Positions 1 through 64,000 of a stretch of 64,000 nt of DNA are shown one piece after another. This DNA is from Callorhinchus milii (Eukaryota). The position numbers and the translations under genes are program-made. The notes under the pieces were generated by a model. The model was not told where the DNA came from. It made no database searches and worked only from the letters and a program-made list of their open reading frames with translations. The stretch is from the NCBI RefSeq assembly GCF_018977255.1, contig NW_024704742.1, forward strand, positions 120,840,001 to 120,904,000, read 5' to 3'. Position 1 is the stretch's first letter; each line of letters begins with the position of its first letter.

Positions 1-73
1 TGATGGGAGCCAAAGAATATGGCTTACGTCTTGTCTACATTCAGCTGCAGAAAGTTTGCCCTCATCCAGGATA
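1..73 (-). mobile_element. L2 LINE ORF2 fragment, continuation of the 291-1065 copy across a SINE insertion
   Basis: Minus strand translates to SWMRANFLQLNVDKT, the L2 motif that follows the YADD region. Confidence 0.75.
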
Positions 74-76
74 GAA

Positions 77-286
77 CATAATCCCTCCAAAAATAAAAAA
101 ACTATAATAAGTTGGTCATTTTCAATCCACGACAGTTTGTGGGACACTGCTGTGCACAATTAGCTGCTGCGTTTCACCCACAAATATACGGTCAATTCAC
201 TTTACAGTCTATTCTGTGAAGCGCTTTGAGACGTCGAGAAGACATGAAAATCGCTATATCAAATGCAAGGATTATTATTATTATAA
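77..286 (+). mobile_element. 5'-truncated SINE (body plus L2-type tail) inserted into L2
   Basis: Matches the 3' two-thirds of the full SINEs here (ttggtcattttcaatccacgac...aaatgcaaggattattatt); aacata on both sides is a possible TSD. Confidence 0.85.
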
Positions 287-290
287 CATA

Positions 291-1065
291 TGGATGCTGG
301 AGCAGGCAAAGTAGATTTGTGTGTCATCCGCACATACATGTGGAAGTTTACCCCGTGTCTGCGGATGACATCGCCCAGAGGGAGCATATAGATGAGGAAA
401 ACAAGAGGACCAATGATGGAACCTTGGGGTACCCGCAGGTGACTGGGCGGGAGTGGGAGAAGAAACCATTTGCTGAGATGAAGTGGAGACGATTGGTTAA
501 GTAGGACTCGAACCATGCAAATGCAGTCCCACTAAAGTGGATGAGGGAGGAGAGAGAGTGGAGAAGGATGGGGTGGTCGACTATTGAACACAGCAGAGAG
601 ATCCAGAATGATGAGGAGGCAGAGGGAGCCCTGGTCACAGATAGAGAGAATGTTGTTTGTGACTTTGGCAACCGCTGTCTCTGTGCAGTGGGCAGGATGA
701 AAACCAGACTGCAGGGGCTCGAGGAAGGAGTGGAGAGAGAGGTGTGACCGAAGTTGACCTGCAACATTGTGTTCCTTTGCAAGGAAAGGTAGGTTGTAGA
801 TGGGATGGTAACGTGAAAGATTAGCAGGATCGACGGTGGTTTTTTTGAGGAGGGGTGTGATGACAGCGGTTTTCAGTGGGTGGGTGGGGGGGGGGAAAGA
901 ACGATGCAGCCAAGCGAATGTTTTCAATCTTTCACACTTGGCGTTTGATGTGAGGACAGAGGGAGTTTGAGGGGTGCACAGTGGAAAACAGTGGCTTTGG
1001 GTTGTTTTTGGCCTCCGGGATGACTTTGGAGTTTTGGCTTGTGAAAGGGAGAGGTGCTTGAGCAC
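291..1065 (-). mobile_element. L2 LINE reverse transcriptase fragment (frameshifted)
   Basis: Translated pieces [38 protein letters not shown] and ADDTQIY are L2/CR1-group RT motifs. Confidence 0.9.
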
Positions 1066-2719
1066 AAAAGTAACAGTTTAAAGAATTACACTTGGAAGAG
1101 GAGTTCAGTGTAATAATAATCCAAAACAATTAAATCAGAGTGCTGCAGTGGAAAATTAGAGTTAAAGGCAGACTTGTTAGAACAGGAATACTTATTTTCT
1201 GTCACTATCACAAGGTGCTTACAGGCAATAAGTCTCATGGAGCAATAAGCCTCCTAAAGCCGGAGATAATGGGAAGACTAAATAATGATAATCATTGGGC
1301 ATCACTAACAAACATAGGCGATTGTTCTATTTATGTCCTGAGAGTGTCTCATGTTGGGTAGATTATGCACTTTTCATGGTGTTTTGGGACATTTTCACAG
1401 TGTTTTGCTGAATCCCCATTCCAGCATGAATGTGGTGCAAGGCAGGGAATTGTGAAGTAGTTAGAGCTGAAGACTGACTGCTGAGACCTTAAGGATTGTT
1501 TTAGCAGCAGACCAGTTCACACAGCTGCAGTATAAATGTAGGTTGTGTGACTTAATTCGTCCACTGCTCAGAAACGATCTATCAAAGTTCTTGGGCAGTC
1601 TGACTCCTAAACACCATCTGTTATTAAAGCTCTATGTATGTTCTTATTGTGCACATGAACAGTTTTCCACAGTGAGAGCGATTGGGAGGCAGAAATATAA
1701 ATCCAGCTCTCTGTGAGGTGAGGGAGAGAATAAAAATATTAAGTGAATCAATTGAAACTTATTAAATGTCATTAATTCAGAGCCTATTTAGAACCATGGA
1801 ATGATGGATCAGGAGAAATTAACAAACAGTACACACCAATTAAAACATGGTCTTCTGGGCCTAAAATGTAATAACGAATGTAATGTGTTGCGTGCGCCTT
1901 ATCAGGGTATGTGAGGGCGCACATGGATGTGGTGCACACAAGGGCGCCTCCCGACTGTTTTAAAGGGAGTGTCCCAAAAAAACGTGCGCACAACTTGTGT
2001 GCAATGAAGGAATGTAAAGTAAGGAATGGAATGTTTTTGTATCAGAAGAAAAGGAAAAATGTAAAGATGTTGTATGTTGTGTTTGTTTTGGATTTCTGTT
2101 GTACCAAATATTACATTTATTAATAAATATATTTAGAAAAAAATAAAATGCACACGTTGGTGGCAACATTCAAGTTCTGAAGTCGCTGCCCATGTTACTT
2201 TCTGCTTGTGCGCAGTACTGAGGAAGCGATGTCAATGGCAGCCTAATGTCATAATGAGGCACCAGAATGTGATTCTACTATACATTACACAAGATCCATT
2301 CCTTTCGTACACAATTTAGATCAGGATAAGGGTGACCAAATTGGGGGAGCACAATACTAACTATTGTAAAATGGTAAAAGAAAATTAGCTAACAGTGATA
2401 AAAGAGGAATTACAGATTCCTATCAAGAAGATGAAGTCAGAGTATCAGGGAACAAATGACTAGACCATAGAGGTCATAAGTCTAATTACAGGTATGTGGT
2501 GAAATACAATTGAGCTCTAAGGAAGAAACTTCTCTGTACTGATTAGGAAGAGTGAGCTTTAGGGTAATGATTCCTTTCTCTGTGGAATGAAACTCACATT
2601 AGGATATTTATATTGCTAATGTTGCATGCCAATAAAATATTAAGTTTTAAATGTTTCAGTCCAGAGAACTGGAAGCACAACATATTGGAATGTTGTAATT
2701 GGAAGCTCACCATCCATGG

Positions 2720-3484
2720 TACACACCCCACGTTGCTAAACCAGTCCAGAACCTTGGGGTCTTGTTTGACCCTCAATTATCCTTTCTACCCCACATCTGC
2801 GCCATGACCCGCTCTATCTTCCCCCACCTCCGCAACGTCGCCTGGCTCCACCACTGTCTCACACCGCAGGCCACCGAAACCCTCATACACGCCTTCATTA
2901 TATCGAGGCTCGACTATGCAAACTCACTGCTTGTCGGCCTCCCCAACTCCTCCCTCCACAGACTGCAGATCACCCAGAACTTTGCAGCCCATGTCCTCTC
3001 CCCACTAGGCTCCGCGACCCTATCACCCCCATCCTTGCCCAACATCACTTGCTTCCCATCACACAGAGGATACAATTCAAGATCCTGGTCCTCACCTTCA
3101 AAGCCCTCCAAGGTCTTACTCCCCCCTACCTCTCCAACCTCCTAACCCCTACCACCCTGTTCACTCCCTCTGCTCAGCGGGCTCCGGCCTGCTTCATGTC
3201 CCCCGCTTCGCTCACCCCACTATCGGCAGGCAGGCCTTCCGCCACTCTGCATCTACCCTCTGGAACTCCATCCCGCAGGCCCTCTGTTTCACCCCCTCCC
3301 TCCCCACCTTCAAGATCCACCTCAAGACCCTCCTCTTCAACCGTGCTTTCGATCTCCCTACTTCCCCCCCCGCCCTCCCCCACCCAGACCCTCAGCTCGG
3401 GTCCATAACTCTGTCTGTCTAGTGCCTTGGGATGTCCTCCCAACGTGAAAGGCGCAATACAAATGTAATTTTATTGTTGTTGTT
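2720..3484 (+). mobile_element. L2 LINE 3' portion
   Basis: VQNLGVLFDPQLSF, LIHAFIISRLDYANSLL and LPITQRIQFKILVLTFKAL motifs; 3' stem-loop and (TTG)n tail. Confidence 0.92.
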
Positions 3485-5699
3485 GGAAGCATTCAATAAA
3501 ATAGTAGTAGATACAATGCATATGCTGTAAAACGGCATGGTGGCTTAATCAATTAATTTCTCTAACAATTGTTAAGCAATGATGTATAAGTGGCAGTGAC
3601 AAATGGCATGGAGGTTAGGAGGAACAAAAGGAAAAGACACACAATCTAAGGGAAATTCACTCACACTGTGCAACCAGCGTTAGCTGCCTTCCTTACAGTA
3701 CTAGCAGAGGCAAAGTAACAGACTGATTGCTGCCGTTTTGGTTGGGAATCTGTAAGCACCAAGGGGAGCTGAACCAGCAAAAAATAATTGTTCCTGAGTC
3801 ATCAGTGCTCTGCTGATAACACACCAACCAGCCTGTTGTATCGGCAGGACTTGGAGAGGCAGTCCAAGAAAAGCAGTGATTCTTTCCACTCCATTCCTAT
3901 TAACCCTGCAAACCAAGGCCCTAACTGGCAGGGTGTGTGTACTGCTAGGTTCTGCATTCCATTCCAAACACGGGAATTTCCGTGCGTAGATGGCATACAT
4001 ATGTGGAACTCTAAGTCTAGTTTGACTGAGAGTTCCACGTAGTCAACTATGCTTAAGGCATTGTGATGGGTTTCTTTATGTGTCAGACATTCGGCTGACA
4101 ACTTTCATTAATGCAGGTAGTTGTTTTAATGCTCTAACATTGTATATTTCTGCAAATATGGGTTTAAAAACTACAAAGGAACACTTGCCGTAATCATTTT
4201 TTTCAATTAAATTATAAAATTTAAGCACTAAATATTCTTAAATGTAATTTAGAGGTGAATGACTAGTGAGATTTCATGCAGAGCAGCTGTTGACTCAAAC
4301 ATATTTTGCAACCCATCTAATAATCTTAAATCCAAGCTATTTATTCTTATCTTTGAATTCAATGGTTTTGAAACCCAAGTCTTTTCTCCTCCGATTTAAA
4401 TGAAAGTGCCTGAATTGAAAAATAAATGAACAGCGTATTTCAGTACCGTTTTCTATCAATTCATTTCATGCTTCGCTTGATTTCACAGACAGTTTGACAG
4501 ATAATCCAGAGTTACCTTTCAAATTATTGGATCATCAAAGCAGCTATTTTACGCGATGGGTAGACACTGTCAAGTCGATAGTGTGACAAGAAACTATCCA
4601 AATGGTTATAAACACATATTCTGCTTCATTCAGCATTTATATAGGACTTTAAATAAGTCACTGTATGGAGCACTATTTTTTTCAGAAAAGAACTGCATTG
4701 AGGATGTCAATCTGAGATCTGCAGTGATATAAAAAGAACTCTGATTAATATTTTACCTCACACCACTGTTCATGATCATGCAACATACACATTAAAGCAG
4801 TGTTTAATTTTAATGGGATTCTCTGCACTAGGATATTCTGAAAACCCAGTACCTGCCAGGAGTTACATGAATGAGAAATCCTGAGCAAATTGAAGATTAC
4901 AATTGAGCCTCTGCCTTTCCAAATCAATGGGACACTGAATGCCAGTTATGAAATTGTATTTTTCATACTCAAAGTCGAAGTGGAATAAACTAAACAGTGC
5001 ATCCCACAGAGCAATGGAACTCTTTCAAACCCATGACAGGTGAACACAAAGCTCCAAGGCTGAATTCTGCATGATTAATTCTGGTTGAAGCAGCCAACAC
5101 AAACTTTTTAACAGGAGGAGTACTGGGAGAACTGACAAAGTTTGTAATGGTTCTTACCACCCTCTAAGGGCATGATTTCCTGGTCTTTGCTGGATGAAGC
5201 AGTGCAATGATGCAAAGCACTCATATCAGCAATTAATGGACAAGGAAAAGAAAGGTCTAGTTCACAGAACTGGATCTCTTGCCAGCTATGAAGTAACAAT
5301 GAAGCTATGCTACCTTACAGTCTCACCTTATACCCTCACAGCCAGAATGAAGAAGGAAGCAGAGAGGCAGAAGAATGTAAAATAGAAAATCTCGATAAAT
5401 GAATTGAGCTCAGAGTAGCTAATCCACTTTATAGAATATTTCTATGATTGACATTAGCATACCGATCCAATCTATCTTTTATTATTTTCTCATAATTCTT
5501 TTCATGAATCTTACTTAAATTTTACTCTCCCATTTATCCAAAGAACAGCTTTAACAAGAAAATTGATTAAACAACTCTCTCAAAACTTAGCAATTTGGGC
5601 TATTTTATTATTCTCTGATTAATACTAAATGTCTCATCTCTTGCTAGTTATGAAGAAAAAACATCTGGACTTGGAACTCATATATAGCCTAAGATTTCA

Positions 5700-5957
5700 A
5701 TCATGGGATGAGATCTTAAAGCCCCGTCTGACTGTTCAGGTGGACATTAAAAGAAACTGAGTTTCTCCCGGTGTCCTGGCCAATAATACCCTAAATAAAA
5801 TTGGTCATTCACTTTGTGGCTGTTTGTGGGACATTGCTGTGAGCAAACTTGATGCCTTGTCACACAGTCACTCTACTTCACAGCATATCCTGTGAAACAC
5901 TTTGGGACGTCCTCCTGACGTGGAAGGTCCTATAATAATGTAAGGATTATTTTATTG
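5700..5957 (+). mobile_element. Degenerate Deu-domain SINE (SacSINE1/AmnSINE1-like)
   Basis: gccccgtctgactgttcaggtggacattaaaag...tttctcccggtgtcctggccaata matches the Deu-domain as I recall it; L2-type tail. Confidence 0.65.
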
Positions 5958-6699
5958 AGCAATATGAATATATGTTTAGTTTAAAATGGGATTTAATTAT
6001 TGCTTGAAGTTGAAGTGTGGACATTTGGATGATATCTTCTGTATCCATACAGTACCTTTTCTTATGTAAATGTCCAGGAGCTTTAATGCAAACTATTATT
6101 GAAGGTGCATTCTGTGACTTAAATATTTATTAATTTGGCCTCATTTTTAATATGTTAAGATTCTAATACATGTGCTTCATATTGAAGACCAGTTGGATTG
6201 CTACTTTCCCATTGCTTTCTGAGGTAAGCAATGGAAGTTTCAGTGTTACACAATATCACCAGTTAGTTGCTTATATCACAGATGCTAAACAATAGGATTT
6301 CTACCCATCTTAGTTATTGCAGAGCCTGTCAGTCAGACCATGTCAATACAAGAGCATCGCCATTGTAATAAATATGGCTTGGGGGTATATGCTGGTAAGC
6401 AAGACAAAATTGCATTTGATAAGCTAAAAATGTAGTAAGGGCAACAAAAATGAATATCTGTAGTTTTACAATTTCCTACATTAATATTAATGTAATAAAT
6501 TGCGTGCATGGGAAAAGGGAAAAAATTATAATGGCCTGAAAATGGTTCTAAATAATCTTTAGTAAATTCATTCAGATTTTAAAGAGAGATTTAAACATAC
6601 ACAAGTGATGTTGGGATGCAATAAGAAGGGAAATGAAACTGGCTAGAGGAGGAAGCATTGAAGGGGCAGCTGAACCCCACAGCCAAGACTTGAAAGCAC

Positions 6700-6928
6700 T
6701 GGATCCCTACAAGGCAATACTCAAGCTGAATAGTGCTCTGGTCAGGCCATACCTGGAGTATTGTATACAGTTCTAGTCAACATAACCTAAGGGTGCTGCC
6801 CAGCCCTAGAGGAAGTCCAGAGTAGAGCAATGAGGATGATCCTCAGGTTTGAGAAATGAGCAACAAATTAGATAAATTAGGAATCTTCAGCCTTAAAAGG
6901 AGACGTCTCCATGGGGATCTTAGAGAGA
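6700..6928 (+). mobile_element. CR1 LINE fragment
   Basis: Translates to ALVRPYLEYCIQF, a CR1 ORF2 C-terminal motif. Confidence 0.8.
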
Positions 6929-6933
6929 TAACA

Positions 6934-7420
6934 TCAACAACAAGATTACCTTTGTATTGTGCCTTCCACGTCGGGAGGACGTCCCAAGGCGCTGGGCAGT
7001 GTACAGCATTTCAGACCTGAGCTGGGGTCAGGGGGGAGAAGGGAGGGGAGGGGAAGGGGGGTGACCGATGGCATGGTCGAAGAGGAGGGTTTTGAGGCGG
7101 GACTTGAAGGAGGCTAAGGAGGGGTTGAGGCGGAGTGATTGGGGGATGGAATTCCAGAGGTTGGGGGCAGAGTGGCTGAAGGCTCTCCCGCCAATGGTGG
7201 GGTGGGTGGGTCAGGGGACGTGGAGCAGGCCAGAGCCGGCTGAGCGGAGGGAACGGGCAGGTGGGTAGGGGGTTAGGAGATCACAGACATAGGGTGGGGC
7301 GAGACCATTGAAGGCTTTGTAGGTGAGGACCAGGATATTGAACTGAATCCTCTGAAGGATAGTGAGCCAATGGAGTTGGGAGAGAATGGGGGAAGACAGG
7401 GTCACGGAGTTTGGTGTGGG
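6934..7420 (-). mobile_element. L2 LINE 3' end
   Basis: LHWLTILQRIQFNILVLTYKAFNGLAPPY; L2 tail hairpin and (CAA)n on the + strand. Confidence 0.9.
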
Positions 7421-7422
7421 AG

Positions 7423-7692
7423 AACAACAACAACTTGGATTTATATAGCGCCCTCCACGCCGGACAATGTCTCAGAGCGCTTCACAGTAATGGATCCCGG
7501 GGCCGAGCCAGGGGGAGGGGGAAGAAGGTGACCAAAGGCGCGGTCGAAAAGAAGGGTCTTCAGCCGAGACCTGAGAATAGGAAGAGAGGGGGCGAGGCGA
7601 AGGGAGTGAGGAACGGGCGTAGTGGCTGAAGGCACGGCCGCCGAGGGTGGAGCGAAGGATTCGGGGGACAAAGAGGAGGCCAGAGCCGGTGG
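7423..7692 (-). mobile_element. L2 LINE 3' end, different subfamily
   Basis: LRSRLKTLLFDRAF motif with its own (CAA)n tail at about 7423-7434. Confidence 0.8.
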
Positions 7693-8008
7693 AATAATAA
7701 TAATAATCCTTGCATTTGATATAGCACTTTTCACGTCGGGAGGACGTCCCAAAGCGCTTCACAGAACACACTGTAAAGTGAATTGACTGTATATTTGTTG
7801 GCGAACGCGGCTGCCAATTGCGCACAGTAATGTCCCACAAACAGTCGTAGATTGAAAATGACCAATTTATTATTGTTTTTGGTTTTGGAGGGATTATTAT
7901 TAGGCGTGTGGAGTAAGGAAACTTGCCCAAGGTTTCGCCCTGCCTGGAATTGAACTCAGGTCTCTCACTTGCAAAGTGAGTGCTCTAACCACTGAGCTAC
8001 AGGACTCC
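7693..8008 (-). mobile_element. Full-length tRNA-derived SINE (short subfamily)
   Basis: Minus-strand head GGAGTCCTGTAGCTCAGTGGTTAGAGC with A box, B box GTTCAATTCC, TGC anticodon loop, L2-type tail and (ATT)n. Confidence 0.93.
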
Positions 8009-8010
8009 AC

Positions 8011-9010
8011 AAGGCAACGGGCACTGTTGTGAGGAGAGAGGAGAGAGAGGTAGGGGCGTGCAGAGGAGTGGAGGGATTTGAAGACAAGAGTGAGATCTTG
8101 AAGTCGATCCTCTCTGGACAGGCAGCCAGTACAGTCTGGCAAGGACTGGGGTAATTGGGGAGTGGAGTTTGGTGCGGGTAAGAGTGCGGGCGGCGGAGTT
8201 TTGTATGACCTGGATTTTATGGATTGTAGTGGAGGGGAGACCGGCGAGGAGGGCATTTGAATAGTCCAGCCAGGAGGTGACAAAGGTATGGACCAGGGTT
8301 TCAGAGGCTTTTGGAGTGAGGTATTGGCGGAGACAGGCAATGCGTTAGAGGTGGAAGAAAGCGGTGCTGGTGAGGGACCGGATGTGGAGGAGGAAGGATA
8401 ATTGGTGGTCGAACCTGAACCTTAGGTTGCGTACGGATTCAGAGTTTTAGGGGAGGTCAGGTAGGTGGAGGAGGTGAGAACTGTGTGATTTTAGACGTTG
8501 ACGAGATCCAAAGAGTATGGCTTCCATCTTATCAACGTTCAGCTGAAGGAAATTTGTGCTCATCCAGCTCCTGATGTCTGACAGGCAGGCTGACAGAACA
8601 TCAGGGGACTGGGGTTCGCAAAGTGAGGTGGAAAAATAGAGTTGGGTGTCACCTGCATACATGTCGAAATGTACCCCATGTCTGCGGACGACATCCCCAA
8701 GAGGGAGTATATAGATCAGAAAGAGGAGGGGGCCAAGGACGGATCTGCAGGTACCGGGTGAGAGCGGGAGGAGAAGCCATTTGTGCAGATGTACTGCTGG
8801 CGGTTCGTGAGGTAGGACTCGAACCAGGCGAGTGTGGTCCCACTGAGGTGGATGACGGAGGAAAGGTGATGGAGGAGGATGGCGTAATCAACTGTCGAAA
8901 GCGGCGGAGAGGTCCAGGAGGACAAGGAGGCAGAGGGAGCCCTGGTCACAGATAGAGAGGATGTCATTTGAGACGTTCACAAGCGAAGTCTCTGTACTGT
9001 GGGCAGGGCG
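8011..9010 (-). mobile_element. L2 LINE RT/ORF2 fragment
   Basis: HSTETSLVNVSNDILSICDQGSLCLLVLLDLSAAFD; MYAGDTQLY...SWMSTNFLQLNVDKME. Confidence 0.9.
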
Positions 9011-9019
9011 CACAGGTAC

Positions 9020-9230
9020 ATAAGATTTTAAATGGGATTGAGAAAGTAAACACAGAACAATACTTTCAGTTAATCTAAGGCACCAGAACAAGTCGCCCAG
9101 GTTCAACGTTGCAGAGGCAAATTTCAAAACAGGCATCAGGAAGTATTGCTTTACACAGAGAGGAATTAGCAAGGTTGAGGCACGTATGCCGGACACCTTT
9201 TAAGAAATAGCTTGATGCAGTAATGAAAGG
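9020..9230 (+). mobile_element. CR1 LINE 3' fragment
   Basis: Degenerate CR1 end motif (agaacaag...aaatttcaaaacaggcatcaggaagtattgctttacacagagag). Confidence 0.55.
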
Positions 9231-9646
9231 AGCTTAGGTGGGTGTAAAGTGAGCAGAATCAGCAATTCTCTCCTTTATAGAGTAGCAAATTGACTATCTT
9301 CTAATCTACTGAGGTTCATGTAACAGTCCTTATCCTCTGCAGGAAGATTTTCAGCACTAAGGTTTTTAGTAGCACAATGTTGATTTACTTTAATAATAAC
9401 TTTTATTGATAATTAGAAATGATGCTGAACTTTGCAGAGTGTTAACAAGTGGCGTCTTGGGTGTGATGGGACATAAGTTTCTTTCCCTTATCTGGCTGAG
9501 TTGCTGATCTCAACTCTTTTGCTTGAGTGAGATTTTAAATGCGAGTCAGCTACCTCCCCACGAAGGATGGGAGGAATCGGAGGAGTAACCCCAGATCACA
9601 ACTGTCTGTCAGCCTAGTCTATGAATTAAGGTTCAAGTCCCTTGAA

Positions 9647-9915
9647 ATGGTCAAAGGATGGTCAGGGTGAGGGGAGGGAAGGGAGGGAGCGAGCGAGGAG
9701 GGGTTAGAGAGTCGAGAGGGGCGGTGAAGACACGGTTGAAGAGAAAGGTCTTGAGACCGGCCTTGAAGGAGGAAAGGGAGGAGGCGGCGAAGACACTGGG
9801 GGATGAAGTTCCAGAGCCTAGGGGCTGAGAGGCTGAAAGCCCGGCCACCGATGGTAGGGCGGTTGGGGCGGGGGGTGTGGAGCAGCCCGGAGCCAGAGGA
9901 ACGGAGGGTATGATA
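9647..9915 (-). mobile_element. L2 LINE 3' fragment
   Basis: [33 protein letters not shown]; closely resembles the 24901-26125 copy. Confidence 0.9.
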
Positions 9916-10739
9916 CAGGTAAGTAAGTAATTTCCAGCAATAAGCAAATCCAACTGTCAATGTTTTAATGAAACAAAGAAATATAATTTAAAGAAAACCA
10001 ACAAAATAAATAGATTAGGATTGATGTTTTTCAATGAATAAAATACATTGACCAAAATGACATATTCTGAATGCAAGCTGTAGATCTTTGAAGTGGAAAT
10101 TTCCTTCAAATCTCTCTCTCAACTGCCGCCTTTCCATATTTCATCAGTTACCATTTACATTCAAGACTGATGTAAACCTTTGGTCAGTATTTCATCTTAA
10201 CACTGAGCACTGCCTTGTCTCATCAATGTATTCATCTGTTACTTCACCCCAAAATGAGAAACCTCAAAGAAAATTGCAGTTCAATTCACTTTGGCGAGGT
10301 TTCGGAATAGATTGTTCTCGTAACATAACATATTGATCGTCTCTCGACCCATCAATCCATCAGAACTTGATCTGATTCACCCATCGTGTCACTTGCATAA
10401 CTAAATTCCCAGTACATTCACAGGACATCTGATTATTGTGGGCTTCAATTGATGGCAATAAGGCTGAACATGTGTAGCTCTGGTTTGTAACAGAGGAAAC
10501 AGAGCTGAGGAAAAACATTTCTCAGAAGAGTATTTAGTTCCTTACTTCACAGTAACTTATTATCCAATTCTGTACGCAAATCCTGTCGAAAGACTGCTTT
10601 CGTCTTTTAAATTGAGACTGTAATTTAATTTCCCCAAACTGTTTACTTATGGGAGGTTTTCCATGTTCACACTGACCTCTTGATTTCAAATTTCAGAACA
10701 AAAGTGAATTGATAGATAGGAAATAACACAACTGCTAAT

Positions 10740-10890
10740 TAATAATACTAATCCTCGCATTTGATATAGCGCTTTTCAAGTCTTCTAGACGTCTCAAAGC
10801 GCTTCTGTAAAGTGAATTGACTGTATATTTGTGGCGAAATGCGGCAGCCAATTGTGCACAGCAGTGTCCCACAAACAGTCATGGTTTGAA
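10740..10890 (-). mobile_element. SINE 3' portion
   Basis: Matches the reverse complement of the SINE body and tail. Confidence 0.85.
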
Positions 10891-12265
10891 TTGTGTGTGC
10901 ATCTCTGTGCTTACAGTAACATATAAATCTTGCTGCTTTTTATTAGAAATCACACCTCACCGACTACCTTCACATTCATGCATTTTGTTTTAGTCAACCA
11001 AAAAAAAGGTGTCTGACATGCGGAAACTCATCAGCATACTATTGTATGTGCTATACATCCACCACTTTGTTGTGATTGGAAATACAACAGCAAATAATTG
11101 CATTTATGTTATGTCTTTCATGTTTGGAAAATGTCCCAAGGTGCTGGACAGTTGAGGGTTTCCAATGGAAAAGGAGCAGTATAGATTTGCTGGGGTGTTA
11201 CCAGTTATGTGGGGTATCAGTTACAAGGACACACTTGAGAAGTTAAGAGCTTTTTTTCTCTAGGGATGAGAAGACAAAGCTGTCTTCAAAATTATGAAGA
11301 GTTATGCCAGATTAAATAATAACAACAATAATCCTTGCATTTTGTATAGCATCTTCCCCAAAGGAATTAAATACTAGTTTGGAAAACAATCCTTGGATAG
11401 TGATTGGAATGGGGAATTCCTTGCCACAAACAAAGTTTATAGTTTCTTTTAAAAGGGAATTTGATAGACGCTCAAAAAGAGCAATATTAAATAGTATGAA
11501 GAACAAGCAGGACATGGGAAATGTGGAGAAAAACACTTGAACAGACTTGATATGCTATATGGCTATTTTCTCTGCTATAACAGTCCATCACTCTGATCGA
11601 GAGTTCACAAGATCTCTGTGGGGCAGAGTTCTGGTACACTAATTGGAAGATAATGGCTAGAGAGAAAATTATTTTCTAGAGGATCATCCCTTAAAGAGCA
11701 TTGCAAAATGAAACAGCATGGATCAAACGATTAAACTGCTTCCGAAGGAATTATCGAGATGTACCATTTAAAGAACCCCTCAAACTTATGTTTCATCATA
11801 AAGATTGATCGTCAGGAAAGCAAATTTTAATGAAAAATAGATTTAATTTCACTTTTGATTAGTGATTAAAATATTTCACATATGCAACAACAGCAATATA
11901 ACTGGTTGCATTCATATTTAATCCACACCAATAGTTGATTAAGATGTTCACCCCAAATCCCTACGGTGATGTAAAACGACAGCACTAAAATTCCAGTACA
12001 GCACAAAAAAACCTTTAGAATATAATGGTGTAAAACGATTATATATATATATATGAATAATATGTTTGCTTCTTCTGTGATAAATTAAATCCTTCCAATA
12101 TAGAGACCCAATTTTAATATGGAGGGGAAGGGTGGAAGGAAGCAAATAAATTGTATGATCTGATGAATTGCAATAGGTTTACAGACTTCTCTGAAGCTTC
12201 AGTTAAACACCACCTTGTGTTCTGAGGTGGAAGCATTTTCAATTCTGCTGTTCAACAATATAATT

Positions 12266-13000
12266 TACATAGAATGATACAGCACAGAAACTAGTGCATG
12301 CTTGTGTTTATACTCCACACAAGCTTCCACTCCTCCTAGTCCTTTCTTCTAATACTCCTCTATTTCCTTCTCCCTCAAATATGCATCATGTTTCATCTTA
12401 AATACACTGACATTTTTGCTTGCATCTTCTGCCTGTGAATTCCCCATTCTCACCACCCTCTGTGTGAACACATTCGTCCTAAAATCCCTTTTAGATCTGC
12501 TCCTGGCTATCTTATATGTGGAGTCCTGTAACTTAGTGATTACAGCACTCGCCTCGCAAGTGAGAGGACCTGGGTTTGATTGCCGGGCAGGACAAAACGT
12601 TGGGTAAGTTTCTTTACTCCACACACCTCTGTTTACCTAGTAGTAAGTAGGAACCCTGTTGTTAGTCGATTGGCAGATCGCTATTCCGAGGATAATAATT
12701 CCTTCAAAAAAATAAAATAATATTTGGTCACTCAATCCACGTCTGTTTGTTGGACTCTGCTGTGTGCAATTGGCTGCCAAGTTTTGCCCACAAAATATAC
12801 AGTCAATTCACTTTTACAGCATATTCTGTGAAGCGCTTTGAGACGTCTCGAAGATGTGATAAGCCTCTATATCAAATGCAAGGATTATTATTATTATATT
12901 ATTTACTCCCCCTGGTTTTGAATCTATCAGCAAGTGGAAATAACTTATTAATGCCGAACTTATCAAATGCTTTCATAAGAAGTTCTACCTCCTTTAAAAA
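12266..13000 (-). mobile_element. CR1 LINE 3' end interrupted by a SINE
   Basis: catagaatgatacagcacagaaa tail; RDFRTNVFTQRVVRMGNS motif; CR1 sequence resumes after about 12899. Confidence 0.75.
12520..12898 (+). mobile_element. Full-length tRNA-derived SINE (long subfamily)
   Basis: tRNA head, extra internal segment ctctgtttacctagtagtaagtaggaacc, tail (ATT)n. Confidence 0.9.
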
Positions 13001-13454
13001 GATCTTAACAACAATATAAAATACAACCTTTGTATCTAAAATACAACATTTTCCAATCGATCTAAATCTCTTGGCTGAATCTTGGCAACAGCTCCCCAGC
13101 TCCTTACTTGAGTCTCTGCTTACTGGTAAAAATATGCTGTTTTTCTTTGCTGAGGACTGAGGTGTTGAGGGTCTATTGATGAATGGAAAGTATTTTTCCC
13201 TATAATGTCCAGGAGCGGCATTGCTATAGTTAATAAATAATGGAGCTGGAAAAGGGTCATGTTTGGTGGCTCACCCCAGGAGGTGGCATCACTGCGCTAA
13301 TGAATACAAGTGGAGTGATTAATTGGGTAATAAAATTGTTTTTCACATCACTTCTAATGGTTAACTCTTTCACCCTTTTATACTGTGGTATGGATATTCA
13401 GGCACTGAGCACCTGACAACACCGGGCCAGAGCCGTTGTTAATCATGTATGAGA

Positions 13455-13720
13455 TGTGGCAGTGATTATTAATCGACAAGCTATCAACCAGGGATCATAG
13501 CCACGTCATATCTTGTCCTCACTTGAGGTCCATCTCAAAGCAGGACAGTGATCGATGCCGGGAAATGAGGCTGTAGTTTTCCTCCCTAATGTGGGATTTA
13601 CGGCGAATTGCACTGCCCTCAAACTCTTTCCCTCACCTTCTGCCTGAAGCCAGTTAGTTCAGGTCATTTTGTGGAACCAACTTGTGATTTTCCCAATCCG
13701 TATGACTCAGTTACTCTATT
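13455..13720 (-). mobile_element. Ancient SINE resembling AmnSINE2
   Basis: Minus strand has tagggaggaaaactacagcc...gatcactgtcc...gtgaggacaagatatgacgtggctatgat...gatagcttgtcga, colinear with the AmnSINE2 consensus as I recall it. Confidence 0.5.
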
Positions 13721-14944
13721 ATGTACCACGTGTAAACCATGCGTAAAAACAGTTGTGTTTTCCACCACGTACAAAATAAGTGTATAGAGATAATATAGAG
13801 ATAATAATATCTCTAATATAATTAACAAAGAAACTAGTTATTAAGACAATTAATAAACCCCTTTAGTCATCAATTACATAATTAAGAGCACCTGTGATTC
13901 CTTCTGTGTATATGTATTCACATCAAGCAATTTCTTGAATTGTGTAGCACTTTCACGTAGGTAAACATCTCAAAGTGCTTTACAGAGGTAGAATAGAATC
14001 TGTAAATAGAATCCGTTTACACATTGTTCACATATAGCGCACAATGGATCCCAATGAGAGATCCAGTGCAATTCCTCTACTTTCTGCTACTTTGTGGAAC
14101 AGGCTGCATAATGTTATTGCAGCAATTTAGCAACAACCATTTATTAAACGTCAATCAATCTTTAATACCCCAGGGTCCAAGAGTGACAAGGGCAAGAGGT
14201 AATTATTTCCCCTATAAATCCTTTCATGCGCCAGAGACTCTCTATCCTTGTGATGTTCTGCTTCCCCTATTCTTTTGTTTGGTGAACAGGAACCAACAAA
14301 ACAATGGTCTTAAATGAAAAATCTTTTGCTTATGTTTTCAATGATTGCAGCTTGCAAGTAGATTTTGTGCAAAACAATGTGCGAGCACTTTATTTCTTTT
14401 GATGGATCATGAGCTATAGCACAAAATTCCATAATTTTTTATGTGATGGGCACATCTTTCAGCAACCGGCTCATTTTTAAGCATTAATGCAGTTTAGTAC
14501 GTGAGTACGGCAATGGTTTACTCTGCCAGATTGTTCTCTCAAAGCAATAAATCTCATGGAAGACTTTGTTAATGCTGAGCTTTATAGTACACCGAAGCAC
14601 AGATGATCAATGAGATATGAGATGATCAATGCTTTATCTGAACACAGCAATTAACACTCCTAGTTTCAGGTCAATTAAACACAAAATACAAAAGGAAGAA
14701 TGACTTTTGCTTCAGTTATTTGTCATACATAGTTATTATAAGAACATTTCAAAGAGGACAACAGTTCAAAGGTAAACATTTTCTACAGAATAATCTGCGA
14801 TGCATAACATCATTTTTAATAAACATTTCCATCTTATCTAAAATGTTGATAGGAAGTCAGAAAGCAAGTCTATAGAGCACCTTTCAGACCAAATATATCC
14901 TGTTTTCAAAACTGCTCTAATACTGCCATGTTGGCCACTGGAAT

Positions 14945-15150
14945 TATAATAATAATAATAATCCTTGCATTTGATATAGCGCTTTTCACGTCGGGAGGAC
15001 TTCCCAAAGTGCTTCACAGAACACACTGTAAAGTGAATTGACTGTATATTTGTGGGCGAACACGGCAGCCAATTGCGCATGGCAATGTCCCACAAACAGT
15101 CGTAGATTGAAAATGACCAATTTAATTATTGTTTTTGTTTTTTTGGAATG
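14945..15150 (-). mobile_element. SINE 3' portion
   Basis: Near-identical to the body and tail of the 7693-8008 SINE. Confidence 0.9.
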
Positions 15151-16382
15151 GATACGCAATGCAGTTCAAACATGTGCAGAGGATGTTCCAGTCTGTTTTA
15201 GCTTAAGCCAACAGGCTTGCTGCTCCTCCGAGCATACTGGTCAAGTGTACAACAACTTGTATTTATTGAGTGCCCTTCATATACGATAATGTCTCGGAGC
15301 ACTTTACAAACTCATGTTAGGATGCCAAGTGATGAGGACGGGGCAAAGGGGAGGTAGTGATCGACATGGTGAAAGATGTGGTTTTAACATTTTAACACAA
15401 TACACATCAATGTCAACATTGCACATTCCTGCGAAACATACAAGGATTCCACCGAGGTCAAGATGAAAGACAATTGAACAACACGGGGCAGGGTAAGAAA
15501 TTGCCCTAAAACTTATGGCAGCAGACCTAGTTTAACACATTTATAAATGTTAATTTCTTGCAACCAACTTTACAGTATCTCTTTAATCATGGGAAACAAA
15601 TACTCATGTTCAAATTTGTTTTAAGAAAAAGCTGGGGCTTTTCTGAAAGACAATAGTATAAATTGTTGTATAGTAAAATCTTACTCTTTCATTTAACATC
15701 CTCACCAGTGATCTAAATGTTTCTCAATGATTTTTTAAAAAGAACGCTTAAATAATTACAAAAATACAAATTTGGAAACATTCAAAAAAGTATTATAAAA
15801 CCTGTCACTGAAATCACATTTCAAACATGCCACAAGGAGGAATGACTTATGTAAAATAGACATGTGACTTAGATATTCATTGCCATGTGAATTTTTCCTA
15901 CTTTAATTAAAGTTTTTACTTATTTTACCAAGTATATTTCCACAAAAAGTGAGCACAAACTGAACTGGTACAATTTCTCTTAATATTCCAAGTGAAGAAG
16001 ACGCTAGGTAGACGACTAACAGTAATTAGTATCCTTTGGAAGTTTGTTGCTTAAAATTATTAACCAATTTGGAGTAAGATTACAGTCCAACACCGCATAC
16101 CAATGAGAGAATATGGCATTTGATTTGATTGATTAAAATTGAAGCATATTAACTGAGTGCAGCATCAATCTTGTGTGAATAATAACAATGCAATTTGTGG
16201 GTACACATACTTTTTTAAATTTGTGCTGAAATAAGCAGCTTAAAAGCCGTTTTTTGCTTTGGTGCTTACCTCAGATCGAATCAAGCAAACCACTATCATA
16301 GGCAACACTTGAATTGGACTGTCTATTTCAACTGTAACTGCTTTTTTTCAGATAATGGTAGGCCTTCACAGATTTTTCGAAA

Positions 16383-17110
16383 CAATACAATAACCATACA
16401 TTTGAATAGCGCCTTTCATGTCGGGAAGAGGTCCCAAGGCGCTGGACAGTCAGGGATTTGGATCCGAGCTGGGGGTCAGGATCAGGGAGGGTGGAGGGTA
16501 GGGAGGGTGGCCGAAGGATCGGTCGAAGAGGAGGGTTTTGAGATACGCCTTGAAGGAAGCAAGGGAGGGAGCGAGGCGAAAGGACTGTGGAATGGAGTTC
16601 CATAGGGTGGGTGCAGAAAAGCTGAAGGCCCGGCCGTGGAGGGCCGGGCGGGGAACGTAGCATGGGCCAGAGCCTGCTGAGCAGTGGTAGCACACAGGCT
16701 GATATGGGATCAACAGATCGCAGAGGTTGGGAGGGGCAAGGCCATGGAGGTCCTTGAAGGCGAGGCTGAGGATTTGTAACTCAATCCTCTGAGGGATGGG
16801 GAGCCAGTGTAGCCGGGCGAGGGTGGGGGTGATTGGGGCACGGAGCCTGGTGCGGGAGAGGACATGAGTTACAGAGTTCTGGATGATCTGCAGTTTGTAG
16901 AGGGAAGAATTGTGAAGGCTGGCAAGCAGGGAGTTGGCGTAGTCAAGCCTAGATGCGATGAATGCATGGATCAGGGTTTTGGCGGCCTGAGGGGTTAGGC
17001 AGTGGCGCAGCTGGGCGATGTTGCGGAGGTGTGGGAAAACAGAGCGGGTCATGGCACAAATGTGGGGTAGAAAGGACATTTGAGAGTTAAATAAGACACC
17101 AAGGTTCCAG
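16383..17110 (-). mobile_element. L2 LINE 3' portion
   Basis: The ORF at 16450-17178 contains NLGVLFNSQMSF...RLDYANSLL...[10 protein letters not shown]...LKTLLFDRSF. Confidence 0.93.
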
Positions 17111-17250
17111 ATGATATATTTATAATAATAATCCTTGCATTTGATATTGCGCCTTTTCACCTCGTTGAGACATCTCAAAGTGTTTCACAGAATTTACTGT
17201 AAAATGAATTGACTATATTTTTGTGGGCAAATATACAATTCATATATATT

Positions 17251-18232
17251 ACAACAACAACAAAATTACATTTATAGAACGCCTTTCATTTCAGGAGGAC
17301 GTCCCAAAGCGCTGAAGTCAGGTGTTGGGGCCCGAGCATGGGGGAGGGGTGGTGTAGGGATGGGGGAAGGCAGAGAGGTGGGAGGGAGACCAAAGGCACA
17401 GTCGAAGAGAAGGGTCTTGAGACTGGCCTTGAAGGATGCAAGGAAGGAAGCGAGGAGAAGGGACTGTGGAATAGAATTCCAGAGTGTGGGGGCAGAGAGG
17501 TTGAAAGCCCGGCCACTGATGGTAGGGCGGGTCAGGAGCGAGACATGGAGCAGGCCGGAGCCCGATGAGCGGAGGGAGTGGGCAGGTTGGTAGGGAATCA
17601 GCAGGTCAGAGAGGTAGGATGGGGCAACATAACATGACATGTAGGAGCAGGAGTAGGCCATTCAGCTCTTCGAGCCTGCCCCGCCATTCAATCGTGGCTC
17701 ATCTTGGAGTCCTGTAGCTCAGTGGTTAGAGCACTCGCTTTGCAAGTGAGAGACCTGAGTTCAATTCCAGGCAGGTCAGGGCGAAACCTGAGCAAGTTTC
17801 CTTACTCCACACACAGCCTAATAATAATCCCTCCAAAACCAAAAACAATAATAAATTGGTCATTTTCAATCCACGACTGTCTGTGGGACATTGCTGTGCG
17901 CAATTGGCTGCCGCGTTCGCCCACAAATATACAGTCAATTCACTTTACAGTGTGTTCTGTGAAGCGCTTTGGGACGTCCTCCCGACGTGAAAAGCGCTAT
18001 ATCAAATGCAAGGATTATTATTATTATTATCTTCTAATCTAACTCCAGCTAATAACCTAATGCAACGCCATGGATGGCCTTAAAGGTGAGGACGAGGATC
18101 TTGAACTCAATCCTCTGGGGGATGGGGAGCCAGTGGAGTCGGGTGAGGGTGTGAGTGATGGGGTCACGGAGCCTGGTGTGTGAGAGTACACGAGCTGCAG
18201 AGTTTTGGATGATCTGCAGCTTGTGAAGGGAA
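17251..18232 (-). mobile_element. L2 LINE 3' portion split by a CR1 tail and a SINE
   Basis: L2 sequence stops at ggggcaac (17628) and resumes at gcaacgccatgg (18062). Confidence 0.85.
17706..18030 (+). mobile_element. Full-length tRNA-derived SINE (short subfamily)
   Basis: Intact A and B boxes and tail; flanked by an atctt duplication at 17701-17705 and 18029-18033. Confidence 0.95.
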
Positions 18233-19516
18233 GATTAAGGTATATATTGCAGTCGAGCTAATAAGATCAATCTCATTTTTTTTAAATCTGGAAGATAAGT
18301 GTTCAACATTCACTTCATGTCTACATTGCTTGTGTAAATTGACTGCTGCATTACCAACAAACATTTGGTGCATTTTACAATAAAATCCTGTGAAGCTTTT
18401 TGAGATGTTTCAATGATCCGATAAAGCACTATATCAAATGTAAGGATTATAATTATTATTACTGCCAACGTAATTCACAAGCTGAAAACTCTGCCTTGTC
18501 ATCTTAAACTGACAAGTGAACATCAGTGCTTCATTTCAATTATTTGCTCCTGCTCACAGTAACATGGTCTCCTGTTACACCATCATCTGGGCCCACAGCA
18601 TGTGTACCCACATGTAGCTGAGCACTCCTATAGAAGGTAGAAATTAACTACAGAAATTAGCGTGCTGAGAAACATATGTCATTTCAGGGTGACCTCCATT
18701 AATAATGCTAGAGCACAAGATCACTTATAACAAGCGTATCCTTTCGCAAGTGTTTCTGAAGGCTATGGTTGACCGGCTAGCTGTCTGCACGCTGCGCGCT
18801 GCACAGGAAGCCAGCCAGTCATGGCCAGAAACGAAAAGTTATGTCAGCAGTAATCGCTCTTTTTCATGGATCTATTATAACGCAGTGCCTAAATTAATGG
18901 ACCCAAAATGCCAAGTTATAATAGAGTTGCCTTCCTCTCATGCCAACTGCAAACCTTTCACATTGCAACAACCTGTATTTATATAACACCTTTCATGTGG
19001 GGTAGCATCTTGGAGCGTATGACTTCTTGTGCTGTCTCTAATCTTTGTTCATATTTATGCTTCTAATCCGCTTTTTGTCACTCCTCCCAACTAATGAAAC
19101 TTCACCATGTGAGCCTTTTACCCTGTTGCTATGGGTGCGAAAGGGAGATACAGTGAATTCTGCTGGACACCAAGGCTCTCTGCAGCTGGTCTATGACAAC
19201 GCAAGAGAATAAAATATTGTGATGAGTGGTTCGCTGCTCACGAAAATCCATTTCAAGAATAATACAATTATAATTTGGTATAGCACTACACAGGATTATA
19301 CTGTAAAGTGGAATGATTTTGCGTTTTGTCGGCGATCATGGCAGACAATTTTGCGCAGAGCAAATCCCCACAACCACACATGGAATCAATGATCAAATTT
19401 ATTTGGGGGCTCTCAGCCAGGACAACGGGAGAAATTCCCTTCCCTGAAGAATGCCTTGGATGCACAGGTATTAATGTTCCGCCCTGACAAGTAAAGATGC
19501 AATGCAGCACTTCTAT

Positions 19517-19790
19517 TCATAGAATCATAGAATATTACAGCATAGAGCGAGGCCATTCGGCCCATCGTGCCTGTGCCGGCTCTTTGGAAGAGCTATCCAA
19601 TCAGTAACACTCCCTTGCTCTTTCCCCATATCCTTGCAATTTTTTCCTCTTCAAGTACCTATCTAATTCCCTTTGAAAGTTGTTTCCACCATCCTTTCAG
19701 GTAGTGCATTCCAGACTGTAACAACTCTGTGCAAAAAAAAATATTTCTCTTGCTCTTTTGCCAATTATCTTGAATCTATGTTAAATCTAT
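19517..19790 (-). mobile_element. CR1-type 3' end
   Basis: catagaatcatagaat tail followed by ggccattcggcccatcgtg; related copies at about 57685-57860 and 12266. Confidence 0.7.
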
Positions 19791-20414
19791 ATTAAATTTA
19801 GGTTTCAATTAAATTAGGTTAAAACTAAAATTAGATGTAAATTGGACAGGTTAAGATTTGCTTTGCTTGCTGTCCTGCGGTTATTGGTAATTGTGTGAAA
19901 GCACAAAAACAGCTTTAATATCAAAATCTAACTTTATGCCATTTATTTTCAGAGAGTCAACATGCAAATATATTGAAATGAGGTTCCATGGACATTAAAG
20001 ATCTCATGAAATTATTTGAAAAGAGGCACTAGTTTCTCGAGGTGTCCTTGCTAACTATCCTCCAGATTAAATTGTCATTCACCTCATGGCTATTTGTGGG
20101 ACCTCGCTGGCCCAAATGGTCGATCAGTAAAACAATCACGACACAACATAAACTGCAGGGAACTATTTTGGAATTTTACTGGTTAGAAAGTAGGAAACAT
20201 TATACACCAAATTGGCCCCTCTTCAATTTTCTCCAATCCTCCCAGAATAAGTAGTTAGACAAGTGTACCAGTACAGTGAGGTTCCACAGATCATTTAACT
20301 GTAGTTGGAAATTGTTGCCGTGCTCAACACTATCCTCACACTCCCAGCCTGGAGGCAGATTTCATTAGAATGGAATTCCCACAGGTCAGCTAGATGCACA
20401 ATCCTTCGGTTGAG

Positions 20415-20685
20415 ATAATAAACCGATGTCTCATCTGCCTGTTTGGGTGGATGTTAAAGATCTCACAGCACTATTTGAAAAGGCAAGGGAGTTTCTCCTG
20501 GTGTCCTGGCCAACAGTCTCCCAAATAAAAAANTGATCATCCATTCCAATATCTGTTTGTGGGACACTGCTGCCACATTTTCCCATAATACACAAGTCAC
20601 TCCACTTTACAATATATTCTGTGACACATTTGGGACATCTTCCTGATGTGAAAGGTGATATTACCAAATACAAGGACTATCATTA
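20415..20685 (+). mobile_element. Deu-domain SINE
   Basis: taaaccga...ggtggatgttaaagatctcacagcactatttgaaa...gagtttctcctggtgtcctggccaa. Confidence 0.7.
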
Positions 20686-21086
20686 CAATCAATTACTGGA
20701 AGAATTAAAATATTTATGAATCTTTTGCACATCCTACTTAGAAATGAAAATGTTCAAACTCATTTTGCTTAGTACCCTTAAAGGCTATCTATCCGTAAAA
20801 TAAGGTTTTAATCCCAACCCCTACGTGTCCATTGTCGGAATCTAATAACTTATTTATGTTGAGGTGCAATTTCAAAACCCAAACTAAGCATTCAAATCAG
20901 TCTAGGTAGATATAATGCATTTATTCTGTTTTTACTGGTGGGAGCTCATCCAAATACACAAACTAATAAAGTATGTTAAATAGTAATTCTTCAAATAAAG
21001 TGTGTTAAATAATAATCCTTGCGTTTGATAAAGTGCCTTTCACTTCTGGAGAGCGTCTTAAAGTGTTTCACGGGATATACAGTATA

Positions 21087-21525
21087 CATTAGAATATATA
21101 GCACAGAAACAGGCCATTCGGCCCAATTGGTGTTTATGCCAGTATTTATGCTACACATGAGCCTCCTCCTACCCTTCCTCAACTAAGCCTTCAAGCATAG
21201 CCTTCTATTCCTTTCTCCCGCATGTACCTATCTAGTTTTCCCATATATACATCTATGCTATTTGCCTCAACTCATTGTGGTAGCATGTTCCACATTCCCA
21301 CTATTCTCTGTGTGAAGAAATTTCTTCTAACTTCCCTATTGATCTATTTGTGACTATTTTGTAATGATGGCTCCTGGTTTTGGTCTCTCCCACAAGTGAA
21401 AACATCTTCCTTAATGCCTACCTTATCAAAAGCTTTTATCATTTTAAAGACCTCTATCAGGTCACCTCTTACCCTCCTCTTTTCAAGAGAAAAGAGTCCA
21501 AGCATGTCCAAGCCTTTCCTGACGG
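21087..21525 (-). mobile_element. CR1 LINE 3' fragment inserted into an older SINE
   Basis: LGLFSLEKRRVRGDLIEVFKMIK motif; SINE tail to the left (about 21005-21086) and SINE body to the right (about 21526-21585). Confidence 0.85.
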
Positions 21526-23597
21526 TAATGTGTAAGTAACTATACATTTTGTAGACAAATGTGGCAGTCAATTTGCACAGAGCAGTTACAGGCAGGTGGG
21601 ACAGCTCCTCTGACAAAGCATCGCAGCACCACTTTGGACAGTCAGGTTAGACTTCCCGACTTGGAGGCTTTCAACTGAGCCGGGCTAACACATGGTTTGG
21701 GCATTCCATTCAAAGCGTGCATATTGTTATTATTACCATTATTATTATATTCAGAAACTTATTTTCCTACAATGCTATATATTAGGAGAGGAGGAACAGA
21801 ATTCGGTTCAGCATTCTGAACAAGCACCAACAGGAGTCTGTTATTGATCAGCAGTGCTGAGTTACAACTTGTAATTCTGGCGAATTCATAATTGGAGGTT
21901 GCACTTTAGCCATTTGTTGGACATTGTGCATTGACAGATGTAAGATAGAATTCATGTATCTTGTCCTGAGTATGTAAATAAACACAAACCTCAAAACAGC
22001 ATCTTGAACGGCACCATTTCAACTCCCCAATTTCGGACGGCCTGATCCTGTGGCCTCACTGAATGAGACCAAATCAGAGCTGAGTTAGTTTTGTGTCGGG
22101 GACTTGTGAGCACTTGAAATAGAACTGAAATTGTTCAAACTCGCTATGTACCCTTAAAAGATATCGAAAAGAGAAGATTTTAATCCCAAGTTTATGGAAT
22201 GATTTTGAACCTAATGTCCTGAAGGTAAAAGGGCAGCACTGGCACCATATTAAAAGAAACACAAATAAGGGCTGGCAGATTGAACCTGGTTTGCCCATTT
22301 CTGTTTGCGCAATGTCCTACAAAATAACAATTTACTGCAAATTCAGTAATGCTACAACTAGTCAATTCACTTGTCCTCTGGCTAAGTTCGGGTTTTCCTC
22401 TTGAAAATTTGGCTGAAGCAAACACTACTGTTTTTGAAAAATAAAAGGTAACATTTATGGAAAGAGGACATGTGGAAATGATCTAGATGGCGGAATGGAA
22501 GCGAATAAAAAAAATCAGTTTAAAAAGGCAACAAAAACTTCTTTTGATGATTTAGTTGACAAACTAAATCATCAAAGTTAGTGTATAATGCAAAACTACG
22601 GTACAGTCCCCGGAAGTCTAGTTTCAGTTTGTGTTGAGCTACGTTAGGTAAGACAGAACAATCTACTTTAGCATTTGTCCACCGGCAAGGAGGGAAATCA
22701 TCATAGTAACCACATTGACTTACTATTAGTGACTCTGATGGCAAGTATGCCTGTGTTTACATTAAGTGAGAGTAGAAATGAACTTGGTTTTGATGCTTGC
22801 CATGGAGATATTTACGACTAATCTCATTCATGAACAATAGTCACTTGGATGAGGTACTGAAGGGCAGCAGTAGTGGTCTATAGAATTGTAACCCGGCCGT
22901 ATCTTTAGGTTAAGGGGGGCAAGGAGAAAGGAAACAAATCTGAAATAACATAAAAACAATAACATTTTGATACTTTGACAATCGACTCTCACTGCTTGGA
23001 ATTCTTCACTTAAGCATTTCTTGTTCATGCTTTTAATGCTCAAAACACTAAATATAATCAATCCATTGTCACATACCCACAGCAGCAAATTCCAGCAGTT
23101 GAGCATCTTTGCTCCAACATAATATGCTTATGTTTTCTATTCTTGTTCAGATTCGTTGCTAAACAAAAGAGATCTAATGGGTTGCAGTAAAAAAAAATTG
23201 CCAACTATTTTTAACTTGCAGATTACAGAAATCCTGATCTAAGCATGATGTTTCTTGGCAAAGTACTCAGTGCTGGCGAGGATTTAGCAGCATTTTAGAT
23301 AATAATCACAGAACCTACAATTTAGTAGCAAGTTGCTTAAAATTCCAATGTGTAACGGAGAATTATTCATACATAATGAACATTTCCCACTGCATTTACA
23401 TTTCTACTATTGAGCGCAGGCTGGCCAGTACTTACCAGGATTACACTAATTCTGCTTTTTAACTGTTTGTTAGGAAACATGTATTGAGTCATCCTCTGAT
23501 TCCTTTTCCTTCCCTAGGGGGCAGCACTGCTTTCTGCTCTGTGTCTGCTCAAGACTTATTAAAACTTGCAACTCGCTATTAGCACAATAATAATACT

Positions 23598-24012
23598 AAT
23601 AATAATTCTTATATTTGATATAACACCTTATATGTTGGGAAGACATCTCAAAGGGCCTCACAGGATATCCTGTAAAGTGTAGTGGCTGCACCTTGTAGGC
23701 CAATGAGGCAGCATATTTGCACACAACAATGTTCCACAAACAGCTGTGCAGTGAATAACCAATTTTATTTAGGGGATTCCTGCTAGGACACGAGGAAAAA
23801 ATTCCGTATCATTTCAAGTAGCATCATGGAATTACCTAAACAGGCAGATAGGACGTGTTTAATGTCTCACCTGAAGAACGGCACATGTAACAATGCAGCA
23901 CAATCAAGGCATGGTATTGAATGTCAGCCCAGACTACACGAGTTAACGTACCAATGTGGGATTTGAATTCTGACTCACAAGCGGGAGTGCTACCAAATGA
24001 ACCAGATTGTCA
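23598..24012 (-). mobile_element. Deu-domain SINE, degenerate and near full length
   Basis: Reverse-complement Deu motifs (caggcagataggac...tttaatgtctcacctgaag) and a tRNA-like head near 23970-24010. Confidence 0.65.
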
Positions 24013-24549
24013 CACAATTACTAATGTGCATACTAGTACTCAGCTGATCATATATAAGTGCACTTACTGTACTATCAGAAAGCATATGTAGTGGACGTTT
24101 GTTTCATTTTGTACTTTTCCAATAATGTTCTTAGGAAAAGTTTCTTCTAACCTCTCCATAGACTCTTTCAGTGACAACAATCTTGAGTCGTACAGTGTTT
24201 CCATTCAGTCTGCATAATGTCTCTTTTTACATTTCACTTGAAACTTTTTGTATATCAGAATTTTCTGATGTTTCCTTAAGAGAATAATTCTTGCATTTGA
24301 CATATCAGCTTATCATGTCATCAGGAACCCTCAAAGCACTTCACAGGATTTACTGTGAAGTGTAGTATTTGTGTACTTCATGGCCAACAAGATCACAATG
24401 ATCTTCTTTCTACAACAACAACTTGCATTTATATAGTGCCCTTCACTCAGGATAGTGTCTCAGGCTTCAGGTGTCTCACTGCAGCCACAGCTTGCTTTAG
24501 ATTCACAACCTCAACTCAAGAGTTGTACTGCCATTTCTGATTAAATGTG

Positions 24550-24855
24550 AGCCTGGCTCAGGTGGTAGTACTCTTGCCTTAGTCAAAAGATTGTGGATTC
24601 AAGCCATCAGGATGTTGAACTCAAAGTCTATACTGACACTCTAATACAGTGTTGGGGTGCAATGCATTGTCAGAAATGCTGCACTTCAGATGAGACAGTA
24701 AATCGAGGTCCCATCTGACTATTCAGGTGGACATGAAAGATCCTATGGCCCTATTCAGAAAGAAAGGGAGTTTCTCCTGGTATCAGTAAATCCTATAAAG
24801 TACCTTGAGACGTGATGTGAAAGGGGTTATATCAAATCCAAGTGTTATTATTGTT
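24550..24855 (+). mobile_element. Deu-domain SINE
   Basis: tggctcaggtggtagtactcttgcct head; gatgagacagtaaatcgaggtcccatctg...caggtggacatgaaagatcc. Confidence 0.75.
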
Positions 24856-24900
24856 AATGCACTAAAAATTGTGTCTGCACAACCTTGTTAATGCACTAAA

Positions 24901-26125
24901 CCTTGAGTGGTTTAGGTCGTACCTCTCCCACCGTCTTCACTTTGTTTGTACGAACGGCTTTTCCTCCGGTCCCCGCACTGTCTCGTGCGGTGTCCCTCAG
25001 GGCTCTGTCCTCGGTCCCCTCCTCTTCACCCTCTATATGCTCCCCCTCGGTGACATCATCCGCAGACATGGGGTTAACTTCCACATGTATGCGGATGACA
25101 CCCAACTCTACCTTTCCTCCTCTACCCTCAACTCCACGACCACCGATGTCCTGACAGCTGCCTGTCTGACATTGAGTCCTGGACGAGAGACAACTTTCTT
25201 CAGCTCAACGTGCGTAAAACTGAGGCCCTCCTGATTGGCTCATGTCAGCGCCTCCGCACCTCTGGCGCTGACAGCATCAGCATCCAAGGCTGCACTCTCC
25301 ACCTCTCAAAGCCAGTCAGGAACCTCGGCGTTCTGTTCGACCCTGAGCTGTCCTTTCTCCCTCATACCCGCGCCACAACTGGCACCGCCTTCCATCCCTC
25401 CGGAACATCGCCAGACTACGGCACTACCTCACCCCTCACGCTGCTGAAACACTGGTCCACGCCTTTATCACCTCAAGGCTGGACTATGGGAACTCTCTCC
25501 TCGCCGGCCTTCCCGGCACCTCCCTCCACAAGCTGCAGGTCATTCAGAACTCTGCAGCTCGTGTACTGTCCCGCACCAGGCTTCGGGACCACATCACTCC
25601 CACCCTCGCTCGCCTCCACTGGCTCCCCATCCCCCAGAGGATCGAATTCAAGATCCTCATCCTCACCTACAAGGCCATTCACGGCCTCGCTCCCTCCTAC
25701 CTCTCCAACCTACTATCCCCTACCTACCTGCCCGTACCCTCCGTTCCTCTGGCTCCGGTCTGCTCCACACCCCCGCCCCAACCGCCCTACCATCGGTGGC
25801 CGGGCCTTCAGCCTCTCAGCCTCTAGGCTCTGGAACTCTATCCCCCAGTGCCTTCGCCGCCTCCTCCCTTTCCTCCTTCAAGGCCGGTCTCAAAACCTTT
25901 CTCTTTGACGGTGCCTTCAGCTCCCCTCTCGACTCTCTACCCCCTCCTCACTCACTCCCTTCCCTCCCCTCACCCTGACCATTTCCCCCCTCCTCGCTCC
26001 CTCCTTCCCTCCCCTCACCCTGACCATTTCCCCCCTGCTCGGGTCCTGACCCAACTGTACAGCGCCTTGGGACGTCCTCCTGACGTGAAAGGCGCTCTAT
26101 AAATGGAATCTTGTTGTTGTTGTTG
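24901..26125 (+). mobile_element. L2 LINE, 5'-truncated, RT domain to 3' tail
   Basis: [41 protein letters not shown]; tail hairpin and (TTG)n. Confidence 0.96.
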
Positions 26126-27930
26126 TCGCACTGACACACACTCTATTCTCAGGAATCCACAGTATTGAAGCAAACTGATGTTTACTGTTTTGCGTGATAA
26201 TATTATTCAAGCCATCAGAAAAAATATGCTTAATAATTCAGATTTCTTTCATTTGAAACTGCCTGCTTGGGTTTAAATTTTAAATATAAAGATTGTAAAA
26301 GCTACATAGTGAATTAAAATTTCTGTAGATCAAATTGAATTGGAATTAGGATAAGCAACAGTCACAAGAGACATCATTAACCGTTACGAATGTCCCCTTT
26401 TTTAAAGAAAGATTACATTTTGCCAGCACATTGTACTTGATACACATTCCAAAACAGTTTTCTGTACACTATTTGTACTGAACACTCAATTTTGTTTTGA
26501 GAAAAAATACTTTTTCCCCTCAAAAAAATTATAATGATCTGACTCAACCGAGTTAATGAAGTCTCTTTTGCTAGAGACTCTCATTTCAACTCTGATTTGA
26601 GCTTCATTTCAATTCTGTAATCCTTAATTGCCATGCACCTTGCATTATTTAGAGCAACAAATGGAAGGAAGTGCGTTCAGATTAAAAAATGTAATCATGA
26701 CAAACGCTGCTTGGTGTCAAATTCTGAATAATCTTCTACAATGCTAGATTATGACTTTTTTATGAAAAGAAACAATATATCCTCCCCTGCAAGTGGTTGG
26801 CATCTCTAAAACATTAATCTGTGGATTAAGACAATTACAAAACAGCAAGACGCAAATACAGTATGCAAATACGATGCATTTCTTATCTCATAAAAGACTG
26901 AATCAAATCAATGCGATTTATTTAATTTACTCCAACTCCAGAAAAAATTATAATGTATTTAAATATCCCAGATTTATGAACAAGGGAAAACTGTACCAAG
27001 AGGAGGCTATTAAACTAACATAATCAGGTTTTATTCAACAATCTTCTCAGCAGTTGAAGCTACGACAAGGTCATTAGTACTAGACAAAAAGCACTTGGGA
27101 TTTAAAACCAAAATATATACACAAGCCACGTTTCCTGTAAATCTGGGAAAGGAGGAAGCTGTCACTTTGCTCACAGTGAACAACAGAGGTGAGTTTCCCA
27201 GCGGTTGCAATTAATATTTCACTCAATGAACACATTAAGATAAATACAGCAGTTCTGTTTTGCTAGTTTCTCACCAGAGGTGTAATTCCTATTTTTGTGC
27301 CAACAAACATAAATCAACTCATTGCTGAGGTCTGTAAGGACACTCTACAGGTCCCCCTGTGCCACTTGTAGTTCATAAATCAGTGCTATTGATTGACTGC
27401 TGTACACCATACAGAAAGCACACTGCATTTCGAAACAACCTCCTCAAAACTGAAAAATTGACTACAAGTTACAAGTAGATGTGGTTTCAGCGTTAAACTG
27501 AAGCAATGACAAAGAATGTCAAAAGCAAGGTATTGACGTTAAGGCTTGACCAAATTACCATTAACACTGAAGGCAAATAATAACAATCTTGCATTTGACA
27601 CAGTACCTTAACACATTGTTTGAATGTCTCAAATGTTTCACAGTAATTAATGTAGTGTAGTGATTGTATTTGTAAGTAAATGTGGCACTGTCCCACAAAC
27701 AGCAATGAAGTGAATAACTACTTATAGTTAGGGAATTGTTAGCCTCTACAAGAGAAACTACCTTCTCTTTTTTAATAGTTCTGCAGGATCTTTAATATAA
27801 ACTTGAACACGCAGACAGGATGATTAAGGATGGCATCTCTGATAGTGCAGCGTTCCCATCAGCACTGCACAGGAGAGCCACACACAAGACTAACAGGTTC
27901 AAATCCCAGATCTGGAGTTTGAATCCACTA

Positions 27931-28672
27931 CAACAACAACAACAACAAGATTCCATTTATAAAGCGCCTTTCACGTCAGGAGGACGTCCCAAGGCGCTGT
28001 ACAGTTGGGTCAGGACCCGAGCAAGGGGGAAATGGTCAGGGTGAGGGGAGAGAAGGGAGGGAGCGAGGAGGGGGGAAATGGTCAGGGTGAGGGGAGGGAA
28101 GGGAGGGAGCGAGGAGGGGGTAGAGAGTCGAGAGGGGAGCTGAAGGCTCGGTCAAAGAGAAAGGTCTTGAGACCGGCCTTGAAGGAGGAAAGGGAGGAGG
28201 CGGCGAAGGCACTGGGGGATAGAGTTCCAGAGCCTCGGGGCTGAGAGGCTGAAGGCCCGGCCACCGATGGTAGGGCGGTTGGGGCGGGGGATGTGGAGCA
28301 GACCGGAGCCAGAGGAACGGAGGGTACGGGCAGGTAGGTAGGGGGATAGTAGGTCAGAGAGGTAGGAGGGAGCGAGGCCGTGAATGGCCTTGTAGGTGAG
28401 GATGAGGATATTGAAATCAATCCTCTGGGGGATGGGGAGCCAGTGGAGGCGAGCGAGGGTGGGAGTGGTGTGGTCCCGAAGCCTGGTGCGGGACAGCACA
28501 CAAGCTGCAGAGTTCTGAATGACCTGCAGCTTGTGGAGGGAGGTGCCGGGAAGGCCGGCGAGGAGAGAGTTCCCATAGTCCAGCCTTGAGGTGACAAAGG
28601 CGTGGACCAGGGTTTTAGCAGCGTGAGGGGTGCGTGAGAGGTGAGGTAGTGACGTAGTCTGGCGATGTTCCT
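27931..28672 (-). mobile_element. L2 LINE 3' portion, inverted relative to 24901-26125
   Basis: [24 protein letters not shown]...[10 protein letters not shown]; same duplicated 3'UTR unit as the + copy. Confidence 0.95.
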
Positions 28673-28958
28673 TCTGATTACTACCTTCTGATTCAGAGGC
28701 AACAGTGTTCCAACTGAGCCTGGCTAACACTTGGCTGATGTCTATCGAATAGCAGATAGGGAAATTTTGAGGAGACAGCCGCTGAAAGGCGTTACTTGGA
28801 GTCTAGATTTGTGAACATACTCACATATCCAGAGCTTGGTATCTATCTTTATTGATATGCAGAGAGGTAAGCAGCTGCTGGAACCATTTGTGTGCCTCTG
28901 GGCTATAACAGTGCTCTCACACATTCTAAGTTGTGCTGTTTACTAGTTGCTCCTGGCA

Positions 28959-29034
28959 CAGTGAAGCCTCATTATAATGTGGTGTTTGAGATCCATAAAA
29001 TCCCAACATCGAGGCACAATAGCGGGTTTGACTG
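28959..29034. mobile_element. Possible decayed Tc1/mariner (Tigger-like) MITE
   Basis: Ends cagtgaagcctcattata and atagcgggtttgactg are weakly inverted and both start with CAGT; flanks read ca/ca instead of TA. Confidence 0.3.
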
Positions 29035-29821
29035 CAAACGTACTGCAAAGCGGAAAGGGATGTCAATAATGAACCTCATGATGTGGAATCGGCTATTTTA
29101 GAGGAAAAAGCCATCTGGCACGTGCAAAAACTGCTTGCACGCATGCACATTGAATGAAGTCCACCGAGCAACCACGTAAAATGTGAATTTGTGCTGCAGT
29201 TGAATTGTATTAAACTGATGATGCACTATAACTGCCATTTATCTAGTGAAGGCTCAAACTTGTGCTGTTGGATGGTCAAATGACCAAGTTGTGACTATCC
29301 TCTTTGGTAGGAGGAGACGGGCAAAGAGAAAGTATTAGACACAGGCTGGCAAGCACCAAGGCTTGGGGACCCCAGAGTTTTGGTTGGGATACTGCTGGAG
29401 TTTAAACAACTGAACCCACGTTGCTTACCATTGCAAACATCGTCAGACAAGCTCTCCACTGCTTGTCCAATTAGGACCATCATACCAACTAGTTTGGCTT
29501 TCTGGCTTAACAGGAATAAGTAGAAAGAATCCCTCAAGTGACTGGTCTGCTCTTCAAAGTCCTACCGACGAGCTAGTATTGCAGATCCACCTGGCTCAGG
29601 ACTACCTAGATGGCCACAGAAGATTGACACAATTGCAGTGTTTTGTTACCAAGATAAGACATCTTGGAACCAGCTCAACCCCTAGGAAACCCTGTTTAAG
29701 AATGATAGTGATAATAATAATCCTTATATTTGATATAATGCCTTATCAGGTCTTTCAGACGTTTCAAAGCGCTTCACATAATATGCTGTGAAGTGAATTG
29801 ACAGGACATTTTGTTTTAAGG

Positions 29822-30090
29822 TTTTAAGGACTAACAGAGAGGGGGAGGCAGGGCAAGGAAGACAAATGAGAAATGGGATAGATGAAATGGGGTTGTCCTC
29901 TGCTGCATTTTCTATTTTGTCTTCCTTGCCCTGACTCCTTCCTCGCTGTTAGTGCTTAAAAGCCTCTCCCTCCCAACATGCCCCAGTTCTGACGAAGGGT
30001 CATGGACCCGAAACGTTGACTCACTTTCCTTTCTCCATAGATGCTGCCTGACCTACTGAGTGTTCCCAGCGACTTCTGTTTTTGTTTTGC
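29822..30090 (+). mobile_element. Penelope-like element remnant (pLTR with inverted 5' arm) carrying a hammerhead motif
   Basis: About 55-bp inverted arms at 29822-29875 and 29906-29961, then a hammerhead core and a shared downstream tail gatgctgcctgacct...ttctgtttttgtttt. Confidence 0.7.
29985..30021 (+). ncRNA. Minimal type I hammerhead ribozyme motif (Penelope type)
   Basis: agtt-CTGACGA-a-GGGTC(atg)GACCC-GAAA-CGTT-gact: core, perfect 5-bp helix II, palindromic helix III, 4-bp helix I. Confidence 0.75.
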
Positions 30091-31041
30091 ATTTATAATG
30101 TATTCAATAGTATGATGTGGATTCACCATGCCCAGAACTAATTTTAAGAACAACCAGATAACATTTAAAAAATGCCAATTAATTTTGGAAAGACTTCCGA
30201 AAGATACCAATAAACTATTTTTTTATGAAACTGCAGCAGTACAGGGAAAGTGAGTGCAGTGTGTCATATAAATAAAAGAAAATCTCCCACAGGAAGGTAA
30301 GAGACCCAGCAGTGAAAATAACTGCAAGCAGCATGAGCTATTTGTACAATATTTACCCTCTCTTAATGTGTGATCAATGCAGGCTGTATGTTTACTTGCA
30401 GCACTGACCTGCACTCTTTGCTCCCTCAGCTCCTGTTGAGTCTTGGCAATCACACTGCCAAGGCCCAAAGGTTGTGTAGGAATCAGTACCACAAGAATAC
30501 AAATTGTGTTTCAGTGAGATTGATAAGACATTGCTGAAGTTAAAATCTTCAAAAGGAATGGTTATACACAGCTGGTTATTTTCCTCCACCCTATTTGTGC
30601 ATGTGAATACTCCATTATGGAGTTAGTCCGGAGGATTAAACACGGGATGTTCATCTCAATCTAATGTCATTTGTGATTTACAATTACAGCTCCTCGAGAC
30701 AGATCTAATAATAGGCACCTGTCTCATGGAGGCTTTGTTAACCCAGTAAGAGATTATATGGGGCAGGTCTATATATCTGGACATTAAGCAACATGAAATC
30801 ACTTTACTCCAGATTCTTCCACAGACAAATCACAGCGCGATCTAATTTCCAACATGCAACTGGATTTGCAAACTGGATTTGTTGTGTTGCTTGGAACTTC
30901 CAGAGTGCAACTTTTAGTGTGGAATATTCAGTCAAATGTGAATCCCAAGTCAGCAAAGTCTGAATATTGTCATGCAAGCAAAACAGCAGCAAGAAACAGC
31001 GAAAAGTAGCTACTTAAAAAAAGACATACTGCTATATTTAT

Positions 31042-31182
31042 GAAAATAAGGCAAAATACTGCAGATGCTGGAAAGAGTTCTGACGAAAGGTCATCGAGCT
31101 GAAACGTTAACCCACTTTCCCTTCTCCATAGTTGCTGCCTGACCTGCTGAGGCTTCCCAGTGACTTATGTTTTTATTTCTGC
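31042..31182 (+). mobile_element. Penelope-derived unit with hammerhead motif (copy 2)
   Basis: gagtt-CTGACGA-a-aggtc(atc)gagct-GAAACGTT-aacc at about 31075-31112; same downstream tail as copy 1. Confidence 0.7.
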
Positions 31183-31489
31183 TACATTTATGGTTGGGAG
31201 ATCAAATATTTGAGTATTTACTTTTTTTGAAAAACATATCCTGGAAGTTTTGCCCCTCTCCCTAAACAGGTCACTAAGTTACAACTGATTACTGTACAGA
31301 AGTGTGTTATGCACTCCCCCTGAGAACTGTTACTCTGAATTCTGTTTAAGTTTCCCTAGTTTTCACTGCTTTGTACAGTGTTAAATCTGTCTTTGGGAGT
31401 TTACACTGATTGTAATTCCATTTTCGTTTTTGTAAACCTTTGACTTTAAATTTAGATTAAACAGAACAACAAAGTTCCCATTGGCCCAC

Positions 31490-31665
31490 TGGGTACACTT
31501 TGCCTAGTGTAGCATTAAGTTGAACTGAATGGATGGTTGCAAATTTGATTCCTGGTCTGTGCTGAGTTATCGGATTACAGCTGGATTAGCAGCATTGTGA
31601 TTATGTTTCTCAGTGCTCCTCAGCTGAAGTGTGAGGAAAATCAGCCAGCGATCTCCCATCCTATT
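31490..31665 (+). mobile_element. Ancient SINE resembling AmnSINE2 (second copy)
   Basis: tttgattcctggtctgtgctgagttatcggattacagctgg...ctcagtgctcct...gaggaaaatcagccag matches the recalled consensus. Confidence 0.55.
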
Positions 31666-31784
31666 CTTTAACCAACAATCAAGGGGCTTTCGGCTTCCAC
31701 CTAACTCAGGTCCCCAGCCAGTGTTTTAAATGCTTTGAGAGATTCTCCTGATATGAAAGGCGTTACATAAATGTAGACTATATT

Positions 31785-32100
31785 GGAGTTCTGTGGCTCA
31801 GTGGTTAGAGCACTCGCCATGCAAGCGAGACACCTGGGTTCAATTCCAGGCAGGGCGAAACCTTGGGCAAGTTTCCTTACTCCACACACCTAATAATAAT
31901 CCCTCCAAAACGAAACAATAAATTGGTCATTTTCAATCCACGACTGTTTGTGGGACACTGCTATGCGCAATTGGCTGCCGCGTTTCGCCCACAAATATAC
32001 AATCAATTCATTTTGCAGTCTATTCTGTGAAGCGCTTTGAGACTTCTAGAAGACGTGAAAAGCACTATATCAAATTCAAGGATTATTATTATTATTATTA
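31785..32100 (+). mobile_element. Full-length tRNA-derived SINE (short subfamily)
   Basis: tRNA head with A and B boxes; tail loop variant ctagaa; (ATT)n. Confidence 0.93.
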
Positions 32101-32269
32101 TATTGTCTCAGCTGGAAAGTGCACTTGTATGAACATGAGATGAAGTCAACATTGGCAGTGAAGTCCCCCACAGTTAACCTAACACCCATCCAGCACCTTG
32201 GGACGTGCTCCCGATGTGAAAGGTGCTATACAAATGTAATTTTGTATTTTTGTATTATATCATCTAAGG

Positions 32270-32350
32270 CAGGGATGGCCAACTTGTGATCCAAGGGCCG
32301 CATTGCACACGCGTAGAATAGTCACGTGGGCCGCAAGTTGGCCATCCCTG
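32270..32350. mobile_element. 81-bp hAT (Charlie-like) MITE
   Basis: Perfect 17-bp TIR cagggatggccaacttg / caagttggccatccctg; 8-bp flanks atctaagg and gtctagag resemble the NTCTAGAN target. Confidence 0.8.
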
Positions 32351-33824
32351 GTCTAGAGTAACACATGAAGAATGGCTGTTTGGATTAAGTACCATTCCCT
32401 GTGGCAACTGCGCTCCAACATGAATCAAAGGAGAAAAATTGTAAAAAAAATTAAATCTATGGAGTTGAGCAGAGCACATTGAAAGCCAATATTTGGCAAG
32501 CACTGAGGTATGTTCAAGGAGGTATGTTAGAGCAATGCGTTATTTGCAGACAGCGCAATATCTATGTAAACAAATAGACAAGAAACACTCCATTTGAAGA
32601 CTGTGCTCTTTTAAGATCTGATGTTGGTACAATTGCAGCAGCCGTGTTGCTACTGGAAACCATGCTCAGCTATTGCTGTCGACATTCTGTGCTTTGTGCA
32701 GGAGGCATTGTTCAACTGTATTTTTGCAGTACTGTCTACAATTAATTTTCAACAAAAGAAATTGTGTAAGTAAACAGGATTAGACAACCCGAGATGCAAA
32801 CTAGGAAACCGATAAGTACACACATCAGGTCTGTACATCCGAATAGCAAGAAACATAGCATTAGATTTGTTTAACACTAAATTCTTTTTAAACTTGTCAT
32901 AGTAAAAATATATCCTGACAATTCCCATCAAAGTGCAACCTGAAGGCACTGATCAGTAACTTTCATGTCCTTGTGTATTCTCTTACTTATTTCCCAATGG
33001 ATTCCTGCAGTATGTTACATTGGGCTGAAATAGAATTAGGTAGGAAATTGTTACGTAACCACTAGCACAAACAACTTTTTCATTGGAATAACAGAAAAAT
33101 ACCATTGCAATGACACTGACAAACAAATGAAGAGCTGGAATAGTCAATGAAAAATGACTATCACAATGTTTGGGAAATATAGTTAACACAATGCAAAATC
33201 TTTTCTGTAGCTTCTCTTTTTTGATGCTTAAGCTTTGAACAAATTGGAGCAGAATACATTTTGCACAGGTGTATCGGGACATTCAACGCCTTCAAAACGC
33301 TTTAGTTATTCTCTATCCTTCCTCACTGTGACTAAAGATCTGGCACAAAAGCAGGTGATGAATGCAATTAAAAAAAGCAGGCACGGAATTGTAAGAGAGA
33401 TTTATTCATATTTGTCGCTTTTCAGTTTTAATTGCAATTTCAGAATGGAAATTGTCTGGGTTCCGTCCTTTCAACAAAGGGAAGAAAATGGATTTGACAC
33501 ACACTCTCACTGGTTAAAGCATTAAAGAGCAGCTAATAAAGCGCATGAAGAAGTTGCATTAATACTTGACCATTATGATTCCATTGATTTTTTCTCCAGT
33601 AATTAGAATGGCTATGTTGATCTAGTTGTGAGATAAACTTTCAGTTTTACTTAAAACGTCATTCTTCTGATGTAACCTATGGCATCTTTATGCCAAAAGT
33701 GTGAATCAACTGTGTAGAGGTCAAAAAATGTAGTATTCCTAAACACATCCCATTCATAAATTAGGAAATTGTTAAAGTGCGGAACTCATTAGGCTAATCA
33801 ATGAAAGGAAAGATCAAGGCAGCA

Positions 33825-34065
33825 TTTTGGCTCAGTTAATAGAATTCTTGCTTCTGAGTCAGAAGGTTGTGGTTTCAATCCCTGTGTCAGGACTCAATTC
33901 ATAGACTTCACTGAGCCTCCAGTGCAGTAGTGCAGTATGATGCATTGTTGGAGGTGCTGTCCTTTAAATGAGAAGCTAAACCAAGATCCCACCTACCCAC
34001 TCAGATGGACATTAAAGATCCAATTGGAAAGAAAAGAGAAGGGAGTTTTTCCTGCTGTCCAGTTT
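33825..34065 (+). mobile_element. Deu-domain SINE 5' portion
   Basis: tggctcagtt...cttgcttctgagtcagaaggttgtgg head; ctcagatggacattaaagatcc. Confidence 0.7.
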
Positions 34066-34494
34066 ACTGTAATCTCTGTGCAAGGAACTAGTAACACTAC
34101 AAGTTTTGCTTTTCACATCTTATAAGAGAATCGCTGCTGGTTTCTAAAAGATTCTGCACTACACAATCTTAATCACATCGGCAATTTAGTGTATCTTCCA
34201 CAATGTGAGTTTATCAACAGAGCTAAAATCTCTATAGCATCCCTGAGACATATGACATTAAATACAAAAAAATGTTTCCTAGGGGAAGGGGGAATTTCTT
34301 AAAGCTTGATGAAAAGGTCATGTTACCATTGCGGTGGATCCTTTTACATGTCAACAGACAGATTGTGTACAGCAATACAAAATAGTCACAAACTGTTCTG
34401 ACAGAAAAGTCAGTTGAGCAAGTCAGGCTCAACATTATTTATCTCATGTTAAATTCTATTATATTTATGCAGCCTTTTCAGAGCCTCCGGATGT

Positions 34495-34823
34495 GGAGTC
34501 CTGTAGCTCAGTGGTTAGAGCACTCGCTTTGCAAGTGAGAGACCTGAGTTCAATTCCAGGCACAGGGCGAAACCTTGGGCAAGTTTCCTTACTCCACACG
34601 CCTAATAATAATCCCTCCAAAACCAAAACAAAAGCAATAATAAATTGGTCATTTTTAATCTACGACTGTTTGTGGGACATTGCTGTGCGCAATTGGCTGC
34701 CGCGTTCGCCCACAAATATACAGTCAATTCACTTTACAGTGTGTTCTGTGAAGCGCTTTGGGACATCTCCCGACGTGAAAAGCGCTATATCAAATATAAG
34801 GATTATTATTATTATTATTATTA
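34495..34823 (+). mobile_element. Full-length tRNA-derived SINE (short subfamily)
   Basis: Nearly identical to 17706-18030. Confidence 0.95.
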
Positions 34824-36203
34824 TATAGCTTATGAAGTGCCAACACCATCTCTACCTCCTCTCCCCCCACCACCAGTAGTGTCATTGCAGGTTGGTTGAG
34901 AACTGCTAAAAATGCTTTCAGGCATCCTGGTTCTTGTTGGTAAAGTTCCCTGACTTGTCTTCATAATTTAATCTCTTTCCAGCATGCTTTTTGGACAAAT
35001 TAAGATTTTCTTTGATCAGCCATCTGTGCTGTGCCCAATGAGTTTGCTATTGCTAGCTATCGAAAATCCACCAGACAACTGGCAAGTGATAAACCACATC
35101 AATATCAAGCCGTTACAATCTAATACAAATTTAGTGGTGCTAATGCAATTGCTTGTAAATCTCTCACTAATAATGTGTATTGAATGTCATCTTAATCCCG
35201 GAATCTTCTTCACTCTGAACGAAATACAAGATACTATATTTTCATGGTCTAAATTAGATAAGACAGCCATCTGGAATCTGGTCATTGAGGCTAACCCACT
35301 TTTCTCCAGTCAAGTAATAATAACAATCCTTAGATTTGTTACAACAACAAATCGCATGTATATAGCCCCCCTTACGGAGGGTAGGGTGAGGGGCATTTAT
35401 ATACGTATGGCAGTCGTCTGAGTGTATTTCACAGGATTTTACTGTAATCTCGCACCAGGAGAAACTCCCTTCACTTTTTGTACAGTGCCATGGTATCAAA
35501 ACCTTGTTCCACTGCATTTTGGGACCTAACATGGGTATATTTTAGAGGTAGACTATTAAGCATTGATAAAGGCAAAACATTAGCATTTGCAGGTCTCTGT
35601 TGTAACAGAGTTTGGACCTTGGTACAAAGCAGACATTGTAGAAGCAGATGAGCTAGATTGTTGCCAAGTCTAGTAGAACATAAGCTCTAACCTGATTAAA
35701 CAATTCTTCCAATATGTTCTCTACCCAGTATATCCATACATCCCTAATCTACTTCAAAGGAAATGCAAAGAAATACAGTAACCCAAAGAAGCTTAGTAAT
35801 ACAACTCATCAGCAGCCATTTGCCCAAACACAACCTTTCCAGATTTTAAGAAAACATATTTTGAATAATCGTAAATCCTTTCATAAATAATGTCAAAATA
35901 AATAGAAGGCGCAATGTTTATAACTAGTAATGATTATATCAGCCTTTATATAGCAACTTCCACATAAATCAGAAAACAGTGCATGTTTTAACGTCCAAAC
36001 TATTTCAGTTACAGCTATCAGATTAGTCATGAGTCAATCAATTCATATTGTAAAAATAGTTTCTTTTAAAGTTAGAATGAGTCATCAATGGTAACAGAAG
36101 AGCAATTTCAGCCCACAAATGAGGAGTTATGCAAGCCAGAAGCCAATGCTATAGATTTATTGTCTTCCTCCATAGTTGTACATTTCAACTTACCAAGCGA
36201 GTC

Positions 36204-36939
36204 AGGAACCTAGCTGTCTTGTTCGACTCTTAACTGTCTTTTCTTCCCCACATCCAAGCCATGACCCGCTCTGCCTTCCCTCACCTCCGCAACATTGCCC
36301 AACTCCGCCAATACCTCACCCCTCAGGCAGCTGAAACTCTTGTTCATGCCTTCATCACCTCCAGGCTCGACTATGCAAATGCCCTGCTTGTCAGCCTTCC
36401 CAACTCCTCCTCCACAGGCTGCAGATAATCCAAAACTCTGCAGCCCGTCTCCTCTCCCGCACCAAACTCCATGACCCCATCTCACCCATTCTCGCCCGAC
36501 TCCATTGGCTCCCTATCCTTCAGAGGATCCAGTTCAAGATCCTGGTCCTCACCTACAAAGCCCTCCATGGCCTCGCCCCACCCTACCTCTGCGACTTCCT
36601 AACTCCCTACCAACCCGCCCGTTCCCTCCTCTCAGCCGGCTCTGGCCTGCTCCACGTCCCCCAACCCACCTGCCCCACCATTGGCGGGAGAGCCTTCAGC
36701 CACTCTGCCCCCAACCTCTGAAACTCCATCCCCCAGTCACTCCGCCTCACCCCCTCCTTAGCCTCCTTCAAGTCCCGTCCCAAGACCCTCCTCTTCGGCC
36801 ATGCCATCGGTCACCCCCCTTCCCTCCCTTCTCCCCCCTGACCCCAGCTCAGGTCTGAAATGCTGTACACTGTCCAGCACCTTGGGATGTCCTCCTGGCG
36901 TAAAAGGCGCTATACAAATGTAATCTTGTTGTTGTTGTT
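36204..36939 (+). mobile_element. L2 LINE 3' portion
   Basis: Same subfamily 3'UTR as 6934-7420 (accccagctcaggtctgaaatgctgtacactg); (TTG)n tail. Confidence 0.92.
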
Positions 36940-37489
36940 CCTCATAATGGTATTCCCCAGTTACCTACTGAGCTGTTTACATCAGGAGTCCTCCCTCATT
37001 TAAATCTGTGATTTGATTCTAGTCAGATGATTTTATATGAGTGTTTTTTTAATGTATTTAGATTGTGCAGTTATCAGAGGCAACTTTACTTGCTGTGGCA
37101 AAAATAAATAAGTGGATATGATTCGAACACAATATCCTCACAGGAAATAAAACTTGCACATAGATATCAAAATAAATGTTGTTTCCAGAAACCAATTGGC
37201 AACTTCCTGACGAGTAGAGCCTGTGATAATTCAACTTTAAATTACGTAAATTTATAGAAAAACAAAATTGAAATGTTATTTTAAATTTTTTTCAATGATT
37301 TTCAAATGTTACCTCTCCTCATTGCAGAATCAGCCGCAAATGAAACAATCTTACATGGCTTTTATATTTCTGCTCTTGCAGCTCCGACTGTGACTCACAA
37401 TGAGAGGGGCTGACACTTCTGTCCAGCTTTTTCTTTCACTTATTGAAAAGGCAGATAGAGCAGACACGTAGGCATGTGGTACATCAGGG

Positions 37490-37695
37490 TCACTTTGACT
37501 TTGGGAAGATCACATTCACTTTCACCTGGGCGTGTTACTTGACCCAAGGCACACCGTTCTCATTTTGACACAGGTACATCATACTCTCATTGACCCCAGG
37601 CACATCATGCTCACACTGGCCCCAGGTAAATGATGTCCAGTTTGACCCCAGTTATGTCACGCTCACTTTGTCTTCAGGTATTTCACATTCATTTT
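37490..37695. repeat. Degenerate tandem repeat, about 26-bp unit
   Basis: Recurring ttgaccccaggYacatcatRctcac-like units, roughly 7 copies. Confidence 0.6.
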
Positions 37696-38086
37696 ATCTC
37701 TGACATTGTGTATGACATTGATTACTTTGCCATTTCACACACAATTCAGTCTCTATTTAAGGCACTAGGCTTAAAGTCAGTCAGTCAAAGTGAATTCATT
37801 GAAAAAAATATCCGCGATCCTTCACTTAAATGACCTCTATAAATGTAACTGGATCAGGATACATCAGTGAGATACCAGATACAAATCAATCCATAATAGC
37901 ATAACTTTGACTTTAAATTACTTTGACTTAGGCAGGAAGATATAACGTCAGTCAATTTATCTTTTTTTACTTTTTATTTCTGAAGTACAGTGTTTAAATG
38001 CTTTTGAGCAAAACGTCCCTCATAACAGAATCTTTATGCTGATGATAATAAATTCAATTGTACTGACTGTTTCAGAGCTGGACTCT

Positions 38087-38493
38087 ACAACAACAAGATT
38101 CCATTTATAGAGCGCCTTTCACGTCGGGAGGACGTCCCAAGGCGCTGTACAGTTGGGTCAGGACCTGAGCAGGGGGGAAATGGTCAGGGTGAGGGGAGGG
38201 AGGGAGGGAGCGAGGAGGGGGTAGAGAGTCAAGACGGGAGCTGAAGGCACCGTCAAAGAGAAAGGTCTTGAGACCGGCCTTGAAGGAGGAAAGGGAGGAG
38301 GCGGCGAAGGCACTGGGGGATGGAGTTCCAGAGCCTCGGGGCTGAAGGCCCGGCCACCGATGGTAGGGCGGTTAGGGCGGGGGATGTGGAGCAGACCGGA
38401 GCCAGAGGAACGGAGGGTACGGGCAGGTAGGTAGGGGGATAGTAGGTCGGAGAGGTAGGAGGGAGCAAGGCCGTGAATGGCCTTGTAGGTGAG
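38087..38493 (-). mobile_element. L2 LINE 3' end
   Basis: Near-identical to 27931-28400 but with a single copy of the 3'UTR unit. Confidence 0.92.
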
Positions 38494-38640
38494 GCCTCCA
38501 GTAATTGAATAGATCCAATAACAGAATTGGAAGCCCTCTCTGATTCTCCAGTCACTTGGTCAATCATCTCATGGTGGTTTTTAGAACCTCTTCAAACCTT
38601 TTCCTTGAAGAAGTTCTGCTCTTCTCTTCGACATGACTTT

Positions 38641-38747
38641 CAGTTCTGACGAAAGGTCATGGACCCGAAACATTGATTCGCTTTCCTTTTTCCACAGAAG
38701 CTGCCTGACCTGCTGAGTGTTCCCAGTGACTTCTGTTTTTGTTTTAG
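38641..38747 (+). mobile_element. Penelope-derived unit with hammerhead motif (copy 3)
   Basis: cagtt-CTGACGA-a-aggtc(atg)gaccc-GAAACATT-gatt; CpG-decayed helix III; same downstream tail. Confidence 0.7.
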
Positions 38748-39499
38748 AACCTTGCTGCAACGTATGCCTATAAAATAGTCACTACACTTGGCAGAAATTA
38801 CCTGTGAAGTGCTTTGAGACATTTCAATGTGATACAACAAAGATAATTATGAAATACAATGATAATTATCGTTATTTCCAGATTGTTTTGCCAAATTTAA
38901 AAAATATAAAACGACAAACCATTTAAAAAAATGATATTCCTTCACATATGTTTCAGCTACAGAAGAATTGAAAATCCAATGAAGAAGGTCAGATGGCTCC
39001 TTTATCCAATTTCAATATCAAATTGCTTGAATTTCAATCTGTTCTACACAACTTATTTGCCTTTTGAATTGAAAACTTTCTCTGAAGATATCATACATAA
39101 ACTAAATGTGTACTTTCCGACATGTTCAATGCTGGTACAAATTAATAGCATTTACTTTTTTTATTAATCCAATGGACAGATACTTTGGTTTGAAAAGCAG
39201 ATTTAATTTCAAACAATCTTAGCTCAGTGAAGGAGTAAGCGAACAAGAGCGAGAGGGAGAGAGAGAGAGAGATCAGGACAACTGATCTGTACTATCCTGA
39301 AAATATTCAATGAAAACACAAACTCAACACCACGTTTCAGGGTGAATTGGGGTTGGAGGATTGATGAAGGCTTTATGTGCCTAGATCAACCATAGCCCTG
39401 ATTATGATCAATATCTTACAAATCTCATAAACATCAAAACAGCGATGCTTATTTTCTATTCATTTAAAAATCCACGCAGTTCTACTGTTAAACTGAAAT

Positions 39500-39818
39500 T
39501 AAAGATTTTTGTCTTCACATTCAAATGCCTCCTGTCTGGATGTTCCCTCTGCTCACCAACCCCAGTTTGCTTCATATACCCTGCTCATTCCACTTTCCTG
39601 GACAAGCCTTCAGCCACTCTGCCCTGACCCCTGGAACTCCATTCTGGAGTTCCTTTGCCTTGCCTTCAAAACTTGCCTTAAGGCCTATCTATTCGACCAC
39701 CTTTCCCTGCCATCTTCAGCTCTTCCTCTACCCCGATCCCAGACTCCAGTCAGCTGTGTGAAGAGCTTTGAGATGGTTTCCTAATGTGAAAGACGCAATA
39801 TAAATGTAAATTGTTATT
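39500..39818 (+). mobile_element. Old L2 3' end
   Basis: gccttcagccactctgccc...ctggaactccatt and an L2 tail ending aaatgtaaattgtt. Confidence 0.7.
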
Positions 39819-41694
39819 CTGCAAGCATCTCTTCTCTTGCAGGCTGGGCTTAGAAAGAATATACTCAGAAAATGTGCCAACTGCAACATACCATTCCCTT
39901 GGTTAGAATTCCAGAGAAATTTCCCAGTATTCCCAGCGGGTAAATTGGCAATCTAAACTGGAATGCTTGCATTGATTTTGTGACCTTATTGTCACGGCAA
40001 TTTACATTCAATAAGCTATGAGGCAAAATGGCATTCATTAACTCTTTTTTTGTTGTTTTGTGACCGGTTTCATTTTGCAATGCCACAGAAAAAGAATTAT
40101 ATTAAAAGATTATAAATAATACTAACATTTGATAGTGTTTTATTACATTGAAATGTTTCAAAGCACTTGATATAATAATTGACTTTGAATAATTTTAACA
40201 AGTGCACTGATGTGTTAAGCTGCCAAATGGGAGCAACAACAACAATATTATATTTGTATAGCGACTTTCACGTCGGGAGGACGTCCCAAGGCGATGGACA
40301 GAGGACAGCATTTCAGACCCAAGCAGTTAATCTGTGCCACAATACTCCACAAATTATATATATATGGCTATTGATCTTTTTATTGATGACTTTGCATAAG
40401 AAAGGAAAATTGGACAAAATGTACCGCCCAGCTTTGAAACAATGCCATGGGATGTTTAACATCTATGTGAAGCAGTAGAATAAGACTCATCTCAGTTTAA
40501 CATCTCATCCGAAAGAGGGCACCACTAGCAACACAGCTGTACTGTACTACCACCTTAGATTACGGGTTTCACCCAGACTTAAACCCACACTTTGTGATTC
40601 AACTTAGCTAACATGACAGACTGATTAAAACATGAATGTGCTACAATAATAATAATCATTGCATGTGATGCCACACCTTATGCTGTTGAAAAGTCTCAAA
40701 GTATTTCACAGGATTTACTGTAAAATGAAGTAACTGTGTATCTCCTGGCAAATACAGCAGGCAATGTGCCATGAATTGAATGACCAATTTTATGAAGAGG
40801 TTTTGTTGGGTTGGACAGCAAGAGAAATCCTTTTTCTTTTCATATAGTTCAAGAGATCTTCAACAACCATCTAAACAGGCAGACAGGACCTTGGTTAAAC
40901 GTCTCCTATGAAGGGCCTTTGACAAAACAGTGCACCCTAACACTGCACTTGAGTGATGATGGTTATCCCAAGTGGATTGACACTGATAAGGTCACTGGAA
41001 TAAGACCCATAATTAGCAGAAAAAAGTGCTGAGGGAAAGTACACGGAAGTGAAGTAAGAAAACTGACTGCAAAATTCTGCCCGAAGCTTTCAATTTAATT
41101 CAATATGAATTGGGAATTTGTGGCATGTCTATCACGACAATTCCTCTGGTCACTGTTGCATCTGTCCATGTTTACCAACAAAACACTTCAATGTAACTTT
41201 TTTTTAAAGCTCCTTAAACATTGGAGACATTTCACAGTGAGACACTGCAATATTAAAAACAAGCATTATATATCATTTATTCTAAATCATATCCTTTACG
41301 AATGAGTCATTAAATTGAGGTCAGTTTGCTTCATGCCTCAGGTAGATTTTAAAGGAGCCACTGATGTTATGTCAATGAAAAGTGAGGCGTTTCTCTCAAA
41401 TGTGTTTGGCATCCATCCCCTCACTCAAATTCACACACATAAATTCAGGTAAACTTACTGTTCACCTCATTGTTTGGGGGACATTGTTGCCTACATAACA
41501 ACATTCACTTCATTTAAAATCATTATCATTTTGTGAAGAGCTTCAAGGTGTTCTTTTATAAGAAATGTAAGTTGTTGACCTTTTGAAAATGAAATTTATC
41601 TGCATCCCACAGCTCCCCAACTTCCAGAAACATGTTTCAAACCTGTCCTCCTCCTAGCCATCATCTTACAAATTGTGCCTAGTTACTAGACAAT

Positions 41695-41880
41695 TAACAT
41701 AACATGTAGGAGCAGGAGTAGGCCATTCGGCCCTTCGAGGCTGCCCCGCCATTCAATCATGGCTGATCTTCTAATCTAACTCCAGCTAATAACTTGACCC
41801 TGCCTTATCCCCATATCCCTTAATCCGTTTTGCAATAAGAAATCTATCTCAGTCTTGAATAAGTGCAATCTCCTGACATT
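41695..41880 (-). mobile_element. CR1-type 3' end (uninterrupted version of the 17629-18060 insert)
   Basis: aacataacatgtaggagcaggagtaggccattc...gatcttctaatctaactccagctaataac; related to the 3' end of the CR1 at 48116. Confidence 0.8.
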
Positions 41881-42418
41881 GCTGAAAACACTGCATTTGC
41901 TTCTTTTCAGTCATGAAAATGAATGATTACCTTTTCCATGTTGCTTCCATGTTTATCGAATGCCTTTCACATCGGGAGGACATCCCAAGGCGCTGGACAG
42001 TTGGGTCGGGACCCGAGCAGGAGAGAAATGGTCAAGGTGAGGGAAGGGAGGGAGCGAGGAGGGGGTAGAGAGTCGAGAGGGGGCTGTGAAGGCACGTTTG
42101 AAGAGAATAATACCCCTGGTGACAGCTCATTAAACAAATATATTCAAATGTTGTCTCTCGTTTGTTTGGCTTTAATAAAACTTGCATCTGATACTGAATC
42201 TATAACGTTGGAATCCCTCAAGGCGGCTCACGGATAATTGCTGTCAAGTGCAATGGTTGTATTTGTAGGCAATCACATTCACCACCCTGCATAGAGTAAG
42301 GTCCCTCAAACAGCCATGAAACAAATGATAGATCTATTTACATGTACAGGACAGTACTATTTAAAACCTTTAACAAAGTAACAAATTAAAAATAAAAGAT
42401 TTTTAAATGAGTTGCTTA

Positions 42419-42729
42419 TAATAATATCCTTGCATTTGATATAGCGCTTTTCACGTCTTCTAGATGTCTCAAAGCGCTTCACAGAATATGCTGTAAAGTG
42501 AATTGACTGTATACTTGTGGGCGAAATGCAGCAGCCAATTGTGCACAGCAGTGTCCCACAAACAGTCGTGGATTGAAAATGACCAATTTATTATTGTTTT
42601 TGTTTTTGGAGGGATTATTATTAGGTGTGTGGAGTAAGGAAACTTGCCCAAGGTTTCGCCCTGCCGGGAATTGAATCCAGGTGTCTCGCTTGCAAGGCGA
42701 GTGCTCTAACCACTTAGCTACAGGACTCC
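42419..42729 (-). mobile_element. Full-length tRNA-derived SINE (short subfamily)
   Basis: Reverse-complement head ending ggactcc at 42729; tail loop variant ctagaa. Confidence 0.93.
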
Positions 42730-43547
42730 ACATTATGAGTGCTTGTGCCTTTTTACACAGTTTGAACTTCTTGGAGTAAGGAGCTTTTATGGCTTGAGCT
42801 ACAGACATGGAACCAGAGCTTATGTTTTTAAACACTGGTTGATACAGGCAGCCCTTGACTCTTTCAAATAAAATTGATAATATTGATAATATTATTATTA
42901 TTATTTAGCAGCTCACCACGCACCATTCCCTGTCTAACAGGGCAGCTAACTGCGCAAACTAGTCTTGAGATGGCTCTGAATTGCTTTTCCTGTACAAAAA
43001 TGCCTGGCACTAGTTTGCTACTTCCCCCAAGGGCCTATACTGACTTTGGGATCTCCATTGTATGGAGAATTGAAAGGCTGAACTCATCTGAGGCTAACAT
43101 ACTGTGTTGCTTTATATCAAAGTCATTTGGGATGCCCTAAAACAATCAGCTGTATATAAAAAAGTTTTTGCTCTTAGATACTTTTTTTTACATTTTGGGA
43201 GACACTTTCCTGAAACCAGTAATAAGAAATACACCAAATAATAATCACAGGTACATCTTCACCGGATTTTATATGTCCTTGATGAGATAAAAAATATATT
43301 TTTTTGACAGGCTTCAGCAAAATGAATTGGTTGTCATGGATACCAACACGCACATCAAGACAAAAATCCCTTCACTCATATGAGTCTACTCTTCATAATC
43401 AAAGCAATGCATTTATGATTCACCCGCACATTAACCCCCCCCCTTCCACTGAAAGCAATGCACAAACATGTATGAAAAATCCAATAGAAGACACAGTAGT
43501 GAGTGTTAATCTACAGTATTTCACCAATTTGTTATGTTTTCCTATGT

Positions 43548-44351
43548 GGAGTCCAGTAGTTCAGTGGTTATAGCACTCGCCTCGCTAGCGACAGGACCTG
43601 GGTTCAATTCCCAGGTGTGGCGAAACATTAGACAAGTTTTCTTACTTCATACACTTCTGTTTACCTAGCAGTAAGTAGGAACTCAGTTGTTATTGCTTTG
43701 GTAGATCGCTTTTCTGGGGGGTAAGAATCCCTTTCAAAATAAATAAATCTTCTTCTATCTATCTTATATATATCTATACTAATAAAACAACAATGTCTGT
43801 CTGCGCTTCAAGAAAGATTTGAACCTCATTGGAAAGATCTTGCACCTGGGAGTGGCATGGGCATATTTGTTTTCGCATATCTCCTATTGCTCATGAGGAA
43901 TTTTCACTTTTGCATTTTTCACTGCAGTTACACCTGGTTGCCACCGAGTCAAAGTGGCGCTGTGGCATTGTGCGTCACAGAGCGTCTACGTATGCACGTA
44001 CATACTGCAGTTACACCTGGTGACCGCATCCTCCCAATAGGAGTCCTCCCATAGGAGTCCTCCCAGATATGCATAGATAAAGATGAAATGTCTGTCTGTG
44101 TCAGTCTACAATCCATACTGGATCCTTTGGTTGCAAGCGTAGCTGCAATGGGTACAACTAGTAAAAAATAAAATAATAATAATTTGGTCACTCAATCCAC
44201 GGCACTGATGTGGGGCACTGCTGTGCGCAATTGGCTGCATCTTTTCGCCCACATAATATAGTCAATTCACTTTACAATATATTCTGTGAAGCGCTTTGAG
44301 TTGTCTCAAAGACCTGATAAGGTGCTATATCAAATCCAAGGGTTATTATTT
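43548..44351 (+). mobile_element. tRNA-derived SINE (long subfamily) split by a Helitron
   Basis: SINE head and middle at 43548-43747, body and tail at 44162-44351; colinear with intact copies once the insert is removed. Confidence 0.88.
43748..44161 (+). mobile_element. Non-autonomous Helitron (414 bp)
   Basis: Starts TC after an A and ends CTAG before a T, with no distinct TSD; subterminal hairpin ttgc-a-agc-gta-gct-gcaa at 44131-44148; 5' tctatactaataaaa motif. Confidence 0.8.
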
Positions 44352-44805
44352 GTTTATAGGCTCCAGTGCTGCGCAGGGGGAGCATTGACTCATTGGAATT
44401 GGAACACCATCAACTGGGTCATCTGTCACATTTGTGGTAAAATCCATCTCTCTAGTATTGGTCTACAAAGCCACCTGAATACCCACTACAGATGAGGTCA
44501 TCTTAAAACTCGAATCCCCTTCTGTTTTTTATTGTTTGTTTTTTAATAGCTGAAGAACAATCTTACTTGATTATCAAGGGATTGTCTATTATATAAGAGG
44601 TATAAAGGAACAAATTCAAATAAATATAATTAAAATTGTTATTTCCAAGTTAACATGTTTAGACAAGATATCATCATAACAATTAATGTATTGGTAATGT
44701 ACAACGTTGCTAGAGCATGGTAATATGGGTAACTTCAATGTCTCAACTTCCAGAAAGCATTAAGATATTCATAGAAGTCTTATAACAAAGCTGAACATTA
44801 CTTCA

Positions 44806-44900
44806 CAATTTGATAAAAGGTCAAACTTGAAGTGTTAACTTATTTTCCTCCTTCAGATTTTGATCAACCAGTTGTGCATTCTTCTGTTTTTATTTTTTCT
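44806..44900 (+). mobile_element. Heavily decayed Penelope/hammerhead unit (copy 4)
   Basis: ttgataaaaggtcaaacttgaagtgttaact...cttctgtttttatttt is colinear with copies 1-3, with the catalytic core mutated. Confidence 0.5.
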
Positions 44901-45479
44901 AAATATTGTTGCTTATTAGGTTAAAACCAGCTCCAAAACATATCACAGTATTGTGTAATGAGGTCAAAGGTTTAACATCTCTTGGGTACAAAAATCTCAG
45001 ACTTAGCAGCTGAAGAGACAAATGCCAAAATGTCTGACTGAGCTAAGAGGAGTTCTCTGAGAAATAGTGCCCGAGGAGTTAACGTATCATCTGAACATGT
45101 TTTGGTTTCACGAAAAGCCTCCTGTGAATCACAAGAGTTAGCTTCATTCTGCACTGTGCATTTTAAGAAGAATTTTATGATGAAATATCAATTTTGGACA
45201 AAATTACTGATAATGATGTGCAGATGTCAGACTCTTTAATTAAGTTCACAGAAAGAGAAGCAGGTTTGATTAGTGTTTTTCATATTGCACACAGATCACT
45301 GTCAGGATTGTGATTACAGCAACCACATTCTGAAGACAAAATAAGGAAATTTAATTTCCTTTGTTCACTGTTACGATGAATTTTCTCTTTAGTGCCAGCT
45401 AGCTGTCACAGCCTGAAGCAACCAGGTGATCTTTGGTAATGAATATCATTGTTCAGAAAATTGGTGAATAAAGTAAAAC

Positions 45480-45985
45480 TTCCTGGTTCTATCCTGAAAT
45501 TGCTCTTTGCAACTCTAAACCCATGCCCTCTTGTTCTATTGTCTTGGCGCATCTTAAAGTATTGTTCTGGGTTTACTTTTTCAATCCCATTTAAAATTTT
45601 ATATGCTTCTACAAGTTCCTCTCTGTCTTGTCTTTTCTCAAGACTGAAGAGCTCAAGCTTGACTAATTGTTGCTCGTAGCTCATTCCTCTAACAGTGGGG
45701 ATAATCCTTATTGCGCTCCTCTGCATTGCCTCTAGGGCCTGATCAACTCCCTGATGTCAGTGACCAGAACTGTATACGATACTCTAGGTCTGGCCACATC
45801 ATTATACAGCCAGAGTATGACCTCTGGGGATCTAAACTCAACTGGTTTAGCAGCATAGCCCAGCATCCCATTTGCCGTGTTATTGCTGCCCCACAGCGTT
45901 TTGACATAGGGATGGGTCAACTAACATCCCTAGATGTCTTTCAACTTCCCCCCTTGGCAAGTTCTATCTCGCCATCACTGTGACT
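45480..45985 (-). mobile_element. CR1 LINE fragment
   Basis: GMSYEQQLVKLELFSLEKRQDREELVEAYKILNG...NRTRGHGF. Confidence 0.88.
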
Positions 45986-47364
45986 CCACAATCAGGTAGC
46001 AAGAAAGGTAATATGATCTTGCTGGGGTGGATGTTTCAATCTGTCCTCTATCTGAAATCTTGCTGCTCCTTTGATGCTTTTCCTGGCTGCCAAACACTGA
46101 CAAAACTTATCATCTCAGCAAGTAAGGTTGAGTGACAGGAAACCCTGGAAATTTCTTTCAAATTGTATCTGCAGGATATTTTCTTACATCTATCTTTGCA
46201 TAAAGTGTTTTCAGTACAGTCCTTTAAAATAATTGAAACATATATGTCTCCTCATTAGTGAAAATACCAAAGGGACCCAATTGAACACTTTTCAAAAGCT
46301 ATGAGCTCAAACGGGGATTAATTCACACATTCAATTAAATTGAACCTTTTTTTGAAGAAAGTTTTGAAGATCAACACTTTTTATTCTCCTCACCTCTTTC
46401 TCCTTGTTCACTAATGTGGCTGTAAAATCAGACAGTCAGACGTCCCCTAACCACTGCGAATGGCACACTGAATTGCCTGATCTGGGTAGCGTCACTCTGT
46501 TAAAGTGATACACCCTGTTCTTTAGTTGGGACTTCAACAGAATAATGCACCTCAGATCAGGCACTGAGTAGTGTGGGAGATTGACAGCGTGTGCCACCAG
46601 GTCCCAGTGCCATACTCCGATGCTCCCACTCACCTTGTTATCACGCTATAATAAAAAGCGAGACCTTTCCCTAAGCGAGAGAGGAACCACTGATTGACAG
46701 CTAAATAATCTGTTGCATGTGATTTTAAGATTTTCCACAGAAGAACAAATCACTTCTCATTGGAGGGACATTTTAATAAGGTCTCCCCTTACGTAACTGT
46801 AACCATGGATAGAAAATGACATGGTTTATTTTTAGACCGTCACATCATGATTTCAAAGGTAGAAAAGTGCTGCAATAAATTCACTCAGGCATATTTTTTT
46901 AAAAATCCAAAGCTTCTAACTGAAGCTTTTGGCCACGGGCTAATTTCATTGCATTTTATCTAGAGAAAGAACACAAAGATAGAGAAGCACTTACAAGGGG
47001 GTCTGCATTACACTATGCTCATGATGTTTTTCTGTTCTTCACCGATACATTGTGGCTATTGCTCGTTTAACCTTTTCTCTCATGTTTCTCCCTTTATAAT
47101 GACTATGAATACTCTTATAAAAATAAATTGTAGACTCTTCAACAATAGTTTGTGACAGAGAATTTCATATTCCACAGTCTGTGCAAAGCATTTAGCAAAA
47201 CTGACATAGTCTATCGGGAGGGCACTATGGTACAGTCAAATACAAGATTACATTTGTATTTCGCCCTTCATGTCGGGAGGACATCCCAAGGCGCTGGATG
47301 AAAGATAAAAAAGGAAAATCACATTAACATAACACATTTGAGTGAATAAAAGAAAAATACTACT

Positions 47365-47555
47365 TAACAATAATAATCCTTGCATTTGATATAGCACTTT
47401 TCACGTCTTCTAGACGTCTTAAAGCGCTTCACAGAATAGACTGTAAAGTGAATTGACCATATATTTGTGGGCGAAACATGGCAGCCAATTGCACACAGCA
47501 GTGTCCCACAAACAGTCGTGGATTGTTTTTGTTTTTTGGAGAAATTATTATTAAC
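47365..47555 (-). mobile_element. SINE 3' portion
   Basis: Reverse complement of the SINE body and tail. Confidence 0.88.
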
Positions 47556-48115
47556 ATTGGGTCTTTATAAAAATAAAGTTACAGATCTGTTATCAGATAG
47601 AAGAATAGTCCCACAGTAGTTTGTTCTTCCTCACTTATGTTTTGCTGCAATTTCATGAGTTTTCTTTTTTTTAGCAGATGCAAAAAAGATGTGCCTGAGA
47701 TGTCCTATTTATACACAGGAGAGTTTGCACTATTTAATGGATTAAAGGAACTCTACAGAGTAAAAGCTCACAGTGTATTTTGCTTTAAAAAACTGTAAAA
47801 GTAGTAGCCGTTTCGAGGACAGGGATATTTAAGTCAGGGGGTACTGGCTGTACCCTTCAGCAATCCCATGCCATCACTCATCAGTTTCAAGCACTTCACT
47901 GTTCTAAACATCAGTGCCGAGCCCTGAGGTGTTAGCATTCACTTTGCATTACAGATTTAAAAATAAAAAGTCTTCTGTAGCTAAGTTAATGTCTGACTGA
48001 GAAAGGGCCACTTTGTGGCCAACAAAATTCAATTTCAGTGAATCTTTTTGAGGCAAGGTTGAATGAAACAAAGTAATGTGATTGTCAGTTAGTTCGAACT
48101 GTTTAGATAAATGTT

Positions 48116-49235
48116 TAAGAACATAAGAACATAAGAATTAGGAGCAGGAGTAGGCCATTTGGCCCTTCGTGCCTGCTCCACCATTCAATAAGATCATGGC
48201 TGATCTTCTCACCTAACTCTGATTACCTGCCCTATCCCCATATCCCCTAATCCCTCTATTTTTCAAGAATCTATCAGTCTCAGCCTTGAAAATGTTCAAG
48301 GACTGAGCATCTACAGCCTTCTGGGGTAGTGAATTCCATTAGTTCACTACCCTCTGAGTGAAGAAATGTTTCCTCAACTCTGTTCTAAAAGGCTGACCCT
48401 TAATTTTAAGACTGTGACCCCTGGTTATAGATTCTCCTACCAGGGGAAACAGTCCCTCAGTGTCTACTGTATCCAGCCCTTTAAGAATCTTATAAGTTTC
48501 AATAAGATCCCCCTAATTCTTCTGTACTCTAGAGAATACAGCCCTAGTTTATTCAGCCTATCCTCAAAGGTCAGTCCCCTCATCCCAGGAACTAACCGAG
48601 TGAATCTACGCTGCACCCCCACTAGGGCAAGTATGTCCTTTTTTAAATAAGGAGACCAAAACTGCACACAATACTCTAGGTGCGGTCTCACCAAAGCCCT
48701 ATACAGTTGCAGCAAGACTTCCCTACTCTTATATTCTAAACCTTTCGAAATGAACGCTAACATGCCGTTCACCTTCTTAGTTGCTTGCTGCACCTGCAAA
48801 CTAACTTTTTGGGACTGGTGTACAAGGACACCCAAATCCCTTTGAATATTAACACTATCTAACTTCTCCCCTTCCAGAAAATAATCTGTTCTTTTATTCT
48901 TGCTACCTAGGTGAATAATTTCACACTTGCTAAGATTGAATTCCATCTGCCACCTACTTGCCCACTCCCCGAGCCTATCTATATCTTGTTGCAATCTTTT
49001 TGCATCATCCTGAGAGCTCACTCTGCTACCTAGTTTAGTATCATCCGCCAATTTAGACACATTACATTAAATGTCCTCGTCCAGATCATTGATGGTAAAT
49101 AGCTGAGGCCCAAGCACTGATCCTTGTGGCACTCCATTAGTTACATCCTGCCAATTCGAGAATGATCCGTTTATCACTACTCTCTGCTTTCTACCCAATA
49201 GCCACTCTTCTATCCATGTTAATATTTTCCCATTA
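48116..49235 (-). mobile_element. CR1 LINE, RT domain to 3' tail
   Basis: [42 protein letters not shown]; tail (taagaaca)n on the + strand. Confidence 0.96.
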
Positions 49236-49369
49236 AGAAGATTTGGAACCAATATGAATCAATCCCGCATCAGTGCACAGCAGGTAGTACCATATCACAG
49301 ATCTCCATATAATGTGAGAATACCCAATGTACACACTGACCCCTCCACAAGTTGTTGAGCCATAGACTA

Positions 49370-49745
49370 GAATAATAACAATAATCCTTGCATTTGTTAT
49401 AGTGTATTTTACAAGGGAAGGATGTCTCAAACGCTTCACAGTATTCCACTGTAAAAATTAGTGAGTGTGTATTTTGTAGGTGAATGTAGCCATGAATTTG
49501 CGCACAACTGTGTCCCACAAACACCCATGACCAATTTTTGTATGTGGGATTGTTGGCCAAGTCACTGAACGAAACTCCCTTCGCTTTTCGAGTGGTGTCT
49601 TGGAATCTTTAACGTCCACCTGAACAAGCAGACAGGACCTTGGTTTAATTACCATCCAAAGGCTTCTGATGATGCAGCTCACCCCAAGCACCAGCACTGC
49701 ATTGGAGAGTCAGGACAGACTATGTGAATTCACGTCCCGACATAG
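49370..49745 (-). mobile_element. Deu-domain SINE
   Basis: atctttaacgtccacctgaacaagcagacaggaccttggtttaa is the reverse-complement Deu motif. Confidence 0.7.
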
Positions 49746-49844
49746 GTGATCTGCACACAGATCAAGGGAGTAAGCAGTGTAAAAAGAAAGAATTGACCAA
49801 TTAAAACAAATATTTCCTTGTCTCACACACACACGGAAAAGTGT

Positions 49845-50235
49845 CTGGAGCTGGTTAGGGTTGCTGGGGCTGGTTCGGGGTTGCTGGAGCTAGGTCGGGG
49901 TTGCTAGAGCTGGTTCGGGGTTGCTGGAGCTGGTTCGGGGTTGCTGGAGCTGGTTCGAGGTTGCTGGAGCTGGTTCGGGGTTGCTGGAGCTGGCTCGGAG
50001 TTGCTGGAGCTGGCTCGGGGTTGCTGGAGCTGGCTCGGAGTTACTGGGGCTTGTTCGGAGTTGCTGGAGCTAGGTCGGGGGTTGCTAGAGCTGGTTTGGG
50101 GTTGCTGGAGCTGGTTCGGGGTTGCTGGAGCTGGTTCGGGGTTGCTGGAGCTGGTTCGGAGTTACTGGGGCTTGTTCGGGGTTAATGGGGCTTGTTCGGG
50201 GTTTTTGTTGGGGCTTGTTCGCTGTTGCTGGGGTT
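49845..50235. repeat. G-rich minisatellite, 20-bp unit
   Basis: About 19 tandem copies of GGGGTTGCTGGAGCTGGTTC, decaying at the right end. Confidence 0.95.
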
Positions 50236-50946
50236 GGCCCCTCTGCCAATGTCTGCTCTCTCTCCTGACTTTGGAAGTTCTACAAAATGTGCCTCACTTG
50301 AAATGCCCACTAATTCCTCTTTCCTTATTAGGAAAGACCTGCACAGAAGGAGATCATTTGGCTCATCATATCTCTGCTGGCTCTTTGAAAGAATCCCTTA
50401 CTGTTATACATCCTTATGACACATTGTTGATCCACGAGACATTTTGAATTACCACTGGATTAGCTTGTAATAGAAACAGTCATTTCCAACAGTATGAGCC
50501 TACAGTATGTCATCCAATTAGTTCCCAGCTGATTACTAACCGTTATGGAATATGAAGTACAGTCTACTCAGAAAGTCTAGTTCGCTCTGTATTTGTGGGA
50601 TTTTAATATTGCTGGTTTCTTTGATCTTAAAACATCAAGTAAACCTAGATTTGATTTAATGCATTTGTGTGTCTCAAGTCTGCCAATGATCGCTTACAAA
50701 GAGGATTTTGCTATTCGACCCCTACGAAAAACTCTGGCACTGCAATCACAGGCTGTTACACAGTAACCAGTGGCAGCATTCCAAAAGTACTTAGACCTTA
50801 TGCCAATCACACAAAGACCAAGATAATCTTTACATTGTCGCAGAAGCACTAAGCTGGATGCAAGAGAAAGACCTGAAGACCTTTATGAATTCTAAATCTT
50901 TAAATCCACTGAAAGCTTTTGAAACTTGTAAATGAGTATTTCTCAT

Positions 50947-51307
50947 GGAGTCCTGCAGTTCAGTGGTTAGAGCACTTGACTCGCAAGCGAGAGACCTGGG
51001 TTTGATTCCCAGCAGGGCAAAATGTTGGGCAAGTTTCCTTACTCCACACGCGTCCGTTTACCTATCAGTAGATAGGAACCCAGTTGTTAGTTGATTGGTG
51101 GATTGCTTTTTCGGGGGAAATATTTCCTAAAAAAAATTGGTCACTCAATCCACCACTGTTTGTGGGACACTGCTGTGCTCAATTGGCTGCCGCGTTTTGC
51201 TCACAAAATATAGTAAATTCACTTTACAGCGTATTCTGTGAAGCCCATTGAGACGTCTCGACGACATGATAAGGCACTATATCAAATGCAAGGATTATTA
51301 TTATTAT
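50947..51307 (+). mobile_element. Full-length tRNA-derived SINE (long subfamily)
   Basis: tRNA head, internal gtttacctatcagtagataggaaccc segment, tail. Confidence 0.92.
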
Positions 51308-51898
51308 TTCCAAGAGTCAAATCCTGTGAAAGGTTTGTCATTTGAAAGGAAAAGGGCAAAGGAGACCTTACATGCAGTAACCTAATACTGAATATTAATG
51401 GTCAATACTCAACCCTACTCCTAAGATTTCAAAATCACCTTTGGTCACGGAGTTCTATTCTGGCTTAGTTGTAAATGCTCTTCTCTGCTTATTATACCAC
51501 CTGAGGAATTCATGGAAAAAGTAAAAGGTTTAGGTTTGGAGGTCAGGGAGGACACTATCTATAAAATTCATCAATACTATTCCCAAAGGCTATTATAGGC
51601 TGAAACTGCCTTATTCTAGAAGTGTGTGAGCTCGTCTTGACCTTCTTATTCAATGTTCTGTTATTCCAGGTGTGCAGGAGCTAGCCCTGGTTTGCTATTC
51701 ATACTAACTGTCCATTATTCCAGATTCATAGGATTTGCTTGTTTAGCCTTGTTTAGATAGTCACATTTAAATGCACTAAACACTAAACACTGCCTTGTTT
51801 AGATAGTCACATTTTAAATGCCTAAGCTTAACAATGATTCCGAAACATCCAAATAATACAAATAATAAGCTTCCCTCCTATCTTCTCCAACAAACTGT

Positions 51899-52262
51899 GG
51901 AGTCCCGTAGCGTGATAGTTAGCAAGCTTGCCTTGCAAGTGAGAGGATCTGGATTTGATTCCTGGGCGGGGATAAACCTTGGGCAACTTTCCTTACTCCA
52001 CACGCCTCTGTTTATCCTAGTAGTAAGTAGGAATCTGGTTGTTAGCCAATTGACAGCTCGCTTTCTAGGGGTAATAATCCCTTCAAAAAANTATAATAAT
52101 AATAATTTGGTCATTCACTCCATGATTGTTTGAGACATTGCTGTGCACTGTGTTTCATCCACAAAATACACAGTGAATCCACTTTGCAATACATTCTGTG
52201 AAGCGCTTTGAGATATCTCAGCAACATGATAAAGTGCTATATTAAATGCAATGATTATTATT
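51899..52262 (+). mobile_element. Full-length tRNA-derived SINE (long subfamily, more diverged)
   Basis: Same architecture as 50947-51307. Confidence 0.88.
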
Positions 52263-53124
52263 CTAGACACCTAGAACAGTCCATTCTATCACGTTGATTG
52301 CACAAGTAAGCATATTAAAGATGAATGCAGGCTTCAGACTTGCCCATCTCTTCTAGGATCTACCTAGTCCCATCCCATGTAAGCAGGTGCAAAACCTTTA
52401 GCAGCGTATTTCTATATTCTCTGAGGAGTAAGATGGCCAAGGATTGCGCGCAATGGTTTGAATGCCCCCAAATGGGAGGCAGACTGAGTCATCCGACCTT
52501 CAAACACTATTATTGAGCAGCACAGTTCAAGAGAATCAGCATCTGGCACAAGGCACCTCTCAAGCTCTGTCTGATTATGGAGACAAGTACTACCTCATCA
52601 ACTCACAGCCCTCTACAAAAAGCTAATGAGAGCTTGAAAGCATTCTGAGCTAAAGTAGCAGTCTGAAAAGAGGCATGCTGCGCACTGTCATCCATCTTCC
52701 TACTTTAGCACAACAAGAACCTACCAAGGAACTTGTTGTATGCAGATTTAAGACATACCATGAAAAGGATTGCACTGAACTATGAAATGTACTTCACAGG
52801 AGCCTTATCATAGCCTAGACATTGATAATAGCCACTTGAGTGAGCTATCAAAGCAACCAGTATTGCCTTTAGGAGAGAACATGGAAAGGAAGGGAAAAGC
52901 AACATGAAGGCATGAAATATTTTCCTTTCTTCCCTTTCTGAAAAACGTTTAAAAATACTAAATATTAGAATTGACCTTACAATAGCTGGATTTCAGATTG
53001 AAGTTGTCATTTTCTATCATTGTGAAAGCAGAGTTGGAACAAATCTGAGCTGAAACAATTAAATTTCACACGTAATAGCCCGCCAAGTATTCTAAATCTT
53101 TCATTGTGTAAAACACCTTATAAC

Positions 53125-53425
53125 AATAATAATAACTCCTGCATTTGATATAGCACCTTATCAGGTCAATGAGATGTCTCAAAGTGCTTCACAGGATATA
53201 CTTTGCATTTTGTTGGCGAAACGAGGCAGTCAGTTTGCACACAGCAATGTGCCACAAACAGCATGGAGAGAGTGACCAATGTTTTTTAGGGGATTGATGG
53301 ACAGGACACCGGGACAAACTCCCTTCTCCGTTCAAATAGTGCCATGTGATCTTTAACGCTCACCTGAACAGGCAGACGGGACCCTGTTTTTTTTTAAAAA
53401 CTCATCCGAAGGACAGTACCTTTGA
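53125..53425 (-). mobile_element. Deu-domain SINE
   Basis: caggacaccgggacaaactcc...aaatagtgccatgtgatctttaacgctcacctgaacaggcagacgggacc. Confidence 0.75.
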
Positions 53426-54284
53426 CCTTCAAATCAAGCCTGAAGGGAATAGGATCTGCCTGTCCATTGTAGCTCTTTGAATGTTCTGAATATTATGTAT
53501 TAAATTGTTTTTGTAATGTACATTTGTGTAATCAATGAAACTAAAACGAATGTGGTTTTAATTGTGTGAAATGGCAGCGGTGGAAACGGAGGCAGTGAGT
53601 GAGTGTATTCAGAAGTGTTTGTTTGTGCTTTGGCACCCAGCATGACAACTGGGAAAAAGTTAACTTACACTTGGGAATACGGAACAGTAAGGAACTGCAG
53701 GGTACGAAATCAGGAAGAGACTGTGTGTGTGCATGAATAGTCTTACATGCATAACAAAAGACTCATGAAAACAAGCTCCCCTGTGCACTGGCACTGCTCC
53801 AGGTCATTTGAAGTATATTATTGAGCTTATCCTTATTGAGTTTATCCTCTCCTTCTCCACTATAGCAGTATTATGGCATTTGACTTGATGACTGCTTATA
53901 CAAATCAATTCTGTGATTATGTTTGGGTTATTGGTGTGCACTGACTGATCTGTGCTTCATACTTCACAATACAGGAATAAGCAGCACTTGTCAAGTGTAA
54001 TGTTTGCTTTCCCACATTGAGCCCCACAGTAATATTGTGCCTGCTCAACTGTACGCCCTACAATTTGTATTCTGAAATCTTTAATTAAATAGGATAACTT
54101 TATGAGAGAAAAGTACTGGACTATTGAGCCACAGACTAAAAAGGGCATGAGGCCAATTTATTAAAATTGAAACACCTGAAAAAACAAAAAATAATCCCAT
54201 ATTATTGTCCGTGCTCTGTTGACCCTTTCTACAGACCAGCATGGTCCAACTAGCGGCCAGTATTACCAAAGCTACCAGTATTTT

Positions 54285-54585
54285 AAGAGAGGAAGTGGAA
54301 AGGAAGGAAAAAATAACATGAAGGCATAAATGCGTGAGGGGGTAAGGAAGTGAATGTGAGGGAGAGACGGAGAGATAAAAAACAGAGAGATAGAGGAGGA
54401 GATTTAGAGGGGAAGATTGAGGGAGGGTGTTTGAGAGTTTGAGAGGGGATTGAGAGTGTGTGTGGGAGAGAGGGGTAGTGAGAGAGAGGGGGTAGAGAGA
54501 GAATGATTGAGGGAAAGGCATGAGGGAGAGTGGGAGAGAGAAACACAAAGAGTGAGAGAGCAGAGAAAGGAAAGGAGAATTGAAG
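54285..54585. repeat. Purine-rich (GA) low-complexity tract
   Basis: Strongly G/A-biased sequence; source of the spurious Leu/Ser/Pro-rich minus-strand ORFs. Confidence 0.85.
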
Positions 54586-55857
54586 GTAGTGTTTTTTGGT
54601 TCACTGTCAGGACAGACAATCTGAGCTTCCCTTGGCCATCGTGGGGAAGACCGAGGGCAGACACCGAATGATGTACCGTGCGGTTTCCTCACAGAATGCT
54701 CCCTTGTTCCACCGTGAAAAACTCCTCTACGTCCATCATTCCACCTCCCTCCCCACCCTATCTCTGTGACGTCCCGATCTGGCCATTCATCTTAGCATAG
54801 GAGAGGTTACAAAAGGCAACTAGAATGATAGCTGGGTACATTAAGGAGAGTCAATAGAAGCTTGAACAATTCACAATGAAGAGAATGCTCAGGATAGACC
54901 TTATTTACCCTTTTCAAAGGCCCCCATATCTTCACAGACTGCAGACCTTTTCCTTAAAGTTTAAGATCATGAAGAATTGTGGAAATTCCTAATATTAACA
55001 CTGAATTTGAAAGTTGGTATTCCACTCTTTTTAAAAAAAAACAAGAACTCCAAGGAAACTAGCTTTCAAATTAATGGCGATTTCAAGAAATCCAAATTTC
55101 TGCATGATCATAATACCATGTCAAAACTCTAAAACTGAACTGAAATGCATTGCATTTAACATGCCGAAAAATTTAGAAGGAGACACAAGCTCTAACTTGG
55201 GCGAGGAAAGTTGAACACACAGTAAAGATTCAATCACTTTACACAGTGAGGGAGGATAGGTGGTGGGGACAGATTGTGTCAACAAATTCAATAGGGAATG
55301 TGAAATGGCTAGTGGACAAAGAAATCGATTGATAGGCATCATAAAAAAGTAATAAAGAATTTATTATTTTTTTCTCAAAAAAATATATTTTTGGACTGGC
55401 ATTTGAACCGGAATTATTTTTACTTGTCCTATATATTTCTATCTTCCTATGGTTAGCAAACCTTCATTACTGTAGAACACCATACATGGTAACTATCCAC
55501 ATGCATGTGTCTCCTTGTTCTAAATTTTTCGGCATGTTAAATGCAATGCAGTTCTGGTAGGGAAGCAAAATTGGGTGTGATTTCAACAACAATTATTTGT
55601 TGGACAGAATTTAACACAGATGAGAATTTATTTCAGCAGAGCTGGTTCAGGAAAGGGGATTTGACCAGAAAAGTAAGGATCAGAGAAAGACACACACAAA
55701 CTCATATGGTTAGAGATGGAAAGAAAGAGAAGCGCACAGATAGATAAAGAGGCAGAAAGAGTCACCCAAACCCCTCACAACGACTTGATATCTGTACTGT
55801 TCTAAAATCATGATGGGGTCAGTTCCAATTAGCATGGGTAACATGCTCTCTACTCTC

Positions 55858-56823
55858 TGAGAGGTTGCATGGTTCAAACATCTGTTCAATTGATGAACAT
55901 TATGAGCTTAATGGGTAGAAATAACAGAGGAACAAAGTTGTTTTCAAAAAGACAATATACTATATGCACACACAAGTCATACTAACCATCAGTTGCAAGC
56001 GAGGAATGGTTATCTTCCAAAACAAACCAACTGATAATGACTACCAGATAGCTCATCTATATCAAGCCATGGTAAGGTTCATGCTGCGATTCCAGCTAGA
56101 ACCACCCTACCCATTACAGCTTTAGCCTGCAGAGCTCAGATGAGTCTCATTGCTAACAACAACAAAATTACATTTGTATAGTACCTTTCACGTCAGAAGG
56201 ACATCGCAAGGCGCTGGTCAGACAAACTGCTCAACTGTCAACAAAACCTCGGATTACCACAAATATGGAATAGTAAATAAAGAGATGCTAAACATTATTT
56301 TTATTAAATTGGTGTCCTAATTGGCTAACCAGCACTGAAATACTGAGACCTACGCATCCGATGACTTCATGATTAAACCATATGCATAAAATTTAGGAAG
56401 GAGAAAAGGAAAGAGTTTTCAGTAGTCGGAAGTAATTTTTCACCTTGATATGTTAAAACCCGGTGATTGGGATTTAAAATGCTCTTTGCCACCATCACTA
56501 CTGTGTATGCACTACCAAATGTGCCCTGGACCATAAACAGAACATTCGATATTGAATCTCCTGAAAGGCATGCAGACATGTGAAATCTTTGTTTTGATGA
56601 AATCTTGAGTTGGAGCCAAGATCCTCCCAACTATGTGCACTGCACAGGGAATTCCATGTGTCAAGTATTGCTAATGTTATGGACATTTTTATCCGGGGAC
56701 CTTCAACAGTAATATAGGTTAAGCACTTTCTGAACCTTATTGGTTTTGTGCTCCTGTTATTTCTATCCATTAAGCTCATAATGTTCATCAGTTGAACAAA
56801 TGTTTGAATCATCCAGCCTCTCA
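55858..56823. repeat. Long inverted repeat: 70-bp arms at 55858-55927 and 56754-56823
   Basis: Manual alignment of arm A with the reverse complement of arm B gives 64/70 identities. Confidence 0.9.
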
Positions 56824-59800
56824 AATGCACACTGAATACTCATTAGTCTTATTAAAATGCAAGATAGTACAACTGAACATGCCTGTTGACATTTGTTCTG
56901 CAGAACTTTACAGAACATGGTACATTTGAGTTACATCTTGTGTTGTTTTGTGCTTTAACTCGTGACTGAACAGCAAAACTGCATAATTCGAGAAGGCTTT
57001 GAAACAGATGACTACTGAACTATGATTTGGGATAGTTAAAATTTCACAGCCTAATTTTTGACAGATTTTGTGTTCTTCTGAATCACATTACTTACGAAAT
57101 AAGAACAAGCCAATGCTGAGAAGCACAAAGCCCCACCTTATGACTGAACTTGCATGCATTTACATTTTCTAGAAACAGAACTAGTTTTCAATAAAATAAG
57201 ACTGAACCTACAGGCACAATAACCATTTTATTTCATTGCAGTCATTGTTTACAATGAAAGCAGTGCAGTTTCACTATAAATAAAAATTGCCTATTTCCAG
57301 GTTGATGTTCCCAAACAAAACAAGAGGATTTGTATTCATTCTTCAGACATAAAAATAAATCTAAACTCAGTGGTTGGTTACAAACCTTAATCAAATAAAT
57401 CCCTTTTATGCAAAGTCATTTTCAAATATTGCTTTAAAGCTGTAAGGTGCAAGATGTTCTCCAAGAACCCAAGGTAGAGACAAGAGAATATCATTCAGCT
57501 CAGACTCAGTCAGCCGCGTACCTTAGTAATAAATGTACAGAACCAGCTCAAATTGTTTTTAGCTTGTTTCTGTCTCATTACTCCTTGCTGAAACATCATA
57601 ACTAAATCCACAGTCACTTAACAAGACATTTTACAAGGTGCACCACACACAAAATTGTGTGATGATGATAACCACACATCAAAGAATCATAGAATTATCC
57701 AGCACACAAGGAGCCATTTAGCCCATCATGTCTGTGCCGGCTCTTTTAAAAGAACTATCCAAATCAATCCCACTCCCCCGCTCTCTCCACAAGGCCCCGC
57801 AAACTTGTCCTCCCCAAATAATTATCTACTTGTCTCTTAAAAGTTGTTACCGAATCACTAAATGTCTCTAAAATTAGGCTTTTTTTGTTTTTAATATAAA
57901 AATAGTTACCTTATTGCAAAGTTGCCTTAGAAACAGATTTTTGGAGACACATCAAAAATTTCCAACACAATGATAATTATGTGTATTAATTATGTATTTC
58001 AACAACAGCAATTTCATTCCAATCGAGGAATGATTGCCACAAACCTTCTGAATTCAAACCACATTTTCAAAGGACTGTTGTCATTTTAGTACCAATTATT
58101 ATCAATTCCCTTTGCTACTTTCATCTAAATAGAACATTATTAGTGTACAGAACAATACACACAGATTTACAATGTGGATCCGAAAAGGTTTAATCAGTTA
58201 TTTTCTATGTTACTCATTATTTAATCAATGTTACGTTGGTAAAAATAACACATTAATTAACATGCTTTGAGCATTCCCAGAGGAACAGATGCAAAGACTT
58301 CTGGCTTAACCAGTTTTCAAAATCAAATATAAATGTTAATTACCATTTTCTAATGTGGTTTCCATTCTGTTGGGTTAATCCTAAAAGGATATCCTAGGTT
58401 ACAGTCACTACGAGTAAAAATTCTTAAACAATATAAAGCCATCAAACGGTCATTGAGCTTCACGTATCTAATGCTTTGATTATGCTGCAGTTTTTTGTGG
58501 TGATTTAACAAAAAAAGTACAGTGTAAGTTGGGGTGAGCAGTATGATGTGCCTGCCAGCAAGACCACCTTGAAAATATAAATACAATTGGTGTGAATCAA
58601 TTGAGGCTCCTCTCAGAAAGTTTTGGCAACTGGCTTGTTAATAATATTTTTTTAAAAAGCCGATACCAGAATTCAGACCGTTTATGATCAAGGTTGACCC
58701 ATTAGCTGAGCTACCACTTTTGAATCTAGCTATTTAGCCCTCAGTTAAATGTTATTAGCACATTAGTATAAACTGGGCATCCTACCCCTATTGAGAGAAG
58801 TTCCATCATTTACTCGATTTATGTAGCATGTCAGAGCATCCAGAATTTGGCAAATTGTTGAATTCAATCATAACTTTGAAGTTGGTTTATTAATAATAAT
58901 TCTTGCATTTGGTATGGTAGCTTTTACGTTGACAGGACGTCTCAAAGTCCTTTACATAATATACTGTAAAGTATACTGGCTTTAATTTTGTAGGGGTTCT
59001 TAAAAGAACTTACAGAAAAACAGCTTGCAAATTGCATTTAAGTATGTGTCTTTCACGTCAGGAGGATTTCCCAAGACTGTATTTAAGAAATTGTCAAATT
59101 CTGGACACTCTGAACTGCTACATAAAAAGAGTATATCAAGACCAGGTAGAATTGCTCTCCACCAGTTACTTTATTACTTGAAATATTACTTTGCTTTCAG
59201 CAATAGAAACAATGGGAAAGGGAGCATACAACTTCAAATTTCAGGTAATTGAGCAATCCATCACCAAACTACTGGGAGATACTTACAATACAATACAAAA
59301 TTATGTTTGTGTAGTGCCTTTTACCACCCCAAGGCGCTGGGGTGATGATGAGTTCCGACACGTTGAGGCCCCAGGTATTTAAGTAAAAATCTATGTATAA
59401 TATGTATATTGACATATTGTATATTATACAGATAATTCAGTTATTCACTCTAGTAGAACCATCTACCTCAGCGGCCAAGTACTTTGATGCAATTATCACC
59501 GTTCACTGTATAGTTCAAAAATCTAATCTCAGAAAAAATACTAATCTAGAATGTATGGATATTACCTCGACCTTGTTGGTAAAAAAACTATTTTGGGTAG
59601 TAGATTCTATCACAACAACAACTTGTATTTATATAGCACCCTTCATGCGGGGCGTCCCCAGCTGAAACATCAATACATCTTTCTCCTTTAGCTAGTTGAT
59701 TCAGTATCCAGTATTTTGTCTTGGTTTCACCTGAAACATTATCTCTTGTTTGCAGAAGCTTGAATGCAAAGTTAATAAGCACTTTCTTGACCAAGGTTCT

Positions 59801-59984
59801 GAGCTGCCAGGGCTGGTTGTGAATTATAAGCCCACACAATAGCCGCTCTGGCACACAACCAGTCACTCCTGTAACCTATTGGCATCAGCAAGCAAGTGAC
59901 TGTCACACTATGGGCATTCCTCACATGACCAACACTCCGCCAGGCAGACAAAAGATACTCTGCCTTACTCCAGGAACACCAGGA

Positions 59985-60530
59985 CACAGACCATTCAGCT
60001 CATTCATCTCATCTTTTCAGAACATCCACCCTACCATCCTCCCATAACAGCGTTAAGCTTTTATTTTAAAAACGAGTGAAGCATCCTGCACTTAACTACC
60101 CTTCCTAATAGCCTTTTTGTCATTAATTTGTCTTTGCCTGTCTTGAAATTGTCCTTTGCAATCCTAATATTGTATTCTGCTCTCTCTGTGTATCCAAAAG
60201 TATGGATCTTAGTTTAATTTCTCAAAACCATTTAAAATCTTACCTCTATAAGGTCCCTCCAGAGATGACTCTTTTCAAGACTGAATAGCTCATTCTTCTA
60301 ACACCAGGAGAACCTTGTGACTGTACTCTGGTCTGTGTCTAGGGCTTGGCAAGCCCCCTTATGTTGTGTTGACCATAACTGTATGCAGGACTCCAGGTGC
60401 TGCCTGACCAGAATAATATACAGTACAGCTCCAGTACGATATCTGAGAATCTGAGCTCATCCCAGATACGGGAATATAACCCAGCAGCCTGTTTGTCTTG
60501 TTTATTGCTTCTCACACTGTTTTGACATGA
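59985..60530 (-). mobile_element. Old CR1 LINE fragment
   Basis: gaccataactgtatgcaggactccaggtgctgcctgaccag is the reverse complement of an LVRxHLExCIQ-type motif; cttttcaagactgaatagc gives LFSLEK. Confidence 0.65.
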
Positions 60531-60654
60531 TGAGTTATGATGAGCGATGAGTCAAGCAACACCACAAGATAAAAGCAATAATCCTCAGATTTACTATGGT
60601 GGCTTTGAGATGTCCCCCAGACGTGAAAGGATATACATCAAATCTTGGGATATC

Positions 60655-60930
60655 ATACAGTTCTGGCATCCTACTTGTCCCTCATCCCCTCCACCATCGA
60701 CAGCCGTGCTTTCAGCCACTACGTCCCGAAGCTCTGGAACTCTCTTCTCCAATCCCTCCACCTTGCCCCCGCCCTTCCCTGTTTTAGATCACAACTGAAG
60801 ACCTTAATCTTTGACCGTGGTTACATCCATCTCCTCCTTCTCCCCGCTCAGTGTCAGGCTCCACCACTGTTAAGTGCTCCGAGATGCTGCCCCGTGTGAA
60901 AGGAACCTATATAATTACAAGTTGTTGATT
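60655..60930 (+). mobile_element. L2 LINE 3' end
   Basis: STIDSRAFSHYVPKLWNSL...LKTLIFDRG; tail. Confidence 0.8.
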
Positions 60931-61547
60931 CCACCAACTGCATGTTGCTGTTATATCACCTATTATAATCAACAGAGGCATTGCCATTAACAGAGACTGT
61001 TTCAACTATTATATTATTTCAGTTCTCCAGTTCCTTTGATGATCAAATATATATGATCATCACAGATATTCAAAAAATCATATCAAAGTGTACAAGAAAA
61101 AGAGATGCCAAAACTAGTTATTGCTCATTGTGATCATCTGAGTTTTCGAGACAGCTACTGGTGATAAAACCTGTCACTAATACACCATTCTTGCCTGTAC
61201 TGACAAGTACTGCAGTTTTACCATCAGCAGGTCAATGTTCTCTTATGTTCCATCCTTTGAAGAAATCACTTGACAACGATCAAAGAAAGTCATACAAGAA
61301 ATCTTTTAAAAAATCGAAACTGGGTAAAAGTTCTTGAACTTTATATATATATTATAAACTCTCCTGCTTTATATCATCTGTGAGAGTACTTCAGATTGTT
61401 AAATCCTTCACTTTGTAGCAAAAGATTAAGTGTTGGCAATCGGATAAACCCAAAGAATTAAAGAAACTGTAAATGTTGTAAAATTAAGAACTTTATAAAT
61501 GGAAGGAATTCTTACAATCTATACTTTTAAAAATTCAAAGCATTAAT

Positions 61548-61810
61548 GATAATTTATGTACTTTTCACATCGAGAGGACATCTCAAAGTGCTTCACACAA
61601 CTGATTAAGAGACTAAACTTCGGGGGAGGTGGAGGGAAGTGAGCTAGGGAGGGGAAGGGAAGTGGTCAGAAGCGTAGTTGAAGTGATAAGTCCTAAGGTG
61701 GGTTTGAAGGTGGAGAGGGAGAGGTAGAGCACAGGGACTTGGGATAGAGTTTAAGAGAGTGAGGCAGAGTGGCTAAAAGTTCGCCTATCGACGATGAGGT
61801 GAAGCAGGTG
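61548..61810 (-). mobile_element. Old L2 3' end
   Basis: Reverse-complement L2 tail and 3'UTR (tttcacatcgagaggacatctcaaagtgct...gggatagagtttaagag). Confidence 0.6.
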
Positions 61811-63751
61811 ACCTCACATGAAGCAAATGTTAAGAAAACATATTGTATGTTAAATGTCATAGGCCATCAAAGTAAAATAAGCCACAAAAAACATAATCCA
61901 AACCTTTTTCTTTGGAAAGCTTTTAAGACCACAAACCCCCAAAACGGCTTGTATGAACATTTCAGCAAGACTGTATTCGTGCCAAGTGGTGTATACATTA
62001 ATAATTGCACCAAAGAAGCAGATTGGGGAAGGGTTGGGTGGGGGGGAGGGGAGGTGCTTCAGAATAAAAGCCTCTGGTGGTATTATTCAGCTCTTATGCT
62101 AGATTTCTAGTACCTCTTACCATGGAAAAGAATGTGAAACACTGTAGAAAGTTTTTTTATGCTCTTGTATCTAAAAACTAATAGAATTACTCTGAAAATA
62201 AGTATACAATATACATTTGTATAGCGCCTTTCACATCAGGAGGACAGCTCAAAGGAGGACTATTCTTTCTGGTTTACTTTTACACAGAAGCATGGCAATG
62301 ACAAGGAGGAGAGCTTATTGAAAGAAATTCTAAATACCAAGGGCAGGGCAAGGCTGCCTGCGCTTATTTTTAAATGTTCGAAGGCCGGGCTCCTGACTGG
62401 AAATTATTTTCCTGCACTTAAGGGTACATGATTCAGCAGTAAGCCTGCTCTTATATGCAGATGATTCTATTGGCATATCTCAGAAATCTATTGGGTTAAG
62501 AGAGGCTTTTAGATGCCAAGGTTGATTTTGGTAATAAATGGAGATTAGAAGTAATTAAATGCAGATCCAGATCTTTTGTTTGTTCAAAAGAAGTAAAAGG
62601 TCTTTTACTGGAGAGAAGAAGATGAAAGCAGTGATGCATTTTGAGGACAATAATACAAAACAGAGCTCAAGCCGTCAAGCAAATTTCGTGATCGGTTACT
62701 CCACGGCTGACTGTTACCAGCTACTCCCTTGGGATCGCTGCCATTTCTTTGGTCATCTGAAACCAACTGTGGTTCTATTAAACATCTTGTGCTGTACAAT
62801 AATCATTCCACTAAACTTAATTAGTACAATTTCACAATGCTAGAAAATGATGGCATACCTACAATTTTCAAATGACATGAAACGCATAATATTTAATAAA
62901 TGTAGGTGTCAAACACTTAATCTAATATAAATGATGATCATTTAGTAAGACAAGTCTTATACCCCTTTGATAACGGGTTCTTTTACCTGCACTTGACAAT
63001 TTATATTTTCTAATTAATGAATACGACAAAAGACATTTGTATCATCCTTAACTGTCAGTTATTTTAATGATTGACCATCAAACTAAAGTAATCCCAAAAA
63101 CCATGATCGCTTTGAATATTCAAGTTGCAGTGCATTGGAATAATCTCTAAGAAACAGCAGTCAGACCAAAGCTGACAACAACTGTGTTAAATATTTATTT
63201 TTATTTAAAAAAATTACTGTGCAAACCAGCCACAAGGATAAGGATTTGTCTCACTCATCTCCTGTTAACCCTGCAAGCCAAAGCCCAAACATAGTGTGGT
63301 CCTAGCTGGCCAAGCAGTGGGAAAGCTCGACAGGCAGTGCTTTTTCCCGGGAGGGAGTGCACATTCCATTCCAAACAGCGGGATTTCCGTGTGAAGGCGG
63401 CATGCATGGTTATATACTCTTAAATACAATATGATGAAGGGTTTCCACATACATTAGACACCAAAAACAAGAGTGAATGAGGAATCAATAGCAAAAAAAA
63501 CTATTCTGTGGCGTAGGCTGCTCATACTCAAATCATTACGTGCAACGAGCTTCTGAATAACTACGCATCTGAGATCTTGATCTTATTTCCCCCAAATTCA
63601 TAAAGTCTAAAAGCTAGTTGCCATTATACTAAATTACAATGGGACTTGTACTTTCTTGAAGTATATATATTTGTATTTGCATTGGAGACTACATTTCAAC
63701 ACCAACAGATGGGAGAGTTACAATGCAACATGTCTTTAAATGTCTACTTAC

Positions 63752-63836
63752 CAGCTTCTTCCTCTTGTCCTGTTCAGTTGGTGGCTCTTCATCTTCACTC
63801 ACCTTATGGTCTTCATAATGTGACATCACCATACAA
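63752..63836 (-). CDS. IPO11: Importin-11 internal (penultimate) coding exon, 85 bp
   Basis: Acceptor ttttattctttgaacatag and donor CTG|gtaagt; translates (phase 2 in, phase 0 out) to CMVMSHYEDHKVSEDEEPPTEQDKRKKL, closely matching the vertebrate IPO11 C-terminal stretch CMLMSHLEEPKVTEDEEPPTEQDKRKKM as I recall it. Confidence 0.9.
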
Positions 63837-64000
63837 CTATGTTCAAAGAATAAAATGAGAACAATTGAACCATTTCAATTACTATGGGGAGTATTTATTG
63901 GTCCAAAATGTACAACTCTTTTGTACAAATGAGCAGGATCTCATGGCTGAGTATGTTCATCTCAAACAGCAGTGGCTGAATGTCACAACAGCAGGGCCCC

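Follow-up and report, generated by a model that had tools for sequence, protein, structure and literature searches.

The question raised by this locus is whether a hammerhead-like motif in a 64-kb stretch of genomic DNA (64,000 nucleotides, here called the window) is a genuine self-cutting RNA motif, what kind of element carries it, and whether it still acts where it now lies. The initial annotation placed a minimal hammerhead ribozyme at this point, and the letters are as it described.

29985..30021 (+): copy 1, minimal type I hammerhead motif, predicted cut after 30017 (triplet GUU), identified by structural descriptor and published consensus

Helix I pairs 29985-29988 with 30018-30021 (A-U, G-C, U-A and U.G), and its U.G pair adjoins the cut site. 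The core CUGACGA occupies 29989-29995 and is followed by an extra A at 29996. Helix II joins 29997-30001 to 30005-30009 through five Watson-Crick pairs, including G10.1-C11.1; the GAAA box (30010-30013) and the palindromic ACGU (30013-30016) follow. All core positions are thus intact and helix II is perfect. The structural descriptor finds this single site in the 64-kb window and none in 500 block shuffles, and the self-cutting RNA motif of copy 1 is confirmed as genuine. A loose sequence pattern has five matches in the window against 0.84 expected, two of which (11787 and 45330) are not family copies. No hammerhead model appears among the 20 Rfam matches up to E=5, presumably because the motif lacks helix III, and the result is in that sense unsurprising. 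The stability of the motif's fold is unremarkable (z -1.14), and searches of viral, metagenome and prokaryote collections with ribozyme patterns gave 0 matches. Translation from an ATG in loop II of copy 1 would end at a stop after 5 codons.

The consensus given for minimal hammerheads of Penelope-like elements (PLEs) has an extra base between 9 and 10.1, a G10.1-C11.1 pair and a palindromic 15.2-16.2 (PMC4209133). Copy 1 resembles this metazoan PLE form in its CUGANGA-H core, its G10.1-C11.1 pair, its short helix I, its palindromic 15.2-16.2 and the lack of a helix III loop. It departs from this form in the size of helix II, whose 5 bp and 3-nt loop are among the shortest, and in a G.U pair by the cut site.

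Searching the window with copy 1 returns two clear relatives, and a fourth, probable copy lies farther downstream. All are on the same strand:

31076..31178 (+): copy 2, hammerhead and body, with A10.1-U11.1, a G.G in helix II and a mismatch in outer helix I
38642..38741 (+): copy 3, hammerhead and body, helix II closed by an A.C pair and helix III showing CpG decay (ACAU)
44806..44895 (+): copy 4, probable, much older and decayed, core lost, its significance varying with the query

Copy 2 aligns at about 31076-31179 (86% identity over about 104 nt, E 3e-31) and copy 3 at about 38641-38745 (91% identity over about 104 nt, E 8e-39). Copy 4 is the top non-copy window for all three queries, with an nhmmer E of 0.45; its score is reached by 0 of 60 shuffled windows with copy 2 as query, by 2 of 60 with copy 1 and by 24 of 60 with copy 3. 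Copy 4 is probably a family member, on a weak similarity. Two of the three further copies proposed by the initial annotation are therefore clear and the last is weak. Its reading of a helix II mismatch in copy 2 and of CpG decay in helix III of copy 3 holds, but it overlooked the outer helix I mismatch of the former and the A.C pair that closes helix II of the latter. Across the three clear copies the closing pair 10.1-11.1 is G-C, A-U and A.C in turn, and the palindrome ACGU, kept in copies 1 and 2, is ACAU in copy 3. The ribozyme and the downstream part, or tail, differ at similar rates (6/37 vs 9/67, 3/37 vs 6/67 and 7/37 vs 11/67), and the progressive decay seen by the annotation is an ordering of independent insertions. 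Covariation in helices I and II, which the annotation offered as a check, gives no signal above shuffles: the only 4 copies available hold one two-sided change, and 319 of 500 shuffles score as high.

The wider family was surveyed by aligning contigs from four public runs, one from this organism and three from relatives B, C and D, to positions 29870-31400. The numbers of contigs aligned were 11,883 for this organism and 24,801, 3,340 and 24,598 for the others, with nearly all of the summed depth on the repeats. The ratio of summed depth on the repeat to that on single-copy flank, 74,000-118,000, is no copy number, only a sign of high abundance. That the family is very abundant is supported by these contigs; extrapolated, the three clear copies of the 64-kb window would correspond to tens of thousands per gigabase. 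The initial annotation had proposed a very abundant non-autonomous family. The abundance stands, with thousands of contigs per organism, while non-autonomy is doubtful for reasons weighed below. Relatives B and D each supply one contig that crosses the left junction of copy 2, reaching 66 and 32 letters into the element, and the flanks differ from the window by about 12% (77/622 and 75/593 letters). Copy 2 therefore predates the split from these relatives.

The anatomy of the insertions is as follows, with the two halves of each target duplication on one line:

29809..29817 and 30080..30088: candidate 9-bp target duplication of copy 1 (null 0.13 in a 200-nt search)
29819..29875 (-): inverted 5' arm of copy 1, mirroring 29909-29965 with 49 of 57 columns identical
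29893..29984 (+): pyrimidine-rich upstream pseudo-LTR sequence of copy 1, containing the direct arm of the hairpin (29909-29965)
30022..30088 (+): family body of copy 1, 3' of the ribozyme and without tail, ending at the family's first 3' end, with loose contig ends at 30082-30088
31029..31042 and 31179..31192: 14-bp target duplication of copy 2 with 1 mismatch (null 0.004-0.006 from 1000 random placements)
31043..31074 (-): family tail in inverted orientation, opening the copy 2 insertion on its 5' side, 32 nt (about 36 nt with 4 linking bases)
38579..38589 and 38742..38752: 11-bp target duplication of copy 3 (null 0.019)
38590..38641 (+): 52 nt inside the copy 3 duplication, of which the last 11 nt or so could mirror the ribozyme start

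The fixed unit is about 104 nt, the minimal hammerhead plus about 67 nt. This is close to the shared tail of about 70 nt in the initial annotation, but the inserted units are longer, since they include inverted pieces and target duplications. The arms of copy 1 form a 140-nt hairpin (fold z -9.73) that occurs once in the window. Contig pieces that start at 29893-29917 continue through the ribozyme in all four runs; the right arm of the hairpin is thus family sequence, and the left arm therefore an inverted piece of the same element. Rfam matches to miRNA precursors across 29803-29983 all fall below the gathering score and reflect this hairpin. In copy 1 a single nucleotide separates the left duplication from the inverted arm, and the right one overlaps the family's own T-rich end. 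For the target duplications of copies 1-3 no empty site was seen. The inverted 5' pieces vary from copy to copy, and the 52 nt of copy 3 do not align significantly with the arm upstream of copy 1. Those 52 nt fold into two small hairpins, one of which pairs with the ribozyme start.

Many family members carry a tail after 30087. Loose ends at this point occur in 275, 737, 135 and 577 contigs of the four runs and continue as the reverse complement of 31043-31074, while opposite-strand joints from 30087 to 31074 occur in 27, 25, 9 and 20 contigs. In other members the family sequence breaks off at 30081-30088 and gives way to unrelated flanks. There are thus two classes of 3' end, and between them lies an optional tail of about 36 nt, which within the window is found only at the inverted end of copy 2, where a single extra G at 31075 separates it from the copy proper. 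Fold-back members, in which 29985-29988 is joined on the opposite strand to 30025-30032, are present in relatives B, C and D. The right duplications at 30080-30088 and 38742-38748 resemble the family's own 3'-junction sequence, which suggests microhomology priming; priming by the PLE known as PAc (below) is described as non-homologous (Frangieh 2024, PMC11167929). A short fragment of the tail that an abundant SINE of the window shares with nearby LINE fragments (29707-29812, minus strand) abuts the left duplication of copy 1, having either been cut short there or received copy 1 at its edge.

The copies thus show the hallmarks of PLEs: an inverted 5'-truncated piece (copies 1 and 2), an optional one-sided tail of about 36 nt and target duplications of 9-14 bp. 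Endonuclease-positive PLEs are described with an inverted 5'-truncated copy and an optional one-sided tail of 30-40 nt (Craig 2021, PMC8557442), and PLE insertions with a 31-nt tail and 8-10-bp duplications (Arkhipova 2013, PMC3846280); the one-sided tail is presented as a signature unique to PLEs (PMC8557442, PMC11167929). The copies here resemble endonuclease-positive insertions in 5' truncation, in the adjacent inverted piece, in the one-sided tail, in duplications of similar size and in occurring as solo pseudo-LTRs, and are unlike them, as described, in that most copies here seem to share a single 5' limit at helix I. No statement of a fixed 5' boundary in PLEs was found by literature search or in the portions of Craig 2021 and Arkhipova 2013 used here.

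The closest counterpart in detail is the Poseidon element PAc of Anolis carolinensis, in which a tail lies between two internal start sites of reverse transcription, uncut RNA is the main template (PMC11167929) and ribozyme cleavage requires an element protein (Frangieh 2024, PMC11167929). As in PAc, a minimal hammerhead lies here about 100 nt upstream of two sites that bound a tail, and the whole uncut ribozyme is present in the copies. PAc differs in being intact, active and linked to an ORF. The 3' end region here is also U-rich on the sense strand where the start loop of PAc is AC-rich, which counts against the explanation we favour.

From this resemblance in sequence and structure, membership of the family in the PLEs is very likely, and the Penelope-type assignment of the initial annotation agrees with the published metazoan hammerhead and with the anatomy of the insertions. 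The repeats are probably short, dead retro-insertions of the 3' end of a pseudo-LTR from an endonuclease-positive PLE. By published PLE biochemistry, the RT-GIY-YIG protein of the autonomous element would have nicked AT-rich DNA, reverse transcription would have begun internally on uncleaved RNA at the two sites that bound the tail, and the inverted piece would derive from a second or folded-back cDNA. Most cDNAs, we infer, stopped at the first bases of helix I, probably the beginning of the template. Cleavage by the ribozyme of the parent element would require dimerisation or the element protein.

The initial annotation also proposed to look for Penelope ORF partners, and none was found by protein searches or by Pfam in 352 of the 579 stop-to-stop ORFs (at least 45 aa) of the window, a sample made up of 147 of the 163 near the copies plus 205 of at least 60 aa, mostly farther off. 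No GIY-YIG match was among them. Pfam matches in the ORFs scanned include six RVT_1 fragments, all far from the copies. Broken LINE-type RVT_1 fragments lie at 262-1077, 8450-8887, 24866-25231 and 48467-49258; none adjoins a hammerhead copy. Protein searches with the sense frame over the unit gave 97 candidates, none passing; the frame through the tail, with X at one stop, gave no match; and the antisense frame gave 1 candidate, which did not pass. A full HMMER scan returned 3 matches, and the two inspected are unrelated tandem-repeat proteins. A pattern of 18-19 nt from the tail brought up 40 loci (best E 4e-4), which are treated as chance because there is little match beyond the seed and none convincingly spans ribozyme plus tail. 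An open frame from the ATG at 30041 (30041-30088) would run on through the tail, as represented by the inverted copy at 31043-31074; rotifer pseudo-LTRs likewise carry the first codons of an ORF (Arkhipova 2013, PMC3846280).

The 5' end of the family calls for its own account. Among the loose-end rows listed (24 of 1516), family 5' ends cluster at 29984-29987 in each of the four runs and none lies at the cut site, 30018; the copies keep the whole, uncut ribozyme. Upstream of the clustered ends, again among rows listed, there is no common sequence (agreement 0.34-0.37). Copies 2, 3 and 4 also start at the helix I boundary. Before helix I the summed depth of contigs amounts to 2-4% of its maximum. 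Some family contigs go back to 29893 or beyond, at least 90 nt upstream of the ribozyme. The boundary at 29985 fits the initiator YYANWYY, as do 1.2% of positions; part of this match is dictated by the ribozyme itself, and a splice acceptor would suit these bases as well. Helix I marks the 3' boundary of an intron in Drosophila Penelope (Cervera & De la Pena 2014, PMC4209133), where the start site lies 46 nt ahead of that intron (PMC2377424).

A possible, tentative extension of the favoured reading is that the copies of about 104 nt are run-off ("strong-stop") cDNAs from transcripts that start at the first base of helix I. PLE reverse transcriptase would start at the tail sites about 104 or about 140 nt downstream, reach the capped 5' end, copy the cap as an extra G and then integrate. 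An extra 5' G from cap copying is known in LINE insertions. Here the base just before the start is G in copy 2 and in 4 of the 6 tail-to-head junctions among those listed (12 of 242 rows). The probability of five G-preceded starts in seven is about 0.005 if they are independent, which they may not be, the six junctions all coming from one run. In two runs the family consensus has G as its last base ahead of 29985, where the window has C. Alternatively, the G may be peculiar to a subfamily and lengthen helix I through a pair with 30022, and the sharp 5' boundary would fit a separate master element equally well. Should run-off be right, a single ordinary PLE mRNA would give rise to tens of thousands of stubs, all of fixed length and headed by a ribozyme, with no non-autonomous master; the great excess of solo minimal hammerheads over full elements in animal genomes would be explained, and PLE transcription starts could be mapped from DNA alone. 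A word-matching literature search returned nothing on PLE run-off at helix I.

Such a master element is the substance of the main rival to short, dead insertions from a full PLE: a dedicated non-autonomous mini-element, a solo "retrozyme monomer" or a SINE-like unit of about 104-140 nt, would have come from a PLE pseudo-LTR and been propagated from its own masters by PLE proteins in trans. The low upstream depth and the piled 5' ends suit it, and solo retrozyme monomers derived from pseudo-LTRs are known in vertebrates, including one chondrichthyan (bioRxiv 10.64898/2026.07.22.740005). We nevertheless judge it unlikely. Longer copies, copy 1 among them, belong to the same family, with contigs reaching at least 90 nt upstream; the 5' inversions differ between copies; and the unit has no recognisable promoter of its own, Rfam finding no tRNA or other head on it. 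By definition, non-LTR retrozymes consist of tandem units, every one of which carries a ribozyme (same preprint). The copies here resemble them as short, non-coding type I hammerhead repeats related to pseudo-LTRs, and retrozyme monomers too are dispersed, but they stand solo, with duplications and inversions. Being non-tandem, they fall outside that definition: no tandem array covers any copy in the window, and the copies lie 1.1, 7.6 and 6.2 kb apart, with duplications of their own. Far less probable is an origin outside the PLEs, as a MITE or a piece of an unrelated SINE with an incidental hammerhead match. The failure to find a PLE ORF, the silence of Rfam on a hammerhead and the MITE-like look of the 140-nt hairpin would favour such an origin; set against it are the absence of descriptor matches in 500 shuffles, inverted arms that differ between copies where a MITE would have fixed terminal repeats, duplications of variable length (9-14 bp) and the one-sided tail described as unique to PLEs.

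It is likewise most improbable that copy 1 has been kept functional to cut a host or local transcript, for instance by dimerising with copy 2, its same-strand neighbour 1.1 kb downstream. Its intact core and perfect helix II, and the ACGU palindrome that it shares with copy 2, are what such a role would call for. By energy prediction, which ignores tertiary contacts and proteins, the copy 1 monomer instead pairs the core GACG with CGUU in an inactive rod (p 0.87-0.99), and co-folds of copy 1 with itself (-27.9 kcal/mol) and with copy 2 (-21.6 kcal/mol) favour structures other than a dimer held by helices II and III (-17.5 kcal/mol, helix I not counted). Activity is doubtful because the predicted rod sequesters the core and the sole near partner, copy 2, is damaged in helix II. 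As described in PMC4209133 (Cervera & De la Pena 2014), minimal hammerheads do not cleave as monomers and cleave at a low level as dimers, and 8 of 9 natural Xenopus dimers went uncut (bioRxiv 10.64898/2026.07.22.740005). The ribozyme part, moreover, changes as fast as the tail, and Pfam identifies no host exon in the ORFs scanned (352 of 579). The predicted folds make copy 1 probably inactive at this locus, which bears no sign of host function; the intactness reported by the initial annotation holds for the letters, and activity does not follow from it.

Read as probable short insertions from a PLE, these repeats add a lineage, apparently a cartilaginous fish to judge by the host's repeat content, to a motif class described in 2014, whose members are mostly single, dispersed, "probably related to truncated PLEs" and present in thousands per genome (PMC4209133). 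The part of the alignment in that paper examined here has no cartilaginous fish, and shark, skate and Callorhinchus are absent from its supplement as searched. A literature search found nothing joining Penelope, hammerhead and sharks or cartilaginous fish; retrozymes have been counted in one chondrichthyan (bioRxiv 10.64898/2026.07.22.740005). The useful part is the family anatomy, in which two fixed 3' ends match the published internal priming sites. Should the constant 5' end at helix I prove to be a cap site, it would provide a simple mechanism for the flood of solo minimal hammerheads.

Other repeats share the window. Seven tRNA-like heads (Rfam RF00005), at 7935-8006, 17708-17779, 31787-31858, 34502-34562, 42656-42727, 43557-43614 and 50949-51020, belong to an abundant SINE whose 3' part shares an AAT-repeat tail with nearby LINE fragments; we take these AAT-tailed SINE and LINE sequences to be of L2 type. 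A weak C2H2 zinc-finger match at 44262-44492 (E 0.0068), about 300 nt upstream of copy 4, is presumably the end of a LINE ORF. A minisatellite at 49845-50203 comprises 18 copies of a 20-nt unit with 88% matches.
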